From the NCBI GenBank assembly GCA_016432325.1, contig CP066684.1, positions 329,018 to 393,017 on the forward strand: a DNA stretch of 64,000 nucleotides. Direction: 5' to 3'. The notes below the pieces were generated by a model that saw nothing but the letters and a program-made list of their open reading frames with translations, made no database searches and had not been told where the DNA came from. This DNA comes from Candidatus Aenigmatarchaeota archaeon (GTDB taxonomy: Archaea; Aenigmatarchaeota; Aenigmatarchaeia; PWEA01; JACQIF01). Numbering within the stretch: position 1 is the stretch's first letter; every line of letters starts with the position of its first letter. This document shows, in pieces, positions 1-64,000 of the stretch. Made by a program: the position numbers and the translations under genes.

Positions 1-34
1 AACAGGTGATTGCATCAAGAACCGACATGTCCTG

Positions 35-970
35 ATGGCGCTGTCCATTGTCCTTCTTGCGGCGCTGATATACTTCGCCGATGTGGACACAATGGCGCGC
101 GTGCTCTCTTCCGCGAATCTGGTCTATGTGGCAGCCGGCTTCGGCGTCTGGATTCCGATGACGGCCCTGCGCATATACAGATGGAAATACCTGCTCGAAA
201 AAGTCGATATCCGCCTGCCGTTCCACAAGATTTCAACGGTGTTTCTTGCAGGATTCTATCTTTCGAACATAACGCCGGCAAAGAGCGGCGACCCGATACG
301 TTCTGTGCTGCTGAGGAGGGCCTGCGGCGTCTCCTTCGCCAAGTCCCTTCCGTCGGTGCTGGTCGAAAGGCTGATTGACGTGACAGTGATGGTCCTTCTG
401 GCTCTTGTGGGCCTGCTATTCATACCGCAGGGTGCGTACACGAACTATCTCTACTCAACCGTTGGGCTCTTCATGGCCGCATCGCTTGTTGTAGTCTTCA
501 TAGTATCGTCGAGAAAGCGAACGTACGCCGTCGCCAAGACGTTCCACGGGCTGTTTTCATTCTTCCCAAAAATCAAATCTCTCGAGGGAGTCATCAAGTC
601 GCGCTCCAACGCGCTTTCGGACTCCTTCGTCACGTACGGGCACGTGCCATGGCTCATCTCCGCGGCCATAATGACGGCCTGCATCTGGTTTCTGGAAGGA
701 GTCGTGGGAAAGATTGCGTTCCTGTCTATAGGCGTAAACGTCCCTATAATGGCCGTGGTCGCTGTAATAGTCATATCAACGCTCATCGGCGTCCTCACCC
801 TTCTTCCGGGAGGCATCGGACCGACTGAAATATCTTCTGTCGCGATGTTCGTGGTTATCGGAGCCGCATCTTTGCAGGATGCCGCTGCCGCCGTCCTGCT
901 CATGCGACTCATGTCATATTGGATGTACGTAACAGCCGGTTCCGTTGTTCTCGCAACGAAAATCAAATGA
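35..970 (+). CDS. Flippase-like / UPF0104 (lysylphosphatidylglycerol-synthase TM-region-like) integral membrane protein
   Basis: 311 aa, ~8 TM segments, conserved UPF0104-type N-terminal region; ATG at 35 verified; frame open to window edge. Confidence 0.55.
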   Translation: MALSIVLLAALIYFADVDTMARVLSSANLVYVAAGFGVWIPMTALRIYRWKYLLEKVDIRLPFHKISTVFLAGFYLSNITPAKSGDPIRSVLLRRACGVSFAKSLPSVLVERLIDVTVMVLLALVGLLFIPQGAYTNYLYSTVGLFMAASLVVVFIVSSRKRTYAVAKTFHGLFSFFPKIKSLEGVIKSRSNALSDSFVTYGHVPWLISAAIMTACIWFLEGVVGKIAFLSIGVNVPIMAVVAVIVISTLIGVLTLLPGGIGPTEISSVAMFVVIGAASLQDAAAAVLLMRLMSYWMYVTAGSVVLATKIK

Positions 971-1019
971 TCGGGCCGCCGAGAGTTCACAGCAAGGGCC
1001 TTTGAAACCGAAGGTTTGA

Positions 1020-1724
1020 TTAGGCCCGCCCGAAGAAAAACAGCCTGAGAAGCAGCGCGATGTTTCCCAACAGGTCCTTGAACGCGTATTTCGGTGTGCC
1101 GGCCTCGCGCTTCCTGAAGGATATGGGAACCTCGCCGACGCGCCGCCCAGCGCGCATGAACTCGTATATCATCGCAGACTGGAAGGAAAAGTCGTTCGGC
1201 AATCTCGAAAGCTTTATTTTCGCCAGCGCGGAGGCCCTGAAGGCGCGGTAGCCTGACGTCGTGTCTGTGACAGGAAAGCCGAGGAGCTTTCTGTATAGCC
1301 AGTTGCCAACTACCGGGAATACCCGGCGATAGAAGGGGTCCAGACGGGCGCCGCCTTTGACATATCTGGAGCCCACGACAAGATCGTATCCCTTTTCCAG
1401 CTTGTCCAGGAAGCGCGGCAGTTCTCTTGGATCGTGTGAGAAGTCGGCATCCATCTCCACGACGTACTGCGTCTTGCACATCGGGAACGCAAATTTGTAC
1501 GCGGCGCCGATTCCTCTGCGTTCGGCGCGCACATAGAGCGTCACGTTTGTGTTTTTCTTCCGAAGCTCCCGAACTATCTGGGCCGTCCCGTCGGGCGACG
1601 AGTCGTCCACCACCATTATGCGGCCATCCGTCCTGTTTTCCCGAAAAACCTCCTGCAAGACGTTTACAAGTCTCGCGATGTTGTCTCTCTCGTTGTACGT
1701 CGGCACCACGACTGTCACGTTCAT
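1020..1724 (-). CDS. Dolichyl/polyprenyl-phosphate mannose (hexose) synthase, GT2 Dpm1-like
   Basis: VVVPTYNE...VVDDSSPDGT...DADFSHDP Dpm1 motifs, 234 aa; 4-nt overlap with upstream GT-C gene. Confidence 0.8.
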   Translation of the reverse strand: MNVTVVVPTYNERDNIARLVNVLQEVFRENRTDGRIMVVDDSSPDGTAQIVRELRKKNTNVTLYVRAERRGIGAAYKFAFPMCKTQYVVEMDADFSHDPRELPRFLDKLEKGYDLVVGSRYVKGGARLDPFYRRVFPVVGNWLYRKLLGFPVTDTTSGYRAFRASALAKIKLSRLPNDFSFQSAMIYEFMRAGRRVGEVPISFRKREAGTPKYAFKDLLGNIALLLRLFFFGRA

Positions 1725-3289
1725 GGTATTCCTTCCTTTCTCAATGCATATATTGTCCCGAGCTTGTTCCCCAACGGGCCATAATAATCGAACTCCCTGA
1801 CGCCCGCGTAGCCGTCAAGAACGCTGAACGAAATGACGTACGCGTCGCTGATGCTGTAGCCCCAGCCGTGCCAGCGAACGGCCGACGAACGCTCCGTGCA
1901 CCTCTCGAGGAAACGCGCGTCGTACTCGAGGCCGCCGTCTATCTGTTCGGGCGCAACGCCGCTGTCCAGAAGATAGTCTATCGCGTCCCATCTCGCCTCG
2001 TTCCATGCGAGGTAGTCGTACGTGCCGTACCATCCCCACGCCGCCGTCAGTATCAGACCGGCGACCAGCACGCGTTTGTCCAGCTTGAACTTGGCGACCG
2101 CAGGCAGGAGGAAGAGAAGCGCGAGCGGTATCAGGAAAAGGTAGTATCTGTCATAAAATGCCGTGAAGAGCAACGACTGCGCGGCCAGCGCTATTATCAA
2201 CAACGTCAGGAAGGCGCTGTCTCTGGGTCCCTTCAAAAGAACGGCGAACGCCACGAGCGCCGTGAATAAGGAGAGAGCGGTTATCGGAATCCAGAGGACC
2301 TCAGGAAAGAGAGGCGCCTTGTCCCCGGATATCGTGTAAGCGCCTACGCCGCGCGGCTCTGCAAGGCTCTTGTCGAAGGGATTGGCGTCAGGACCCGCGT
2401 AGCCACGAACGACGATGAACGAAAGCATCAGGAGCGCGACAACGAGCAGGGCGAGCTTCTTGGACCCGGCCATCTTCCCGAAGAGGGGCGCGATGCGTTT
2501 CCGCGCCGCGACAAAGGCCAGTCCGATGGGCATCAGGAAATATCCGGCGTAGATGAACAGTTGCGCGATGTTCTTGATTATGTGCGTCCCCAACGTCAGC
2601 GGATAGGGGCAGACATACGACAGGTCGCGCACCGCATAAAACCAGTAAGCCCAGCCCAGCACGCTCACCGCCGGCAGCAGAACCACAAGACCCAGCACGT
2701 CTGGCCTGAGCAGTTCCTTCCTTTTCGTCAGGAGCAGATACAGGAGCAGCGCTCCAAGAATCGTAATGACGTATTGCCTTACCCAAAAGCCGGCGACAGC
2801 CAAGAGAGAGGCGACTGCCAGATCGCGCGTCCTGCCGGCGTCAAGGAACCTTATCACGAATGTGGTGCTGGAGACGACGAAGAAAAGAGCCAGCACGTCG
2901 GTCATGAACGTGTGGGTTAGATTGTAGAAGATTGGATTGGCCAGAAGCACGCACGCTCCCAGAACGGAATATTTTCTGTCGAGCCGGGTCCTGAGCATGA
3001 AATAGGAAGCGACGACGACCGCGACTCCGGCCACCATCATCGACAGCATGAGCGTGCTATGGCTGAGACCGAAAACCGCGGCGAAGACAGAGCCGTAGAG
3101 CACCTGCAGTATGAGCGAAACCGTATAAGGCTGGTCGCTGTTCAGGTCGCCTGTTTCGATGTAATCATACACGCTCTCGTAGTACATTATATCGTCGTTG
3201 AGCGGCACGTCAGCAGGCGCTATCGAGAAGATGAGGGTTATAGACACCGCCGCAAGGAGGGCGACGCACGCGAGCTCCTTTCTATCCAT
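1721..3289 (-). CDS. GT-C fold glycosyltransferase (PMT/ArnT-like, GT39/83 family), paralog 1
   Basis: ~12 TM, 523 aa from internal ATG (listed start 3412 collides with divergent gene at 3362); paralogous to 12916-14490 (shared DVPLN[DE]D motif). Confidence 0.6.
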   Translation of the reverse strand: MDRKELACVALLAAVSITLIFSIAPADVPLNDDIMYYESVYDYIETGDLNSDQPYTVSLILQVLYGSVFAAVFGLSHSTLMLSMMVAGVAVVVASYFMLRTRLDRKYSVLGACVLLANPIFYNLTHTFMTDVLALFFVVSSTTFVIRFLDAGRTRDLAVASLLAVAGFWVRQYVITILGALLLYLLLTKRKELLRPDVLGLVVLLPAVSVLGWAYWFYAVRDLSYVCPYPLTLGTHIIKNIAQLFIYAGYFLMPIGLAFVAARKRIAPLFGKMAGSKKLALLVVALLMLSFIVVRGYAGPDANPFDKSLAEPRGVGAYTISGDKAPLFPEVLWIPITALSLFTALVAFAVLLKGPRDSAFLTLLIIALAAQSLLFTAFYDRYYLFLIPLALLFLLPAVAKFKLDKRVLVAGLILTAAWGWYGTYDYLAWNEARWDAIDYLLDSGVAPEQIDGGLEYDARFLERCTERSSAVRWHGWGYSISDAYVISFSVLDGYAGVREFDYYGPLGNKLGTIYALRKEGIP

Positions 3290-3361
3290 GTGTATCGGCC
3301 ACCCGTACGCGAAAGGAATATATAGAGCTGGTTGAGTAGTGTGCCTATATTGTGATATCCA

Positions 3362-4366
3362 ATGAAAACGCCCGTTCTTATAATCGGCGGAAGCGGCTTC
3401 CTCGGAGGCCATCTCTCGGCAGCGTTAAGGTCCCGGGGGATTGACACGAAGGTCGTCGACGTGGTCCCGTCCGAGGGCTACATCCGCGGAGACGTCAGGG
3501 ACTACAAGACAGTCCTGGAACTCACCCGCGATGCGGGAACCGTATTCCACCTTGCAGGCGAGCTGCCTCCCCACGGCTGGTCCAAGGGCAAGAAAGGCCA
3601 GATGTGGGACATAATGGTCAACGGCACGGAGAACGTGCTCAAAGCGTCTCTGGAAAACAAGGTCAAAAAGGTCGTCTACCTGTCCAGCTCGGCCGTCTAT
3701 GGCGTGCCGCTGCAAACGCCTGTCTCTGAAAACGCTCCAAAGAAACCGCTGGACGAATACGGCCGCGCAAAGCTGCGGGCCGAGGAGCTGTGTCTCGCGT
3801 ACGCGTCAAAAGGCCTCGACGTGACGATGATACGCCCGATGACGATTCTCGGGGAGGGGTTTGTCGGCATTCTGCGCGCCGTCATGGAGTTTATCTGCAG
3901 CGGCAAGCCCGTCTACATCCTGGGAAGCGGCAAAAACAGCATTCAGATGGTTCACGTGGACGACATCGTCCGGGGTTGCCTGCTGGCCGCGGACAAGGGA
4001 CGCGCCGGAGAGGCCTACAACATGGCGGCCGGGGCGCCAATCCCCACGGTCAGGGAGGAGATGGAACACATGATAAAACACGCGGGAACGAAGTCCGGCG
4101 TGCGTCCGGTGCCCGCGTTCATCGTGCGGCCTGCGCTCGCCATGGTCAAGGCCGCGGGCGTGGCCGCCGTGGGAACCGAAGTGTACAACCTCGCGGACAA
4201 GACTTTCGTGCTTTCCACGGAGAAGGCCAGGCTCGAACTGGGGTGGAAACCGACGCGCGAGATGCTTGAGTCCCTAGACGAATCGTATGACTGGTACGCG
4301 AAAAACCGGAACGCCGTAAAGCCGACGTTGAGCCCGTGGCTCAGACTGGCGATGATGCTGCCCTGA
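3362..4366 (+). CDS. NAD-dependent sugar epimerase/dehydratase (SDR, UDP-glucose 4-epimerase-like)
   Basis: GGSGFLG Rossmann motif, YxxxK region, 334 aa; TATA ~3336. Confidence 0.8.
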   Translation: MKTPVLIIGGSGFLGGHLSAALRSRGIDTKVVDVVPSEGYIRGDVRDYKTVLELTRDAGTVFHLAGELPPHGWSKGKKGQMWDIMVNGTENVLKASLENKVKKVVYLSSSAVYGVPLQTPVSENAPKKPLDEYGRAKLRAEELCLAYASKGLDVTMIRPMTILGEGFVGILRAVMEFICSGKPVYILGSGKNSIQMVHVDDIVRGCLLAADKGRAGEAYNMAAGAPIPTVREEMEHMIKHAGTKSGVRPVPAFIVRPALAMVKAAGVAAVGTEVYNLADKTFVLSTEKARLELGWKPTREMLESLDESYDWYAKNRNAVKPTLSPWLRLAMMLP

Positions 4367-4367
4367 C

Positions 4368-5243
4368 GTGATGCACATGACCTCCTCCTTCAGGAAACTG
4401 AGAAACGAACTCGTCAGAGGTTTGATATTCGCGCTGCGCGACAGGCGGATGGTCTCGCTGCTTCTGAAGAAGGACTTCTACTGGGCGTTGGCGAAACTTT
4501 CGGCCTCGTTCAGGAAGGCTGCCCAAAGATGCACAGACGCGTACGTCAGGCGACTGAACGCCGACATGGTTACGTCCATTAACGGGCGCCCGTTCCGTCA
4601 CAGGGTGCGCGACCTCGAAACAATTTGGGAGCTCACGCGCGAATGCGACTATGCGCTGAGAAAGGACTACGAGCCGCGGCAGGGCGAGTGCGTCATAGAC
4701 GCGGGGGCCGCCGTTGGCGAATATACCGTTCTTGCGTCTTCTGCTGTTGGTCCATCAGGCAAAGTGATAGCGATAGAGGCGAGCGCCGAACCGTTTGAAT
4801 ATCTGGCGAAGAATGCAAAGACGTTCAAGAACGTCATTGCGTTCCGCGCCGCCCTGAGCGGCAACGAAGGCAAGCTCAAGCTCTTCAGGCCTGCCGGCAC
4901 GGCGTTTGTGGACTCCGTGCACAAATCGTGGGACGGGCCGACCGTAGGCTACACGGTAAACGCCGTTACTGTCGATGGTCTTGTGAAGAAATTGAAGCTA
5001 CAGAACGTCGATGTTCTCAAACTCGACATAGAAGGAGCCGAACGCATGGCCCTTGCAGGCGCCAAAAGGACGTTGGCCGTGATGAAACCGAGGATAATGA
5101 TGGAGACCCACGGCGCCGACGTGCATCGCCAATGCGTCGCCCTTCTGCGCAAATCTGGATACAGGATAGATATAGAACGCATAAAGACGCGCGAACCGTT
5201 CATAGCTCTTGTCTACGCGTCGGCGAAAACGCGAACCGATTGA
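4368..5243 (+). CDS. FkbM-family SAM-dependent methyltransferase
   Basis: VIDAGAAVGEYT...KLDIEGAE FkbM motifs; GTG 4368 / ATG 4371 overlapping upstream stop. Confidence 0.7.
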   Translation: MMHMTSSFRKLRNELVRGLIFALRDRRMVSLLLKKDFYWALAKLSASFRKAAQRCTDAYVRRLNADMVTSINGRPFRHRVRDLETIWELTRECDYALRKDYEPRQGECVIDAGAAVGEYTVLASSAVGPSGKVIAIEASAEPFEYLAKNAKTFKNVIAFRAALSGNEGKLKLFRPAGTAFVDSVHKSWDGPTVGYTVNAVTVDGLVKKLKLQNVDVLKLDIEGAERMALAGAKRTLAVMKPRIMMETHGADVHRQCVALLRKSGYRIDIERIKTREPFIALVYASAKTRTD

Positions 5244-5245
5244 TT

Positions 5246-6787
5246 CTACGTGTCGCGCACGTAACGCCCAAGAACTCTGCGGGCGGCCGCGAACAGACCG
5301 CGGCCCACCGTGGCCTTGTTCGAGAGATATTCCAGCACGCGGAGATCCTCCTTCCTGTAGAAGCGCAGGGGGATGAGCGCCAAGGCGTAGACGACTGACG
5401 CAACAGCCGCCCCGGCGGCTTGCCACGCGGCGCCTGCCGTAACATAGTTCACTGCCAGGAGGGTTGCGGCGAATATCGACGTAGCGATGGCAATCTTGAA
5501 AAGCGCCCAAAGGTCAAGATTTACGCCCAGCCGCCGTTTCACGTAGACGGCGTTTGCCACGAAGAAAACCAGCGTGGCTCCCAGATAGGACCATGCCATC
5601 CCGAACTCGGCAAAACGCATCGTCAACGGCACGGCCAGCAGCAGGAACGCCACCAACGCCAGTATCGTTATGTTGCGGCTCGCGACTGGCCTGCGCATCG
5701 CATATATTGTAGTGTTAATCATCCCTCCGATTCCCAGCAGGAAGACGGCTATCGATATGAACGGCAGAAGCCTGGCCGCGGGGAGATATGCGGGGCTTGC
5801 AAAGAACAGTATGACCGTTTCCGACAGAACCAGCAGCAGCGCTATCGCAGGCATAGTTATGAACGCGGCGTACCTGATCACTATGTTCAGCAGTTCCGTT
5901 TGCCTGGCGCGTCCACCCTTCTCCGCAGAGAGCCCGGACGCGATTGGAAAGAGGGCCGCCGTGAGCACTCCGGGTATCGATATGAGCGGCGAAGTCAGCG
6001 TAATGCCTACCGCAAAAAGACCAGTGGCCACGGAACCGGCCACACTGTTGAGCACGATGTTCGGCGTGTTGGAAAATCCCAGCATGGCTATGCTGGCCGC
6101 GAATGCGGAAAGGGAGTAGGTGAACACCTCCTTGCCGTTGGGGGCGACGGAATCTTTTCTGAAAGCCATCATCAGCGTGTCGCCGCGCATGCATACGACA
6201 ACAAGCACGCTCGACAGGAGACCGGCCAGGGGTCCGAAATATTCGAAGCCCGCGAGCACGAGCGCGACAGCTACGACCAGCTTCGACACGTTGCCCGCGA
6301 AATTCGAGATGAGAACTCTCTTCATCGACTGGAGACCGTAAAGAACGGCCGTCGTCAGTCCCAGCATGGCGAACAGAACCACGCCTGCCGCGACCAGCGC
6401 TATCGTACCGACAGGCAGGTTCAGTATCGGCGCGAAGGTGCCCGCGAAAAATACAAGAACAGCGGCGATGGCCATGCTTGTCGTTGCGGCGACTTTCAGC
6501 GACAACCTGACGATGCCGTGCGTCCTCTTCGGTTTCCTTATTCTGTCGTATTCTGAGACCATTTTGGAGAGAGTCGTCTGCAGACCCAGAAGCGCCAGAC
6601 CCGACAGGAGTATCATCATGCTTATGGCGGTGGCGACAACGCCGTAGGCCCCGCTGTCAAGCGTCTTGGCCATGAAAAGCCAGAAAATCAGGGAGAAGAC
6701 GGTTGTCGTCATCCAGTCGAGGAACAGATAGGCCGAGTTTCCTACGAGTCGCTTTCCTTCTGCCATGCGCTTCACCAACATCTGCAT
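5246..6787 (-). CDS. Wzx-like oligosaccharide flippase (MOP superfamily polysaccharide biosynthesis protein)
   Basis: 513 aa, ~14 TM, polysaccharide-biosynthesis-protein N-terminal signature. Confidence 0.75.
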   Translation of the reverse strand: MQMLVKRMAEGKRLVGNSAYLFLDWMTTTVFSLIFWLFMAKTLDSGAYGVVATAISMMILLSGLALLGLQTTLSKMVSEYDRIRKPKRTHGIVRLSLKVAATTSMAIAAVLVFFAGTFAPILNLPVGTIALVAAGVVLFAMLGLTTAVLYGLQSMKRVLISNFAGNVSKLVVAVALVLAGFEYFGPLAGLLSSVLVVVCMRGDTLMMAFRKDSVAPNGKEVFTYSLSAFAASIAMLGFSNTPNIVLNSVAGSVATGLFAVGITLTSPLISIPGVLTAALFPIASGLSAEKGGRARQTELLNIVIRYAAFITMPAIALLLVLSETVILFFASPAYLPAARLLPFISIAVFLLGIGGMINTTIYAMRRPVASRNITILALVAFLLLAVPLTMRFAEFGMAWSYLGATLVFFVANAVYVKRRLGVNLDLWALFKIAIATSIFAATLLAVNYVTAGAAWQAAGAAVASVVYALALIPLRFYRKEDLRVLEYLSNKATVGRGLFAAARRVLGRYVRDT

Positions 6788-6863
6788 GATGGAATCGAAA
6801 TCTCAATTTCATGGTCTCCCGTTGGGAGATTTGGAATAGCAATTTCATGTTCGGCCATGCGCG

Positions 6864-7853
6864 CTACACCTTTTTCGTCCAGTTTCCTGCCGCGCGGAAC
6901 GGGTTGCCCACGTATAACGTCAGGTAAGAGAGCCCACCCCGCCGCGGAACAGAGACGCGGTCGCGGTTGAGCACGAACTCCGTCAAGCCGCGCAGCGTCG
7001 AGAGGACGAACTCCGGATTGCCGTCGATTATGGTCTGCTTCATCGATTTGACGGCATCGAACGCGAGCATGAAAGGCAGCACCAGCGCGAAGTCCGCCAC
7101 GCGCAGGTTCCTCCAGTACGTGAGATATTTGTTGCGCGCTATAAGCTTCTGCTTGCCCGCGTGGGCGTTGTTGGCCGTGAGAGACGCGGAGCCCTTGTGG
7201 TAGATTATCGATTTGGGGGCATATACAATCCTGAATCCCGCGTTGTGGGTCCGCCACGCAAGGTCCAGGTCCTCGAAGAAGAGTCCGTAGTACGGAGGGA
7301 ATATTTCCTTCAGCTCGTCGAGCACGCGCCTCGGAAACGCGAAGCACCCGCCTGTCGCGCATGCCAGTTCCGTCACATCGCGATGGAAGATTCCCTTCAC
7401 CATCTCCTCGTTCACGAGCGTTCCGTAGAAGGTCAGGGTTCCTCCAACCGGTTGGACCTCTTCGGTAGGACCGTTGACCCACGACCTGACCTGCGGCACG
7501 ACGCAGCCGATGCGCGCGTCGCGCGAGAAAGCGGCCATCACTTCTTTCAGCGCGTCTCTGTCAACTATCATATCGTTGTTCATGAAAAGCACGTACTCGC
7601 CTTTTGCGAATGGGAATCCGTAGTTCATGCCGCCGCATATGGCGATATTCGGGTACACGCGCTTGAGCACGACGTTGTCCATCCCGAGCTTCCCGACGCC
7701 GTTCTTGAGCTTCAGGTAGTCCTCTTCGGTAGAACCGTTGTCCACGACAATAACCTCGAAGTCGCCGAACGTCTGGCTCTTCATCGATTCCAGGCATTGC
7801 AGAGTGTGTTCAGAGGTATTCCATGATAGCATGAGTACGCTGAGCTTTGGCAT
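6864..7853 (-). CDS. Glycosyltransferase family 2
   Basis: VLMLSWNTSEHT...VIVVDNGS...DxD GT-A motifs. Confidence 0.8.
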   Translation of the reverse strand: MPKLSVLMLSWNTSEHTLQCLESMKSQTFGDFEVIVVDNGSTEEDYLKLKNGVGKLGMDNVVLKRVYPNIAICGGMNYGFPFAKGEYVLFMNNDMIVDRDALKEVMAAFSRDARIGCVVPQVRSWVNGPTEEVQPVGGTLTFYGTLVNEEMVKGIFHRDVTELACATGGCFAFPRRVLDELKEIFPPYYGLFFEDLDLAWRTHNAGFRIVYAPKSIIYHKGSASLTANNAHAGKQKLIARNKYLTYWRNLRVADFALVLPFMLAFDAVKSMKQTIIDGNPEFVLSTLRGLTEFVLNRDRVSVPRRGGLSYLTLYVGNPFRAAGNWTKKV

Positions 7854-7859
7854 GAACGG

Positions 7860-8588
7860 TCACCTGACCCTCTTCAGCCAACCGCCGGGGTGCATCGTAA
7901 GCAACAGCCTTTCGCGCCTGAGGTCTGCCACGAAATCGTTTCGTCCCTTCAGGAACTCCCTGACGGCTTCCATCGGCCCGGGTCCGAACAGCGGATCAAC
8001 CGGATGGCCGTTGATGTTGGTGTCCTCGACCACCATGTAGCCTCCTATTGGCACAAGGGCGGCGTACGATTCCATCTCTTTCAGGACGTGCGCCATGCCG
8101 TGGTCCGAGTCCAGGATAACAAGGGCCTTCTTCCCGTCGGCCATCTTTTTAACCTTCTCCACTATCGACGGGTCTGTCGAAGAGCCTATCAGTTTTGTGA
8201 CGCGCGGATGGGACGCCTTGCAGGGAAGGATGTCTATCGTCACAATCTCTCCCCTCTTACGGAGATCGAACAGGGAAGCGAAAAACATCGCGGATCCGCC
8301 GTCGGCCGTGCCCGTTTCCACGATGACATCGGGATTTGTCTCGTGTATTATCTCCTGGTACATCCAAAGGTCCGAGGGGAGCTTCTGCACCTTTGTCCCG
8401 AACCAATGGACGCCCTGAACGGTGTCGGGTTTGTTATAATAGATTTTGTGGAACTGGGCCGTGTAGTATCTTTCCAATAGCTTTAGGCGTGCCCTGTCCG
8501 CACGCAGCCACATCTTCACGAGAAGTCCGCGGATTCCCTTCTCCTTCAGGATTCTCCTTGATCTGGACATTATGCTGGAGCTGCTCAT
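7860..8588 (-). CDS. CmcI-family (cephalosporin-hydroxylase-like) class I SAM methyltransferase, sugar O-methyltransferase-like
   Basis: QEIIHETNPDVIVETGTADGGSAMFFA...VILDSDH typical CmcI/MtfB signature. Confidence 0.7.
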   Translation of the reverse strand: MSSSSIMSRSRRILKEKGIRGLLVKMWLRADRARLKLLERYYTAQFHKIYYNKPDTVQGVHWFGTKVQKLPSDLWMYQEIIHETNPDVIVETGTADGGSAMFFASLFDLRKRGEIVTIDILPCKASHPRVTKLIGSSTDPSIVEKVKKMADGKKALVILDSDHGMAHVLKEMESYAALVPIGGYMVVEDTNINGHPVDPLFGPGPMEAVREFLKGRNDFVADLRRERLLLTMHPGGWLKRVR

Positions 8589-8692
8589 GGTATCCGCCCG
8601 CTCTGGACGAAGATGTCTTATCGCGGCCCGGAGGGCCGGTCGACGTTCCTAGAAACTACGCGCTTAAATACCCGCAATCGAAGGGAATCGTT

Positions 8693-9388
8693 ATGTATAA
8701 AGGCAGGACCGTTTCCGTCGCCATTCCCGCCTACAACGAAGAGAAGGCCATAGCCCGCGTTATCAGGGACTTCAAGAAACCTTATGTCGACGAACTCATT
8801 GTCGTGGACAACAACAGCAAGGACAGAACGGCGGATTTTGCCAGGAGAGCCGGAGCGCGCGTTGTTCGGGAGACAAAGCAAGGCTACGGACACGCCATCA
8901 TGCGCGGCATGCGTGAAGCGAAGGGCGACTGGATTGTCGTCGTGGACGCCGACTCGACGTACGTGGCAGACGACATGGAAAAGCTGTTCGCATATACGGA
9001 TGTGGCCGACCTGGTCCTCTGCACCAGAGTCACGCGCGAATTGGTCGAGCCCGGAGCAAGCATGGGCCCGTTCCTCTTCTACGGAAACCTGTTCATCGGG
9101 AAGCTCATGGAACTTCGTTTCGGCAGGAAAATCAAATGCACGGACCTCGGATGCACGTTCCGCCTGGTAAAGAGGACCGCCCTGAAGAAAATCATAAGCA
9201 AGCTCTACGTGGGCGGAGCGCATTTTTCACCGCATATGAGAATCGTCGCCATGGAAAACGGTCTGAAGGTGATCGAGATACCGATACGTTACAGGGCGCG
9301 CGTCGGCGAGTCGAAACTGTCCGGAACAAACATACCACGATCATTCATGCTCGGCCTGAAGATGATAAAATTGATCCTCACGACGTAG
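8693..9388 (+). CDS. GT2 Dol-P-hexose synthase-like glycosyltransferase (second Dpm-like)
   Basis: SVAIPAYNEE...VVDNNSKD...VVDADSTY; internal ATG 8693 (listed ORF over-extended into divergent promoter). Confidence 0.75.
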   Translation: MYKGRTVSVAIPAYNEEKAIARVIRDFKKPYVDELIVVDNNSKDRTADFARRAGARVVRETKQGYGHAIMRGMREAKGDWIVVVDADSTYVADDMEKLFAYTDVADLVLCTRVTRELVEPGASMGPFLFYGNLFIGKLMELRFGRKIKCTDLGCTFRLVKRTALKKIISKLYVGGAHFSPHMRIVAMENGLKVIEIPIRYRARVGESKLSGTNIPRSFMLGLKMIKLILTT

Positions 9389-9522
9389 TCTGGCCGCCGA
9401 ACGCGTAAACGCCGGACCATGGTAAGCAGACTGCGAATTCCAAAACCGGGCAGCTGCTGGGACACCTCCAGGTAAGTATAAATAGCTGGGTCGGCGGTAG
9501 GTTCGTAACGGTGACCCGCCTA

Positions 9523-10416
9523 ATGAAGATTCTTGTAACAGGAGGCTCCGGTTTTGTGGGGCGCAACCTGATTCCCAGGCTGTGGGACAGTCACGAGATA
9601 ATCAACCTTGATATCGCCGGAATGGACGATCCGCTGTTCAATTCAAAGGTTACGACCGTTCTTGCCGACATGACAGACTTCTCCAGCCTGCAAAAAGCCC
9701 TCGGAGAGCACATGAAAGGCGTGGACGTCGTTGTCCATCTCGCGGCCCTTTCCAGAGAGGCGCAGAGCAACACCATGCCGGACGATTACTTCAAAGTAAA
9801 CGTCGGCGGCACTTACAACCTGCTTCGTCTCGCGAAGGCCAACAATATCAAGAAATTCGTCTTCGCCTCGTCCTTCCTCATATACGGAAACCACGCGACG
9901 GATCGCATCACAGAACAGCATACGCCGCAACCGTCCACCGTCTATGCGGCGACAAAGGTGGCCGGCGAGGCGCTGGTGAGATCTTTCGGGACCCAGTACG
10001 GATTTGACTACGTGATTCTCAGGAAGGGCAACATATACGGCCACAAAGACACCCACAAGAGGATAATAGACATCATGATAGACAGGGCCAAGAAGGGCGA
10101 AGACGTCGTCTTGTTCGGCGACAAGACGCTGGATTTCGTGCATATCGACGACGCCGTAAAGGCGTATCTGGCCGCGATAGGCCTTCAGGGCTCGGGCACA
10201 TTCAACGTGGGCTCCGGAAAGGGCATGAGGCTCGAGGACATGGCAAACATGATAATAGGCGGACTCAAGTCCACGTCTGCCATCAGGAAGGCCGGGCCTG
10301 TCACCGGCGACTCGATGCATTTCGTCGCAGACCTGGCCACGACAGGCAACCATCTGGCGTATCGGCCAACGGGCGACGTCAGGAATTTCATACTGGAGAA
10401 GATATCCGATGCTTGA
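9523..10416 (+). CDS. NAD-dependent epimerase/dehydratase, candidate CDP-4-keto-3,6-dideoxyhexose 4-reductase (RfbJ/RfbS-like)
   Basis: MKILVTGGSGFVG..., ~297 aa SDR, immediately upstream of and overlapping E1 gene. Confidence 0.65.
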   Translation: MKILVTGGSGFVGRNLIPRLWDSHEIINLDIAGMDDPLFNSKVTTVLADMTDFSSLQKALGEHMKGVDVVVHLAALSREAQSNTMPDDYFKVNVGGTYNLLRLAKANNIKKFVFASSFLIYGNHATDRITEQHTPQPSTVYAATKVAGEALVRSFGTQYGFDYVILRKGNIYGHKDTHKRIIDIMIDRAKKGEDVVLFGDKTLDFVHIDDAVKAYLAAIGLQGSGTFNVGSGKGMRLEDMANMIIGGLKSTSAIRKAGPVTGDSMHFVADLATTGNHLAYRPTGDVRNFILEKISDA

Positions 10417-11725
10417 GGAAAAAAAGAGGCAGCTCTTCGAACTGCTCAAAGAGATAGCGAAAGAGAGGAACGCGCAGAAGCGATTCGCCCCAGGGGAAAC
10501 GCTGGTACAGTATTCGGGAGACCTCGTGGACGAGAAGGAGCTCATAGCCGCCGTGGACTCTCTGATAGGGGGAAGGCTCGCGTTCGGCCAGAAGGTCGAG
10601 GAGTTCGAGAAGGAATTCGCTTCTTATCTCGGCGCCAATGAGGCCATTGCCGTCAGCACGGGTTCAGACGCCTGTCTCCTCGCGATGCAGACCATGATGA
10701 ACAAGCACATCGACAACCCGATAAAACCCGGCGACGAGGTTGTCGTTTGCGCCCTGAACTTCGCGACTCCTGTCAGTTCCCTGGTATTCAGCGGCCTTAC
10801 GCCCGTCTTCGTGGACACCACGCTGGGCAACTACACCATCAACACAGACCTGATAGAGGACGCCATAACGGACAAGACCCGAATGATCATAGCAACGCAC
10901 CTTTTCGGAAACGTTGCCGGCATGAAGAAGATAATGGAACTGTCCAAGAAACACAACCTGCGCGTCCTGGAGGACTGCTGCGACGCTCATGGTTCAATGT
11001 ACGGCGACAGGCAGGTCGGTTCGATGGGAGACGCCGGAGCGTTCTCGTTCTATCCGGCTCATGGAATGACGATGGGAGGCGAGGGAGGCATCATATCGAC
11101 CAGTGACGAGGCGCTGGCGTATACGGCCCGTTCAATCCGCATGTGGGGCCGCGCCCTTCCGTGCAAGTACTGCGGCAACGACCTGTCGAAGGAGTGCAAG
11201 CTCAAACACAATCTCGACTTGGCCGGAATGGAGGACTACGACATAAACTATCTATTCGTCAATCTCGGATTCAACTCGAAGATAACCGAAGTGCAGGGAG
11301 CGTTCGGCATAGAACAGCTGAGGAAACTGAACGCGTTCAACAGGATAAGAGAAGACAACTTCAATTTCGTAGTGAAGGCTCTCAAGCCGTACGAAGACGT
11401 CCTGATACTCCCCGAAGCGACGCCCGGTTCCAAGCCGGCATGGTATAACATCCCGCTCACGATAAGAAAGGGTGCAGCGTTCACCCGCAAAGATATCCTC
11501 GACACGCTGAAGAAGGCCAGGATAGAATACAGGAACCTTTTCGCCGGGAACATCCTGAGACAGCCCGGCTACAAGAATATCAAGCACAGGGTCGCGAGTT
11601 CCCTGGAGAACGCGGATTTCACGACAGACAACTCCTTCTTCGTGGGATGTTATCAGGGAATGACTCCCGAGATGCGCGACCACATGGTGCAGACCATCAC
11701 GCGTTTCCTGGACTCGCGCAGGTGA
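10409..11725 (+). CDS. ddhC: CDP-6-deoxy-D-xylo-4-hexulose-3-dehydrase (E1, DdhC/RfbH-like; DegT family with His replacing PLP-Lys)
   Basis: 438 aa DegT-fold; SFYPAHGMTMGGEGG (His in Lys position); Cys cluster EDCCD...CKYCGNDLSKEC resembling E1 [2Fe-2S] ligands. Confidence 0.8.
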   Translation: MLEEKKRQLFELLKEIAKERNAQKRFAPGETLVQYSGDLVDEKELIAAVDSLIGGRLAFGQKVEEFEKEFASYLGANEAIAVSTGSDACLLAMQTMMNKHIDNPIKPGDEVVVCALNFATPVSSLVFSGLTPVFVDTTLGNYTINTDLIEDAITDKTRMIIATHLFGNVAGMKKIMELSKKHNLRVLEDCCDAHGSMYGDRQVGSMGDAGAFSFYPAHGMTMGGEGGIISTSDEALAYTARSIRMWGRALPCKYCGNDLSKECKLKHNLDLAGMEDYDINYLFVNLGFNSKITEVQGAFGIEQLRKLNAFNRIREDNFNFVVKALKPYEDVLILPEATPGSKPAWYNIPLTIRKGAAFTRKDILDTLKKARIEYRNLFAGNILRQPGYKNIKHRVASSLENADFTTDNSFFVGCYQGMTPEMRDHMVQTITRFLDSRR

Positions 11726-11772
11726 GTAACGCCATTTTTCTTCTTATTTAAGCGGGGACGTTATCCATTCGT

Positions 11773-12858
11773 ATGCAAAAAATCTGGCTCGGACGACTTG
11801 TACTGGTCCTGTTTACCGTTGCCGTTCTGACTGTAACGATTGAAACGGCGATAAATGAGTTCCCGATAATGGAAACCGATAGAAGAAGCGTTCCTCTGGC
11901 ATTCACGGGGGACGCGTACCTCCAATCGAAAGCGGTCAAAACGGACAGCAGCTTCTACACAGAAGACCTGAGAAAATACAGGGTTATAACGAACCCTCTT
12001 GCGTCGGGGGACGCGGACGCAACGATGAAAGAATATTACATCAGGGACGACACGCCGCAACGCGAGGTATTCGCCGTTGCCATCGGCGACTCTTTCACGT
12101 GGGGAACCAAGATGGATGTCGAATACGGCTACCCCAGGCTCCTGGAAAATACGGCGGGCCAGGACGTGGTGAATTTCGGGGTGCCCGGCGCAGGCCCCAT
12201 CGCGGAGTCGCGGATTCTGGAAACTTACGCCCTTAAACTCAGGCCCAAGGTTGTAATATGGCAGTTCATGACAAACGACATGAACGACGTCGTCCTGTTC
12301 CACTCCAGAGAAAACGTGACGCCTCCATTCTACAACGTCAGAAGATTTCTTGCGGGCAACTCCAACATCTACAACCTTGTCAAACGCGCGCATGCAACGC
12401 TCGTAATGGGACAGGACGAAGAGATGCCCGAAATAAGCGTCGGTGGTCGGAGATTCCTGCTGGAGAGCCGCGCCACGATAAAGCGGATGAATGACCACTG
12501 CAACACGCCCGCCGGCAGCGAAACCAAAGAACTGATCAGAGACGCCAAGGAGGCGAGCGAATCGAACGGCGCAAAGTTCGTTCTGCTGATGATACCTTCC
12601 AAAGCGGAGGTCTACCTGAACGAAACGAAAAGCCTCACGGGGCTGCCGGAGAACGAGATAACGTGCGTCACCGCCGAGATGAAGGAGTTCGCCTCGGAGA
12701 ACGGCATAGAATATATTGACATGGTTCCGGTGTACAGAAAAGCAATCTCCGAGGGAAGCGGCGTCTACCTGCCTCTCGACGGCCATCTGGGCGTGGAAGG
12801 CAACAACGTCACGGCACGCGCCATCTACGATTTTATCGTGCAGAACGGGTATGCGTAG
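11773..12858 (+). CDS. Membrane-anchored SGNH/GDSL-family hydrolase (candidate glycan O-acetyl esterase/transferase)
   Basis: N-terminal TM anchor; AIGDSFTWG (block I) and PLDGHL (block V) motifs. Confidence 0.6.
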   Translation: MQKIWLGRLVLVLFTVAVLTVTIETAINEFPIMETDRRSVPLAFTGDAYLQSKAVKTDSSFYTEDLRKYRVITNPLASGDADATMKEYYIRDDTPQREVFAVAIGDSFTWGTKMDVEYGYPRLLENTAGQDVVNFGVPGAGPIAESRILETYALKLRPKVVIWQFMTNDMNDVVLFHSRENVTPPFYNVRRFLAGNSNIYNLVKRAHATLVMGQDEEMPEISVGGRRFLLESRATIKRMNDHCNTPAGSETKELIRDAKEASESNGAKFVLLMIPSKAEVYLNETKSLTGLPENEITCVTAEMKEFASENGIEYIDMVPVYRKAISEGSGVYLPLDGHLGVEGNNVTARAIYDFIVQNGYA

Positions 12859-12915
12859 GCCCCGTCCTGAAGGGTTTATATAAGGAAACCGGAGAATCGA
12901 TTCGGGGACGGCAAG

Positions 12916-14490
12916 ATGAAGATTAACATCGACATGATGGGGGACAGGCGCGTCGCGTTCGCCCTTCTGATGGTAAGTTACGTCTTTCTCCTGTCGATAC
13001 CTCTTGTCGACGTTCCGTTGAACGAGGATTCGATGGCGTCTCTTCCCATAAAAATCTTCTTGAGCGAGAACAGGCTGGAATTCGTGCCTTTCATGTCGTT
13101 TACCTACTTCGCGCAGTTCGCCTACGGCCTGGCGTTCGCCGGTATCTTTGGGTTCAGTTTCGCCAACCTGCAGTTGGCCACGATAGTGCTATCGGGCCTG
13201 ACAGTAACCGCGTTCTATTTCCTTCTGCGAAGGTATGTGGGCAAGACAGAGTCCGCGCTTGGAGCATTGCTTCTTCTCACCAATCCGATATTCATCAACT
13301 ACAGCCATAGCTTTGCGTCCGACTTGCATGCGCTTTTTTACATAGTCCTTGCAACATACTTCGGCGCGCGGGCCGTCGAGACAAACAGCAACCGCCATCT
13401 CTTCATGTGCGTTCTGGCATCAACGGCCGGCTTCTACGTCCGCCAATACTCGATAGCCATTCTCGGCGGCGTCTTTTTGTACTACATCCTCGTCCAGAGA
13501 AAGAACCTGACAGCCAAGAAATTTGCCATAATGACGGTCATTCCTTCCATTGCCGTGATCGCCTGGCTGTACTGGGCGTTCTTCGTCAGTCCCAGAATAG
13601 TGCTCGACATCTACCATACGCCCGGACTTGGGTTGACGCAGCTCGCCAACGTTTCAAGGAGCCTCTTCTTCATGTCGCTGTTTTTCCTGCCGTTTGGGCC
13701 TGCCGTACTGGCGAATATAAAAACTGTCTTCGCGCGCGTGGACAGGAGAGCCTTTTGGGTGGGCGGTGCGGCAGTGGGAATATCCATCGCATGGCTGGCG
13801 CAACGCGCAATAACCGGAAAATATCTGCTGTATGGGGTTAGCGTAATCAATCAGAAGGGGATTGGCAACATAGGCATACTCGGCAGAGACGCGAGGGCGC
13901 CGATTTTCCCGGAGATGCTGTGGATACCGATTGTAGCGATGTCTCTCGTATGTCTGTTCTACCTTGCAGTCACCGTATACAACAACCGCAAAGACGCGAA
14001 GACTCTTCCCCTGATTTTCATAGCGCTGGCCTACCTCGTGGCGACAGATATCTCAAGGCTGACGATAGACCGTTACTTCATAGCCATGATGATTCCTCTG
14101 ACGCCGTTGTTGATGCGTGAACTGTCCAAAATGAGAAATTACCGTCTCCTGTTAGGAGGCGCTCTCGTCCTTATGGCCGTGTGGGGGTGGTATGGAACGT
14201 ACGAGCACGTGACGATAAACAAGGTGGGTTGGGACGCGACGCAGGAACTTGTGCGGAACGGGGTGGATGTTCAGGCCATCGACGGTTCCGTCGACTTCAA
14301 CGTATTTTACAGCACGTGCACAACGCAGAAGGTGTTCTGCGAGCTGAATTACGCGTGCGTTCCTGAAAAAACCGAATGCGACTACACGCTCACGTTCATT
14401 CCGGACGACGATGTTGTAACGTCGAGAGACTATTTCTCTCCGTTTGGCAACAAGAGAGGAACGTTATACGTGGTCCGTGCGAACGAATAG
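12916..14490 (+). CDS. GT-C fold glycosyltransferase (PMT/ArnT-like), paralog 2
   Basis: 524 aa polytopic; N- and C-terminal similarity to 1721-3289 protein; TATA 12876-12886. Confidence 0.6.
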   Translation: MKINIDMMGDRRVAFALLMVSYVFLLSIPLVDVPLNEDSMASLPIKIFLSENRLEFVPFMSFTYFAQFAYGLAFAGIFGFSFANLQLATIVLSGLTVTAFYFLLRRYVGKTESALGALLLLTNPIFINYSHSFASDLHALFYIVLATYFGARAVETNSNRHLFMCVLASTAGFYVRQYSIAILGGVFLYYILVQRKNLTAKKFAIMTVIPSIAVIAWLYWAFFVSPRIVLDIYHTPGLGLTQLANVSRSLFFMSLFFLPFGPAVLANIKTVFARVDRRAFWVGGAAVGISIAWLAQRAITGKYLLYGVSVINQKGIGNIGILGRDARAPIFPEMLWIPIVAMSLVCLFYLAVTVYNNRKDAKTLPLIFIALAYLVATDISRLTIDRYFIAMMIPLTPLLMRELSKMRNYRLLLGGALVLMAVWGWYGTYEHVTINKVGWDATQELVRNGVDVQAIDGSVDFNVFYSTCTTQKVFCELNYACVPEKTECDYTLTFIPDDDVVTSRDYFSPFGNKRGTLYVVRANE

Positions 14491-15600
14491 TCACGATGCG
14501 GCTTCCTCGTATATTCTCCTGAGCCTGGCGTTGCGCGCCTTTATCGAAACGGGGCCGTTCCTTACTCTGCGCAGACCCTCCCTCGCCATCTTCTTGCGCG
14601 CGGACGGGCTTTCGAGAAGCGCTGTCATGGTTTTAACCAGTTTGTCCTCGAACTTGGGGAAGCGATGGTTCCGTACGTATTCCCCAAAAGACTTCCAGCT
14701 GTCCCATTTGAACAGGTTCTTGTCGTTGTAGTAGGAAACCGGTGCGCGAACGTACGAACCGGCGTCTCCGAGAATCTCTGGGATAGCAAAGACGTCTGTC
14801 GCGACCACAGGCGTGGCCGTGGCCATCGCCTCCTCGTACACCATCCCAAACGTATCGTGGTACGAAGGAAGCACGAACAGGTCGGCTGTCGCATAGAACT
14901 CGTTGATAATGCGCGAGCGCGGCATTATGGGTTCACAGAATTCGACGACGTCTCCGTACTTCTCCACGAACTCCCGGGGAGCCCACGAAACGATTCTCAG
15001 CCGCGCGTCCATGCTCTTGCGCACGCGCAAGAACGCGTTTACGACTTCCCGCGCGCCTTTCTCATAGAAGTTGTTGCCGATGTAAAGCATGGTCGGCACA
15101 TCGTGTTTTTTCTTCCTGAAGTTTTTCAACGGCGCCATCGCAGGATAGACGACCTCAATCTTGTGCGCGAACGCGCGCGTGTCGAGACCGTTCAGCACGG
15201 AGCGCTTGGCCGCCTCAGACCACGGGAGTATCTTCCTGCAGTAGTCGGACGCCAGATACCGTTCCACCTTGCCCTTCACCTGATCGAGCCTGCGACCGGC
15301 CTCGAAACCCACAAACGAATTTACATGCTCCATGTCTATCACCCACGGCGACGCGTTCAGAGGTATGATACCGCTGCACGCGTGTATCAGCTGCGAACCG
15401 CGCTTCTGCGGCACGTAGACGGACTGCGGCGAACGCGTGAGCTTCAGGTAGTTGACAAAGACGCGCTTCTTCACGTATGTAACGAGGTCGTTTTTGCGCA
15501 CAGTCACGCTTCCTGGTATGTCATAGTTCACGCCGGCAGGCGGATAGCGAACGAGGTCGTCAAACGCGCTGTGATTGCCTTTCCTGAGTGTAACAATCAT
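14491..15600 (-). CDS. Glycosyltransferase family 4 (GT-B)
   Basis: C-terminal EX7E-type motif LPSYHDTFGMVYEEAMATATPVVATD. Confidence 0.8.
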   Translation of the reverse strand: MIVTLRKGNHSAFDDLVRYPPAGVNYDIPGSVTVRKNDLVTYVKKRVFVNYLKLTRSPQSVYVPQKRGSQLIHACSGIIPLNASPWVIDMEHVNSFVGFEAGRRLDQVKGKVERYLASDYCRKILPWSEAAKRSVLNGLDTRAFAHKIEVVYPAMAPLKNFRKKKHDVPTMLYIGNNFYEKGAREVVNAFLRVRKSMDARLRIVSWAPREFVEKYGDVVEFCEPIMPRSRIINEFYATADLFVLPSYHDTFGMVYEEAMATATPVVATDVFAIPEILGDAGSYVRAPVSYYNDKNLFKWDSWKSFGEYVRNHRFPKFEDKLVKTMTALLESPSARKKMAREGLRRVRNGPVSIKARNARLRRIYEEAAS

Positions 15601-16703
15601 CTATTCATCCTCTTTTCCAGCTCGTCGTAGAGGTCTATCAGCTTCTCTGCCTGCTTCTCATGATGGTACGTCTCATCGTAAACGCGTTTGGCGTTCTTGC
15701 CCAGCCTTTCCCGAAGCGCGCGGTCGTCGGCCAGCCTCATGAGCGCATACTTCAGGGATTCAACGTCATTCGGCCTCACGAGCAGGCCCGCCTCGCCGTT
15801 CTGCAGAATCGTCGATATGTCGCCCAGCTCGCTCGCGACAATCGCGCGGCCCATGGCCATGGCCTCAAATATCTTCGCAGGCGTCTGCGCGCGCGTGTAC
15901 AAAGTGTCTCTTGTAGGTATCGCGTAAATGTCCGCCATGAGCGTATAGTCCAGCGACTTTTCCCCCGTACGTTTCTTCAGCCATATCGTTTCCGGGCCTG
16001 ACATGGCCTTATACTTGGCCGTCTCGGCTCCGAGCTCGAACAGAACGAGCTTTATGTCTTCGCGCCCTGTCGCCTGCACGGCCTTGATGAGAACGTCTAT
16101 GCCTTTCGTTTCAAAGAGCGTTCCTACATGCGTCACGACAATCTTGTCCTCGAGGCCGAGTTTTGCGCGCAGCGCGTCCGCCGTTTTCTGAGTCGGCCTG
16201 TCCCTGTCGGTGTCTATCGGCTGGTAGATGAGATGTCCGCCGTACGTTCTCTGCATGAACCGCGACATCACTATCTTCTCGTCGGCGAATCTGTGGAACC
16301 AGTCGGCAATCCCCAGAACGAACCTCTTCAGAACGCTCTTGGGAGAGGCCTTGTCATAATCGTCTATTGTAATGACAAGCGGCTTGCGGAGAACGAACTT
16401 GGCCAGCGCGGAGACTGGAGCAGTGTGCGGCAGGAGCTTAAAACAGAATATCACGTCGAAGTCGTTGCGCAAGAGGCGCGCAAAGTTGCGCGGTATCAGT
16501 GTGAACGCGCCGAGACTCTTAGGCTTGCTTATCCAAGGCTCAAGACGCTCGACACGCACGGAGTTATCGTTCACAAAGATGCCTTCACCGAACGTGGGCC
16601 CGACTATCGTGACGTCGTGCTTCTTTTCCAGTATCTTCGCGTACGTGTAAGGAATGAGATACGAGCTTCCGTTCAACGACGGCGCAAGCATCAATATACG
16701 CAT
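15597..16703 (-). CDS. Glycosyltransferase family 4 (GT-B)
   Basis: GT4 C-terminal domain FEAMAMGRAIVASELG; overlaps downstream gene by 4 nt. Confidence 0.8.
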   Translation of the reverse strand: MRILMLAPSLNGSSYLIPYTYAKILEKKHDVTIVGPTFGEGIFVNDNSVRVERLEPWISKPKSLGAFTLIPRNFARLLRNDFDVIFCFKLLPHTAPVSALAKFVLRKPLVITIDDYDKASPKSVLKRFVLGIADWFHRFADEKIVMSRFMQRTYGGHLIYQPIDTDRDRPTQKTADALRAKLGLEDKIVVTHVGTLFETKGIDVLIKAVQATGREDIKLVLFELGAETAKYKAMSGPETIWLKKRTGEKSLDYTLMADIYAIPTRDTLYTRAQTPAKIFEAMAMGRAIVASELGDISTILQNGEAGLLVRPNDVESLKYALMRLADDRALRERLGKNAKRVYDETYHHEKQAEKLIDLYDELEKRMNR

Positions 16704-16712
16704 CCGAACCCC

Positions 16713-17408
16713 TCAAGACTTTTTTATGGCTTCGGCATATATCTCCGCACTGCGCCGCGGAAACGTCTTGCCCAGTCCGCCAATCGTACGTGAAACAGGA
16801 ACAAAATGGTCGAGCAGTATCATAACCTTCATTCCAAGAGGCGGGTTGAAGCCTCTCATCTCGACGCGCTCTACGCGCACGCCTGACGCCTCAAGCAAAC
16901 CCAGCAATTGTTCTTTCGTATATTCGCGCAGGTGCGTGCGGTCTGTGAAACGCAGTTCGTTGGGCAGCCCCAACATCGAATGGAATGCCGTGTGCAGATT
17001 GCGCAGGTTAGGCACAACCACCTCCATGATTCCGTCTTTTTTGAGCGCGGCCTTCATCCCCTCGATTACGCCGGCGTCGTCAGGAACGTGCTCTATAACG
17101 TGACGGCAGTGCACGCTGTCAAACGCGCCGTCCCTGAAGGGCATGTTCTGCGCGTCTCCGATGACCATCATGAGTTCGCGTCCGTATTTCTTTGACAGTC
17201 GCGTTGCTTTCAGCGCGTTCTCCGCGTTTATCTCCAGGCCGTACGCATCGTACCCTTCGGACTCGCGCTTCAGGACTTCGAATCCGAAGCTGGCGCCGAC
17301 GTCAAGGAAGCGTCTTCCATTGTTCGGTTTTCGTGCGACGCCCGCGAGCTGCGCGTATATCTTCTCGAGGTCCTGGAACAGCAGGCGGCGATAGACGCGC
17401 CTCGGCAT
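16713..17408 (-). CDS. Class I SAM-dependent methyltransferase (Methyltransf_11-like)
   Basis: FLDVGASFGFE...GAFDSV motifs; ATG 17408 preferred over TTG 17435. Confidence 0.6.
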   Translation of the reverse strand: MPRRVYRRLLFQDLEKIYAQLAGVARKPNNGRRFLDVGASFGFEVLKRESEGYDAYGLEINAENALKATRLSKKYGRELMMVIGDAQNMPFRDGAFDSVHCRHVIEHVPDDAGVIEGMKAALKKDGIMEVVVPNLRNLHTAFHSMLGLPNELRFTDRTHLREYTKEQLLGLLEASGVRVERVEMRGFNPPLGMKVMILLDHFVPVSRTIGGLGKTFPRRSAEIYAEAIKKS

Positions 17409-17427
17409 ACCAACTCTCTCCGCGCGT

Positions 17428-18444
17428 TCACTCAATGAAACCGGCCTCCTTGTAGAAATTTTGGAACGTCTTCTTCACGACTGGATAGTCGAACTGCTTG
17501 GCGATTAGTTTCGCCGCGGACGCGTGTTTTATGGCAGTCTCCCTGTCTTCCAGATACGCGCTTATGTTCTTCGCAAGCGCGTCTGCGTCGGTATTCTTGT
17601 GGAAGAGCGCCGCGCCTTCGAACGCCTCGAAAACCCCGAAATCCGGGAGGCAGAGCGGCACGCCGGCCGCAGCCGCCTCGTAGGCGCTCAAACAGAAGCA
17701 CTCGGGCCCGTCGTCAGACGAGTTCACGTAAACGGACGCAGCGCCGTACGCGGCGCGCAGTTCGGGCCATCCTATGTGGCCGGTGAGGACGAGGCCGTCA
17801 CCCTCCTGCTCGGCGAACTCCTTCGGAGGCAGCAGCCATTCCAGATTCTTGCCGGTCTCTAACGCCTTGCTCGTCTTCAGCTCGTCCGCATTCTTGAATC
17901 CGGTGGCGACCAACGTGACGCCTGCCTTCCTGCACGCCTCAAGAATCACAAGCGGGTTTTTCATCGCGCGTATTCCGACGCACAATGCAAACGGCTTGTC
18001 GCCAAGTCCGTACTTCCTGCGGAACTTTTCTCCGTCAACGGGTTTGGAAAAGTATCCGTAGTCCACCGGGATGGGCAGGACGCGTATCCGCCGCGCGTCG
18101 ACTCCATCCTGCATGTATCGTCTTTTCGCGTACGCGGTCTGCGCTATCACATAGGTAAAACGGTTGAACAGGAACCTGCGCACGAAGCGCGCGAGACCGC
18201 TGCTGCCGACCGTATTGAAGTGGGGCGTATATACGGAACGCCGTGCGAACAGGCCGGCCATCTCAGGGAAGGGAAAGCCGCGGCCGTGCGCGTGAACGCG
18301 CTGGCCAAGAACGGAGCGGACGTTTCCAAAGAAGTCTCCTTTCCTGACGACAACGATGTCCCCTCCTGCCGCGTCTGCGCAGATTTTCATGTAGTCTTCC
18401 CGCGGAAGGACGTCTATCGGATAGAAGTTCACGAGCGTGCGCAC
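17428..18444 (-). CDS. GT-B glycosyltransferase (GT4-like)
   Basis: C-terminal AYEAAAAGVPLCLPDFG motif; GTG start. Confidence 0.55.
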   Translation of the reverse strand: MRTLVNFYPIDVLPREDYMKICADAAGGDIVVVRKGDFFGNVRSVLGQRVHAHGRGFPFPEMAGLFARRSVYTPHFNTVGSSGLARFVRRFLFNRFTYVIAQTAYAKRRYMQDGVDARRIRVLPIPVDYGYFSKPVDGEKFRRKYGLGDKPFALCVGIRAMKNPLVILEACRKAGVTLVATGFKNADELKTSKALETGKNLEWLLPPKEFAEQEGDGLVLTGHIGWPELRAAYGAASVYVNSSDDGPECFCLSAYEAAAAGVPLCLPDFGVFEAFEGAALFHKNTDADALAKNISAYLEDRETAIKHASAAKLIAKQFDYPVVKKTFQNFYKEAGFIE

Positions 18445-18448
18445 GCAA

Positions 18449-19393
18449 TCACCAGAGCGCCAGCTGGCGCAGGCTGCCGTTCTTGTATTTCCTGACCTTC
18501 GGATACAGCTCCGCGAAGGCCTTTATGGCGCCTATGTAGTAGCTGAAGAAGCCGCCTCCCCGCTTGAGGGAGCGCGCGAAGTCGAAACCCAGCACAAGAG
18601 GAAACACCAGCGCGGCCTGCCACGTCGGCAGGTTTCTCCAGAACGTCAGGTACTTGTTGCGCATCGTGTACCAGTCGGACTTGCCCATGGCCTTGTTGGC
18701 CTTTATGCTCATGGAGCCCTTGTGGTATATGACAGAAGCCGGGCAGAATACTATCCTGTATCCGTTGTTGCGCAGTCTCCAGCAAAGGTCCAGCTCCTCG
18801 CCGTAAGTGAAATAGTGGGGGCAGATGTATTCCGGCATCTCGTCCAGCGCGGATTTCCTCAGCAACACCGAAACTCCCATCGCCCAGAACGTCTCCTTGC
18901 GCTTGCTGAACGCCGGACCGTCCTTCTCGCCGAAGCCGTCGTGATGCGAGACGCCGAATATGCACAGCCGTCCGCCTGCGAACTGTATCTTGTCATTGTT
19001 AACGCCGTCGTAAAATATCACCTTCGAAGCCGTCATCGCCACCCGAGGGTCGCTCATCGGCTCCATCAGCTCAGAAAGCCAGAGGCCGTCGCGTATTATG
19101 ACGTCGTTGTTCAGCAGCAGCACGAACGGACTCTTGGCTTCGCGCAGTCCGATGTTGGCCGCTCCAGAGAAACCGCAGTTGTCCTTTATGTCGTGGTAGC
19201 GTATCTCGAACGCCGCCTCCTTGCGAACGTCTTTTAGGCCCTCTTGGAGAGCGCGCTTGTTCTCCGGCGCGGAACCGTTGTCTATGAGAAGGACTTCGAA
19301 ATCTTCGAAACGCTGCTTTCTTATGGATCTCAGGGCGTCGAGCGTCTCTCCGTGCGTATTCCAGTTGATTATCGCTACCGTAATTTGTGCCAT
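18449..19393 (-). CDS. Glycosyltransferase family 2
   Basis: TVAIINWNT...VLLIDNGS...LLLNNDV GT-A motifs. Confidence 0.8.
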   Translation of the reverse strand: MAQITVAIINWNTHGETLDALRSIRKQRFEDFEVLLIDNGSAPENKRALQEGLKDVRKEAAFEIRYHDIKDNCGFSGAANIGLREAKSPFVLLLNNDVIIRDGLWLSELMEPMSDPRVAMTASKVIFYDGVNNDKIQFAGGRLCIFGVSHHDGFGEKDGPAFSKRKETFWAMGVSVLLRKSALDEMPEYICPHYFTYGEELDLCWRLRNNGYRIVFCPASVIYHKGSMSIKANKAMGKSDWYTMRNKYLTFWRNLPTWQAALVFPLVLGFDFARSLKRGGGFFSYYIGAIKAFAELYPKVRKYKNGSLRQLALW

Positions 19394-19456
19394 AGGACAG
19401 CCTTTCGACGCCTAAAGGGCGCGAAAGCAGGTATTTAAGGTTTTTACGGCCCAGAT

Positions 19457-20296
19457 ATGCAGGGTCTGAAGATGGAACAGATGAAAGTGGTCATATTCTG
19501 CGGAGGCACAGGAACGCGCCTCAGGGAACACACTGAACAGATGCCGAAACCGATGGTGCCGATAGGCAACAAACCCATACTGTGGCACATAATGAAAACG
19601 TATTCGCAGCACGGTTTCAAGGACTTCATACTGTGTCTCGGATACAAGTCCGAAGCGATAAAGCAGTACTTCCTGAACTACGAATGGCTGCATCACGACT
19701 TCACGATGAAGGTCGGGGACCGCCACCAGTGGACTCGCCACAACAACCATGAGATGGAAGACTGGAACATCACGTTCGCTTTCACAGGACACGACACGCT
19801 GACGGCCGGACGCTTGCTGCAGGTAAAGACGTATCTGGAAGGCCAGAAGAGCTTCATGTTCACATACGGGGATGGCGTTGCCGACATCGACTTGCGCGCA
19901 TTACTGGACTTCCACAAGAAGACGGGCAAGGTCGCCACGATAACAGGCGCGCATCCGACGTCGAAGTACGGAATGATTCAGGCGCGCGACGATCAGGTCA
20001 TCACAGGCTTCCAGCAGAAGCCCGCCCTGAGCGACTACATCAACATCGGCTTCGGCGTGGCGGAGAGCTCGATATTTGACAATATCAAAGGCAGGCGTCT
20101 CGTGATGACCGACGCGCCGGGCGCGGAAGAAACGGAAGACAGGATGATAGAAGACGTCTTCCTCGACCTGATAAACAAGCAGCAGCTCGCGATGTTCCAG
20201 CACGAAGGCTTCTTCCATCCGATGGACACTCACAAGGACTACGAAGATTTGAACAAGATGTGGAGCCGCGGCAACGCGCCGTGGAAGGTGTGGTGA
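19457..20296 (+). CDS. rfbF: Glucose-1-phosphate cytidylyltransferase
   Basis: Near-colinear match to RfbF/DdhA: KVVIFCGGTGTRL...KPMVPIGNKPILWHIMK...FMFTYGDGVADIDL...APWKVW; alternative start 19481. Confidence 0.9.
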   Translation: MQGLKMEQMKVVIFCGGTGTRLREHTEQMPKPMVPIGNKPILWHIMKTYSQHGFKDFILCLGYKSEAIKQYFLNYEWLHHDFTMKVGDRHQWTRHNNHEMEDWNITFAFTGHDTLTAGRLLQVKTYLEGQKSFMFTYGDGVADIDLRALLDFHKKTGKVATITGAHPTSKYGMIQARDDQVITGFQQKPALSDYINIGFGVAESSIFDNIKGRRLVMTDAPGAEETEDRMIEDVFLDLINKQQLAMFQHEGFFHPMDTHKDYEDLNKMWSRGNAPWKVW

Positions 20297-20300
20297 GCGC

Positions 20301-21266
20301 ATGACTTTCTGGACGGGAAAAAACGTGGCCGTTACGGGCGGAGCAGGCTTCATCGGCTCATGGCTCTGTAAAGGACTGGCAGATGCCGGCGCCAATGTGT
20401 TCGCTATGGACCTTCACGACCGCGGCCTCAAGATTCACGGCCTTGCGAACGTGCAGTACCTGAATTGCGACATCCGGGATGCGCACGCGATGCAACAGGC
20501 GCTGGGCTACCATGAAATCGAATACGTCTTCCATTTGGGCGCGCAGGCCATTGTAACGGTCGCGAACCGCGCGCCGGCGCTGACGCTGGATACGAACATC
20601 CGCGGCACGTGCAACGTACTGGAAGCGGCGCGAACGCTCGGAACCATCAAGGGAATCGTAATCGCATCGAGCGACAAGGCATACGGCGAGCACGAGACGC
20701 TTCCTTATTCCGAAGAGGCGCCTCTGATCGGGCGGCACCCTTACGACGTCTCCAAGTCGTGCACAGATTTGCTCGCACAGGCCTATCACAAGACATACAA
20801 GCTTCCTGTCGCTATCACACGCAACGGCAACGTCTACGGCGGAGGGGACGTGAACTGGAGCCGCATCATTCCCGGAACGATCCGCTCTGTCCTTCAGGGC
20901 GAGCGCCCGATAATCCGCAGCGACGGCTCGCCTACGCGCGACTATGTTTACGTGAAAGACATCGTAAACGCGTACATGCTCGTCGGCGAAAACATAAGCA
21001 AGACCGCAGGCCACGCCTTCAACTTCGGCTACAACGACCCGAAGAGCGTCCTGCAGATAGCAAATCTTCTCCTGAAAGCCGCCGACTCGGCGCTGGAACC
21101 GGTGGTCCAAGGCAACGCTCCCAACGAGATACAGAACCAGTACCTTTCATCCGAGAAGGCGCGGAGCGTGTTGGGATGGAAGCCTCAGTACGGGCTGGAC
21201 GCCGGGCTGAAGGAGACGATTGCGTGGTACCGCGATTATTTCGGAAAGACGACGCGTCAGGTTTAA
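20301..21266 (+). CDS. rfbG: CDP-glucose 4,6-dehydratase
   Basis: FWTGKNVAVTGGAGFIGSWL N-terminus and SDR catalytic region typical of RfbG/DdhB. Confidence 0.85.
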   Translation: MTFWTGKNVAVTGGAGFIGSWLCKGLADAGANVFAMDLHDRGLKIHGLANVQYLNCDIRDAHAMQQALGYHEIEYVFHLGAQAIVTVANRAPALTLDTNIRGTCNVLEAARTLGTIKGIVIASSDKAYGEHETLPYSEEAPLIGRHPYDVSKSCTDLLAQAYHKTYKLPVAITRNGNVYGGGDVNWSRIIPGTIRSVLQGERPIIRSDGSPTRDYVYVKDIVNAYMLVGENISKTAGHAFNFGYNDPKSVLQIANLLLKAADSALEPVVQGNAPNEIQNQYLSSEKARSVLGWKPQYGLDAGLKETIAWYRDYFGKTTRQV

Positions 21267-21291
21267 ATAGTTAACACTCGCTGGTGAAGAC

Positions 21292-22326
21292 ATGGCAAAA
21301 CGCATCGACTTACTTACGGTTCCGGCAACGTACGTGGACGATGTTTTCATTGCGCGCAAGGACGAAATGGTTATTCTCGGTGATCATCCGAACACAAGCG
21401 GGATGCCTCTCGTGGATCTGGGCATAGATGTAAGAAAGATAGCCCCGGACTTCAATCCTCGACATCCCCGCCAGAACACATACGTTCCAAATGTAATAGA
21501 TATGAGCACACGCGATGGCTCCGTTTATCTCAAACACGGCTGGACAGACATGCAGAGCCAGTTCAACCTGCGCGACCTGTACCAAAAGACACAAGAGGGC
21601 TCCAAAGAAAGGGAGATTCTTGAGACGCGCGTAAATCCCGTAGGCGCCATAATGGTCACGACAGCAACAAGCGAAGACGGCCAGAACTACATTCTCGCAG
21701 AGATGAGAAGCAAGAACGTTCAGGTTCCTGGAAAGGTGATGCCGGCTCCGGCAGGCGGCTGGGAAGGCTTGCTCACGGAGAAGCCAGTATTGCCCGGCAA
21801 ATCCGAGCCTGTGTGGCGCGACGTCTATTCAAACAAGGTATCGATAGACACCATGGGAGACGCCATACAGATAGAGGCCTACGAGGAAACAGGAATGCTG
21901 CGCGGCGACTACTCGAAGCCAAAGCTCACAGGAATCGGCAGGGACCTTTGGATGGCGTTCAACCCGACACTCTTCTACATGACGGAGAGCAACCTTACAT
22001 TCGAACAGCTCAAGGAACGCGCGAGAACTGCACCAGAGGCTGCGGAGCACGAACTCACATTTGGCATAATAGCCGACGAAGAGGGCGTGAGCAAGTTCCT
22101 TTTGGAAGAGCGCGACGAACGCAACAAGACGCTCCCAGACGTAGACTTCAAAGGCCAAAACATAGGAACCGGCGACGCAGCGATGTTGGCGTGGGGCTGG
22201 AATACCTTCGGAATCACGTGGTCGAGTGAGACTGTCAAGGCCATGGAATCAAAACGCGATCTGCATGTTCGCAGGACACGCTCGTACCCGAGGGACGAGG
22301 TTCTAGACGTATCCGAAGTCGCGTAG
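21292..22326 (+). CDS. Hypothetical protein (344 aa, cysteine-free) embedded in CDP-dideoxyhexose operon
   Basis: Tight spacing between rfbG and RmlC-like gene; no recognisable family motifs. Confidence 0.5.
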   Translation: MAKRIDLLTVPATYVDDVFIARKDEMVILGDHPNTSGMPLVDLGIDVRKIAPDFNPRHPRQNTYVPNVIDMSTRDGSVYLKHGWTDMQSQFNLRDLYQKTQEGSKEREILETRVNPVGAIMVTTATSEDGQNYILAEMRSKNVQVPGKVMPAPAGGWEGLLTEKPVLPGKSEPVWRDVYSNKVSIDTMGDAIQIEAYEETGMLRGDYSKPKLTGIGRDLWMAFNPTLFYMTESNLTFEQLKERARTAPEAAEHELTFGIIADEEGVSKFLLEERDERNKTLPDVDFKGQNIGTGDAAMLAWGWNTFGITWSSETVKAMESKRDLHVRRTRSYPRDEVLDVSEVA

Positions 22327-22390
22327 AAACGTGCGATGGCTGCCCAGTCGCCTTTTTAAACTTTGTCTCATATCTCTGTCTTGTGATGCA

Positions 22391-22954
22391 ATGCCCTTCG
22401 CCTTTGAGAAACTAGCAATACCCGACGTCGTACTGGTGACACCTCACATCTTCGAGGACGCGCGCGGATTCTTCATAAAGTTCTATCACAGGGGCGAATA
22501 CGCAAAGAACGGAATCGCGTGCACGTTCGTCGAGGACAGCCACTCGCGCTCGCAGTACGGAGTGCTCCGCGGACTGCACTTCCAGAAAGGCGCGGCTTCG
22601 GAAGCGAAGCTCGTGCGCTGCATACGGGGGAGCGTCTACGACGTCGCCGTCGATTTGCGCAAGGGCTCGTCCACGTTCGGCAAGCATGTGGCCGTGGTTC
22701 TATCCGAACAGAACAAGAAGCTTCTCTTCATTCCGCGCGGCTTCGCACATGGCTTCTTGGTTACGAGCAAAGAAGGCGCGGAGATGCAGTACAAGATGGA
22801 CGCGCCCTACGCGCCGGACGCGGACGCGGGCCTCGCATGGAACGACCCGCGCGTCAGCGTACAATGGCCTATAAAGGCTCCAACGCTTTCAGAGAAGGAC
22901 AAGAAGCTGCCCGAATTGGCGGAACTGAAGGACGAGGAATTGCCTAAGCCATAA
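22391..22954 (+). CDS. Cupin sugar-nucleotide 3,5-/5-epimerase (RmlC family)
   Basis: PHIFEDARGFF...GLHFQ...RGFAHGF RmlC motifs; ATG 22391 with TATA at 22357-22367. Confidence 0.8.
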   Translation: MPFAFEKLAIPDVVLVTPHIFEDARGFFIKFYHRGEYAKNGIACTFVEDSHSRSQYGVLRGLHFQKGAASEAKLVRCIRGSVYDVAVDLRKGSSTFGKHVAVVLSEQNKKLLFIPRGFAHGFLVTSKEGAEMQYKMDAPYAPDADAGLAWNDPRVSVQWPIKAPTLSEKDKKLPELAELKDEELPKP

Positions 22955-23825
22955 GCTCGCGCATCGCCTGGGCGCCTTCGACAACACCGCGCATCTTTAT
23001 CTTCAGTTTTGTTATCTTTTCTATAGAGAGCTTGACGCGCTGGCGCTTCGCGGGCAGTCCGAAAGCCGAGCTGTCGACGGCCTCTATCAACTTCGCATCG
23101 AGACCGAACACGCCCGCTACGGCAACGGCCCAATCATAGCGGTTGACGAAGTCGGAACCAACGACGTTGTATGTTCCCATCCTTCCTTTATCGATAAGAT
23201 CCAGAACCGCGTTTACGAAGTCAGGAATGTATGTCGGCGAGTTGTACCAGTCGCGCGGCTCGCGCACGCTCTCGCCTGCGCGCATCTTCTCGACCGCGCG
23301 CAAAACGGTGTTCGTCTTGTGCCACGGTTCCACGAGCCCGTAGGGCTGGGACGTACGAACGATGAGATGTTTGAGGCCCGACGCACGCACGAGCTCCTCG
23401 CCTTTGAGTTTCGTGGCGCCGTAATAGTTTATCGCGTTAGGGATGTCATCCTCTGCGTACGCGTCCTTGGAACCATCGAAGACCGCTTCGGTAGAGACGT
23501 AGACGATTTTCGCGTTTGCCGTTTTGCAGGCGTTTATCACGTTTTCTGTTCCTTGCACGTTCACAGCATCGGCCAGCGCGCGATCCGTCTCGCACAGGTC
23601 GACGTTCGTCAATGCGCTGCAGTGCACCACGACACGCGGCTTGACCATCGATATCAGTTCAGAAACGGCCTTCGCGTCACGAATGTCCAAGGGGTGCGCG
23701 ACAACTGTGCTCTGCCGCGGGTTGCGGCTCGCGTACGTGACGATGGCCTCGTCCCCCCGCGCGGCGAACGCCTTGGCCAACGCGTAACCGAGCGTGCCGC
23801 TGCCTCCTGTGATGAGTACGCGCAT
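22944..23825 (-). CDS. NDP-4-dehydro-6-deoxyhexose reductase (RmlD family)
   Basis: MRVLITGGSGTLG...; internal ATG 23825; TATA ~25 nt upstream on minus strand. Confidence 0.8.
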   Translation of the reverse strand: MRVLITGGSGTLGYALAKAFAARGDEAIVTYASRNPRQSTVVAHPLDIRDAKAVSELISMVKPRVVVHCSALTNVDLCETDRALADAVNVQGTENVINACKTANAKIVYVSTEAVFDGSKDAYAEDDIPNAINYYGATKLKGEELVRASGLKHLIVRTSQPYGLVEPWHKTNTVLRAVEKMRAGESVREPRDWYNSPTYIPDFVNAVLDLIDKGRMGTYNVVGSDFVNRYDWAVAVAGVFGLDAKLIEAVDSSAFGLPAKRQRVKLSIEKITKLKIKMRGVVEGAQAMRELMA

Positions 23826-23876
23826 ACAAGAGGAACGGCTGTAGGCTTTATATTGCTTGCGCACGAAGCTTCTGCC
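23826..23876. promoter_or_regulatory. 51-bp divergent promoter with shared near-palindromic TATA (CTTTATATTGC) for RmlD-like and C-methyltransferase genes
   Basis: TATA centred ~25 nt from both leaderless start codons. Confidence 0.5.
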
Positions 23877-25130
23877 ATGAAAATCGGCCGCTACAAAAAG
23901 AACGACCGCTGCCGCGCCTGCGACAGCACGAGCCTCAAGATGTTCCTCGATTTGGGGCTGATGCCTCTGATAAACAACATGCTGAACGAAGAGCAGCTCA
24001 AGGACGCCGAGAACGAACCACATTATCCTCTCGAAGTGTATCTTTGCACCAACTGCGGGCTCGTCCAGCTCATACACGTCGTGCCGCCGGAAGACATGTT
24101 CTCTCATTACGTGTACCTCACGTCGACGTCTTCAACGATGGTCGCGCATCTGAAGGGGATGACAGACGACATCTACGAACGCTTCCTGAAGAGCAAGACC
24201 GAAGCGATGGCCGTGGACATAGGCAGCAACGACGGCACGCTCCTGAAGGGCTACCTTCCGCACGGCGTGGACGTGCTGGGCATCGACCCGGCCGTTAACG
24301 TGGCTGAACTCGCAAACAAGTCCGGCGTGCGCACGATGGTGGCATTCTTCGGCGAGCAGACGGCAAAAGACGCGGCCAAGGCTTTCGGCAAGGCAGACGC
24401 GATAACGGCCACGAACGCCTTCGCGCACATAGACGACTGGGCGTCCGTGATACGCGGCGTCGACGCTCTCCTGAAGGACGACGGAGTGTTCGTGATAGAA
24501 GCGCCGTACCTCGTCGACCTGATAGACCACACCGAATTCGACACGATATACCACGAGCATCTTTCGTATGTCTCTCTCACGCCGCTCACCAAGCTCTTCC
24601 CCAAGTTCGGCATGGAGGTCTTCGATGTAAAGCGCCTCCCCATCCACGGCGGCTCTCTCAGAATCTTCGTCTGCAGGAAGGACGCGCACAAGATTACGAA
24701 GAACGTCACAGCGATGCTCGAGGACGAGGAGCAGCGCAAGCTGACGGAACTCGAAACCTACAAGCAGTTCGCCAAGCGCGTCGAGGACCTGAAGACGGAC
24801 TTCGTCAAGATTCTCCAAGGCTTCAAGAAACAGGGTAAGCGCGTGGCAGGCTACGGCGCGGCCGCCAAGGGGAACGTCCTCCTGAACTACTTCAAGGTCG
24901 GCCCGGAGACAATAGACTTCATCGCCGACAAGAATCCGCTGAAACAGAATCTATATACGCCGGGAATGCACATACCCGTTTACGCGCCGTCAAAGATAGC
25001 AGAGGAAGAGCCCGACTATCTGGTCGTGCTGGTCTGGAACATCGCCAAGGAGATTATGGAAGAGCAGCGGGCGTACAAAGAAAACGGCGGCAAGTTCGTC
25101 GTCCCGATACCGAAGCCGACGGTCGTTTGA
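23877..25130 (+). CDS. NDP-hexose C-methyltransferase-like (TylC3/NovU-type: Zn-ribbon + SAM MTase + C-terminal C-MT domain)
   Basis: N-terminal CRAC...CTNC zinc motif, class I MTase core (DIGSNDG), C-terminal domain; listed ORF 23319 is over-extended. Confidence 0.65.
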   Translation: MKIGRYKKNDRCRACDSTSLKMFLDLGLMPLINNMLNEEQLKDAENEPHYPLEVYLCTNCGLVQLIHVVPPEDMFSHYVYLTSTSSTMVAHLKGMTDDIYERFLKSKTEAMAVDIGSNDGTLLKGYLPHGVDVLGIDPAVNVAELANKSGVRTMVAFFGEQTAKDAAKAFGKADAITATNAFAHIDDWASVIRGVDALLKDDGVFVIEAPYLVDLIDHTEFDTIYHEHLSYVSLTPLTKLFPKFGMEVFDVKRLPIHGGSLRIFVCRKDAHKITKNVTAMLEDEEQRKLTELETYKQFAKRVEDLKTDFVKILQGFKKQGKRVAGYGAAAKGNVLLNYFKVGPETIDFIADKNPLKQNLYTPGMHIPVYAPSKIAEEEPDYLVVLVWNIAKEIMEEQRAYKENGGKFVVPIPKPTVV

Positions 25131-25196
25131 TTCCTCTTCGAACTGCGTTCCGGTGTCCTATTTAAAACTTTCTCCCGTTATACCTTATTGGTAATC

Positions 25197-25856
25197 ATGC
25201 CTTTCGTAAAGCGCGTAATTTTCGACATGGACGGCACGCTGGTGAACAGCATGCCAACGTACACAGGCGCCTTCGCGGATGTTATGGGGAAACGCGGTGT
25301 TCCCCGCGACGAGGCTGGCTCTTTTCTCATAAACTCGGCTGGAACGCCACTGCAGCAGCAGTTCTACGCATTGATCGGAAAGCACGACATCAAGGCAGAT
25401 ATCGATGAGTGCACAGCCGAGTTCTGGGAGATAGTTAAAAGGTCGACTCCTGTCGCTTTTGCAGATACGGAAAGCGTCGTACGCACGCTGCGCAACCAAG
25501 ACCGCAGGCTGTACATAACCACAGGCACCAAGACAGAAGAGGCGAAATTGCGCCTCGGGGCCGTGGGTATAGCACATTATTTCGATTTGATTCTGGGAGA
25601 CGGCGGAGGCCTGACGAAAGGGCCGGAACACATGGAAGCCATAAGGAAGCATCTTGGAGAAGACAACTTCGAGAGGTCCGCTGTCTACGTCGGAGACGGC
25701 CCCGCCGACATGCGGTTCGCGACAGAAGCGCGCATAATCCCCATAGGGATCACGCACACAGTGCAACGGCAGAGACTGGAAGACGCAGGAGCCCTCCGCG
25801 TCATAGACTCTCTGGACGAACTGCCGCCGCTGCTCGCAGAACTTGACGTGGCCTAA
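25197..25856 (+). CDS. HAD-superfamily hydrolase (phosphatase)
   Basis: FDMDGTLV motif I, HAD fold motifs; TATA 25158-25168. Confidence 0.7.
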   Translation: MPFVKRVIFDMDGTLVNSMPTYTGAFADVMGKRGVPRDEAGSFLINSAGTPLQQQFYALIGKHDIKADIDECTAEFWEIVKRSTPVAFADTESVVRTLRNQDRRLYITTGTKTEEAKLRLGAVGIAHYFDLILGDGGGLTKGPEHMEAIRKHLGEDNFERSAVYVGDGPADMRFATEARIIPIGITHTVQRQRLEDAGALRVIDSLDELPPLLAELDVA

Positions 25857-25892
25857 ACGCGCTTTTATAGGCTTCTTCTGTATTTTGGTTGT

Positions 25893-26579
25893 TTGGGTGT
25901 GCATTTGAGAATCTACGCTATAATACCTGGGCTCAACGTGGCCGGAACAGTGGGCCCTGTCGTCAGGGAAACCAGAAGACATGTCAACCGCGTCATTTTC
26001 GTCGACGACGGCTCTACTGACAAGAGCGGCGCCGTCGCCAAGAAGGCGGGCGCGCATGCCATCGTACTGGATAGAAACTACGGAAAGGGCTTCGCTCTTC
26101 GCGCAGGAATGAAGCAGGCGCTCAGGGAAGGCGCGGACGTAATCATTACTCTGGATTCCGACGGCCAGCACTATCCGAAATACATTCCGGCGTTTCTCCG
26201 GGCGTTGCGCGACGCGGACGTCGTGATAGGCTCGCGATACGCGGGACGCTTCTACACCCTCACGAGAAACGTCATAGGCAATTACGGGTTGAGTTTCATC
26301 ACAAACATCCTCGCGTCAGGCCCGCAGGGATTCTTGCGCCACAGGTGGATAGCCGACACGGAGTCAGGCTTCCGCGCCTTCCGCGCTGGCGCCCTCCGCA
26401 GGATGGACCTTCGGGGGATGAGATACGAAATAGAGGCCGAATGTGTCTACGAAGCCATGAGAAAGGGCTTAAAGGTCGTGGAAGTGCCGATCGTCACGCG
26501 TGCGCGCATAAAGGGAGTGCGCATCCGCGACGGTGTCAGCAACGGCCTATATTTATTCAAGAAGGCGTTTAGGCTGTGA
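25893..26579 (+). CDS. GT2 Dol-P-hexose synthase-like glycosyltransferase (third Dpm-like)
   Basis: AIIPGLN...VDDGSTD...TLDSDGQH motifs; TTG/GTG start near 25893-25905. Confidence 0.7.
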   Translation: MGVHLRIYAIIPGLNVAGTVGPVVRETRRHVNRVIFVDDGSTDKSGAVAKKAGAHAIVLDRNYGKGFALRAGMKQALREGADVIITLDSDGQHYPKYIPAFLRALRDADVVIGSRYAGRFYTLTRNVIGNYGLSFITNILASGPQGFLRHRWIADTESGFRAFRAGALRRMDLRGMRYEIEAECVYEAMRKGLKVVEVPIVTRARIKGVRIRDGVSNGLYLFKKAFRL

Positions 26580-26587
26580 GTGGTTGA

Positions 26588-28150
26588 ATGGAAATAAGGA
26601 AAGAGACCCTCAAGAACGTGGCGTGGCTGTCCTTGCTGTTCATATGCCTCGGTTCGATATTCTACTCAGAGGCGCTGGTAAGTGAGCGCACGACGATACT
26701 GTTCGGCGACGAGGGGTATTGGGGCGTTCTGGGCAAATGGACGGCCCAAACGATGAAATTGCCGACAGACCCCATCTATTCGGGCGGCACGAACGTCTAC
26801 ACTGAAAAGTTCACCAACACGTACCTGCACGCGCTGTTCACGGCCGGCCTGTTCAGGCTTGGAGGGGAGCCGCTCGTCAAAGCGTCCAGTCCGTTGCTGG
26901 TGTTGATGACGTCTCTTCTTGTGTTCGTATTCGTCAGGCGCATGTACGGCATAGAGGCGGCCTCTTTCTCTACCATCCTGTTCGCGTCCTTGCCATCCGT
27001 CGTAACGCACGGCGTCTTGCTGTACTCAGACATGCTCCTGACGCTGTTCGTTCTCGCCTCCTTCGTGCTTCTTCACAGAGGTCTTTCTGGCAACAGCTCC
27101 AAACACCTGCTCCTTGCAGGAATATTCGGAGGCCTTGCCATGCTGACCAAGGAGAGCGGCTTCCTCCTGATGCCGCTGTATGCGCTGGCGATCCTGACGT
27201 TCGACAAGAAACTCGACGCGCCGTTCCTGAAGAAGTGCGCCGTTGTCGCCGGCGCAGCGCTTCTGGTAGCGCTGCCTTGGTACGGCATCCACAACTACCT
27301 GCAGTTCGGTACTCTGGGATCCATCCCGATAGTAGGCAGCGCTGTGGTGGAGTACACAGGCACAGGCCTCCAGTCCGCGGCAGAGTTCGCCGGCCGAACC
27401 GCGGGAGGCGGCACAGAAGCGTCGGTGACAGGATACGGCCTTCTGAACTACGCGTCGTTTGCGTACACGATAGGCGTATTCTTCCTCGCGATAGGCGGCT
27501 TCTCTTACATGGCATACAGCAAGCGCAAGCAGGATTACTTGTGGCTCCTTTTCACACTTCTGCTCTTCGCAATCCCGCTCTATCTCGGCAACTGGAGGGC
27601 GGAGGACGCCGCGCGTTTCACGCTTCCGGCCGCACTCGGCTTCGGCGCGGCGGCAGGGCTCTTCTGCAGTGAGATATACAAGAACCTCAGGACCTTCGGC
27701 GGAACCGCGGGCAAAATCGCCGCCGTATCGTTCGTGCTGGTACTGACGCTCACTACCGCGCTGACCGGCGTGGCCAAGGCGGACGGTCTCGCCGGAATAA
27801 AGGTCTTTCCCCAGGGATTCTACGACGGATGCGATTGGATAAGAGAGAACACGCCGCAGGACGCCGGGTTCATGACCCTCTGGTCGAGCCGCGCCGCCTA
27901 CCACTGTGAACGCGATTTCTACTGGTCTCACCTGCCGGACTTCAACGACATAATCCTCGGCGACGCAGACCTGACATACACGAAGCTCAACGAGCATGGA
28001 ATAGACTACATATACATACAGAAGTTCTCGATAAGCTTCCAGCCCCTCGTGGAGTCTTACCCACTGGAGTTCGTAAGGAAACTGGAAGATACAGACAAAT
28101 ACGAGAATGTATACGAGAACGCAGACGTCATAGTGTTCAAGGTGAAATGA
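26588..28150 (+). CDS. GT-C fold glycosyltransferase (PMT_2/ArnT-like), paralog 3
   Basis: 520 aa polytopic, ArnT/PMT-like N-terminal region; 8-nt gap after Dpm-like gene. Confidence 0.6.
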   Translation: MEIRKETLKNVAWLSLLFICLGSIFYSEALVSERTTILFGDEGYWGVLGKWTAQTMKLPTDPIYSGGTNVYTEKFTNTYLHALFTAGLFRLGGEPLVKASSPLLVLMTSLLVFVFVRRMYGIEAASFSTILFASLPSVVTHGVLLYSDMLLTLFVLASFVLLHRGLSGNSSKHLLLAGIFGGLAMLTKESGFLLMPLYALAILTFDKKLDAPFLKKCAVVAGAALLVALPWYGIHNYLQFGTLGSIPIVGSAVVEYTGTGLQSAAEFAGRTAGGGTEASVTGYGLLNYASFAYTIGVFFLAIGGFSYMAYSKRKQDYLWLLFTLLLFAIPLYLGNWRAEDAARFTLPAALGFGAAAGLFCSEIYKNLRTFGGTAGKIAAVSFVLVLTLTTALTGVAKADGLAGIKVFPQGFYDGCDWIRENTPQDAGFMTLWSSRAAYHCERDFYWSHLPDFNDIILGDADLTYTKLNEHGIDYIYIQKFSISFQPLVESYPLEFVRKLEDTDKYENVYENADVIVFKVK

Positions 28151-29160
28151 CGATGGCCCTCGAAATTCTGTCCGTGGCGCTGCTGGCGTTTCTCACGACG
28201 CTCTTTTTGCTGCCGCGCTTCAAGGCGTACTTGGAGAATTCGGGCGTCGTAGGCACGGACGTTCAGAAGGCCGACAAGCCGTGGATGGCCTCTTCTGGCG
28301 GGCTGCCCGTCGTATTCGGCTTCCTCGCAGGCGTCCTGGCGTTCGTCTTTTTCGACGGGTTCCTGCTGTTCTTCAAGACAGACCTTGCCAAGATATTCGC
28401 CGGCACGCTGTCTGTTGTTCTGGCGATGCTTGTTGGACTTCTCGACGACATACACTCGCGACGCAGGGGCTCGAGGCGTCTCGGCGTCCATGTCGGTCTC
28501 AGGCAGTGGCAGAAGCCTCTCCTGACGCTCGCCGCGGCCGTGCCTCTCATGGTCTCGAAAGCCGGAGTGACGCTGATATCCGTCCCGTTCTTCGGCAACG
28601 TGGACTTTGGCGTCTTGTATCCCCTGTTCCTCGTGCCTGTGGCCGTCGTCTGCGTCACGAACGCGGCAAACATGCTGGCAGGCATGAACGGCCTTGAGGC
28701 AGGCATGGGTTCTGTGGCGCTGCTGGGCGCAGGGACTTACGCCCTCATCTCAGGCAATCTCGAAGGCGCGGCCATAGGACTCTCCGCTGGCGCCGCGCTG
28801 CTGGCCTTCCTCGTCTTCAACTTCTATCCGGCGCGCATACTCCCCGGAGACAGTTTGACGTACCTGATAGGCGCCGCCTTCATTGCAACCATAATCGTCG
28901 GCAACATCGAAAAGTTCGGAGCCATCGTCTTCATGCCTTGGATCGCGGAAGCGTTCCTCAAACTGCGCTCGGGCTTCCGGGCTGAATCCGTGGGAGTGCT
29001 GCAGCCGAACGGCACGCTCAGGTCAAAGCACGACAAGATATATTCGCTGACGCACGTCGGAATGAGACTCGGTCTCACCGAGAAACAGATAACGACATCC
29101 CTGATACTTCTGGAACTCGCGCTCGTGCTGCTGGCGTTCAGATTCGTAACAACCGTTTAA
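28147..29160 (+). CDS. UDP-GlcNAc:dolichyl-phosphate GlcNAc-1-phosphotransferase (AglH/GPT, MraY/WecA family)
   Basis: VTNAANMLAGMNGLEAG (MraY/WecA signature), 10-11 TM. Confidence 0.75.
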   Translation: MTMALEILSVALLAFLTTLFLLPRFKAYLENSGVVGTDVQKADKPWMASSGGLPVVFGFLAGVLAFVFFDGFLLFFKTDLAKIFAGTLSVVLAMLVGLLDDIHSRRRGSRRLGVHVGLRQWQKPLLTLAAAVPLMVSKAGVTLISVPFFGNVDFGVLYPLFLVPVAVVCVTNAANMLAGMNGLEAGMGSVALLGAGTYALISGNLEGAAIGLSAGAALLAFLVFNFYPARILPGDSLTYLIGAAFIATIIVGNIEKFGAIVFMPWIAEAFLKLRSGFRAESVGVLQPNGTLRSKHDKIYSLTHVGMRLGLTEKQITTSLILLELALVLLAFRFVTTV

Positions 29161-30100
29161 CGATGCCCATGGAGACTCCAAGCAATATCGCATATGTCCT
29201 GAGAACCGATATCATAGGCGACGCCAGTCCCACCAGAGGGTCTTTCTGCAGGGAGTAGAGCGCGAGGGGGAGCGTCCCCAAAAGAAGGGCCAGAACGGCT
29301 GTCGCAAATGGAAAAGGACTCATTACGCGCAACGTCCATCCGATGAACAGAAGGGGGATGACGCCTGCCAAGGCTATCTCAAACAACAGGGAGGGCGGCT
29401 TGTAGGTGTCCTTCCCGAGGTTGCCCGGGTGTTTGGAATAGAGCGACGCTCCCCAGTATCCGCGACGGAACTTCTGGGAAAGATATTTGTGCAACGTCTG
29501 CGGATGCCTGTGCGCTACGCGCGCTCTCGGATTAAACGCGATCACGTATCCCTTCTTCGTCAGCCTGTACGAGAGTTCCGCGTCTTCGGCCTCCTTCTGC
29601 GCGGGGTCGAATCCGCCCATGTCCCGCAGCGCGGCGCGCCTTATCGCCGCGGAGTATGTGGCCAACGAATTGATGCCCTTCCTTTCGAAACGCCTGTAGC
29701 GAAGTTCTATCTCGTACTGGGCGTACCGCGACACCACCGTTCCCTTCGAGCCTGCGTATACTCCCTGAACGGCGTCCGCCCCCTTCTCCACTGGCCTCAG
29801 CATCTCCCTGAGCCAGCCGCGTTCAGGCACGCAGTCAGCATCCAGAAATACCACCGTGTCCCCGCGGGCGCGCGACCAACCTTCGTTTCTTGCGACGGCA
29901 ACGCCTTCCCGCTTCGTACGTTTGATGTGAACGACGCCGCGGCGCGCACGCACAATGCGTTCTGTATCGTCGTCAGAGGGATCCGTCACTACAATGACTT
30001 CGTAGCCTCTCCGCGGGTAGTCCTGCCTCAGGACCGCGTCAAGGCACTGGCCCAGCGTGCGGGCCGCATTGTATGCCGGAATTATGACAGAAGCTTCCAT
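29138..30100 (-). CDS. Glycosyltransferase family 2 with C-terminal TM segments
   Basis: VIIPAYNAAR...VIVVTDPSDD...DADC GT-A motifs. Confidence 0.8.
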   Translation of the reverse strand: MEASVIIPAYNAARTLGQCLDAVLRQDYPRRGYEVIVVTDPSDDDTERIVRARRGVVHIKRTKREGVAVARNEGWSRARGDTVVFLDADCVPERGWLREMLRPVEKGADAVQGVYAGSKGTVVSRYAQYEIELRYRRFERKGINSLATYSAAIRRAALRDMGGFDPAQKEAEDAELSYRLTKKGYVIAFNPRARVAHRHPQTLHKYLSQKFRRGYWGASLYSKHPGNLGKDTYKPPSLLFEIALAGVIPLLFIGWTLRVMSPFPFATAVLALLLGTLPLALYSLQKDPLVGLASPMISVLRTYAILLGVSMGIVKRLLRI

Positions 30101-30116
30101 ACACTAAGAGCGGAGG

Positions 30117-30170
30117 CAACGCTTTTAAGGCTTTGCATGGAGCGAAGCCTAAAACAACGCTTTTAAGGCT
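30117..30170. promoter_or_regulatory. Tandem duplicated promoter module CAACGCTTTTAAGGCT (two copies, 38-bp period) between divergent GT2 and WecB-like genes
   Basis: Exact 16-nt repeat at 30117-30132 and 30155-30170, each TATA ~20-28 nt from one of the divergent starts. Confidence 0.45.
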
Positions 30171-30190
30171 CTCGATGCCCAATCGCTGGT

Positions 30191-31276
30191 ATGATAGTGA
30201 TAACCTACGGCACCATAGGCGAGCTCGTCAAGCTGTCTTCCCTGATACGTCACTTGAAGGCGCACGGAACAGAATTCGTGACAGCCAACCTCAACCAGCA
30301 CGGCTTCTCAGGGACGCATGAGGCTCTCGGCCTGCCAAAGCCCGACTATCAGGTTGGGGTTTCCCTTCGCGAGCTCACGTCGTCGCGACTGAGACTCCTG
30401 CCCGGCCTTTTGAAATGGCGTTCGGAAGCGATGCGCCTGCTGGCGGCAGCAATGGGCATGCACGAACGGTCTGTGGTGGTCGTGCACGGCAATACCCTTT
30501 CGGCCACGACGGCGATGGACGCGTATAGAAAGAGAAGGCGCCTCAACGACCGTCTCGTTCACGTCGAGGCAGGCGTCCGCGCCATATATCCGCGAAAACC
30601 CGACATCAACAACTGGAGGCGCGCGGCTCTGGCAGACCGCATGTACCGCAAAGGCGACCGTCTGGCAGATCTTAATCTCGCCGTGATGAAGAGCAGCGTG
30701 AAGAACCTCCGCAAAGAGGGAATAGGAAACGTCGTTTACGCGCAGGACCCGATGGTTGAAATCGTCCGCGACGCCCTTGCCAGAAAGTCCACCATGCGCA
30801 TTCCGAAGGAAAGGTACGTTCTGGTCAACGTCACAAGAAGCGTGGACAGCAGGAAAAAGGCGCGTGAGATGCTGAGAGTCATGGAACGTTCGCGCTTCCG
30901 CTTCGTCTTCACATCGCGACCCAAGCTCATGGACAAGCTCAAGTCTTACGGTTTGTACGAGGCGTGGCACGCCCTGCCAAACCTTCATATGGCAGGTTCG
31001 GTGAGTTTTGCAGACATGATACACTTGCGCGCGCGGGCCGCGGCGTCGATGACGGACAGCAACTCGATGCAGGAGGAGTGCGCCGTTCTGCGCAACCCTT
31101 GTATCGTCACGAACGACTTCATCCAGTTCCCCGAACTGCTGAATAGCATGCACGTGACAGGCGTTGATACGGAAGCGATGCTGAACGCGTTGGAAAGCCC
31201 GCGCAAGAAATGGCCGAAGATAGGGGACGGCCGCGCGACAGCGCGCATGGCGCAGGCTATAGAGGGACTCGAATGA
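30191..31276 (+). CDS. UDP-N-acetylglucosamine 2-epimerase-like (WecB/Epimerase_2 family, non-hydrolysing)
   Basis: HGNTLSATTAMDAY...HVEAGVR motifs; 361 aa. Confidence 0.65.
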   Translation: MIVITYGTIGELVKLSSLIRHLKAHGTEFVTANLNQHGFSGTHEALGLPKPDYQVGVSLRELTSSRLRLLPGLLKWRSEAMRLLAAAMGMHERSVVVVHGNTLSATTAMDAYRKRRRLNDRLVHVEAGVRAIYPRKPDINNWRRAALADRMYRKGDRLADLNLAVMKSSVKNLRKEGIGNVVYAQDPMVEIVRDALARKSTMRIPKERYVLVNVTRSVDSRKKAREMLRVMERSRFRFVFTSRPKLMDKLKSYGLYEAWHALPNLHMAGSVSFADMIHLRARAAASMTDSNSMQEECAVLRNPCIVTNDFIQFPELLNSMHVTGVDTEAMLNALESPRKKWPKIGDGRATARMAQAIEGLE

Positions 31277-32364
31277 GAATAGTGATGACAGGCTACACGA
31301 CCCCGAACAGCGGCGTGACTGGAATGGGCCTCGGCATCAGCAAGTACACGTACAACGTGGCCCGCGAACTCGTCGGCATGGGCCACGACGTCACGCTCTA
31401 CGTTCGCGCCGATTACGAACCCAAGGAGGACTGGATTAAAACGGTCAAGACGCCGACCAAGGTGTGGCTCGCCTACCCAACGTTCCTCCAAAAAGCGGTC
31501 GCGCACGAACGCGCAGACGTCTTCCACGGAGACTACATCCACACAGGCATGGCACTCCTCAAGGCAAACAAGCACCCGCTTGTCGTGACGGTTCACGATG
31601 TGATACCTTTCATAGAACCGCATCCGCTGAAGGACGCTTTCTACGTCTGGTTGCACAAGAGACGCCACATGATTCTCCAGCGCGAGGCAGAGGCGCTTAT
31701 CGTGCAGACGGGTTACATGAAGAAAAAGACGGTCGAAACGACGCGCGCCGACCCATCGAAGGTATTCTACGCGTTCTCCGGCGTCGATCTGGACTACTAC
31801 TATCCTAAAACGATCGCAAAAAAGAAGGGCATAATAAAGATAGGATACCTGGGCGGAATAGACGGACGGAAGAATGCCGTTCTTCTGGTCCGCGCGTTCG
31901 CCCTGCTCTCGAAGAAGTATAAAAACATCGAGCTGCACATAGGAGGGTCAGGACGCACGCTCGATGCGCTGAAGGCGTTGGGCGTCGAGCGCGCCTATTT
32001 CCACGGCCGCATTCCGCAGGGCAAGGAGAACGATTTTTTGAACGCTCTCGATATTTTCGTCTTCCCGTCGCTGCAGGAAGGCTTCGGCCTGATGCAGATA
32101 GAAGCGATGGCCGCCGGCCTGCCTGTCGTGGGCACGACGGCCTGCACGTCCCCGGAACTAGTGGACGGCGCGGGCCTCATGGCCGAGCCGACGCCCGAGG
32201 ACGTCGCCGCAAAAGTCGAGACGCTCGTCAATGATGAGACACTGCGCAAGAGTCTGGGCCGAAAGGGCCGCGAGCGTGCGCGCCTGTTTTCGTGGAGGAA
32301 AATAGCGGAGGGGACGCTTGAAATCTACAAAACCGTCATTGAGCGCTACGCGTCTACCACTTGA
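31273..32364 (+). CDS. Glycosyltransferase family 4 (GT-B)
   Basis: FPSLQEGFGLMQIEAMAAGLPVV EX7E motif; ATGA overlap with upstream gene. Confidence 0.8.
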   Translation: MRIVMTGYTTPNSGVTGMGLGISKYTYNVARELVGMGHDVTLYVRADYEPKEDWIKTVKTPTKVWLAYPTFLQKAVAHERADVFHGDYIHTGMALLKANKHPLVVTVHDVIPFIEPHPLKDAFYVWLHKRRHMILQREAEALIVQTGYMKKKTVETTRADPSKVFYAFSGVDLDYYYPKTIAKKKGIIKIGYLGGIDGRKNAVLLVRAFALLSKKYKNIELHIGGSGRTLDALKALGVERAYFHGRIPQGKENDFLNALDIFVFPSLQEGFGLMQIEAMAAGLPVVGTTACTSPELVDGAGLMAEPTPEDVAAKVETLVNDETLRKSLGRKGRERARLFSWRKIAEGTLEIYKTVIERYASTT

Positions 32365-33223
32365 GCTCGTTCCTTTGTATCTTGCCCGTCAGGAATTCCC
32401 ACGTCGCTGTGAAATAGTTCTTGTCAAAGCGCACGATATAGTATCCTGTTATCACTATCATCATCGGGAACGAGCGGAGCCACATCAGTGGCGTCCAGTG
32501 CTTGAGCAGGAAGCGGTAACGGTTGCGGTGCGCACTCAACGAAAGACCGGCGCCCCACCGTTTCATCGAGCCGCCGTGCTTGTGGTACACGCGCGCTTCA
32601 GGGCAGTAGTACATCTTGTAACCGGCCTCTTTCAATCTCCACGTCAAATCCGCGTCCTCGTAGTAACCGGGGAAGAAACTCTCGTCGAAATATCCGAGCT
32701 TTTTCAGAACTTCCATGCGGAATATGACTCCTCCTCCTCCGACGTGCTCTATGTACTCGTGCTCGCCGTAAGCGTCCGCAGGCGCGCCTGCGCCGCGGCG
32801 GGCAATCATCGAGCCGTAGGTGAGCTGCGTCCCTATCATGTCAATCTTCGTGCCATCCCAGCTGAGAATTTTGCTCTGCACGACCGCCACGTCCTGGTGT
32901 TCGTCCAGTTCGCGCACAAGAATCTCCACGTAGTTCGGCATGAGTTTCATGTCGTCGTTCAGGGCGAGAACGTATGGCGTCTTGGCCGCGCGAAGGGCGG
33001 CGTTGATTCCACCCGCAAAGCCGAGGTTCTTGCCGTTCTCGATGAGTACGATCTTCTTTTGCCCGGCGAGCTTGCGCAGTTCTTCTGTGCTGCCGTCCGT
33101 TGAACCGTTGTCTGCGATAATGACATCGAAGTCCCTGTACGTCTGCGTTTCCAACGACTCCATGAGCACCTTGACGTTCTCGAAGCCGTTCCAGCAGACC
33201 AAAGCAACTGAAACCTTGTTCAT
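32354..33223 (-). CDS. Glycosyltransferase family 2
   Basis: VSVALVCWNG...VIIADNGSTDGS...LALNDD motifs; internal ATG 33223. Confidence 0.8.
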   Translation of the reverse strand: MNKVSVALVCWNGFENVKVLMESLETQTYRDFDVIIADNGSTDGSTEELRKLAGQKKIVLIENGKNLGFAGGINAALRAAKTPYVLALNDDMKLMPNYVEILVRELDEHQDVAVVQSKILSWDGTKIDMIGTQLTYGSMIARRGAGAPADAYGEHEYIEHVGGGGVIFRMEVLKKLGYFDESFFPGYYEDADLTWRLKEAGYKMYYCPEARVYHKHGGSMKRWGAGLSLSAHRNRYRFLLKHWTPLMWLRSFPMMIVITGYYIVRFDKNYFTATWEFLTGKIQRNELKW

Positions 33224-33230
33224 GGAATTG

Positions 33231-33881
33231 TCACTGCCGCACTTCTTCCTTTCTCTCGAGTAAATAATAGATCTCGTAAGCCAACATATTGGACCACAGA
33301 CGGGCAAAGCGCGCGGCGAAGGGCAGATGCCTCAACGGACCCCTCACGACGTAGTGAGTGCGCACGACGGAAAACTCGGGAGCGAAATTCTCCCTGACAA
33401 ATTTCTCTGCCAGAGGCACGTTGAACATGTAGTGGTGACCGAACTGGCTCACTCCTATCGTGGACCTGCCTGCGAGAATGAGGAGCCTTTGGAAGTAGAC
33501 GACCTCGTTGGGCAGGCCGACGACGATGTGGCGACGCGCGATTCTCTTGGACTCTTTTATGATGCGCTGCTGCGCGTCGAAGTTCAGGTGCTCGAGTATC
33601 TGGGACAGCACAACAACGTCGTAACTCCTGCCATCCGCAGGAAGCCTCTTCACTTCGTTGAGGTCGCAGTCGATGTCAGGCGTCGCGTTTCCGTCTCCGG
33701 CCCCCTCGGGTTCCCCGCGTTCGCCGGAGTAGACGCGCTTGTTGACGTTCACGTACGTCCGCGGTTTCAGTATGCGCTCCACTTCAGACTGGCCCCCTCC
33801 TATGTCAATGACGCTTTCCGGCTTCTCCTCCGGAAAGAAAGACGAAAATACGTCGCGGAAGACTTCCTCTCTCCATTTCAT
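33231..33881 (-). CDS. Class I SAM-dependent methyltransferase
   Basis: VIDIGGGQ and VVVLSQILEHL motifs. Confidence 0.55.
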   Translation of the reverse strand: MKWREEVFRDVFSSFFPEEKPESVIDIGGGQSEVERILKPRTYVNVNKRVYSGERGEPEGAGDGNATPDIDCDLNEVKRLPADGRSYDVVVLSQILEHLNFDAQQRIIKESKRIARRHIVVGLPNEVVYFQRLLILAGRSTIGVSQFGHHYMFNVPLAEKFVRENFAPEFSVVRTHYVVRGPLRHLPFAARFARLWSNMLAYEIYYLLERKEEVRQ

Positions 33882-33893
33882 ACAGACCTTTGG

Positions 33894-34577
33894 TCAGCCG
33901 AGATTATTTAAATGCAGACGGGGGCGAGCCTGCTCAGACACGTCCTTCACGCACACCATCTCAAAGGCGCGTTCCGGGCGGTTGCGCACGAACAGTTGCG
34001 TGACGTCAGATACGACAAGCCAGAAGAGCGACGGCCAGAAACGCAGGCGAGCGCACTCGCCACGCAAAGGTTTCCAACCGTTGAGGCCTATCACGCGATA
34101 GCCGCGCCTGCGCATCTCTGCAACGGTCCACCCGGATTTGTGCTCCTGCCAGGGGTTGCCCTCCTCAGGGCCCTGGGGCAGGAAGCCTACAGGCGTCTGT
34201 ATTATCACGCGCTTTTTTGCGAGCTTCTCCATCATCTCTATCAGGCGCACGCCGTCCCTCTTCTTCAGGTGCTCGACGACGGCCGAAGCGAGCACGCAGT
34301 CAAAGGACTTGGGCCCGAACTTCCTGCCTGCCGCGAGGATGTCCATCCTGTAATATTTCTTGTGGATGCGCTTGCGCCTGCTCTCTTCAATGCTCGGGCC
34401 GAAGGCGTCTATGCCGACGGTCTCCATTCTCCCCGAGAACCGTTTTATCGGCGAGTCGTCGCCGCATCCCACGTCAAGAAGGCTCTTGCAGTCCCCGACA
34501 GCCTTTTCAAGCTCGACCGGGTAATTTGGCAGTATCTTCACGTAAACCGCGTCGTACAGGCTCTTGAGCAAACCCAT
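33894..34577 (-). CDS. Class I SAM-dependent methyltransferase
   Basis: LLDVGCGDD...FDCVLASAVVEHL; ATG 34577 chosen (listed 34601 abuts TATA). Confidence 0.55.
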   Translation of the reverse strand: MGLLKSLYDAVYVKILPNYPVELEKAVGDCKSLLDVGCGDDSPIKRFSGRMETVGIDAFGPSIEESRRKRIHKKYYRMDILAAGRKFGPKSFDCVLASAVVEHLKKRDGVRLIEMMEKLAKKRVIIQTPVGFLPQGPEEGNPWQEHKSGWTVAEMRRRGYRVIGLNGWKPLRGECARLRFWPSLFWLVVSDVTQLFVRNRPERAFEMVCVKDVSEQARPRLHLNNLG

Positions 34578-34630
34578 AGCGTTCCGTTCGTGAAGTTCCA
34601 TTTAAATGCGTTGCGGGGCAACGTGGAATT

Positions 34631-35365
34631 ATGATGCTGATAACAGGCGCAAGCGGCAAGCTGGGGAAAGAACTGGTCAGGCTGTTTCCAGAAAGCCTGA
34701 CGCCGTCCCATTCGGAGTTGCCTATTGAAGACAAGGCCGCGGTGTCGAAATACATTGCTTCCCACAAACCCGACACAACAATACACCTGGTCGCCATGAC
34801 CAGCGTACCGGGCTGCGAGACCGACAAGGAGAAGGCGTGGAAGATAAACGTCGAAGGCACGCGAAACATGGTGGAAGCCCTGAGATTGCACTCTCCGGGA
34901 TGCCGTTTTGTACTGATGAGCACGCCGTGCGTATTCGACGGCGACGACGAATCTCCGAAAGACGAGTCGTGCGTACCCTCACCAGACAACTTCTACGGGT
35001 TGACCAAAACCGTTCAGGAGGCCGTCGTCTCCTCAAGCGGCCTGAAGCACCTGATTGTCCGCGCCAATTTCATCCCGTATGAGAAATATCCGCACGCAAG
35101 GGCGTTCATTGACAGAAAGTCGACGTATCTATTCGCCCACAATGTCGCGCGCGGCATACGCGACGTGATGGACGCGGGTCTCACAGGCATCGTGCACATA
35201 ACAGGCGACCGCGTGCTTTCGATGTACGAACTGGCGAAGATGTGCCCGGACTCCGCGGACGTAGAACCGACAACAATGGAAGAATATTACAAGACCAACA
35301 GCCACAGGCTCACGAAGTCGATGATAATAACAAGTGATAGATGGAATGCCTACAGGATAGGCTAG
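34631..35365 (+). CDS. NAD(P)-dependent sugar-nucleotide reductase (RmlD-like SDR, short form)
   Basis: MLITGASGKLG Rossmann start; shares palindromic TATA CATTTAAATG (34599-34608) with divergent MTase. Confidence 0.55.
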   Translation: MMLITGASGKLGKELVRLFPESLTPSHSELPIEDKAAVSKYIASHKPDTTIHLVAMTSVPGCETDKEKAWKINVEGTRNMVEALRLHSPGCRFVLMSTPCVFDGDDESPKDESCVPSPDNFYGLTKTVQEAVVSSSGLKHLIVRANFIPYEKYPHARAFIDRKSTYLFAHNVARGIRDVMDAGLTGIVHITGDRVLSMYELAKMCPDSADVEPTTMEEYYKTNSHRLTKSMIITSDRWNAYRIG

Positions 35366-35366
35366 C

Positions 35367-36275
35367 TCATATCTCGCTGGGCACGGTTTGCGAGCCGGGC
35401 AACCATTCTCCTATCAGTTCCTTTATCCGGGCCTGCGTCAGGCGGTCCGTGTTGTGGCTGCCGTATTCCCAGCGCTTGCCGCCCTGGTGCTTGGGCGTGA
35501 CTATGAAGTGCCCGTCCTCTTCCACGGTCTTCGGCATCTCGTCCTCGCTGACCAGGAGTTCGTGGAGCTTTTCTCCGGGACGCTCTCCTACGACGCGTAC
35601 GTCTGCAGAGAAGCAGGCCGCAAGGTCCCCGACAGTACAGGCCGGCGATTTCTTGACGAAGACGTGGCCGTTCGGTTCGCTCTTCATCGCCTTGTCTATG
35701 AGGCCAACCGCCTCTTCCAGCTTCATCAGGAAGCGTGTCATGTCCGGATTCGTGATTGTCAGAGGCTTGCCCTGCGCGACGAGCTTGTGGAACATCGGTA
35801 TGACGCTGCCGCGCGAGCCGATGACGTTTCCGTAGCGAACGCAATTGAAACCGGCGTTGATGAAGAGCTTTTCCTGCAGGGCCTTGGAAATGCCGTAAGT
35901 GTTCACGGGCTTGACGGCCTTGTCAGTGCTTACGCCAACGACCGGCACGCCGAACTCGTGGCACACGTCCAGCACGTTCTTCGCGCCGAGGACTTCGGTC
36001 TGTATGGCCTGCCACGGATTGGCTTCGCACACCTCTATGCGCTTCATCGCGGCCGCGTGTATGACGAATTCTGGTTTGTGGACACGGAACGCGGAGCGCA
36101 GGCTGTACTTGTCGCGGACGTCGCCTATCACGTACGAGAACTCCGGGTACTTGCTGTGCATCTGGGACTGCTTGAACTCGTCGCGGCTGAAGACTATCAT
36201 GTCCCACTTGCCCATGTACTGCTCGGCCAGCTGGTGACCGAGACTGCCGCTGCCCCCGGTGATGAGTACGCGCAT
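35367..36275 (-). CDS. UDP-N-acetylglucosamine 4,6-dehydratase (PseB/FlaA1/CapD family)
   Basis: MRVLITGGSGSLG...VSTDKAVKPVNTYGISK signature; ATG 36275 preferred over 36287. Confidence 0.75.
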   Translation of the reverse strand: MRVLITGGSGSLGHQLAEQYMGKWDMIVFSRDEFKQSQMHSKYPEFSYVIGDVRDKYSLRSAFRVHKPEFVIHAAAMKRIEVCEANPWQAIQTEVLGAKNVLDVCHEFGVPVVGVSTDKAVKPVNTYGISKALQEKLFINAGFNCVRYGNVIGSRGSVIPMFHKLVAQGKPLTITNPDMTRFLMKLEEAVGLIDKAMKSEPNGHVFVKKSPACTVGDLAACFSADVRVVGERPGEKLHELLVSEDEMPKTVEEDGHFIVTPKHQGGKRWEYGSHNTDRLTQARIKELIGEWLPGSQTVPSEI

Positions 36276-36392
36276 GTTACCAAACATGTCTCGAATGCAA
36301 GATTTAAATAGGGATATTGGTGCCTTGTGGCCCTTTCCCGGAGTGAAGACGCGGACGTCTTCTTTTATAAGCCTTTTCTACAAACCCTCTTC

Positions 36393-37499
36393 ATGAAGAT
36401 AACGTACGTCCTCGAATACTTCCCGCCGCACATAGGAGGCGTCGAAACGCTCTTCGACAACCTGACGCGCGGCGTGGCGCGCTACCACGACGTCGACGTC
36501 TTCACGATGGCCGTTCCTGGAGCGCCCGCTATCGAACGCACGGGTCGCCGCACAGTGCGTCGCGTGCACGCGCGCTCGCGCCATGCGTTCATAACAAAGT
36601 TCCCTGCGGCCGCGAAGCTCGTGCGCAACGCGGATATCATACATACCACGACGTTCGTCGCCGCTGGAACTGCGTGGTGGGCGAACCTCCTCGTCAAAAA
36701 GCCTCTCGTGCTTACCTTCCACGAATCGTGGGGCCGGCGCTTCTTCGAAGTGCAGCCTCCGCACAAGGCCGTTGTAAACTACGTGTTAGAATCGTTGATT
36801 AGGAAGCTATACAGGAACTCTGCAATCGTGACGCCGAGCGAATACTCGCGCAACACTCTCATCGGCCACGGTATCCCAGGGCGCAACATCCGTGTGATAT
36901 CACACGGAATAGACCACGGGATTTTCAACACGTCCGTACAACCTCTTGCGCGCTTCGATTTCCCCACGTATCTCTTCTTCGGTCGGGCCGGCATCTCGAA
37001 AGGACTGGAGTATCTTCTGGACGCCGTTCCGTTCGTTGTCAAGGCGGTGCCGAACGCGAAGCTGCTTCTCATGGTGAGCCGCGACAGGGACTACAGGCGC
37101 GTCGCCGGGAAGATACGCGCTCTGGTGTCTGCAGGAATGGCCATAGAGCTCGAGCCGCGCACGTCCGCGCAAGAGGTCGCGTCCGCGATACGCTCCGCGG
37201 ACGTGGTCTGCGTTCCCTCGATATCGGAAGGGTTTGGCTTCAGCGCCGTCGAAGCACAGGCGTGCGGCGTTCCTGTCGTTGCAAGCGATGCAGGAAGTTT
37301 GCCCGAGGTCGTGGAAGGCGGCGTGCTCGTAGAACCGCGCAATCCAAAGAAATTGGCACAGGGCATCGTGAGGCTTCTCAAAGACGAGTCTCTGCGCAAG
37401 CGGCTCGGCGAACGAGGCGCGCGTCACGTGAAGCGTTACACGTGGGAAGCCTGCGTGCGCGAGCATCTGAAACTCTATAAGGAGGTCGTGAAGGGATGA
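36393..37499 (+). CDS. Glycosyltransferase family 4 (GT-B)
   Basis: SISEGFGFSAVEAQACGVPVVASD motif; ATG 36393 with TATA at 36364-36371. Confidence 0.8.
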   Translation: MKITYVLEYFPPHIGGVETLFDNLTRGVARYHDVDVFTMAVPGAPAIERTGRRTVRRVHARSRHAFITKFPAAAKLVRNADIIHTTTFVAAGTAWWANLLVKKPLVLTFHESWGRRFFEVQPPHKAVVNYVLESLIRKLYRNSAIVTPSEYSRNTLIGHGIPGRNIRVISHGIDHGIFNTSVQPLARFDFPTYLFFGRAGISKGLEYLLDAVPFVVKAVPNAKLLLMVSRDRDYRRVAGKIRALVSAGMAIELEPRTSAQEVASAIRSADVVCVPSISEGFGFSAVEAQACGVPVVASDAGSLPEVVEGGVLVEPRNPKKLAQGIVRLLKDESLRKRLGERGARHVKRYTWEACVREHLKLYKEVVKG

Positions 37500-38476
37500 A
37501 CGAACGCAAAGTGTCCGTACTTATCGTAGGCAGAAACGAAGAGGCGAATCTTCCAAGGCTTTTCGATTCTCTAAAGAAGCTGACCTATCCGAAGAAGAAC
37601 TACGAAATCGTGTACATAGACGACGCATCTTCGGATAAGAGCGCCGCAATCGCAAAACGCTACGGCGCGCGCATCTTCCGCACGCGCGCGCGTCTGGGCC
37701 GCGGGGGCATCAGGAACTTCGCTCTGACAAAGGCTCGCTATCCTGTAATCGCATGGATAGACGCGGACTGCGAGGTCGTGGATGCAGACTGGATACAGGA
37801 TATGCTCGTGCACCTCCGCGGCCGCACTGTGGGCGTGTCAGGCCACCAGTTGCGACCGAAAGGCGGGCTGCCGCGCCTGATATCGTATCTTCCAGGCATG
37901 CTCATCGAGACCGAACGCGTCGGCACCGCGCAATGGGCCCCTACCACGAGCAGCGCGTTTCTCAGGAAGCCCCTGCAAGACATAGGAGGCTACAGGAACG
38001 ACCTCATCACCGCAGAAGACCTCGAAATATGCGCGCGGCTGCGCAAGCGCGGATACACCTTCGTCCACACGCCCCGCGCGCGCATTGTGCACCACTTCCG
38101 CGCCACGCTTCCCGGCTTCATCAAACAGCAGTACGAACGCGGGGTTTTCGGAGCCGCGCTGAAGAGGAACTCTGAACGCAAGACCCTGTTTGACGTCGCC
38201 TTTAACGCGAGTTATCTCATCGCGGCTCTGACAACTGTTCTTGGTTTCGCCTATCCGGTCCTTTTCATACCGTCGCTAGTCGCGCCCGCGCTGTTCTACA
38301 CCGGACTTGACGGAGTCGGCTTCTTCCCCAGAATCGTGTGGAGATACATGAAAGAGGAGAAGAGTCCTCTGGGAGCCGGCGCGCTTGTCGCGCTGAACTA
38401 CATAAAAAACGCCGCGCTCTTCGCCGGCGTGCTCGCATACCAGTTAACCCACGCCGGCCGTGGCGTTGGCAAGTGA
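37496..38476 (+). CDS. Glycosyltransferase family 2 with C-terminal TM segments
   Basis: VSVLIVGRNEE...IVYIDDASSD...DADC motifs; ATGA overlap. Confidence 0.8.
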   Translation: MNERKVSVLIVGRNEEANLPRLFDSLKKLTYPKKNYEIVYIDDASSDKSAAIAKRYGARIFRTRARLGRGGIRNFALTKARYPVIAWIDADCEVVDADWIQDMLVHLRGRTVGVSGHQLRPKGGLPRLISYLPGMLIETERVGTAQWAPTTSSAFLRKPLQDIGGYRNDLITAEDLEICARLRKRGYTFVHTPRARIVHHFRATLPGFIKQQYERGVFGAALKRNSERKTLFDVAFNASYLIAALTTVLGFAYPVLFIPSLVAPALFYTGLDGVGFFPRIVWRYMKEEKSPLGAGALVALNYIKNAALFAGVLAYQLTHAGRGVGK

Positions 38477-40945
38477 ATCCATCCGGAGCTCGTATATCTT
38501 TATGACGCCGTTGTCGTACACCTGCGTGAAGCGGTCGAACGTGTCTTCGTAGAAGTACATGCGCGTGAGCATCGTATTCTCCAGCTGCGGCGGTATCCAG
38601 ACAAGATACGAGTAACCCGGGTGGACCCAGACCGTGCCGGACAGGGTGGCATTGGACTGGGAGCTGAGAGATATGGCAACGGGCTTCCCGTCCATGTCGA
38701 CTATCTCTTTCGAAAAGACCGTGGGTTTGCCTCCGATGCCTGCGATGACAACCGGAATCTCCCTGCCGCCCACCTCCTGGAACGTTACGTTGATGTTCTG
38801 CTCATAGCGATAAACGTTCGGCTGCAACGTCGCGGCGTCGTACTGCACGGACTGGAGATTAAACTGCCCGTAGAGGGTGCAGTCGCCTCTGCTTGCAGAG
38901 GATATGGCGCCGGATGCGTCGCAGCCCGTGCCGAAGAACTGCAGCCACTGGAACTTGCCTATCAGGTCGTCTGACGTAATCCAGTACATCTCACTCGCGT
39001 CTCCGCGGTATTTGAGCAGCGTCTGCGCGGCCGCGTTCTCGTCGGTGGTGGAGAATATGGATCCCAGGTCCACTATCCTTGTATTAAGGCCCGGCCTGCA
39101 ATCGCCTTCCGCACAGTGAGCCCCGTCGGCTATGACGCGCCTGTGGGCAAAACCCGTTATCTGGTGGCCCGGGTCCCACCACGTTCCCACGACCGCGTCT
39201 GCGCTCGTGCTGTCGCGCAGCCATGTGAGAGCGGCTTCCCAGTTGCCGTCGAGCTCTCCGCCTCCTGACATAGATGCAAACTGGACGCCCCCCGAAACGG
39301 CTATCACCGTCGCCACGGCCATCGTAGCAAACATAAGCGCCTTTGGGAACACGTCTGCCGTCTCTCCTTCCTTGAAGCCGCGCATCGCATACGCGATGAG
39401 GAAAACGATCGCATGCACGGCCACGTTCCATGTGGGGTCCAGGCCGAAACCGAGACGCGCCCACGCGACGAAGTTCAACAGCATCGACAAGACAATCGCC
39501 GCCAGGATTAGCCAGCGCTTGCGGAAAGACAGAGAGAGCACGGCCATCGACGTGAGCGTCACCAGCATCAGGGCGGCCATGGGATTGTAGAACACCATCC
39601 ACATCGCGGAAAAGAAGACGGCTGCCACAGGAAATGCGTAGCGGCCCAGCTTGATGACGTCCCTGTGCATCTCGGACAGTGCGACGCCGGCGGCCACGGC
39701 AGCCGCAGGGGCGAACACGAGCATGAAACGAACGCCCTGCGTGATGGACACCAAGCTCAGCGCAGACCACGTCAGTAAAAGGGAGCCGAGCATCCGTTCC
39801 CTCTTCAGCATCAATATCGCGCCTGCCAGCGTCAGCACAACGGAGATCGACAGGTTGGCAAACAGCGGGGCGATGTTGTTGGAGAATATCGCAGTGTGCT
39901 GCAGTTCCGCGACTGAGATGTTGACTATCAGAACGCTCGTTGGGTCCTGGGAAAACTTGAACAGGAATTCGAACTGCTGCCACGCGGAGTAGCCGAGCAG
40001 CTGGGCCGCCGTAAGGCCGATAGCCATCGCCACAGCGAGCGGAGAGGCTTTCTCCACCAGCGCCTGGAAGTTCTTGGGGTTTACGTGCCTGACCACGACC
40101 AAGAAGGCACCTGCTCCGAGCGCGATGGCGACGAAAAGACCGACAACGCCCAGCGCCGCCGTTGCGGGAACGAGCCAGAAGAGCGTTGCGGCCCCGATGA
40201 ATGCCCCGCCAGCCGCAAGGGCTCCCAGAGAGGCCCACCGCCCGTGCGCGGCCTCTTCGAGCAAAGCGTACAAAAAGACAGACGCGATGGCTATGAACGG
40301 GACGTATACGCCGGGTCCCCACGCGAGCGCGAAGAGCATCATTCCGATTGCCGCTATCAGGACTTCAGACCATGCGACGCGGCCGCGTTCGAGCAGGCCT
40401 TTCAACGTCGCCCGCTTGAGCACCCGGACAAACAGGTACATCGTGAATATTGAAAAGAAGATGACGACCGTGTCGGTATCGTAGAAGCCGGCCATCGTAC
40501 GTGACAGAATCGCAGGACTTATCCCCACGAAAAGCGCCGACAGCACGCCTGCGTTCTTGCCTGAAAGTTCCCGGCCGAGGAAATACGCCGGGACGACAGC
40601 AATCGCCCCGTAGAACGCCGTGAGATATTTGACGAACGCGAAGAGGTCGACAGAAGGCGCGAAGACCGCAAACAGCTTGTAGAGGTACGCGGACACGTAG
40701 TACATGAGAGGCGGCGCGTTCGTCGGACGCCCGGGCGGATAGTACGAGAGTCCGTCCCAGTCGGGCAGCACGCCGTGCTCGACTATGTCTTCCGTGTACC
40801 TGTAGTGGAAAAACGGGTCGAAGGCCTGTATATATTTCATGTCCGCTGTCGCGAGACGAACCTGGAACGAGAGCAGGAGTATCAGAACCAGCAGCCCGGC
40901 CTTCCAGTGGTTGCGAACGAACGCCTCGGCTTTCTTCAATTCCAC
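38444..40945 (-). CDS. aglB: Oligosaccharyltransferase AglB (STT3 family)
   Basis: 833 aa, 13 TM N-terminal domain with FDPFFHYR and DGLSYYPPG loop motifs, WWDPG variant of WWDYG catalytic motif; GTG start, TATA ~37 nt upstream. Confidence 0.85.
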   Translation of the reverse strand: MELKKAEAFVRNHWKAGLLVLILLLSFQVRLATADMKYIQAFDPFFHYRYTEDIVEHGVLPDWDGLSYYPPGRPTNAPPLMYYVSAYLYKLFAVFAPSVDLFAFVKYLTAFYGAIAVVPAYFLGRELSGKNAGVLSALFVGISPAILSRTMAGFYDTDTVVIFFSIFTMYLFVRVLKRATLKGLLERGRVAWSEVLIAAIGMMLFALAWGPGVYVPFIAIASVFLYALLEEAAHGRWASLGALAAGGAFIGAATLFWLVPATAALGVVGLFVAIALGAGAFLVVVRHVNPKNFQALVEKASPLAVAMAIGLTAAQLLGYSAWQQFEFLFKFSQDPTSVLIVNISVAELQHTAIFSNNIAPLFANLSISVVLTLAGAILMLKRERMLGSLLLTWSALSLVSITQGVRFMLVFAPAAAVAAGVALSEMHRDVIKLGRYAFPVAAVFFSAMWMVFYNPMAALMLVTLTSMAVLSLSFRKRWLILAAIVLSMLLNFVAWARLGFGLDPTWNVAVHAIVFLIAYAMRGFKEGETADVFPKALMFATMAVATVIAVSGGVQFASMSGGGELDGNWEAALTWLRDSTSADAVVGTWWDPGHQITGFAHRRVIADGAHCAEGDCRPGLNTRIVDLGSIFSTTDENAAAQTLLKYRGDASEMYWITSDDLIGKFQWLQFFGTGCDASGAISSASRGDCTLYGQFNLQSVQYDAATLQPNVYRYEQNINVTFQEVGGREIPVVIAGIGGKPTVFSKEIVDMDGKPVAISLSSQSNATLSGTVWVHPGYSYLVWIPPQLENTMLTRMYFYEDTFDRFTQVYDNGVIKIYELRMDSLANATAGVG

Positions 40946-41222
40946 CCGTTCACCACCGCTTTGTGCACATCCGCAGGATTTAAATGGTTACTGCCCCCAA
41001 GGGCGGTATTTGCGAACCCTCGGTTCGCAAACTTACGAACCGCTGTTCGTAAGAACTTTAAAACGGCGCACGGTTTTAAATATCCGATATGCGATAATAC
41101 AGCAGGGCACTGGCATGAGACCCATTCTCCATCTCGACGAGGACACTGGTCCAGAGGACTATCCTGACGGAGTAGACCCAGAACCGCAGCCCGACGAAAA
41201 CGTATGATACGGTGGACACCAG

Positions 41223-41384
41223 ATGCTTGACAAAGACTACGTCGAAGTGGTTCTCAAATATCCCATGAAGATGGAACGGAAACTCCTCACACAGATAATG
41301 GAATATTCGGACTTCGTCGTGGTGCAGGAGCGCTACTCATGGTATTCGGGGAGGAAGGATATCCAATCCGAATGGCTTACCTGA
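41223..41384 (+). other. Possible 53-aa small ORF (MLDKDYVEVVLKYPMKMERKLLTQIMEYSDFVVVQERYSWYSGRKDIQSEWLT) in AT-rich spacer
   Basis: ATG..TGA open frame in AT-rich aglB/rpl44e spacer; no homology recognised. Confidence 0.15.
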
Positions 41385-41501
41385 ATGCCGCACAAATAAC
41401 GCTTATAAATAGCTTACTTCTACACCTACAATTCCGGCGAGACGCATGATAATCCTGTAACCGTCGGTTCCGGATTATCACGAGTATATTGGTGAAGTTC
41501 G

Positions 41502-41795
41502 ATGATAATACCCAAAACGATGCACCGCTACTGCGAGAAGTGCAAGAAGCACACCGAGCAGAAGGTCAGGCGCGAGAAGGTGGGCGCCACGAAGAGGCGC
41601 ACGATGGCCGGCGGCCAGCGACGCTATCTGAGACTCATGAAAGGCTATGGAGGCTTCCCGCGCCCGGATCCGAAAGGCCGCGAAAAGCCGACTCGCAAAG
41701 TGGACATCCGCTACGCATGCCTGGTCTGCAAGAAAGAGCACATCATAGGACAGGGCTTCCGCGCCAAGAAATACGAGATAGGAAAGGGTGAATAA
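41502..41795 (+). CDS. rpl44e: 50S ribosomal protein L44e (eL42)
   Basis: CEKCKKHT...CLVCKKEH zinc ribbon, GQRRY motif. Confidence 0.9.
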   Translation: MIIPKTMHRYCEKCKKHTEQKVRREKVGATKRRTMAGGQRRYLRLMKGYGGFPRPDPKGREKPTRKVDIRYACLVCKKEHIIGQGFRAKKYEIGKGE

Positions 41796-41985
41796 TATTC
41801 CAATACAACAGCGCGTCACGAGTTCAAAGTTCGTGGAAGTCGAGTGCCAGAAATGCAAGAACGAGCAGGTCGTCTTTTCGAAGCCGTCCGCTGACATAAA
41901 GTGCCTTGTTTGCGGAGAAGTCCTTGCCAAAGCGACGGGCGGCATCGCCGACTTCCAAGCCAAGATAAAGAGTCTTCTGGATTAG
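41788..41985 (+). CDS. rps27e: 30S ribosomal protein S27e (eS27)
   Basis: FVEVECQKCKNEQVVFS...CLVCGEVL C4 zinc finger; GTG start overlapping rpl44e stop. Confidence 0.85.
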   Translation: MNNIPIQQRVTSSKFVEVECQKCKNEQVVFSKPSADIKCLVCGEVLAKATGGIADFQAKIKSLLD

Positions 41986-42986
41986 ACGTACGCGGTCTCC
42001 CACGTCTTCAGCCCTTCGTAGTCGAACGACACAGTCATCGTCTCGAATCCTTTCCTTTTCAGGTCCCGCGCAAGCAGAGGCCTTTTTCCGGGGCCGCATA
42101 GGAACAACATAAAACCGCCGCCTCCGGCTCCCGTAACTTTACCTCCGAGGACGCCGTTGTCGCGAGCGTGCCTGTAGAGGTCGTCCAGATGTCTGTTCGA
42201 TATCTTGGCGCTGAATCTCTTCTTCGTTTCCCATCCTTCGTGGAGCAGTTCCCCCAACCTAATCAGGTTTCCTGACTCCAGAGCGTCGCGCGCAGAGAAT
42301 GCGATCCTCTTGGTCTTGTGAAACTCGTCTGTCGCACCTCTCTGGTCCTTGATTATGTCGCTGCCGCTTCCTATTGAGCGGCCTCCGGTATAGACGAGAA
42401 GCAGGTGCTGCTCCAAATCTAGGCGCGTCTGCTCATCCACGCGCAACGGAGTGACGCGCACGTTGTCCTTTCCGAACGTAATTCCGTTGAGTCCTCCATA
42501 CGCTGCGGCGTACTGGTCCTGCTTGCCTCCTGCAACCTTCAGCTCTTCCCTCTCAAGACGCAGCGCGGTCTCTGCCATGCCGTGGCGCGACATCCCCCTG
42601 CCGTCGAGTCCGTCAAATGCTCCGACAAGAGAGACGAAGGCTGACGCGGAGCCTCCCAAACCCGACGCAGGAGGCACCTCTGTGAAGAAGGAAACGTCGA
42701 CGCCGCGGCCTTTTGTGTTCATCCCCCGCACAGCAGCCTTGAGGAGGTCCATGTCTTTGTTGCTAGTCATGCTTTCCTGGGAAGCGAATCGACGAGTCTG
42801 CAAGAGGTCTCCAGATGTGATAACGATCTCTCTGTTACCCGTAGGCGCAAGAGTGGTGTGCGCGTAAAGTCTTATCGCGCCCGAAACGACGTAGCCGCCG
42901 TGCTCGTCGCAGTACGGAGGGACGTCAGTGCCGCCGCCTGCGAAAGAGATTCTCATGGGCGCGCGGCTGCGAATGGGCATGCGCAT
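41982..42986 (-). CDS. GHMP-family sugar kinase (COG2605; heptose-7-P kinase/fucokinase-like)
   Basis: PMRISFAGGGTDVPPY N-terminal signature and GHMP ATP motif PPASGLGGSASAFV. Confidence 0.65.
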   Translation of the reverse strand: MRMPIRSRAPMRISFAGGGTDVPPYCDEHGGYVVSGAIRLYAHTTLAPTGNREIVITSGDLLQTRRFASQESMTSNKDMDLLKAAVRGMNTKGRGVDVSFFTEVPPASGLGGSASAFVSLVGAFDGLDGRGMSRHGMAETALRLEREELKVAGGKQDQYAAAYGGLNGITFGKDNVRVTPLRVDEQTRLDLEQHLLLVYTGGRSIGSGSDIIKDQRGATDEFHKTKRIAFSARDALESGNLIRLGELLHEGWETKKRFSAKISNRHLDDLYRHARDNGVLGGKVTGAGGGGFMLFLCGPGKRPLLARDLKRKGFETMTVSFDYEGLKTWETAYV

Positions 42987-43033
42987 TGGACTGCTTGTCC
43001 AAGTTATTTATACGTTGCGCGCCAGTTCATTCC

Positions 43034-43804
43034 ATGGTATTCAGACGCAACAGGTTCCCCCAGACAAGCGAAATCGTCATAGGCACTGTGAAGGCCGTCA
43101 ACCCGTATTCGGTTTTCGTAAGACTTGACGAGTACCCTGCAGAAGGCATGGTCCATGTCTCAGAGGTCGCCAGAAAGTGGGTGCGCGACATCCGCACCTT
43201 CGCCAAGGAGGGCGGCAAGGTCGTCTGCGTTGTCATGGGCGTCGACGAACAGAAGGGGCACCTCGCCCTTTCGATGAAACGCGTTTCCGACGGCGAGAAG
43301 AACCGCCGCCTGCAGGAGTGGAAACGCGACCAGAAGGGAGAGAAGCTGCTTGAGAAAGTCGGGGAGAAAAAAGGGCTGAAACTCAATGAAGTATACGAGA
43401 GCGTCGGCTTCGACATACAGGACGCATTTCGCGACATGCTCGAGGCGTTCGAGACCGCGCAGAAGGACGTAACGCTCTTGGAACGCAAGGGCTTTACAAA
43501 GGAATGGGTTTCTGTTCTCAGGGAAATCGCCGATGAAAATCTCGAGATAAAGGAGAAGGAGATAAGGGGCGTCCTGGAAGCGAAGCTCTACACTCCTGAC
43601 GCCATCGACACGCTGAAGCGCGCGTTCGGGGACGCGGCCAAGAAGCACGGCGTCTCGATACGCTACGTCTCTGCGCCCCGTTACTCAATAACGTTCACGA
43701 CTGCCGACCCGAAGAAGGGGGACAAGCTGGTGAACGGGGCCGCCGAAGAAATAATGAAGGCCGTGCGTTCGCAAGGCGGCGAGGCTTCGTTTGAGATGGA
43801 GTGA
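43034..43804 (+). CDS. eif2a: Translation initiation factor 2 subunit alpha (aIF2alpha)
   Basis: S1 domain start EIVIGTVKAV..., 256 aa from internal ATG. Confidence 0.85.
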   Translation: MVFRRNRFPQTSEIVIGTVKAVNPYSVFVRLDEYPAEGMVHVSEVARKWVRDIRTFAKEGGKVVCVVMGVDEQKGHLALSMKRVSDGEKNRRLQEWKRDQKGEKLLEKVGEKKGLKLNEVYESVGFDIQDAFRDMLEAFETAQKDVTLLERKGFTKEWVSVLREIADENLEIKEKEIRGVLEAKLYTPDAIDTLKRAFGDAAKKHGVSIRYVSAPRYSITFTTADPKKGDKLVNGAAEEIMKAVRSQGGEASFEME

Positions 43805-43810
43805 GCACGC

Positions 43811-43963
43811 ATGAAGAAATGCTTCTCTTGCGGGCGTTACACGTTCAAACCCGCCTGCCCGGCCTGCGGCACGAAGACGCGCGACCCCAAACCGGTGCGC
43901 TTTTCTCCCGAAGACCGCTACGGAAAGTACAGGAGAATGGCGAAGGCGGCACGGAAGGACTGA
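43811..43963 (+). CDS. nop10: H/ACA ribonucleoprotein subunit Nop10 (not in ORF track, 50 aa)
   Basis: [50 protein letters not shown]: Zn-ribbon + conserved PxRFSPxDxY Nop10 motif; conserved position after eif2a. Confidence 0.8.
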
Positions 43964-44007
43964 TGTAACATATTTATAACCTACTGGGCAACTCTCATCG
44001 GATTTCC

Positions 44008-44793
44008 ATGCAAACCTATATCCGCGTTCTGGAGAAACCAAAACTAAAGAACCCCATACTAATCGAGGGTCTGCCCGGAATAGGCAACGTCGGCCGCATC
44101 GCCGCCGGATACCTCATCGAAGAGCTGAAGGCCAAGAAGTTCGCCGAGCTCTATTCTCCTCACTTCCTGCCTTACGTGCTGCTGCACGACAACGTGGCCG
44201 AAGTCCTCAAGAACGAATTCTACTTCTGGAAAAACCCGAAAGGCGACGACATCATAATACTCGTCGGCGACTCGCAGGCAGGGGACCCCAGCGGCGTCGG
44301 CCACTACGAGGTTGTCGAGAAGATACTGGATTTCTGCCAGGAGCTCGGCGTCAAGAAGATATTCACCCTTGGAGGATTCGCCACCGGCGAGATAGAGGAG
44401 ATGAAGGGCATCGAAGTGCTGGGAGCCGTCAATGAGGCCAAGCTCGCCAAGACGTACGCGTCCGCAGGCGTGAACTTTTCAGACACCGCCTCGCGCATCG
44501 GCATGATAGTGGGCGCGACAGGCCTGCTGATAGGTCTCGCGAAGCAAAGGAACATGGAAGGGGTCTGCCTGATGGGCGAGACCGCGGGCTTCCCGATTCT
44601 GACGGACCCGAGAGCCGCGGAGAAGGTCCTGCAATCCCTCGCCAAGATGCTCGGCGTCGCGGTCGATTTGGGAACCCTCGACAAGCGCGTCAAGGAGATG
44701 GAGGAGTTCCTCAAGAAGATAGAGAAGATGCAGCAGAAGGCCATGAAACAGCTCACGACCAAGGAGGGCGAGAAGCTGTCGTACATCGGCTAG
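44008..44793 (+). CDS. Proteasome assembly chaperone family protein (PAC2, COG1938)
   Basis: ILIEGLPGIGNVGRIAAGYL signature. Confidence 0.7.
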   Translation: MQTYIRVLEKPKLKNPILIEGLPGIGNVGRIAAGYLIEELKAKKFAELYSPHFLPYVLLHDNVAEVLKNEFYFWKNPKGDDIIILVGDSQAGDPSGVGHYEVVEKILDFCQELGVKKIFTLGGFATGEIEEMKGIEVLGAVNEAKLAKTYASAGVNFSDTASRIGMIVGATGLLIGLAKQRNMEGVCLMGETAGFPILTDPRAAEKVLQSLAKMLGVAVDLGTLDKRVKEMEEFLKKIEKMQQKAMKQLTTKEGEKLSYIG

Positions 44794-44837
44794 GCCTGAA
44801 AACTGCGTTTAAATACTTGTCTGCGGGTCAGGGTGTT

Positions 44838-45074
44838 ATGACTGCAACAGAGGGGCTCATCGGCCGCGTTTTCAATCCGGAACGCGTCACCAAGTTCGAG
44901 AAGACCAGAATCATAGGAGCGCGTGCGCTGCAGATAGCCGTGGGAGCGCCGCTGCTCATGGAGATAAAGGGAAAGCTCACCGAGCCCATAGACCTTGCAA
45001 AGATGGAGTTCGCCGAAGGCGTGATACCAATATCAGTCCGCAGGGCCATGCCCAAGAAGCTGGAGAAGAAGTGA
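44838..45074 (+). CDS. rpoK: DNA-directed RNA polymerase subunit K (Rpo6/RpoK)
   Basis: TKFEKTRIIGARALQIAVGAP core motif; ATG 44838 with TATA 44808-44818. Confidence 0.85.
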   Translation: MTATEGLIGRVFNPERVTKFEKTRIIGARALQIAVGAPLLMEIKGKLTEPIDLAKMEFAEGVIPISVRRAMPKKLEKK

Positions 45075-45078
45075 ATTC

Positions 45079-45282
45079 ATGGAACCTCAGGAAATTAGCG
45101 AACACGACCGCAATATTATCAGAGCTCTTCGAATCCCCCACGTGCACGGGTGCACCCTTGTCGCAGAGTTTGGTGAGCCCGAAGATAGGTCGTGCTGCGA
45201 CGCGCGCAGAGAGCTCAGGGATTATCTTAGAAAGAAGGGCCTTGTCAGAGACGGCTTCGAACAGGACATACCATACAAGTGA
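45079..45282 (+). CDS. Small hypothetical protein (67 aa), paralog A of tandem pair
   Basis: Shares RNI..IP..GCT...GLVxDG...DIPxK pattern with downstream ORF. Confidence 0.4.
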   Translation: MEPQEISEHDRNIIRALRIPHVHGCTLVAEFGEPEDRSCCDARRELRDYLRKKGLVRDGFEQDIPYK

Positions 45283-45482
45283 TGCAAATGGTTGTACTAA
45301 GCGAGAGCGTCCGTAACATCAGAGTCGCAATGATTCCTCTAGGAGATGACGGCTGCACAGTCTTCAGCGAATACAACAACGGAGAATATTCCGCCGGAGA
45401 CGACTTCCTGCAGGACTTGATCTACGATGGCCTGTTGGTAGACGGACTGCGAAAGCGCTCTGATATTCCAGGAAAATGCTAG
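45282..45482 (+). CDS. Small hypothetical protein (66 aa), paralog B of tandem pair
   Basis: Start overlaps stop of paralog A (GTGATG); homologous to 45079-45282. Confidence 0.4.
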   Translation: MQMVVLSESVRNIRVAMIPLGDDGCTVFSEYNNGEYSAGDDFLQDLIYDGLLVDGLRKRSDIPGKC

Positions 45483-45589
45483 CCGTGTTCTTTCTTCTGC
45501 CGCGCTTCAAGCCAGTTCCATGCTATCAGGGCAATCATCAGGAACGTGCCGCCGAATATCGCTATCGCGGTGCCCAACTGGTTTGGCAT
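45479..45589 (-). CDS. Putative 36-aa single-TM peptide (MPNQLGTAIAIFGGTFLMIALIAWNWLEARQKKEHG)
   Basis: ATG 25-30 nt from palindromic TATA CGTTTAAATACG shared with rps2; hydrophobic core. Confidence 0.25.
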   Translation of the reverse strand: MPNQLGTAIAIFGGTFLMIALIAWNWLEARQKKEHG

Positions 45590-45656
45590 GCGATAGGTGC
45601 GGAAAAAGCGTTTAAATACGTGACTAATACACCAACAGTGTGATTGCGTGAGTGAA

Positions 45657-46244
45657 ATGACAGAACTTGCAGACAGAAACTTGTATCTCGCGGCAGGCGT
45701 GCACATCGGCATGCGCGAGAAGAACAAGGAGATGCTCGAATACGTGTTCAAGAGGCGCGCGGACGGCTTGAGCGTACTGGACATCGAGAAGACCGACGTG
45801 AAGATAAAGGCCGCGGGCTCCTTCCTCGGGCGCTTCACTCCTTCAAAAGTTCTGGTCGTGAGCAGGAAAGCCGCGGGACACAAGGCCGCGATGCGCTTCT
45901 CAGACGCAACGGGCGCGCGAAACATCGTAGGCCGCTTCATGCCCGGCGCGTTGACCAATCCTTCTTTCAAGGACTATTTCGAAGCGGACGCCGTAATACT
46001 CATAGATCCTGCGTCAGACAAGCAGGCTCTCAAGGAAGCGATTCAGCGCGGCATCCCCGTGGTGGCGCTCTGCGATACGTACAACGGCGTGGAGTTCATA
46101 GACCTCGTGATTCCGACCAACAACAAGGGCAAGAAGGCGGTCGGACTCGTTCTCTACCTCTTGGCAAAGGAGATGATCAAGGCGCGCGGAGCGGACGACG
46201 CCACTGTCGCTTCTCTTAATCTAGAAAGGTTCCAGGAAGAGTAG
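45657..46244 (+). CDS. rps2: 30S ribosomal protein S2 (uS2)
   Basis: LYLAAGVHIGM...PVVALCDT archaeal S2 motifs. Confidence 0.9.
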   Translation: MTELADRNLYLAAGVHIGMREKNKEMLEYVFKRRADGLSVLDIEKTDVKIKAAGSFLGRFTPSKVLVVSRKAAGHKAAMRFSDATGARNIVGRFMPGALTNPSFKDYFEADAVILIDPASDKQALKEAIQRGIPVVALCDTYNGVEFIDLVIPTNNKGKKAVGLVLYLLAKEMIKARGADDATVASLNLERFQEE

Positions 46245-46287
46245 GCCCGATATACGCCAATTTAAACTCGTTTATCAAACCAATCCC

Positions 46288-46872
46288 ATGCAAAAAGACA
46301 ATCCAGCAGACATGTACCCCAGGCTGAAGCGCGGCCCGCAGACTCTCTTGCAGAAAGACATCGGTCTCATCCTCGCCTACACAGGCGTCTCTGACGGCTG
46401 GCGCGTCATCGAGGGCGGCACAGGCTCAGGCGCTCTGACAATCTATCTGGCCAACGCCGTGCGTCCGTCAGGCAAGGTCTACTCCTACGACTGGCGGCCA
46501 GAACACCAGAGCGTGGCCAAGCACAACATCAATCCCACGTCGTTGAAGAGTTTCGTGGTTTTCAAAGAGGCCGACATCTACGAGACGGATTTCACAGAGA
46601 AGGACGTGGATATGGTGACGCTGGACGTCGCAGAACCGTGGCACGTCTACAAGGCCGCCAAGAACTCCCTGAGAAGCGGCGGTTTTCTCGTCACGTTCAT
46701 ACCCACGTACGAGCAGCTGAAGAAGTGCACGCGTTCTTTGGCGCGTTCCAAGTTCCGCGACATCAAAGTCGTCGACTGCCTGTTGAGGGAATACAAAGCC
46801 GAAGAAAACTCCACGCGCCCGGAGAGCACAGGAATAATGCACACGGGATTCCTGATATTTGCGAGGAAGTGA
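46288..46872 (+). CDS. tRNA (adenine-N1)-methyltransferase TrmI/GCD14-like class I MTase
   Basis: RVIEGGTGSGALTIYLANAV SAM motif; TATA 46257-46268. Confidence 0.55.
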   Translation: MQKDNPADMYPRLKRGPQTLLQKDIGLILAYTGVSDGWRVIEGGTGSGALTIYLANAVRPSGKVYSYDWRPEHQSVAKHNINPTSLKSFVVFKEADIYETDFTEKDVDMVTLDVAEPWHVYKAAKNSLRSGGFLVTFIPTYEQLKKCTRSLARSKFRDIKVVDCLLREYKAEENSTRPESTGIMHTGFLIFARK

Positions 46873-46906
46873 TGCAGAGGACTGTTGTGGCGCACGCGCC
46901 CTCGTA

Positions 46907-47371
46907 TTACCCGCCACCGCCGCCTCCGTCGCCAATCGGTTCTGTTGAAGACAGAGCGCCCATAAGCGCGTCGTACGCCTGCGGGAAACTCTCTCCGACA
47001 AAGGGTAGGACTGATTTGTCCGTTGCGTCGTATTTTATTCCCAAGTAGACCTTGTTGTCTCCACCTTCGGCGAAGATATGCCTGCCTTTCATAATCCAGT
47101 CGTCCACAGGATCCGACGCATACTCTTGGCCGCGTTCGTATCGAGGGTGCCTGAGACCCTCCCATGATAGGTAGTCGAAGGATACGGCCGCCAGCGCGCT
47201 CTCGACAGTCGGCATTCTCGCGCCGGCCTTTACACGAGTCCTGGCCCGCGGATTGGGGCTAACGAGCACGGCTTCTCTCAAGTCGTTGCCGACCTTGCGT
47301 ACCTTGAGGGCGAGGCCCTTTTGCAGGGCCGCATCGATGCCGCCGAAAAGGTATCTTGCATGATGGGTCAT
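46907..47371 (-). CDS. Hypothetical protein (154 aa, Gly-rich C-terminus)
   Basis: ATG verified; likely co-transcribed with upstream hypothetical. Confidence 0.4.
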   Translation of the reverse strand: MTHHARYLFGGIDAALQKGLALKVRKVGNDLREAVLVSPNPRARTRVKAGARMPTVESALAAVSFDYLSWEGLRHPRYERGQEYASDPVDDWIMKGRHIFAEGGDNKVYLGIKYDATDKSVLPFVGESFPQAYDALMGALSSTEPIGDGGGGGG

Positions 47372-47418
47372 TCTACATCACCAGTGACGCGCATATTACA
47401 CTATCGATGAAAATCTAT

Positions 47419-47898
47419 TTATAGAACGTAATCGTGAAGCACGTCCGTTCGCCCTGTGAACGCCTCTCCAGTCGCGGGCTGCGGCTTGTACGAAGGAATC
47501 ATGTGCAGAATCTTCCTGACGAACGGCTCCTTTGGTTCCTTCGGTTCCCGCGGCTTCATCTTCGTGAGCAGCCACGACGCGTGCGCCGAGCCGAGAGCTA
47601 TGCCGGGCGCAGCGTCGCGGAACAGGTCATTGAAGAAGTACAAAGGAAGGTCATATGCAGGGTTAACGACTTCAATTGCCTTTTGCACCGCATAATCGAA
47701 CACGTACACCGTCCCCTCTGCGGCGGCTGTGGCGACGGCACTCGTACCAACCGCGCGCAGCGACTTTTCTACTCGGCTCGTCACGGCGTCACCCGCCCTG
47801 CGGTTGATCAATTCGGCCCATCCGCCGCCGTACATGAGACCGAACACGTAACCGAAGACGTTCTGAGCTCCGTAATGCACGAGCTTCCCTTCCTCCAT
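47419..47898 (-). CDS. Hypothetical protein (159 aa)
   Basis: ATG 47898 sits 30 nt from TATA GCATTTAAATTG; listed TTG 47928 abuts the TATA. Confidence 0.4.
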   Translation of the reverse strand: MEEGKLVHYGAQNVFGYVFGLMYGGGWAELINRRAGDAVTSRVEKSLRAVGTSAVATAAAEGTVYVFDYAVQKAIEVVNPAYDLPLYFFNDLFRDAAPGIALGSAHASWLLTKMKPREPKEPKEPFVRKILHMIPSYKPQPATGEAFTGRTDVLHDYVL

Positions 47899-48058
47899 GA
47901 AATCAACAGAGCAATTGGACGAAAACAATTTAAATGCTTAACCATTCCAAACGTTTTGGGTGCAATTCATTACAACTACGAAAGCCGACTTCACTCCTTT
48001 CCGCGAGTACGCGGAGACGCACGAGAGTCAGAACAGACGAACTTGTCTGGAAAGATGA

Positions 48059-49279
48059 TTACATTCGCAAACCAGTCTGTTCCAAGTGAACCCGTCCTCC
48101 AACCATGACAAACAGCACAACTGCCGCGACAAGCGCGCACATCATGAACACCGCGCTTTCCCCGGAAATCACCATGGCGGCGCCTAGGGCTGTCGGTCCC
48201 ACCACGCTTCCCGCGGTTTCTATGACCTGCATCGCGCCCTCAACCCTGCCGTAGTGCGAACTTTGCGCCAAGCGTGTCACGATGCCCTGCGACGAGAGCG
48301 TGACCAACTGAGTGACCACGCCTATCAGGAAGGCCAGAGCGAGTTGGGCCTCGTACGCCACGAACCCGAGCGCGGCAATCAGCGGCACCAGCAGGGCCGT
48401 GCCGATGAATATGGAGTTCGTTCCCAGCCTGTCCGCAATCCCTCCCAGCCAGCGGGAGAAAAGCGCGGGAATCGTGAAGACAGCGGTGATGAGTATGACC
48501 TGCTGGAGAGTGCCTCCTTCGGTGTAGACGTATATGGGAATGAAGAACGAGACTATCGTTCCGAGAAATCCCAAAAAGAGGACGAAAAATCCGGCGTACT
48601 TCAATCCCTTATTCCATTTCATCACCGCGGGCACGAAGGACCCGTATGTTTCCAACAAGTTCGTGCCTGAGGTTTTCTTCATGTCAGGCGGCAGGCCGAA
48701 ATAGATTATGAGCAACGCGGCGACGGCCATTATGGATACGGCCGCAAACATCATGTGAAGCGGCACGTAGGCGACGGCGAAAAGGCTCAGCAGGAGAGCC
48801 GCCACCCACCAAAAGTTCGACACTGTGTCAAAATACCCGAAGGTCGTGGCTATGATTTTCCGCCGGGCGTGCCTTCGTATGTAGGTATTTCTTCCCACGA
48901 CGTCAAGCGCATAAGCAGGTCCGTTCAGGAATCTTGCGGCTATGACCAATGAGACCGAACCGAACACCCCGGCCAGAACGTATCCCAGTCCGATGATGGG
49001 ATAGAGAAGCAGTCCGATGAGAACCAGCGTTCTGGCGCTCGTCCTGTCGCCCAGCGCTCCGGCAAAGGGCAGGAACAGAAGAAACGAGACGTAGTAGGCC
49101 GCGGTCAGGAGGCCCGCCGAAAGATAATCCTGGGTGAACTGGTAGAGGAATATGGGTATCAGTGCCTCCACGAATCCCCATCCGAACCATCGCACGCCAG
49201 TCGCCCACGAGAGGACTTTGATGCCGTTGGGAATTTGTTTCATGAGATGGCCTCGATGGTTATGGCGCCCCTTATTCAA
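48059..49279 (-). CDS. MFS transporter
   Basis: 12 TM, MFS loop motifs; start TTG 49279 or ATG 49243. Confidence 0.75.
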   Translation of the reverse strand: MNKGRHNHRGHLMKQIPNGIKVLSWATGVRWFGWGFVEALIPIFLYQFTQDYLSAGLLTAAYYVSFLLFLPFAGALGDRTSARTLVLIGLLLYPIIGLGYVLAGVFGSVSLVIAARFLNGPAYALDVVGRNTYIRRHARRKIIATTFGYFDTVSNFWWVAALLLSLFAVAYVPLHMMFAAVSIMAVAALLIIYFGLPPDMKKTSGTNLLETYGSFVPAVMKWNKGLKYAGFFVLFLGFLGTIVSFFIPIYVYTEGGTLQQVILITAVFTIPALFSRWLGGIADRLGTNSIFIGTALLVPLIAALGFVAYEAQLALAFLIGVVTQLVTLSSQGIVTRLAQSSHYGRVEGAMQVIETAGSVVGPTALGAAMVISGESAVFMMCALVAAVVLFVMVGGRVHLEQTGLRM

Positions 49280-49296
49280 ATAGCGTGCGCCGGATT

Positions 49297-49866
49297 CTAT
49301 TTAGGCCCGGGAAGCGGCACGCGCCTGAACTTTGCCCTTTCGACGCACGAATTGTTGGTCATATTCTGGTGCCGCAGGAGGGCCAGCGCCTCCTTATGCA
49401 GTGTGCGGGTGGAGCTGGACTCGACGCACTCCTCTATCACGTAGGTGAACATCCCCAAATCGAAGGCCTCGTATGCGGTGGCGATTATGCAGTCGTTCGT
49501 GTCATAACCCGCGACGTGGACCTCATCTATCTTATGCTTCCTGAACAGGGCGGCAAGGTCCGGCTTTCCCTTGAACGCGGATTTGGTCTCCTTTTCTATG
49601 CGCACCGACCCCAGCGTGCGCAATGCCTCGGCCAAGACAGGGACCGTGAAAAAGCCTGCGTTCCTAGGGCATGTCCATTTCTGCTGCCTGTCCCAGATGC
49701 CGCCGCGTTCCGCGTGGAACAGCGCCTCCGCATAAAGATTGTAATCGACGCCGTCAAGAAGGCGCCTGATGTTTTGTATTACGTGCCTGTTTCCGCGGTT
49801 GACGAAGGCCGGCTGGACGTCGACAACAATCAACGCGCGCCTTCTGCCCGTGTCTGGTATCCGCAT
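49297..49866 (-). CDS. Isochorismatase-family cysteine hydrolase (nicotinamidase-like)
   Basis: ALIVVDVQ...HVAGYDTNDCI motifs. Confidence 0.8.
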   Translation of the reverse strand: MRIPDTGRRRALIVVDVQPAFVNRGNRHVIQNIRRLLDGVDYNLYAEALFHAERGGIWDRQQKWTCPRNAGFFTVPVLAEALRTLGSVRIEKETKSAFKGKPDLAALFRKHKIDEVHVAGYDTNDCIIATAYEAFDLGMFTYVIEECVESSSTRTLHKEALALLRHQNMTNNSCVERAKFRRVPLPGPK

Positions 49867-50041
49867 GCAAGTAGCATCACTCGCGGTCTTAATAAGACTG
49901 CGGAAACGAGATGCACAAGTCCGCTTCGGTCATCGGTGGCTGGAGCAATCGAATGGGCTACAAGAAGATATTGTGGGCGGTGGCGAGAAAGTAATGTTTA
50001 GACGCAGTTGCAGCGATCAATCAAGTATTTAAGTTTGCACG

Positions 50042-50734
50042 TTGAACCTGACAGAGGCGAAAGATGTGGGTTCCAAAGCCGCGGTTATTGAACGAACGAA
50101 TGTTCTGAAAGATGATTATAAAACGATTGCAAACCGGGGAGGCATACGAATCGTTCTGAACTACTTCGGTTTTCCAACTGTGTCCAGAGAAGCGGAATCT
50201 CTTGGACCGACGAAGCTTGTTGCATACCCATACGTCACGCTTGGCGGGCCTCTCGGAATCAGCGGCGAATCTCTAGCCTTCTGGACGAACGAAAGTAATG
50301 GAGAAGCGAGTTTGGAGGCGGCAATGCAATCCTCCATCGAGCAGTCAGCAGGATTACAATCCTTAAGACTCAGAACGCCAACATCCCTGTCTTACCACAA
50401 GAACGACTGGTCTTCTGTCCAAGCGCCGTGGATGCTTCACCCCTTCTTCGAAGAAGAGTGGGTAAAAAACGACGGCACGACCGTTGAAGATGTATTGGTG
50501 CCGTTCCTAGCACATAGAATGAATACCAAATTGGACCATGATGGAAAAGGCCCTGTTACTCTTTATGTCCTCGATCCGTCATGGGCGGACGTCTTGGAGA
50601 AAATGGAGGCTGGGTTGGGTTCCAAAATGCGCTATGAGAAAACTGTTAATCTTCTCCATTCGCCTGTCACAGAAGAAATAACGTTGGAAAGGTTTAAGCA
50701 AAATTTAGAAGCACACAGAAAAGGTTCGCGCTAA
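50042..50734 (+). CDS. Hypothetical protein encoded by low-GC segment (230 aa)
   Basis: Marked GC drop versus flanks; no ATG start (TTG 50042 or GTG 50066); TATA 50020-50029. Confidence 0.4.
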   Translation: MNLTEAKDVGSKAAVIERTNVLKDDYKTIANRGGIRIVLNYFGFPTVSREAESLGPTKLVAYPYVTLGGPLGISGESLAFWTNESNGEASLEAAMQSSIEQSAGLQSLRLRTPTSLSYHKNDWSSVQAPWMLHPFFEEEWVKNDGTTVEDVLVPFLAHRMNTKLDHDGKGPVTLYVLDPSWADVLEKMEAGLGSKMRYEKTVNLLHSPVTEEITLERFKQNLEAHRKGSR

Positions 50735-50846
50735 CCATTTAGTCTAATTTACAGCATTCTGCTCATCCAGACGAACTCGTGCCCTCAGGATATCTCAGGC
50801 CGGATGTCTTTAGCGCCATTTTATTCTCCTTCGCCAATTCTATCCC

Positions 50847-51683
50847 ATGATACTCCGCCACCCTTCAGCCGCAGGCCAGTACTATCCGCGCGACCGCGTC
50901 TCTCTGGAACAGACGCTGACGGCGCTCACGCGCCGCGTGCGAACTCCTAAAAGAACGGTCCTCGGGGCTCTGGTGCCGCACAGCGGTGTTACGTACTGCG
51001 GAGAAACGCAGGCTTACGCGTACAAGTCCTTCGCCGGCTCGCCAATCTTCGTCATAATCGGCGCGAACCACGCGCGTCTGGGCGCACCCTACGCGATAAT
51101 GACTCAGGGAACATGGGCCACGCCTCTGGGGAACGTCGGCATCGACAGCGAGCTTGCGAAAGCGATTGCGTCCAAAGCGCCCATCCTCGCCAACGACATT
51201 CAAGCCTTCACGCAGGAACATTCCATAGAGACGCAGCTCCCGTGGCTGCAGCACCTCTTCCGCGACGTCGCATTCGTGCCGATAAGCATCTACGGCGATG
51301 ACGCCACCGCTTACAGGACGATCGGCGTTGCGATTCGTGCGGCCGCGAAGGAGACGGGCCGTTCCATCGCCGTGATTGCATCTTCGGATCTGACGCGCTA
51401 CGGCGCGTCTTTTGCGTTCGCGCCGGTAGAAGGCGATGCCGCTCTCGACTGGATAAAGGAAACCGATCAGGCTGTGCTGGAAGCAATCGCGAAGATGGAC
51501 GTCGAAACGCTTCTTAACGCCGCGGAAAGGACGAACTTATGCGGTCTCGGAGCGATAGCAACGATGCTCTACGCCTGCATGGAGGTCTCTACAGGAGGCA
51601 CGCTGCTCCAGTACGCGACGTCTTTTCCCATAACACGCACGACGAGCGCCGTTACGTCGTACGCGGCTGTCGTGATGGAATAA
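50847..51683 (+). CDS. AmmeMemoRadiSam system protein B (MEMO1 family)
   Basis: AAGQYYP...VPHSG...IIGANH Memo motifs. Confidence 0.8.
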   Translation: MILRHPSAAGQYYPRDRVSLEQTLTALTRRVRTPKRTVLGALVPHSGVTYCGETQAYAYKSFAGSPIFVIIGANHARLGAPYAIMTQGTWATPLGNVGIDSELAKAIASKAPILANDIQAFTQEHSIETQLPWLQHLFRDVAFVPISIYGDDATAYRTIGVAIRAAAKETGRSIAVIASSDLTRYGASFAFAPVEGDAALDWIKETDQAVLEAIAKMDVETLLNAAERTNLCGLGAIATMLYACMEVSTGGTLLQYATSFPITRTTSAVTSYAAVVME

Positions 51684-52562
51684 TCAAGCCGTCAGCACCG
51701 CGAGCGTTATCGCGGCGGCGAGCGTGACGACGAGACCTATCTTCTGGTGATTGAGCAGACGCTCCTTGTTGACCAGCAAACCGAGCAGCGCAGCAAGCGC
51801 GATATAACTCTCGGACAGCGCGACAGATATTGCGATGGGTATGAGGCTTGTCGCGTAAGCGAACAGCACCCACGCGCCGTTGTCCAGAAGCGTGGAAGAG
51901 AGAACGAGCCTCGGATTGTGGCCGACGTCGCTTATCAGCTTCGCTATGCGACGTTTATCCGAGAATATGTAAGCTCCGCAGAGCATTGCGATAATGCCGT
52001 GCGCGAACCATATCGTCACGAGGGGGTCCGTGACGCGCGACGCAAGGCCGACGAGGAATGTTCCGATGCTCATGAAGAATGCGCCTGCAACGGCCAGCCA
52101 CACGCCGCGTTCGAGCCACGCCTGCTTGGACAGGTGGTGCGCCTTGACAGCTACCATCACTATGCCTGCCAATATCAGGCCGCTCAAGCCGAGTTGCACA
52201 GGCGTAAGCGACTCTCTCAGTATGCTGAAAGCCAAGAGTATCGTAATCGGCACCTCAAGCGCCAGAACGGGCTCGACAACGGCTATCTTGCTCTTTTTCA
52301 AAGCCTCGAAATAGAAGATGCCTGCGAGGAACAGAGTCAAGCCGGCCCCGGACAGAACGGGCAGATCCGCGCTCTGGAAAGAGAAGAGCGAAGGTATTTC
52401 TTTGTAGATGAAGGGAAGCAGCGCGACCGTGCTGAATGCCGTGATGGCGAACAGCTCTTCCCAGTCGCCTATCCTGCGCGTCGTTCTCTGTATCAGGAAG
52501 TCTCCGAAACCCCAGAACAGCATCGCTCCGAAAGCCGCCAGCACTCCCAGTTCCAAAACCAT
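51684..52562 (-). CDS. EamA/DMT-family transporter
   Basis: 10 TM, duplicated EamA domains (AAFGAMLFWGFGD). Confidence 0.8.
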   Translation of the reverse strand: MVLELGVLAAFGAMLFWGFGDFLIQRTTRRIGDWEELFAITAFSTVALLPFIYKEIPSLFSFQSADLPVLSGAGLTLFLAGIFYFEALKKSKIAVVEPVLALEVPITILLAFSILRESLTPVQLGLSGLILAGIVMVAVKAHHLSKQAWLERGVWLAVAGAFFMSIGTFLVGLASRVTDPLVTIWFAHGIIAMLCGAYIFSDKRRIAKLISDVGHNPRLVLSSTLLDNGAWVLFAYATSLIPIAISVALSESYIALAALLGLLVNKERLLNHQKIGLVVTLAAAITLAVLTA

Positions 52563-52612
52563 GCGCTGCGTACGTGTTAAGCCTTTTTATTCGTATCGTC
52601 CGCACGTGTTCC

Positions 52613-54286
52613 ATGGACCTCGATACCGAAATACTCATGCACGCGCTGCGCAACGCGCTCATGCACAAGGGCCGCGCGAACGAGGGCGCCGTGATATCAA
52701 AGATAATCGGCGCGCATCCGGAACTGCGCAAGGACGCCAAGCGTACGGGCGAACTCGTGAAGCGCGTGGTCGGGGAGGTAAACTCATTGAGCGAACCGGC
52801 GCAGATGGAAGAGGCGTTGCGTCTTGGCGTCTCGCTTGAACATGAGGCGAAGCCCGAACGGGAAGGCTTGCCCGACCTTCCGAACGCGCAGGAGGGCGCG
52901 GTCGTCACGCGCTTCGCCCCGAATCCCAGCGCACCCCTGCACCTCGGACACTCGCGCGCTCTCCTGCTGTCGGGACTCTACGCAAAGAAGTATAACGGAC
53001 GCTTCATCCTGCGCTTCGACGACACGGATCCCCGCACGAAAACGCCAATGAAAGAAGCGTACGACTGGATTCTAGAGGACGTGCGCTGGTTCGGATTTGA
53101 GCCTGACGCAATCGTGCACGCCTCAGACCGGATGGATACTTACTACAAATACGCCGTGGAACTCCTGCGCAAGAGCCACGCCTACGTCTGCGACTGCGAC
53201 ACGGAGAAATGGAAGGAGCTCACGCTCGCGAAGACGGCGTGCCCGTGCCGCGCGCGAGACGCAGGCGCCCAGCATGAACGCTGGCTGAAGATGATTAACG
53301 GCGGTTACAAAGAAGGAGAGGCTGTCGTGCGCATCAAAACCGACTTGAACCACGCTGACCCTGCGATGCGCGACTGGCCGGCCCTGAGAATAATCGACGT
53401 TCCGCACACGCGAACCGGAACTGAGTATAGGGTCTGGCCCCTCTACAACCTCGCGTCTGCGATAGACGACCATGAGTTCGGCGTCACGCACGTATTCCGC
53501 GGACAGGAGCACCAGGCCAACGCGGAAAAACAGGCCTATCTCTTCAAACACATGGGATGGAAAGAACCTGACGTAGCAACGTACGGACGACTCTTCGTCA
53601 AGGGCATCGCGTTGTCAAAGAGCGAAATCGTCAAAGGCATGAAGGCCGGAACGTACAACGACTGGGAAGACCCGCGATTGGGGACGCTGCGCGCGTTGCG
53701 GCGCCGCGGCTTCCAGCCGGAAACGCTCGTGCATTTGATAGAGCATGTCGGCATAAAACCGAACAACGCGACAATATCCATGGAGAATCTTGCGGCGGAG
53801 AACAAGAAGTTCGTCGATTTCCGCGCGAATAGATACTATTTCGTCGCGAGTCCTGTCGAGTTCACACTCTCCGGAAAGTTCACGAAGAAAACCGCTGAAG
53901 TGGCTCTGCATCCGGAAGACGAGGCGCGTGGAGCGCGCACGCTGAACGTGAAGAGTAAGATTCTTCTCGACGAAAAAGACGTCGACGCGTATGGAGGCAA
54001 AGAGGTCCGTCTCAAGGGACTTTTCAACGTGAAGGTCGACGTGAAAAACAAGACATTGACTTATACGGGCGAAGCGCTGGAGCGCGAGACTCCGAAGATA
54101 CACTGGCTGCCGGCCGAGGAAACGGTCGCGTGCACCATCGTTATGGACGATGCAAGCGTCCTCCAAGGCAAGGCCGAAAAAGGCGTAACGAACGAACTGA
54201 TAGGCAACACCGTCCAGTTCGAGCGTTTCGGTTTTGTGCGCATCGACAACAAGGAGCCGTTCGCAGCGTACTTCAGCCACAAATAG
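52613..54286 (+). CDS. gltX: Glutamyl-tRNA synthetase (archaeal class I GluRS)
   Basis: HLGHSRALLLS HIGH motif, archaeal GluRS architecture; ATG 52613 with TATA 52583-52595. Confidence 0.9.
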   Translation: MDLDTEILMHALRNALMHKGRANEGAVISKIIGAHPELRKDAKRTGELVKRVVGEVNSLSEPAQMEEALRLGVSLEHEAKPEREGLPDLPNAQEGAVVTRFAPNPSAPLHLGHSRALLLSGLYAKKYNGRFILRFDDTDPRTKTPMKEAYDWILEDVRWFGFEPDAIVHASDRMDTYYKYAVELLRKSHAYVCDCDTEKWKELTLAKTACPCRARDAGAQHERWLKMINGGYKEGEAVVRIKTDLNHADPAMRDWPALRIIDVPHTRTGTEYRVWPLYNLASAIDDHEFGVTHVFRGQEHQANAEKQAYLFKHMGWKEPDVATYGRLFVKGIALSKSEIVKGMKAGTYNDWEDPRLGTLRALRRRGFQPETLVHLIEHVGIKPNNATISMENLAAENKKFVDFRANRYYFVASPVEFTLSGKFTKKTAEVALHPEDEARGARTLNVKSKILLDEKDVDAYGGKEVRLKGLFNVKVDVKNKTLTYTGEALERETPKIHWLPAEETVACTIVMDDASVLQGKAEKGVTNELIGNTVQFERFGFVRIDNKEPFAAYFSHK

Positions 54287-54319
54287 CCGTTTATAAAGCA
54301 GCTCTCACAGGAGATTTTC

Positions 54320-54883
54320 ATGGTAGGACGCATGTGGTGGAAGGTAAAGGCCTCTCTGATGGAACCTTCAAAGATGTTCAATACGGTCTCCAAGGAAAGG
54401 GGCCTCGGCGAGCCCGTGAAATATCTGGCTGTCGTGTCTCTGGTCTCTTCGTTTCTCGCATCCGTGCTCGCCTTTCCCGGCGACGTCGCGATGATATCAT
54501 TGGTCTTCGCGGCGTTCTACGCGATGACCGTCGCGGGTTCGTTTTTTGTCGCGCTACTGACGCACGCGTGCTCGATGCTCCTCGGAGGCAAGGGAACGTA
54601 CGAAGCCACGTACAAAGCCACGGCCTACGCATATACGCCGAGCGCGCTGTTCGGGTGGATACCCGTCGCCGGTTTCCTTGCCCACGCGTACGGTTTGTAC
54701 GTGTATGCCAAAGGGATATCGCGCCTTCACAAGGTCACGATGGGAAAGGCTGTTGCGATAGTCGTAGTTCCCCTGGTTCTGGTATACATAGTATTCGTCG
54801 TGTTCCTCGCCGTTCTCCTCCTGGCTTACGCGCCTTACCTCAATGCCGGCGGGCTCCAGCCCGGATTCACCGGCTTGGTGTAG
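54320..54883 (+). CDS. Yip1-domain membrane protein
   Basis: 5 TM, Yip1-like topology. Confidence 0.5.
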   Translation: MVGRMWWKVKASLMEPSKMFNTVSKERGLGEPVKYLAVVSLVSSFLASVLAFPGDVAMISLVFAAFYAMTVAGSFFVALLTHACSMLLGGKGTYEATYKATAYAYTPSALFGWIPVAGFLAHAYGLYVYAKGISRLHKVTMGKAVAIVVVPLVLVYIVFVVFLAVLLLAYAPYLNAGGLQPGFTGLV

Positions 54884-55214
54884 GCGACTGCTGTTCTGTC
54901 ATGTAAGACCACACAGGCGGCTGTTCGCTTTTCCTCTTCTCCAGAATTGACATGATCCCCGAGACGAGCGTTATGAGACCAACCAAAGCTATGACGATTC
55001 CTGCGGCGCGTATCGTTCCTGCCGACCCCTGTATGCCTTGCAGTATCGGAACAACTTCTGGCGCGAACTCGGTCGCTCGCGGTATTGCGACAGGAGCCTG
55101 CGTCTCGACGGCGCCTGCGACGCTGAAAAGTCCGACTCCGATGACAATCAGGAGAATCCCTATCAGAACAAGCGCCACATATCGAAGCAGTTCCGCGTCG
55201 AACTTGAGGGGCAT
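54867..55214 (-). CDS. Small 2-TM membrane protein (115 aa)
   Basis: ATG verified; TATA TTTAAAGG ~25 nt upstream on minus strand. Confidence 0.4.
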   Translation of the reverse strand: MPLKFDAELLRYVALVLIGILLIVIGVGLFSVAGAVETQAPVAIPRATEFAPEVVPILQGIQGSAGTIRAAGIVIALVGLITLVSGIMSILEKRKSEQPPVWSYMTEQQSPTPSR

Positions 55215-55279
55215 GGATATACGTGCCCGTTGTTGCCTTTAAAGCTTCTGCTTTAGGCTTCCCTCCGCGGTCGCAAAGC

Positions 55280-55411
55280 CTTTAAATACCTTACCTTCGT
55301 TCCTAGACTACCAATGAACAATGATGTGCGTCTTAACGCGCTGAAGGAGGCGTTTGAAACTGCGGTTTCGCGCCTCCCGGTTCGTATTAACGCACTGAAG
55401 GAGGTGTTCGT
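55280..55411 (+). promoter_or_regulatory. rpl7ae promoter and structured 5' leader with C/D-box-like K-turn element
   Basis: TATA 55280-55289; AATGATG (55320-26), hairpin GCGTcttaACGC, CTGA (55341-44), hairpin GGAGGCG...CGCCTCC (55346-55377), second CTGAAGGAGG. Confidence 0.45.
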
Positions 55412-55825
55412 ATGGCTGAAGATTTGAGTAAGATTTCCGAACAGAATGTTCGGAATACTTCGAAAGAGGACCTTTCGAAGAAAGCGCTTGAAGCGGTCGA
55501 ACTTGCAAGGAGCACCGGTTCCCTCAGAAGGGGAACGAATGAAGTTACAAAGGCGGTAGAACGCGGACAAGCAGAACTGGTCGTTATAGCAAAAGACACG
55601 GATCCGCCTGAAGTGGTCATGCACTTGCCGCCGCTCTGCGAGGAGAAGAACATTCCGTACGTTCACGTGCCTAACAAGGAAGAGCTCGGACGCGCTTCTG
55701 GGATAGAAGTCAAGTGCGCCGCTATCGCAATAGCCAAGGCAGGCGAAGCGAAGAAACTGATAGACGAAATAAGAAAGGCGAATGGCATGGAGAGCAAATC
55801 GCCTAAGGAAAAAAAGAAAGAGTAA
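55412..55825 (+). CDS. rpl7ae: 50S ribosomal protein L7Ae (K-turn binding)
   Basis: [25 protein letters not shown] signature; GGAGGTG SD 5 nt upstream. Confidence 0.9.
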
Positions 55826-55835
55826 GGTGATTTGA

Positions 55836-56039
55836 ATCCCAGTCGATGCCGTTCCGGCCGAAGTCGTTCAGTTGCTCGGACGCAGCGGCGTCAAGGGAGT
55901 CTTCAAGGTTCGGGCGAAGGTATTGGAAGGACCGGACAAGGGAAAGATTCTCCTGCGCAACGTCATGGGCCCCATACGCAAGGGCGACATACTGATGCTT
56001 CGCGAGACTGAGATGGAGAGCGCCGGCGGGTTCGGTTAA
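55836..56039 (+). CDS. rps28e: 30S ribosomal protein S28e (eS28), no canonical start codon (not in ORF track)
   Basis: ...[61 protein letters not shown] matches S28e; in-frame GTG 55827 followed by TGA 55833. Confidence 0.65.
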
Positions 56040-56048
56040 GGCGATTTT

Positions 56049-56231
56049 ATGGACTGCACATTCTGCGGCGAAACAATGCAACGGGGAAAGGGAAAGATTG
56101 TCGTCAAGAAGACCGGCGAAACGTCCGCATACTGCTCTTCAAAATGCGAGCACAACGCGCTTCTGGGCCGCAGCGCAAGAAAGATTCAGTGGACGCGCGT
56201 GTCGCGCGTCGCCAGAGGCAAGGAGAAGTAA
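56049..56231 (+). CDS. rpl24e: 50S ribosomal protein L24e (eL24)
   Basis: CTFCGETMQRGKGKIVVKKTGETSAYCSSKCEHN zinc-ribbon L24e. Confidence 0.85.
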   Translation: MDCTFCGETMQRGKGKIVVKKTGETSAYCSSKCEHNALLGRSARKIQWTRVSRVARGKEK

Positions 56232-57734
56232 TCAAGACACTCTTCTGACCAACGGCGTTGGAATGCGCTGCGGGACTTCGAGCGTTAGCGCACCAGACGC
56301 ATCCGTCTTCTCGATGAATTTGTGTGTTCGCCTGCCCATGTCATCGATTCCTGTCAGCATCCATTCATTTTCCGGTTCAACTATGGGATCCATCGGTTGG
56401 TCCGAGTGTCTGTGGAGCAGCGAGTACTCGTCCATCGTCAGCATGCGAACGCGGTCGTCTTCGATGCTCATTCTCCACGCCACGTTTCTCCATCCCGGCG
56501 CGACCTTGCCGATGGTCACTATCGCCTCGGCCCCGCTGCCGTAGAATCCCAGTCCCACGTATTTGCCTTCTAGGCGCTCTCCGTGAATCGCGGCTTGCTT
56601 GAACATGGAAGCGAGGGCGATGGGCTGAGACGCCGTATAAGCGTTTCCTGTGGACCGCGACCATACGACCGAGTCCTCAAAAACGCTGTCCATGTAGTTC
56701 CTGAACGGCTTGACCTGCCTGAGCTTCTTCATATGATCGCTCATCGCCTTGTCAAAAGCCTTCACAGAAGAGAACGACTCCAAAAGCGGTTCCTTCCCTA
56801 TTTCCGCTTCTATCTCTTCGCCTTCGGCCGTGCCGCGGATGTCGTGGAGGAACCATCTCGCCATTCCCTTGCGTCCCATGTCAGGGAACGGTATGTGCAG
56901 AGCCGCCTTTCTCATTACGTCTTTCATCGGTTGGTTTTTGCCGACAATTCCCTTCCTTCTCGCAATTGTGCGCGCGGCGTCAGCGGCGTCGCGCATTGTA
57001 TCCTGATAAACGTCTATTGACAACTGGCTGTCGACGAGAGGCATCTCCGCGTGGGATTCGAAACTCGTCGCGCCTCCCGGACTCCTGACGGCCATCTTGG
57101 TGGGCTTCCAGAAATCGTATGCGTCCCTCGAACTGTAGCCGCGCACTTCCGGGTCGAGCACGAGCAGTCTCGGATCTTGCTTTATCCGTATGGCGACTCC
57201 GCCGAACCCGCCTGTTATCTCTCCTGCGCTGCCGAGAGGATATTTGCCATGGTCGACGGCCACTACGATGGCCTCTCTCCCGCTGACTCCCGGAGACGGA
57301 TCCGCGAGTATCCAGTCCGCGCAGTCCAGAATGGCCGCGCCTGCGGCGTTGCACGCGAACTTGTACTCCATGGTATGCCAATGGTTCGTCCTGCTGGAAC
57401 CAAGGTTCTGTCCAAGCATTCCCTTTACGTCTGTGGTGAACGGTTTGGCGTTATCGTAAGAACTCTCGGTGGCGCCGTACAGCCTGCCGATTTGCTCGGG
57501 CTGTATGTCGTTCTGAGCCATCAGCCGATAGACCGCTGTCGCGCCCACCGTCGCGATCGTTTGGCCTCCATCGGGAACTGCCGCATGCTGCACTCCGAGA
57601 TGACGCAATTTCCCTTCGAACTCTTCGGCAGAAAGCTTTCCGCGTCTCGCCTCGATAAACTCCTCGCCCAAAAGGTCCAAACGCGTGGCTGGTACGTAGA
57701 CGTAGATATCGTCGATACCGACAGACCTTGACAA
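56232..57734 (-). CDS. Hydroxymethylglutaryl-CoA synthase, long (MvaS/eukaryote-like) form
   Basis: GIDDIYVYVP, ATESSYDNAK, EYKFACNAAG (catalytic Cys), YDFWKPT motifs colinear with MvaS; TTG 57734 start inferred (listed ATG 57944 overlaps infB start); ~110 aa C-terminal extension. Confidence 0.7.
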   Translation of the reverse strand: MSRSVGIDDIYVYVPATRLDLLGEEFIEARRGKLSAEEFEGKLRHLGVQHAAVPDGGQTIATVGATAVYRLMAQNDIQPEQIGRLYGATESSYDNAKPFTTDVKGMLGQNLGSSRTNHWHTMEYKFACNAAGAAILDCADWILADPSPGVSGREAIVVAVDHGKYPLGSAGEITGGFGGVAIRIKQDPRLLVLDPEVRGYSSRDAYDFWKPTKMAVRSPGGATSFESHAEMPLVDSQLSIDVYQDTMRDAADAARTIARRKGIVGKNQPMKDVMRKAALHIPFPDMGRKGMARWFLHDIRGTAEGEEIEAEIGKEPLLESFSSVKAFDKAMSDHMKKLRQVKPFRNYMDSVFEDSVVWSRSTGNAYTASQPIALASMFKQAAIHGERLEGKYVGLGFYGSGAEAIVTIGKVAPGWRNVAWRMSIEDDRVRMLTMDEYSLLHRHSDQPMDPIVEPENEWMLTGIDDMGRRTHKFIEKTDASGALTLEVPQRIPTPLVRRVS

Positions 57735-57929
57735 GCAGCTCCCTCGAAAGGACTCCCGATTAGGCGTGAACGCGATATATACGCGGCTTCGGCCATTGAC
57801 GAACGCGACGTCGCTTGGTGCTAGAGGGCCGTATAGCCGTCCGTTGGGCACGAAAACGGGCCCATAGGACCTTTCTTGAACACGATGCGTTTTTAAGCAT
57901 GCGCTCCCACCAAGAAATCGGGTATCCTT

Positions 57930-59654
57930 ATGCCAATCCGCCAACCCATCGTATCAGTACTTGGCCACGTCGACCATGGAAAGACAAGCCTGCTGGACCG
58001 CATTCGCACATCGTCCGTTGCAGCGAAGGAAGCCGGCGGCATCACGCAGCACATCGGCGCCACTGAGGTGCCGCTCTCCACGATAAAAGAGATTTGCGCG
58101 TCGCTGCTCAGGGAACAGCAGATTAAGATTCCGGGCCTCTTGTTCATCGACACGCCGGGACACGAAGCGTTCACGACGCTGCGTCGCCGGGGCGGTTCCA
58201 TCGCCGATCTGGCCGTTCTGGTCGTCGACGTAACAGAAGGCTTCCAGCCGCAGACCATCGAATCGCTGACGTTCCTGCGCGAGTTCCGCGTGCCGTTCAT
58301 CGTAGCCGCAAACAAGATAGACAAAGTCCGGGGTTGGGTTCGCCACGCAGGCACGTTCGCGGATTCATACAAGAAACAGAACAAGGAGACGCGCGAACTG
58401 CTCGACAACAAGATATACGAGCTGATGGGGCAGCTGAGCGAGCACGGCTTCGTGGCCGACCGCTACGACCGCATCTCGGACTTCAGGTCAACCGTCATTA
58501 TCGTGCCTGTATGCGCGGCGAATGGCGAAGGCGTCCCGGAATTGATGGCGATGCTTATCGGTCTCGCGCAGCAATTTTTGACGCAAAAGCTCGAAATAAA
58601 GGGCGACATAGGCGCCGGTTCTGTCTTGGAGATAAAGGAGGTCAAAGGCCTCGGAACGACGATAGATGTGATACTTTATGACGGCGTCGCGCGCAAGGGC
58701 GACTTCCTGGTCATTGGAGGAGAGACGCCGATAGTGACGACGGTCAAAGGCATATTCAAACCGCGGCCGCTCGCCGAGATGCGCGTTGAGAGGCAGTTTG
58801 CTCCAGTCGATGAAATCATCGCGGCGGCCGGCAGCAAAATGGTCGCGCCGAATCTTGAGGGAGTCATACCGGGCTCGCCCATACGCGTCGTTCCGCACAA
58901 GAGCGACGTGGATGCGGCTGTGCGCGAACTCAAGCGTGAGGTCGAAACGGTGACGTTCGAGAGCAGCAACGACGGCGTGCTCGTCAAGGCGGACACTCTC
59001 GGCGCTCTTGAAGCGATGATAAAGATTATCACATCCAAGGGAATTGCGATAAGGAAGGCCCGTATAGGCCCCGTATCGCGCACGGATGTGATGGAGCAGC
59101 GCGGCGTGGCCGAACCGTACAACGTGGTAATCTTCGCGTTCAACGTTCCTGTCGCGCCGGAAGCCGAGGCGCTCAGGGAGAGCGTCCATATCTTCGCCGG
59201 CAACGTGATTTACAGGCTCATCGAGGACTACGTCGCGTGGACGCACACCAGAAAGGAGGAGCTCAAGCTTGCGCGCCTTGAAGGAGTGGTGCGCCCAGGG
59301 AAGATAAGGCTCCTGCCCGGGATGGTCTTCCACGCGGCCAAACCCGCCATAGTCGGCGTTGAAGTTCTCGGGGGTCTGATAAAACCGGGATACTCATTAG
59401 TGAAGGAAGGACGCATCGTGGGCCGTTTGTTGCAGGTGCAACACGAAGGCGCGAACGTTCAGGAGGCAAAGACCGGCGACCGTGTCGCCGTATCGATAGA
59501 GGGAGCCACCGTAGGCCGCGGTTTGGAAGAACGCGACGTTCTATACACTCTGCAGAGCAAGGAGAACGTCAAGAAGCTCGAAGAGCTTAAAGACCTGCTC
59601 ACGCGCGACGAGATTGACGTGCTGGAAGAGATAAAGGGGCTCATGGGCGGCTAG
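57930..59654 (+). CDS. infB: Translation initiation factor aIF5B (IF-2)
   Basis: IVSVLGHVDHGKTSLLD G1, DTPGH G3, NKID G4 motifs; 574 aa. Confidence 0.9.
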   Translation: MPIRQPIVSVLGHVDHGKTSLLDRIRTSSVAAKEAGGITQHIGATEVPLSTIKEICASLLREQQIKIPGLLFIDTPGHEAFTTLRRRGGSIADLAVLVVDVTEGFQPQTIESLTFLREFRVPFIVAANKIDKVRGWVRHAGTFADSYKKQNKETRELLDNKIYELMGQLSEHGFVADRYDRISDFRSTVIIVPVCAANGEGVPELMAMLIGLAQQFLTQKLEIKGDIGAGSVLEIKEVKGLGTTIDVILYDGVARKGDFLVIGGETPIVTTVKGIFKPRPLAEMRVERQFAPVDEIIAAAGSKMVAPNLEGVIPGSPIRVVPHKSDVDAAVRELKREVETVTFESSNDGVLVKADTLGALEAMIKIITSKGIAIRKARIGPVSRTDVMEQRGVAEPYNVVIFAFNVPVAPEAEALRESVHIFAGNVIYRLIEDYVAWTHTRKEELKLARLEGVVRPGKIRLLPGMVFHAAKPAIVGVEVLGGLIKPGYSLVKEGRIVGRLLQVQHEGANVQEAKTGDRVAVSIEGATVGRGLEERDVLYTLQSKENVKKLEELKDLLTRDEIDVLEEIKGLMGG

Positions 59655-59765
59655 GCTGTCCGGGACTCGGCCGCGAAGCCTATAAATCATTTCGTTCTCC
59701 ATTCAGTGCATGGACGCCGGGAAACCATTGGTTTCAATCGTCCATTGAGTAGACGGTGAAGTTCA

Positions 59766-60374
59766 ATGGACGTACTTGACGCTATCCAGAAAAGGCGCTC
59801 TGTCACGGAGTTCCAGGAAAAGAAGGTGGAAATGGAGAAGGTAGGAGTCCTTCTGGAAGCGATACGATGGGCTCCTTCTGCCGGCAACAGGCAGCCATGG
59901 GAAGTCGTCGTTATCGATGACCGGAAAACCATAGAGGATCTCGCGGATATCGCCCACAACCAACATTGGTTAAAGAAGGCGCCTCTGGTCATGGTGGTCT
60001 GCATCAACCACAAGCTGGCCGAAGGGACCTTCGGTGTCCGCGGAAAGAACCTTTACGCCATCCAGGCCACGGCCACGGCCGCCGAGAATGCGATGCTCAC
60101 GGCGACCGAACTGGGACTGGGAACGTGCTGGATTGACGTCTACGATGAAGAGAAGGCGTCACGGCTTCTGGCCTGTCCCAAGCACACTGTGCCTGTGATT
60201 GCGTTGGCCGTCGGATATCCGCTGGCTGTCCCAAAGCCTCCTCCCCGCTATGAGATAGCGTCCTTCTCCTACTACAACGGCCACGGCAAGCTGCTCGAGT
60301 TCGAGTGGAAGGGCATTGCAGAGCACCTGAAAGAGTTCAAGGAGAGATTGCTGAAGAGCCTTGAGAAGTACTGA
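59766..60374 (+). CDS. Nitroreductase-family flavoprotein
   Basis: RRSVTEF...PSAGNRQPW nitroreductase motifs. Confidence 0.8.
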   Translation: MDVLDAIQKRRSVTEFQEKKVEMEKVGVLLEAIRWAPSAGNRQPWEVVVIDDRKTIEDLADIAHNQHWLKKAPLVMVVCINHKLAEGTFGVRGKNLYAIQATATAAENAMLTATELGLGTCWIDVYDEEKASRLLACPKHTVPVIALAVGYPLAVPKPPPRYEIASFSYYNGHGKLLEFEWKGIAEHLKEFKERLLKSLEKY

Positions 60375-60398
60375 AGACGGAACCGACGTCTGCTAAAA

Positions 60399-60488
60399 TC
60401 AGATGAAGACTGCTATAAGCATAACCATTATCCCGGCCAAGACCAAGAGCCTCTGGTTCTGCCTGGCGTACCAACCCATACTGTTCAT
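60399..60488 (-). other. Possible 29-aa hydrophobic peptide (MNSMGWYARQNQRLLVLAGIMVMLIAVFI)
   Basis: ATG ~35 nt from palindromic TATA at 60518-60527 on minus side. Confidence 0.15.
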
Positions 60489-60607
60489 AGGTCTCGCACT
60501 AGTTTAGTAAATGATAGTTATTTAAGCGCGTTGTGTCTGCTCCACAACGAATTGATAAGCCATTCTCTCGTGAACGCAGAATAGTAGGAAGGGCGTTCCA
60601 TACTTAC

Positions 60608-60753
60608 CTGCCTTGGGGTAGGTTGGGTAAATGATGGAAGGGGTTCTTCCATACTTACCTGCCTCGAATTAGGTTGGGTAAGTGATGGAAGGGCGGGGTG
60701 TGGGGTGGTAGAATAGGATCGATCCGCCCTTCCAGTGTGGGGGTGTGTCATTG
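60608..60753. repeat. Structured tandem repeat locus: 51-nt direct repeat (x2) of TTCCATACTTACCTGCC-N6-TAGGTTGGGTAARTGATGGAAGG, flanked by GGAAGGGCG...CGCCCTTCC inverted repeat
   Basis: Units at 60616-60661 and 60667-60712; GGAAGGG x3 direct plus 1 inverted copy; TATA TTATTTAAGC at 60518-60527. Confidence 0.6.
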
Positions 60754-60856
60754 AATGACAATGATGATGCGGTTTGTTCATTTTTCCGCATACACTGGAC
60801 ACACTTGATTCATCCCGTGCAAAATAACGGGATAGGAGCGTACAACATTCTGTACG

Positions 60857-60876
60857 CCCCTCGTTGAAACAATGGG
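60857..60876 (-). terminator. Putative ftsZ terminator hairpin followed by T-tract
   Basis: GCGTACA-acattc-TGTACGC directly after ftsZ stop; minus-strand reading continues into TTATTTT. Confidence 0.3.
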
Positions 60877-60877
60877 T

Positions 60878-62011
60878 TTACCTTATCATGGGTATTCCGA
60901 GGCTGTCGGAGTACGACACCGAGGAGCTCTCCCTGGTTTCCGCGCGGCCCAGCACGTACGGGCTCTTCACGCCGGTCACAATCGTTATGACCTGCACGCG
61001 GCCGTTGAACTCAGGCAGTACGCGCGCTCCCCAGATGACCTGCGCTTCAGGGTTGAGGTGCTTTATCACGTACTCTCCAATGGTGTTGATCTCTTCCAGC
61101 TTCAGGTCTTCTCCGCCGATGACCTGCACAATCGCCCCGTTGCCTCCTGCAATGTCCGCTTCGAGCAAGGGGTGCTTCAGGGCTTTTGCCACGGCCTGCG
61201 AGGCGCGTGCGCCAGAGTCGTCGTCTCCTATGCCTATCAGAGCTACGCCACCCGAGTGCATTATCGCCTTCACGTCAGCGTAGTCCAGGTTCACGAGCGA
61301 CGGCTGCGTTATGGTCTCTGTAAGACCCTTTATCATCGTCGATACGAGCTCGTCTGCGACAGCGAACGCCTGCTTTACGGGCAGGTCGCCTGCGTACTGC
61401 AGCAGCTTCTGGTTCTCTATCACGATTACCGTGTCTGCAGCCGCGCGGAGCCTTGAAAGGCCGTCTTCTGCCTTGTTTATGCGGGTTCCTTCCATCTTGA
61501 ACGGCATCGTCACCGTCGCTATTACGATGGCGCCCATCTGTTTCGCGATTTCGGCCACAACAGGCGCGCAACCCGTTCCTGTTCCGCCACCGAGCCCTGT
61601 CGTTATGAAGAGCATGTCGCAGCCGTCGAGGGCTTCCTTTATCTCGCGCCTGCTCTCCTCCGCGGCCTTGCGGCCTACCTCAGGATATCCTCCTGCTCCG
61701 AGACCCTTGGTAAGTTCCTTTCCTATCAGAATCTTCTTGTGGGCCTTTATCGAAGACAAGTGTCTGGCGTCTGTGTTCAGCGCTATCGTGGACGCTCCTG
61801 ATATTCCCATTTCGGTAAGCGTGTTTATCGTGTTTGAACCGCCGCCTCCGCAACCCGCAACAAGTATGCGTGCCTGGTGCATCTCGAGTCCGAACTCCTC
61901 GCTTATCTTCTGGGCGTCAGAGCCTGTCGGTCCGCCTGCCAGAGAAGCCTGCTTCTGTGTTCCAGCGGCGCCGAATGTTTTTTCGAATGCGTTCTGTATT
62001 ATTGAATCCAT
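60878..62011 (-). CDS. ftsZ: Cell division GTPase FtsZ
   Basis: GGGTGTG tubulin motif, GLGAGGYPEVGRKAAEES; SD GGAGGGAGGA ~8 nt upstream. Confidence 0.9.
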   Translation of the reverse strand: MDSIIQNAFEKTFGAAGTQKQASLAGGPTGSDAQKISEEFGLEMHQARILVAGCGGGGSNTINTLTEMGISGASTIALNTDARHLSSIKAHKKILIGKELTKGLGAGGYPEVGRKAAEESRREIKEALDGCDMLFITTGLGGGTGTGCAPVVAEIAKQMGAIVIATVTMPFKMEGTRINKAEDGLSRLRAAADTVIVIENQKLLQYAGDLPVKQAFAVADELVSTMIKGLTETITQPSLVNLDYADVKAIMHSGGVALIGIGDDDSGARASQAVAKALKHPLLEADIAGGNGAIVQVIGGEDLKLEEINTIGEYVIKHLNPEAQVIWGARVLPEFNGRVQVITIVTGVKSPYVLGRAETRESSSVSYSDSLGIPMIR

Positions 62012-62152
62012 TTCAAATCCTCCCTCCTTTGTTTTTGATGACTTTTGGTGATCGTGAAGTTCTCACGGTCCCCCGATTTGTAGACTGTAAAATATACTTT
62101 CGAGCGTAGATACGCTTTTTAAGTACCTTTTACAGACTATCCTCTAGAAGTT

Positions 62153-62299
62153 GTTTGCCCAAACTCTTCCGGACACTTGCCCAAGTGTTCTTCGTTACCA
62201 AATTCGGTGCGTGAAGGTTTCACGTGAACCCGTTGCCCAACGGGTGCAGTCCAATCGTTTGCCCGAACGAAGCGGATTGCGAGTGTGAAACACGGTTTC
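62153..62299. repeat. Array of six inverted-repeat elements upstream of ftsZ (GTTTG-CC-CAAAC, CACTTG-CC-CAAGTG, ACCCGTTG-CC-CAACGGGT, CGTTTG-CC-CGAACG, GTGAA-GGT-TTCAC, GAAAC-ACG-GTTTC)
   Basis: Read directly in sequence at 62153, 62175, 62211, 62228, 62256, 62287. Confidence 0.55.
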
Positions 62300-62476
62300 T
62301 GCACGGTTTTAGTGTTTTTACTACCCGTGAGGACGCCTTATAAACATTTGTATAATGGAGAATATACATCCGACTAGACGAATTGCAAATCGACAACTTA
62401 CGAAGTTCTTGGAAAGCGAGGAAGTTCGAAACGCGTGCACATTCCGACAAAACGTGAAGGTTGCCGTCGCGCGGTC

Positions 62477-63052
62477 TTACTGTTTCTTCGGCCTTTCGAG
62501 CGCGTTGATTCTCTTGAGTTCACGCTCTATCTTGTCTATCGCGCGCTCGACGTCCGCGACGTTGCGCCCGCCTGTGCAAACTATCTTCCCAGAGCCGAAA
62601 AGAAGGAACGCAACGTTGGGTTCGTCCATCCTGTAGACGAGGCCCGGGAACTGTTCGGGTTCGTATTCTGCATTCGGCAGGGAAAACGCTATCTCGTTAA
62701 GCTTGAGCGTGCCTTCGATGCGGGCCGAAGCCACTATATTCTCTATCCGTATCTTGGGCTTGTCGTTGATTTCGACCCCGATGCTCTTTATCGCTTCGAT
62801 AACCTTGCCCATCGCTTTCCGCGCGAGCGCAGGCGAGCGGGCGCCTGTGCAGACGACCTTGCCGGAAGTGAATATCAGGGAAGCGGCCTTGGGCTCCTTC
62901 ATGCGATAGACGAGGCCGGGGAACTGTTCGGGTTCGTATTCTGTGCCGGGAACCCTGGCGACAAGCTTGTTGAGCGGGACCTTGACGTTCAGAGTAGCTG
63001 ACGCAACCACGTTTTCTATCCGAATATCCTTTGCCGTACGGATGCACCCCAA
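62477..63052 (-). CDS. tbp: TATA-box binding protein
   Basis: Two direct repeats with EYEPEQFPGLVYRM in each; TTG start. Confidence 0.9.
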   Translation of the reverse strand: MGCIRTAKDIRIENVVASATLNVKVPLNKLVARVPGTEYEPEQFPGLVYRMKEPKAASLIFTSGKVVCTGARSPALARKAMGKVIEAIKSIGVEINDKPKIRIENIVASARIEGTLKLNEIAFSLPNAEYEPEQFPGLVYRMDEPNVAFLLFGSGKIVCTGGRNVADVERAIDKIERELKRINALERPKKQ

Positions 63053-63060
63053 AGAACTGA

Positions 63061-63089
63061 GGGTATATAAAGGGTAGGGTATTTAAAGG
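63061..63089 (-). promoter_or_regulatory. tbp promoter with two tandem TATA boxes (GGGTATATAAAGG / GGGTATTTAAAGG)
   Basis: Direct 13-mer repeat 10 bp apart, proximal box ~20 nt upstream of TTG start. Confidence 0.45.
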
Positions 63090-63154
63090 CCGCGGACGGG
63101 CATGATTTGACCACTTACAAATGACTATTTAAGCGTTTGGTTGTTCTTTAAGCT

Positions 63155-63541
63155 GTGGCAAAACCGCGATCGAACAGACACCTGAAAATGAACGAACTCT
63201 TGCGTCAAGAAGGACCTATGTTCCACGACGACCTGTCAAAAGCACTCGGTATTAACACGGTCTCCCGCCTGTCTCAGGTGTTCATGGATGGCAGGCTGGA
63301 AGGCCTGCATGTGGACCGCTTCCTCTACACAATAGGCAAGCAGTTTGGGATTTACTGGTCTACCGGCAACGGCTCTTACAATGAACGGATGGATAACGTT
63401 AACCGTGCCGATGCCGCGGATATGGTGGAACGCAGGATAGGCGCGCCGATAAAGGGCTACCGCGAAAGCCACTTTGCATATCTAATCCGCGGTCTCAAAC
63501 GCACCGAAAGCGGCGTGTGGGTCGTGGATGAAGAAGCCTAA
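63155..63541 (+). CDS. Hypothetical protein (128 aa)
   Basis: TATA 63124-63131 ~27 nt upstream of ATG. Confidence 0.4.
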   Translation: MAKPRSNRHLKMNELLRQEGPMFHDDLSKALGINTVSRLSQVFMDGRLEGLHVDRFLYTIGKQFGIYWSTGNGSYNERMDNVNRADAADMVERRIGAPIKGYRESHFAYLIRGLKRTESGVWVVDEEA

Positions 63542-63924
63542 GTCTCGTCAGCAAAGTCCTTGAGCGTCCGCTCACCAAGAAACTTCTTCCTCGCGCCTTC
63601 CATCGTTCCGGATACGCCCAGAGAGTGGGGTATCACGCGGACGCCGCCTATGCTCGTTATCAGGGCCAGCGCGACGCGCACGTTCTCTACCTGCACATGG
63701 CCACAACGCACGAGGCCGCGCTGCCGCTTCTCGTCCCAGGCGTCCTTGACGAACCATACGTTCGTGCGCGCTGTCCCGAGCTCGCCCAGAAGAGTCAAAA
63801 GCGCATTCCAGAAGGCGTCCACTATCGCATCAAACCTGAGAGGCTTCTCGCTTATGATTTCAAAAGCCAGGTAGCGCTTCTTCTCGCGCAGGGTAGGAGG
63901 AAGCGTTTTCGGTTTGTCCGCCAT
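63538..63924 (-). CDS. rnp2: RNase P protein component 2 (Pop5/Rpp14-like)
   Basis: LREKKRYLAFEI N-terminal Pop5 motif, 128 aa. Confidence 0.7.
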   Translation of the reverse strand: MADKPKTLPPTLREKKRYLAFEIISEKPLRFDAIVDAFWNALLTLLGELGTARTNVWFVKDAWDEKRQRGLVRCGHVQVENVRVALALITSIGGVRVIPHSLGVSGTMEGARKKFLGERTLKDFADET

Positions 63925-64000
63925 TTACTGGTCACCTCTAATTCTTCCGAGCTGTAAAATTGAAACCGAAGGTTTCATATTACTCCTCGACCTCCACGCC

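Follow-up and report, generated by a model that had tools for sequence, protein, structure and literature searches.

A conserved hairpin array upstream of ftsZ in Aenigmatarchaeota and its possible role as a small RNA gene

The spacer upstream of ftsZ and its predicted promoters

The window, that is the whole 64-kb stretch of DNA that was analysed, originates from an Aenigmatarchaeota archaeon (DPANN). It contains a spacer of 465 bp (62012-62476) that separates the gene of the TATA-binding protein (TBP) from ftsZ, both of which lie on the − strand. The spacer is therefore the 3' flank of the TBP gene and the upstream region of ftsZ. Other neighbouring genes encode aIF5B, a nitroreductase and the Pop5 subunit of RNase P, as assigned by Pfam. 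The first-pass annotation, made from the letters of the window alone, had described a noncoding region of about 460 bp that was richer in AT than its flanks. Both descriptions hold: the GC content of the spacer is 0.458 as compared with 0.564 for the window, and its small ORFs are not conserved in the relatives. For this latter reason, the possibility that the spacer encodes a protein was rejected. The genes and the predicted promoter and terminator-like sequences are as follows:

60878-62011, − strand: ftsZ, downstream of the spacer, with Tubulin and FtsZ_C domains confirmed by Pfam
62088-62102, − strand: P3, predicted proximal ftsZ promoter, composed of a BRE-like CGAAAG and a TATA-like TATATTTTA (62088-62096)
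62106-62123, + strand: P2, predicted promoter pointing away from ftsZ, with a degenerate BRE in front of the TATA sequence TTTTTAAG (62116-62123)
62307-62310 and 62315-62319, + strand: runs of four and five T within GGTTTTAGTGTTTTTAC (62305-62321), candidate oligo-U terminator
62338-62350, − strand: P1, predicted distal promoter (CAAATG-TTTATAA), pointing to ftsZ and into the hairpin array described below
62477-63052, − strand: TBP gene, upstream of the spacer

P3 is followed by a 5' UTR of about 60 nt and by the Shine-Dalgarno sequence GGAGGGAGGA just before the ATG at 62011. Its consensus, AAAATATAT, recurs at the corresponding position in 91 of the 107 related loci, and P3 is a candidate ftsZ promoter on the basis of the archaeal BRE/TATA consensus. 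P2 belongs to the most conserved part of the spacer across the clade, a block that reads TTTAAAAGCATTTCGC on the ftsZ strand and is identical between the window and its closest relative, locus L042. In the relatives P2 has the form CGAAATGC-TTTTTAAG, and the same block read on the opposite strand gives CGAAATGC-TTTTTAAA. About 30 nt past the start of the P2 TATA sequence, a T|AGAA element is kept in almost all lineages, and this spacing is canonical for a predicted promoter and start site. Nearly all lineages have a strong BRE/TATA sequence (e.g. acGAAAACTTTATAAATA) at the position of P1, and that of L042 is the same as in the window. In three loci (L040, L044 and L071) P1 is an inverted copy of the P2 motif, which supports the P2 sequence as a promoter.

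From distal to proximal on the ftsZ strand, the order of elements is thus P1, the array with the TTCAC boxes, TTCTA(A/G)A, a stretch of about 20 nt, palindromic in many cases, the TTTAAAAGCATTTCGC block, six bases, AAAATATAT (P3), the 5' UTR and the Shine-Dalgarno sequence. As predicted from their BRE, TATA and initiator sequences, P2 and P3 would stand back-to-back while P1 and P2 would converge on the array. The two TATA boxes that the first-pass annotation had listed with the ftsZ Shine-Dalgarno sequence are indeed present, and they are best read as this back-to-back pair, P3 on the − strand and P2 on the + strand. On the strand opposite ftsZ, most lineages have a T-run of at least four after the last hairpin, and the TTAGTGTTTTTACTA core of the T-run region is identical in L042.

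An array of hairpins with one loop

The first-pass annotation had also listed six spaced palindromes in the spacer. All six were recovered exactly at the given coordinates, within the following hairpins:

62147-62169, + strand: hairpin 1, GAAG-uu-GUUU[GCCC]AAAC-u-CUUC, with the palindrome GTTTGCCCAAAC inside it (62153-62164)
62171-62190, + strand: hairpin 2, GGACACUU[GCCC]AAGUGUUC, with one G.U pair specific to the + strand and the palindrome CACTTGCCCAAGTG inside it (62174-62187)
62210-62228: TTCAC box, a hairpin CGTGAA-GGT-TTCACG, which holds the palindrome GTGAAGGTTTCAC (GTGAA-GGT-TTCAC, 62211), overlapping the perfect 10-bp palindrome TTCACGTGAA (62219-62228)
62228-62245, + strand: hairpin 3, ACCCGUU[GCCC]AACGGGU, corresponding to the palindrome ACCCGTTGCCCAACGGGT that starts at 62228
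62246-62280, + strand: hairpin 4, with an outer stem GCAGUCC/GGAUUGC (one G.U pair) and an inner stem CGUUU[GCCC]GAACG (closing pair U.G), of which the palindrome CGTTTGCCCGAACG (62256-62269) is the inner part
62287-62299, + strand: hairpin 5, GAAAC-ACG-GUUUC, without the loop motif, corresponding to the palindrome GAAACACGGTTTC at 62287

The palindrome GTGAA-GGT-TTCAC, although present, does not belong with the loop-motif hairpins but with the TTCAC boxes, which are treated separately below.

The loop motif is concentrated in this region. The 64-kb window has three copies of the sequence TTGCCCAA, all on the + strand and all within the 86 bp from 62155 to 62240, and a fourth copy of the motif, TTGCCCGA, is found 19 bp beyond these sites. 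With the broader pattern TTGCCCRA, four of the six sites of the window fall in the spacer. Perfect hairpins of at least 5 bp number five in the 181-nt core, compared with a mean of 1.25 in dinucleotide shuffles of this core, five being reached in 11 of 1000 shuffles. One other place in the window equals the array in the density of such hairpins.

Conservation upstream of orthologous ftsZ genes

A set of 160 ftsZ loci was taken from species-representative genomes and metagenomes, and conservation was counted over the 107 of these loci with a full-length FtsZ match, aligned from residue 1. Nearly all of the FtsZ relatives come from MAGs labelled Aenigmatarchaeota. The closest one is that of L042, with 89% identity over the part present. 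Since a scan of metagenomes for closer relatives gave no match above 72% FtsZ identity, L042 is the sole close relative.

In the 107 loci, the 400 nt upstream of ftsZ contain 108 perfect hairpins that have stems of 6 bp or more and whose loop includes YYGG on the ftsZ strand, as against at most 5 in any other 200-bp bin within about 4 kb. Hairpins with YYGG on the opposite strand number 11. Hairpins are present in 88 of the 107 loci, each with one to four strict motif hairpins, and some loci hold more copies of the motif. The palindromes of the first pass are therefore retained at orthologous ftsZ loci in the form of hairpins, the point on which that reading had been made to depend.

The stems and the loops of these hairpins have evolved in different ways. 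There are 105 distinct hairpins, with stems unrelated in sequence, and 823 of their 870 stem positions are Watson-Crick pairs. The loops, in turn, fall into a few variants according to lineage: UUGGGC(A/G), UCGGGCA, UUGGCG, UCGGCAA, CUGGACA and UUGGGGG on the ftsZ strand, or GCCCAA, GCCCGA, CGCCAA, GUCCAG and UGCCGA on the opposite strand. The comparison with L042 illustrates this pattern. The hairpin before the TTCACGTGAA box is ACCCGTT-GCCC-AACGGGT in the window and AACCTTTT-GCCC-GAAAGGTT in L042, so that the orthologue of hairpin 3, written as RNA, is AACCUUUU[GCCC]GAAAGGUU, with a fully compensated stem and an unchanged loop. A hairpin of different sequence stands at the position of hairpin 1 in L042, and the GAAAC...GUUUC of hairpin 5 is retained there. 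In clade A, MAFFT combined with RNAalifold recovered only one of the hairpins, stem variability being too great for an alignment by sequence.

Several observations tie the array to ftsZ. In tblastn searches TBP was found upstream of ftsZ in no related locus, the single hit being in L032, downstream of its ftsZ and on the opposite strand. The array therefore belongs to ftsZ and not to the gene upstream of it. In 54 loci FtsZ is without its N-terminal ~40 residues, and both the array and the conserved promoter block are absent from these loci. All TTGCCCAA sites of the 64 kb lie in the spacer and the hairpins of the relatives are confined to the region upstream of ftsZ (about 4 kb on either side was covered), which is not the behaviour of a REP/BIME-like element. 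A tRNA that recurs in the neighbourhood of the related loci, at variable distance, is tRNA-Asn(GTT). The idea that the loops act as a tRNA mimic or as a tRNA-Pro specifier (CCR followed by a purine) was dropped, the neighbouring tRNA being that for Asn.

Not all lineages follow the common arrangement. In three small lineages (L029/L116, L059/L160 and L065/L142/L144/L158) the array is flipped relative to unchanged promoters, and in L041, L059 and L065 the motif is repeated without hairpins, with GGGCA present six times in L041 and GCCC five times in L065.

Strand preference of the folded array

As fixed loops are carried on freely covarying stems, selection appears to act on a folded single strand, which indicates RNA and not duplex DNA. 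The array is thus very probably a hairpin element that works at the level of RNA, on one strand or the other. Three kinds of evidence bear on which of the two strands this is.

The first is folding energy. In the window, the + strand from 62130 to 62330 folds with z = -3.2 and the − strand with z = -0.66. The interval 62144-62320 of the + strand reaches -55.2 kcal/mol with z = -1.95. Among 28 loci, the z-score of the minimum free energy was more negative on the strand opposite ftsZ in 27, the means being -3.45 and -1.63, and the antisense strand was also favoured in seven of the eight loci whose composition would favour the ftsZ strand. On the + strand the linkers between hairpins are rich in A and C and are unable to mispair.

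Wobble pairs point in the same direction. Interior mismatches of the motif hairpins, read on the ftsZ strand, include 20 A.C and 4 G.T (p = 0.0015), the eight other types together amounting to 19. An A.C on the ftsZ strand is a G.U wobble on the opposite strand alone, so this excess favours the opposite strand. Random hairpins from other parts of these loci showed both classes at equal frequency (736 and 802). The asymmetry is moderate, and weaker in a stricter and larger set of hairpins, with 19 A.C and 9 G.T (p = 0.09). In an alignment of clade B (A3; 17 sequences, three helices), 84.8% of the pairs are standard on the antisense strand, G.U occurs in 28 cells on that strand and in 13 on the ftsZ strand, and one pair alternates between AU (5 sequences) and GU (9 sequences).

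The T-runs, finally, favour the strand opposite ftsZ by their place after its last hairpin, and in the window and in L042 the ftsZ strand is free of runs of four or more before ftsZ. Within the array they give no overall bias, runs of at least five numbering 23 on one strand and 24 on the other. Considered jointly, these sequence patterns make it rather more probable that the hairpin-array RNA lies on the strand opposite ftsZ (+ in the window) than on the ftsZ strand. Against a firm call stand P1, which is as well formed as P2, the unbiased T5 runs and the three flipped lineages.

A predicted small RNA beside ftsZ

Taking the promoters, hairpins and T-runs together, the array, which is conserved in one lineage of Aenigmatarchaeota, is more likely than not a separate small RNA gene on the + strand beside ftsZ. 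We assign this full statement, strand included, a probability of about 55%. The proposed product is the following:

~62146-62319, + strand: predicted small RNA of about 170 nt, with its predicted start at A62146 in cTAGAAG and its predicted end at the T-runs

Transcription would proceed from the TTTTTAAG promoter (P2), begin near 62146 and end at the T-runs of 62307-62319. The resulting RNA of about 170 nt would be made up of five or six separate hairpins with A/C-rich linkers between them, and four of these hairpins would expose the same C-rich loop, UUGCCC(A/G)A. As the loop is kept and repeated while the stems are free to vary, it is probably the working part of the molecule. Repeated two to six times per RNA, it could offer a multivalent platform to one trans-acting partner. 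This partner could be an RNA-binding protein, in which case the RNA would serve as a sponge or scaffold, or it could be an RNA with a G-rich sequence such as UYGG(G)C. The two or three bases beside the invariant CC/GG core of the motif drift by lineage, which suggests co-evolution with such a partner. The compact bidirectional promoter region that the array has in common with ftsZ, from which it is never separated, argues that the RNA gene would be co-regulated with ftsZ or act on its expression. The transcribed strand, the partner and the effect on ftsZ are what we infer from these patterns. Scanning the window for complementary UYGGGC sites near start codons gave no clear targets, and a look-up of the exact protein returned the source contig alone (Logan SRR12113384) and no transcript-like contigs.

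The main competitor is an RNA on the ftsZ strand, where P1 would drive synthesis of a long and structured leader, or else of a short sense transcript. The G-rich loops of such an RNA (UUGGGC, UCGGGC, UUGGCG) would be read by a protein or by a complementary antisense RNA from P2, and loop binding would control read-through into ftsZ or its translation, comparable to CsrA-type leaders or to kissing-loop antisense control. We consider this possible, although less probable than a small RNA on the + strand. P1 is a canonical BRE/TATA directed towards ftsZ in nearly all lineages, L042 included with an identical sequence. Neither the window nor L042 has a T-run of at least four on the ftsZ strand between the array and ftsZ, or indeed anywhere between P1 and ftsZ, so that a P1 transcript would reach the gene. 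Tight cis linkage with ftsZ is also what a leader requires, and most loops start with UUGG or CUGG and thereby fit the YUNR U-turn, a pattern of antisense recognition loops. Moreover, flipped arrays between unchanged promoters are most easily tolerated if both strands are transcribed, and in the UUGGCG lineage (L019, L021) internal T5+ and T6 runs fall on the strand of the proposed small RNA. On the other hand, the wobbles (20:4, 19:9 and 28:13) and the z-scores of 27 of 28 loci favour the opposite strand, and the − strand of the window folds no better than its shuffled versions (z = -0.66). In clade A, the ftsZ strand of the array has T5-T6 runs directly before GGGC, which are expected to stop the archaeal polymerase. 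A leader transcript must also pass two more promoters, P2 and P3, and long 5' leaders are uncommon in archaea. That both convergent promoters transcribe the array, giving an ftsZ leader with G-rich U-turn loops together with an antisense RNA with C-rich loops, is more doubtful still, although the flipped arrays and the P1 sequences that are inverted copies of P2 are predicted by such a model. Through the identical repeated loops, multivalent contacts between the two RNAs, or with a loop-specific protein, would then create an RNA-based switch that sets ftsZ output.

It is very improbable that the motif acts in DNA, in an upstream control region of ftsZ where TTGGGCA-type sites would be the target of a transcription factor or of a protein recognizing extruded cruciforms or single-stranded hairpins. 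Copies without palindromic arms (L041, L065) and flips of orientation are both usual among DNA sites, the array is placed between and beside promoters, TTG-NN-CAA is a pseudo-palindrome and a DNA box, TTCACGTGAA, is interleaved with the array. Nevertheless, arms that differ and yet stay complementary in 88 loci (823/870) are useless to a reader of duplex DNA, which would not account either for the single orientation of the asymmetric centre (108 versus 11) or for the asymmetry between A.C and G.T. The multi-site double-stranded DNA platform suggested at first pass therefore does not suit the TTG-CC-CAA palindromes, in which the asymmetric centre alone is conserved and the arms covary, and it may apply to the TTCAC/GTGAA boxes. 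An ORB-like origin element, terminators of the TBP gene or a chance cluster are hardly credible. The spacer is richer in AT than its flanks and lies downstream of the TBP stop codon, and TTCACGTGAA has what we take to be a loose likeness to the dyad-symmetric cores of mini-ORBs. However, ORBs keep their sequence and have inverted copies on the two sides of an unwinding element, in contrast to the variable arms and uniform orientation seen here. A scan of six ORFs around the spacer revealed no Orc1/Cdc6 domain, and the ORB-like element of the first-pass annotation was accordingly given up. TBP terminators were rejected as well, since TBP is not the upstream neighbour in other loci and the array nonetheless keeps a fixed distance from ftsZ. 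Chance is excluded by the conservation in 88 loci.

To our knowledge, the regulation of cell division is almost wholly uncharted in DPANN archaea, and very few non-coding RNAs have been described in them. The organisms concerned are host-dependent and genome-reduced and have not yet been grown alone. The element is kept across roughly ninety uncultured lineages, with promoter-like, hairpin, repeated-loop and terminator-like parts tied to ftsZ. It thus offers a concrete and testable entry to a link between non-coding RNA and a division gene in DPANN archaea, and it would give RNA databases a new family and these genomes a better annotation. Should the array prove to be a switch transcribed from both strands, we know of no described archaeal counterpart of such a module for the control of cell division.

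Comparison with known RNA families and elements

Rfam 15 gave no match at the gathering threshold over the whole window. In the spacer searched at E<=10, SNORD48 alone was reported, with 15 bits against a cut-off of 36, and among 21 related loci the matches were tRNAs only. The structured non-coding RNA that the first-pass annotation had offered as one of its readings is thus the one sustained by the data, with covarying stems and a fixed loop at orthologous ftsZ genes and no Rfam family matched in the window or in these 21 loci. A literature search on non-coding RNA of Aenigmarchaeota or ftsZ, on DPANN small RNAs and on this motif found no description of it. The array would represent a new RNA family of a known general kind, previously undescribed.

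By design, the array would be most like a multi-hairpin sponge or a C-rich-loop sRNA. The CsrB/RsmZ sponge RNAs of bacteria likewise have several hairpins with one loop motif, free stems and a repeat number that varies by species, and the one loop motif on variable stems (105 distinct ones) is what was found here. Their motif is A(N)GGA, however, whereas that of the array is GCCCRA (UYGGGC or UUGGCG on the other strand), and the array is archaeal and fixed beside ftsZ. GGA appears in the loops of minor lineages only (CUGGACA, L014, L017). If the RNA is on the + strand, it would also resemble the RsaE/RoxS sRNAs of Firmicutes, with repeated C-rich unpaired loop motifs in an RNA of about 100-200 nt. 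In RsaE/RoxS-type sRNAs the C-rich motifs base-pair with ribosome-binding regions rich in G. The array is unrelated to these sRNAs in sequence, its motif changes by lineage, and its C-rich loops lack complementarity to the Shine-Dalgarno sequences that precede ftsZ in the related loci (GGAGG/GAGGUG).

Kissing-loop systems (CopA/CopT, RNAI/RNAII, hok/sok) have convergent promoters, complementary hairpin RNAs and YUNR-like loops that the UUGG/CUGG loops recall, transcription of both strands being hypothetical here. They are not known to need or to have a single loop repeated in each hairpin across a phylum-level group, and they sit on plasmids or toxin loci. The archaeal ORB and mini-ORB elements are comparable as dyad-symmetric elements in an AT-richer intergenic spacer. 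They are conserved, inverted around an unwinding element and next to orc1/cdc6, unlike the variable and co-oriented copies of the array, for which membership of this class is not supported.

By location, the array recalls StfZ. In Escherichia coli, StfZ and DicF are RNAs that control ftsZ, and the StfZ gene, as these sources outline it, lies in antisense orientation within the spacer that precedes ftsZ (PMC9628754, PMC5069750). The association of a non-coding RNA with ftsZ is common to both cases and the position of StfZ is comparable. StfZ is described as overlapping the ftsZ mRNA, whereas the predicted + strand RNA (62146-62319) lies upstream of P3 (62088-62102) and would overlap only the hypothetical P1 leader, not the proximal 5' UTR, so that an overlap with ftsZ mRNA would exist only if P1 transcripts reach ftsZ. 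As far as these sources describe them, StfZ and DicF are without a repeated loop motif, and they have no homology to the array. Because of the lack of an Rfam match, the different motif, the different domain of life and the hypothetical nature of the ftsZ mRNA overlap, the array is not assigned to any of these groups.

The TTCAC boxes

Among the palindromes of the spacer, the TTCAC box is a separate element. TTCACGTGAA is present as a single exact copy in the window, and AACCTTCACG has exactly two copies, both within the spacer. The related boxes are located as follows:

62053-62062, 62210-62219 and 62453-62462: AACCTTCACG / GAACTTCACG boxes

In many lineages TTCAC(GTGAA) boxes are found upstream of P1, inside the array or beside P3, and their sequence is kept. 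Since they keep their sequence and sit near promoters, they behave as operators do. The TTCAC/TTCACGTGAA box is hence a putative DNA operator, which would point to a DNA-binding regulator of the locus. The TTCACGTGAA box is also similar to the core of bacterial parS, which is mentioned here as a remark only.

Distribution and variants of the hairpin array

The hairpin array upstream of ftsZ combines variable stems with a shared loop motif (GCCCRA on the + strand, UYGGGC on the ftsZ strand). Both the array and the TTTAAAAGCATTTCG block were absent beside ftsZ genes that lack the N-terminal extension of ~40 residues, and the array is therefore a mark of one FtsZ clade. Among the related ftsZ loci from genomes and metagenomes (L numbers), this extension-less set comprised L023, L028, L034-L037, L048, L049 and about 45 others, and in some genomes two of these genes occur together (L048 and L069; L036 and L046).

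Several lineages bear variants of the array. The loop motif is switched to the other strand in L029/L116, L059/L160 and L065/L142/L144/L158, where it reads C-rich on the ftsZ strand and the promoter blocks upstream of ftsZ stay in position. In L041, L059 and L065, 3-6 copies of the motif occur without hairpin arms. In one further lineage, whose distal promoter reproduces the proximal GAAATGCTTTTTAAG block exactly but in inverted orientation, a direct repeat replaces the simple hairpins:

L040, L044, L071, approximately -210 to -150 relative to the ftsZ ATG: array with direct repeat GGGCTTATAACAGAA (two copies)

Conserved boxes and candidate operators

The spacer in the window also contains TTCAC/GTGAA boxes, which, in contrast to the hairpin arms, keep their sequence:

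Window 62219-62228, 62210-62219, 62453-62462 and 62053-62062: perfect palindrome TTCACGTGAA and AACCTTCACG / GAACTTCACG boxes

Many of the related loci likewise have boxes of the TTCACGTGAA type around the three predicted promoters. The core of the TTCACGTGAA palindrome matches the centre of bacterial parS (TGTTTCACGTGAAACA). The TTCACGTGAA, AACCTTCACG and GAACTTCACG boxes probably serve as an operator for a DNA-binding regulator.

The proximal ftsZ promoter P3 and its back-to-back partner P2 are near mirror images because of a 19-nt inverted repeat (62081-62099 / 62121-62139, 84% complementary). Downstream of each TATA box lies TTTTACAG(T/A)CTA, also present in L042, the locus with the closest FtsZ relative; this element may be an operator common to P3 and P2, located between TATA and start site.

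One large clade, but not the window, has a conserved palindrome within the ftsZ 5' UTR or at the start site, and in some cases another palindrome, GTATGC-N-GCATAC, comes after it:

For example L057, approximately -85 to -65 relative to the ftsZ ATG; likewise L051, L054, L060, L074 and ~20 others: CATGTGC-N3-4-GGCACATAC

Its arms keep their sequence, which suggests that it is probably a DNA operator.

Neighboring tRNA genes and hairpins outside the array

In related loci, a tRNA-Asn(GTT) gene, or sometimes a pair of them, recurs some 150-2000 nt past the array and is encoded on the opposite strand to ftsZ:

L017, 3184-3260
L018, 3497-3571
L030, 3264-3453
L051, 3280-3352
L054, 3242-3315
L026 and L039

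Since this distance varies, the distal promoter P1 was ruled out as the tRNA-Asn(GTT) promoter. ARAGORN reported an 87-nt tRNA-Asp at window 10597-10683 whose anticodon, at position 30, is the unusual ATC, and the Rfam tRNA model gave no match anywhere in the window at gathering score. The ARAGORN prediction is probably spurious; alternatively, the tRNA may contain an intron or be atypical in some other way.

Apart from the array, a single 181-nt stretch of the window, at about 53821-54000, also reaches five perfect hairpins with stems of 5 bp or more. A foldable repeat also lies downstream of ftsZ, inside a ~500-bp non-coding gap (60375-60877):

Window 60596-60693: a unit present twice in tandem (period 51 nt, 89% identity between the copies) and foldable as a long hairpin, CTTCCAT..TTACC..GGTAA..ATGGAAG

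Variable-sequence hairpins are likewise enriched directly past the ftsZ stop codon in related loci.
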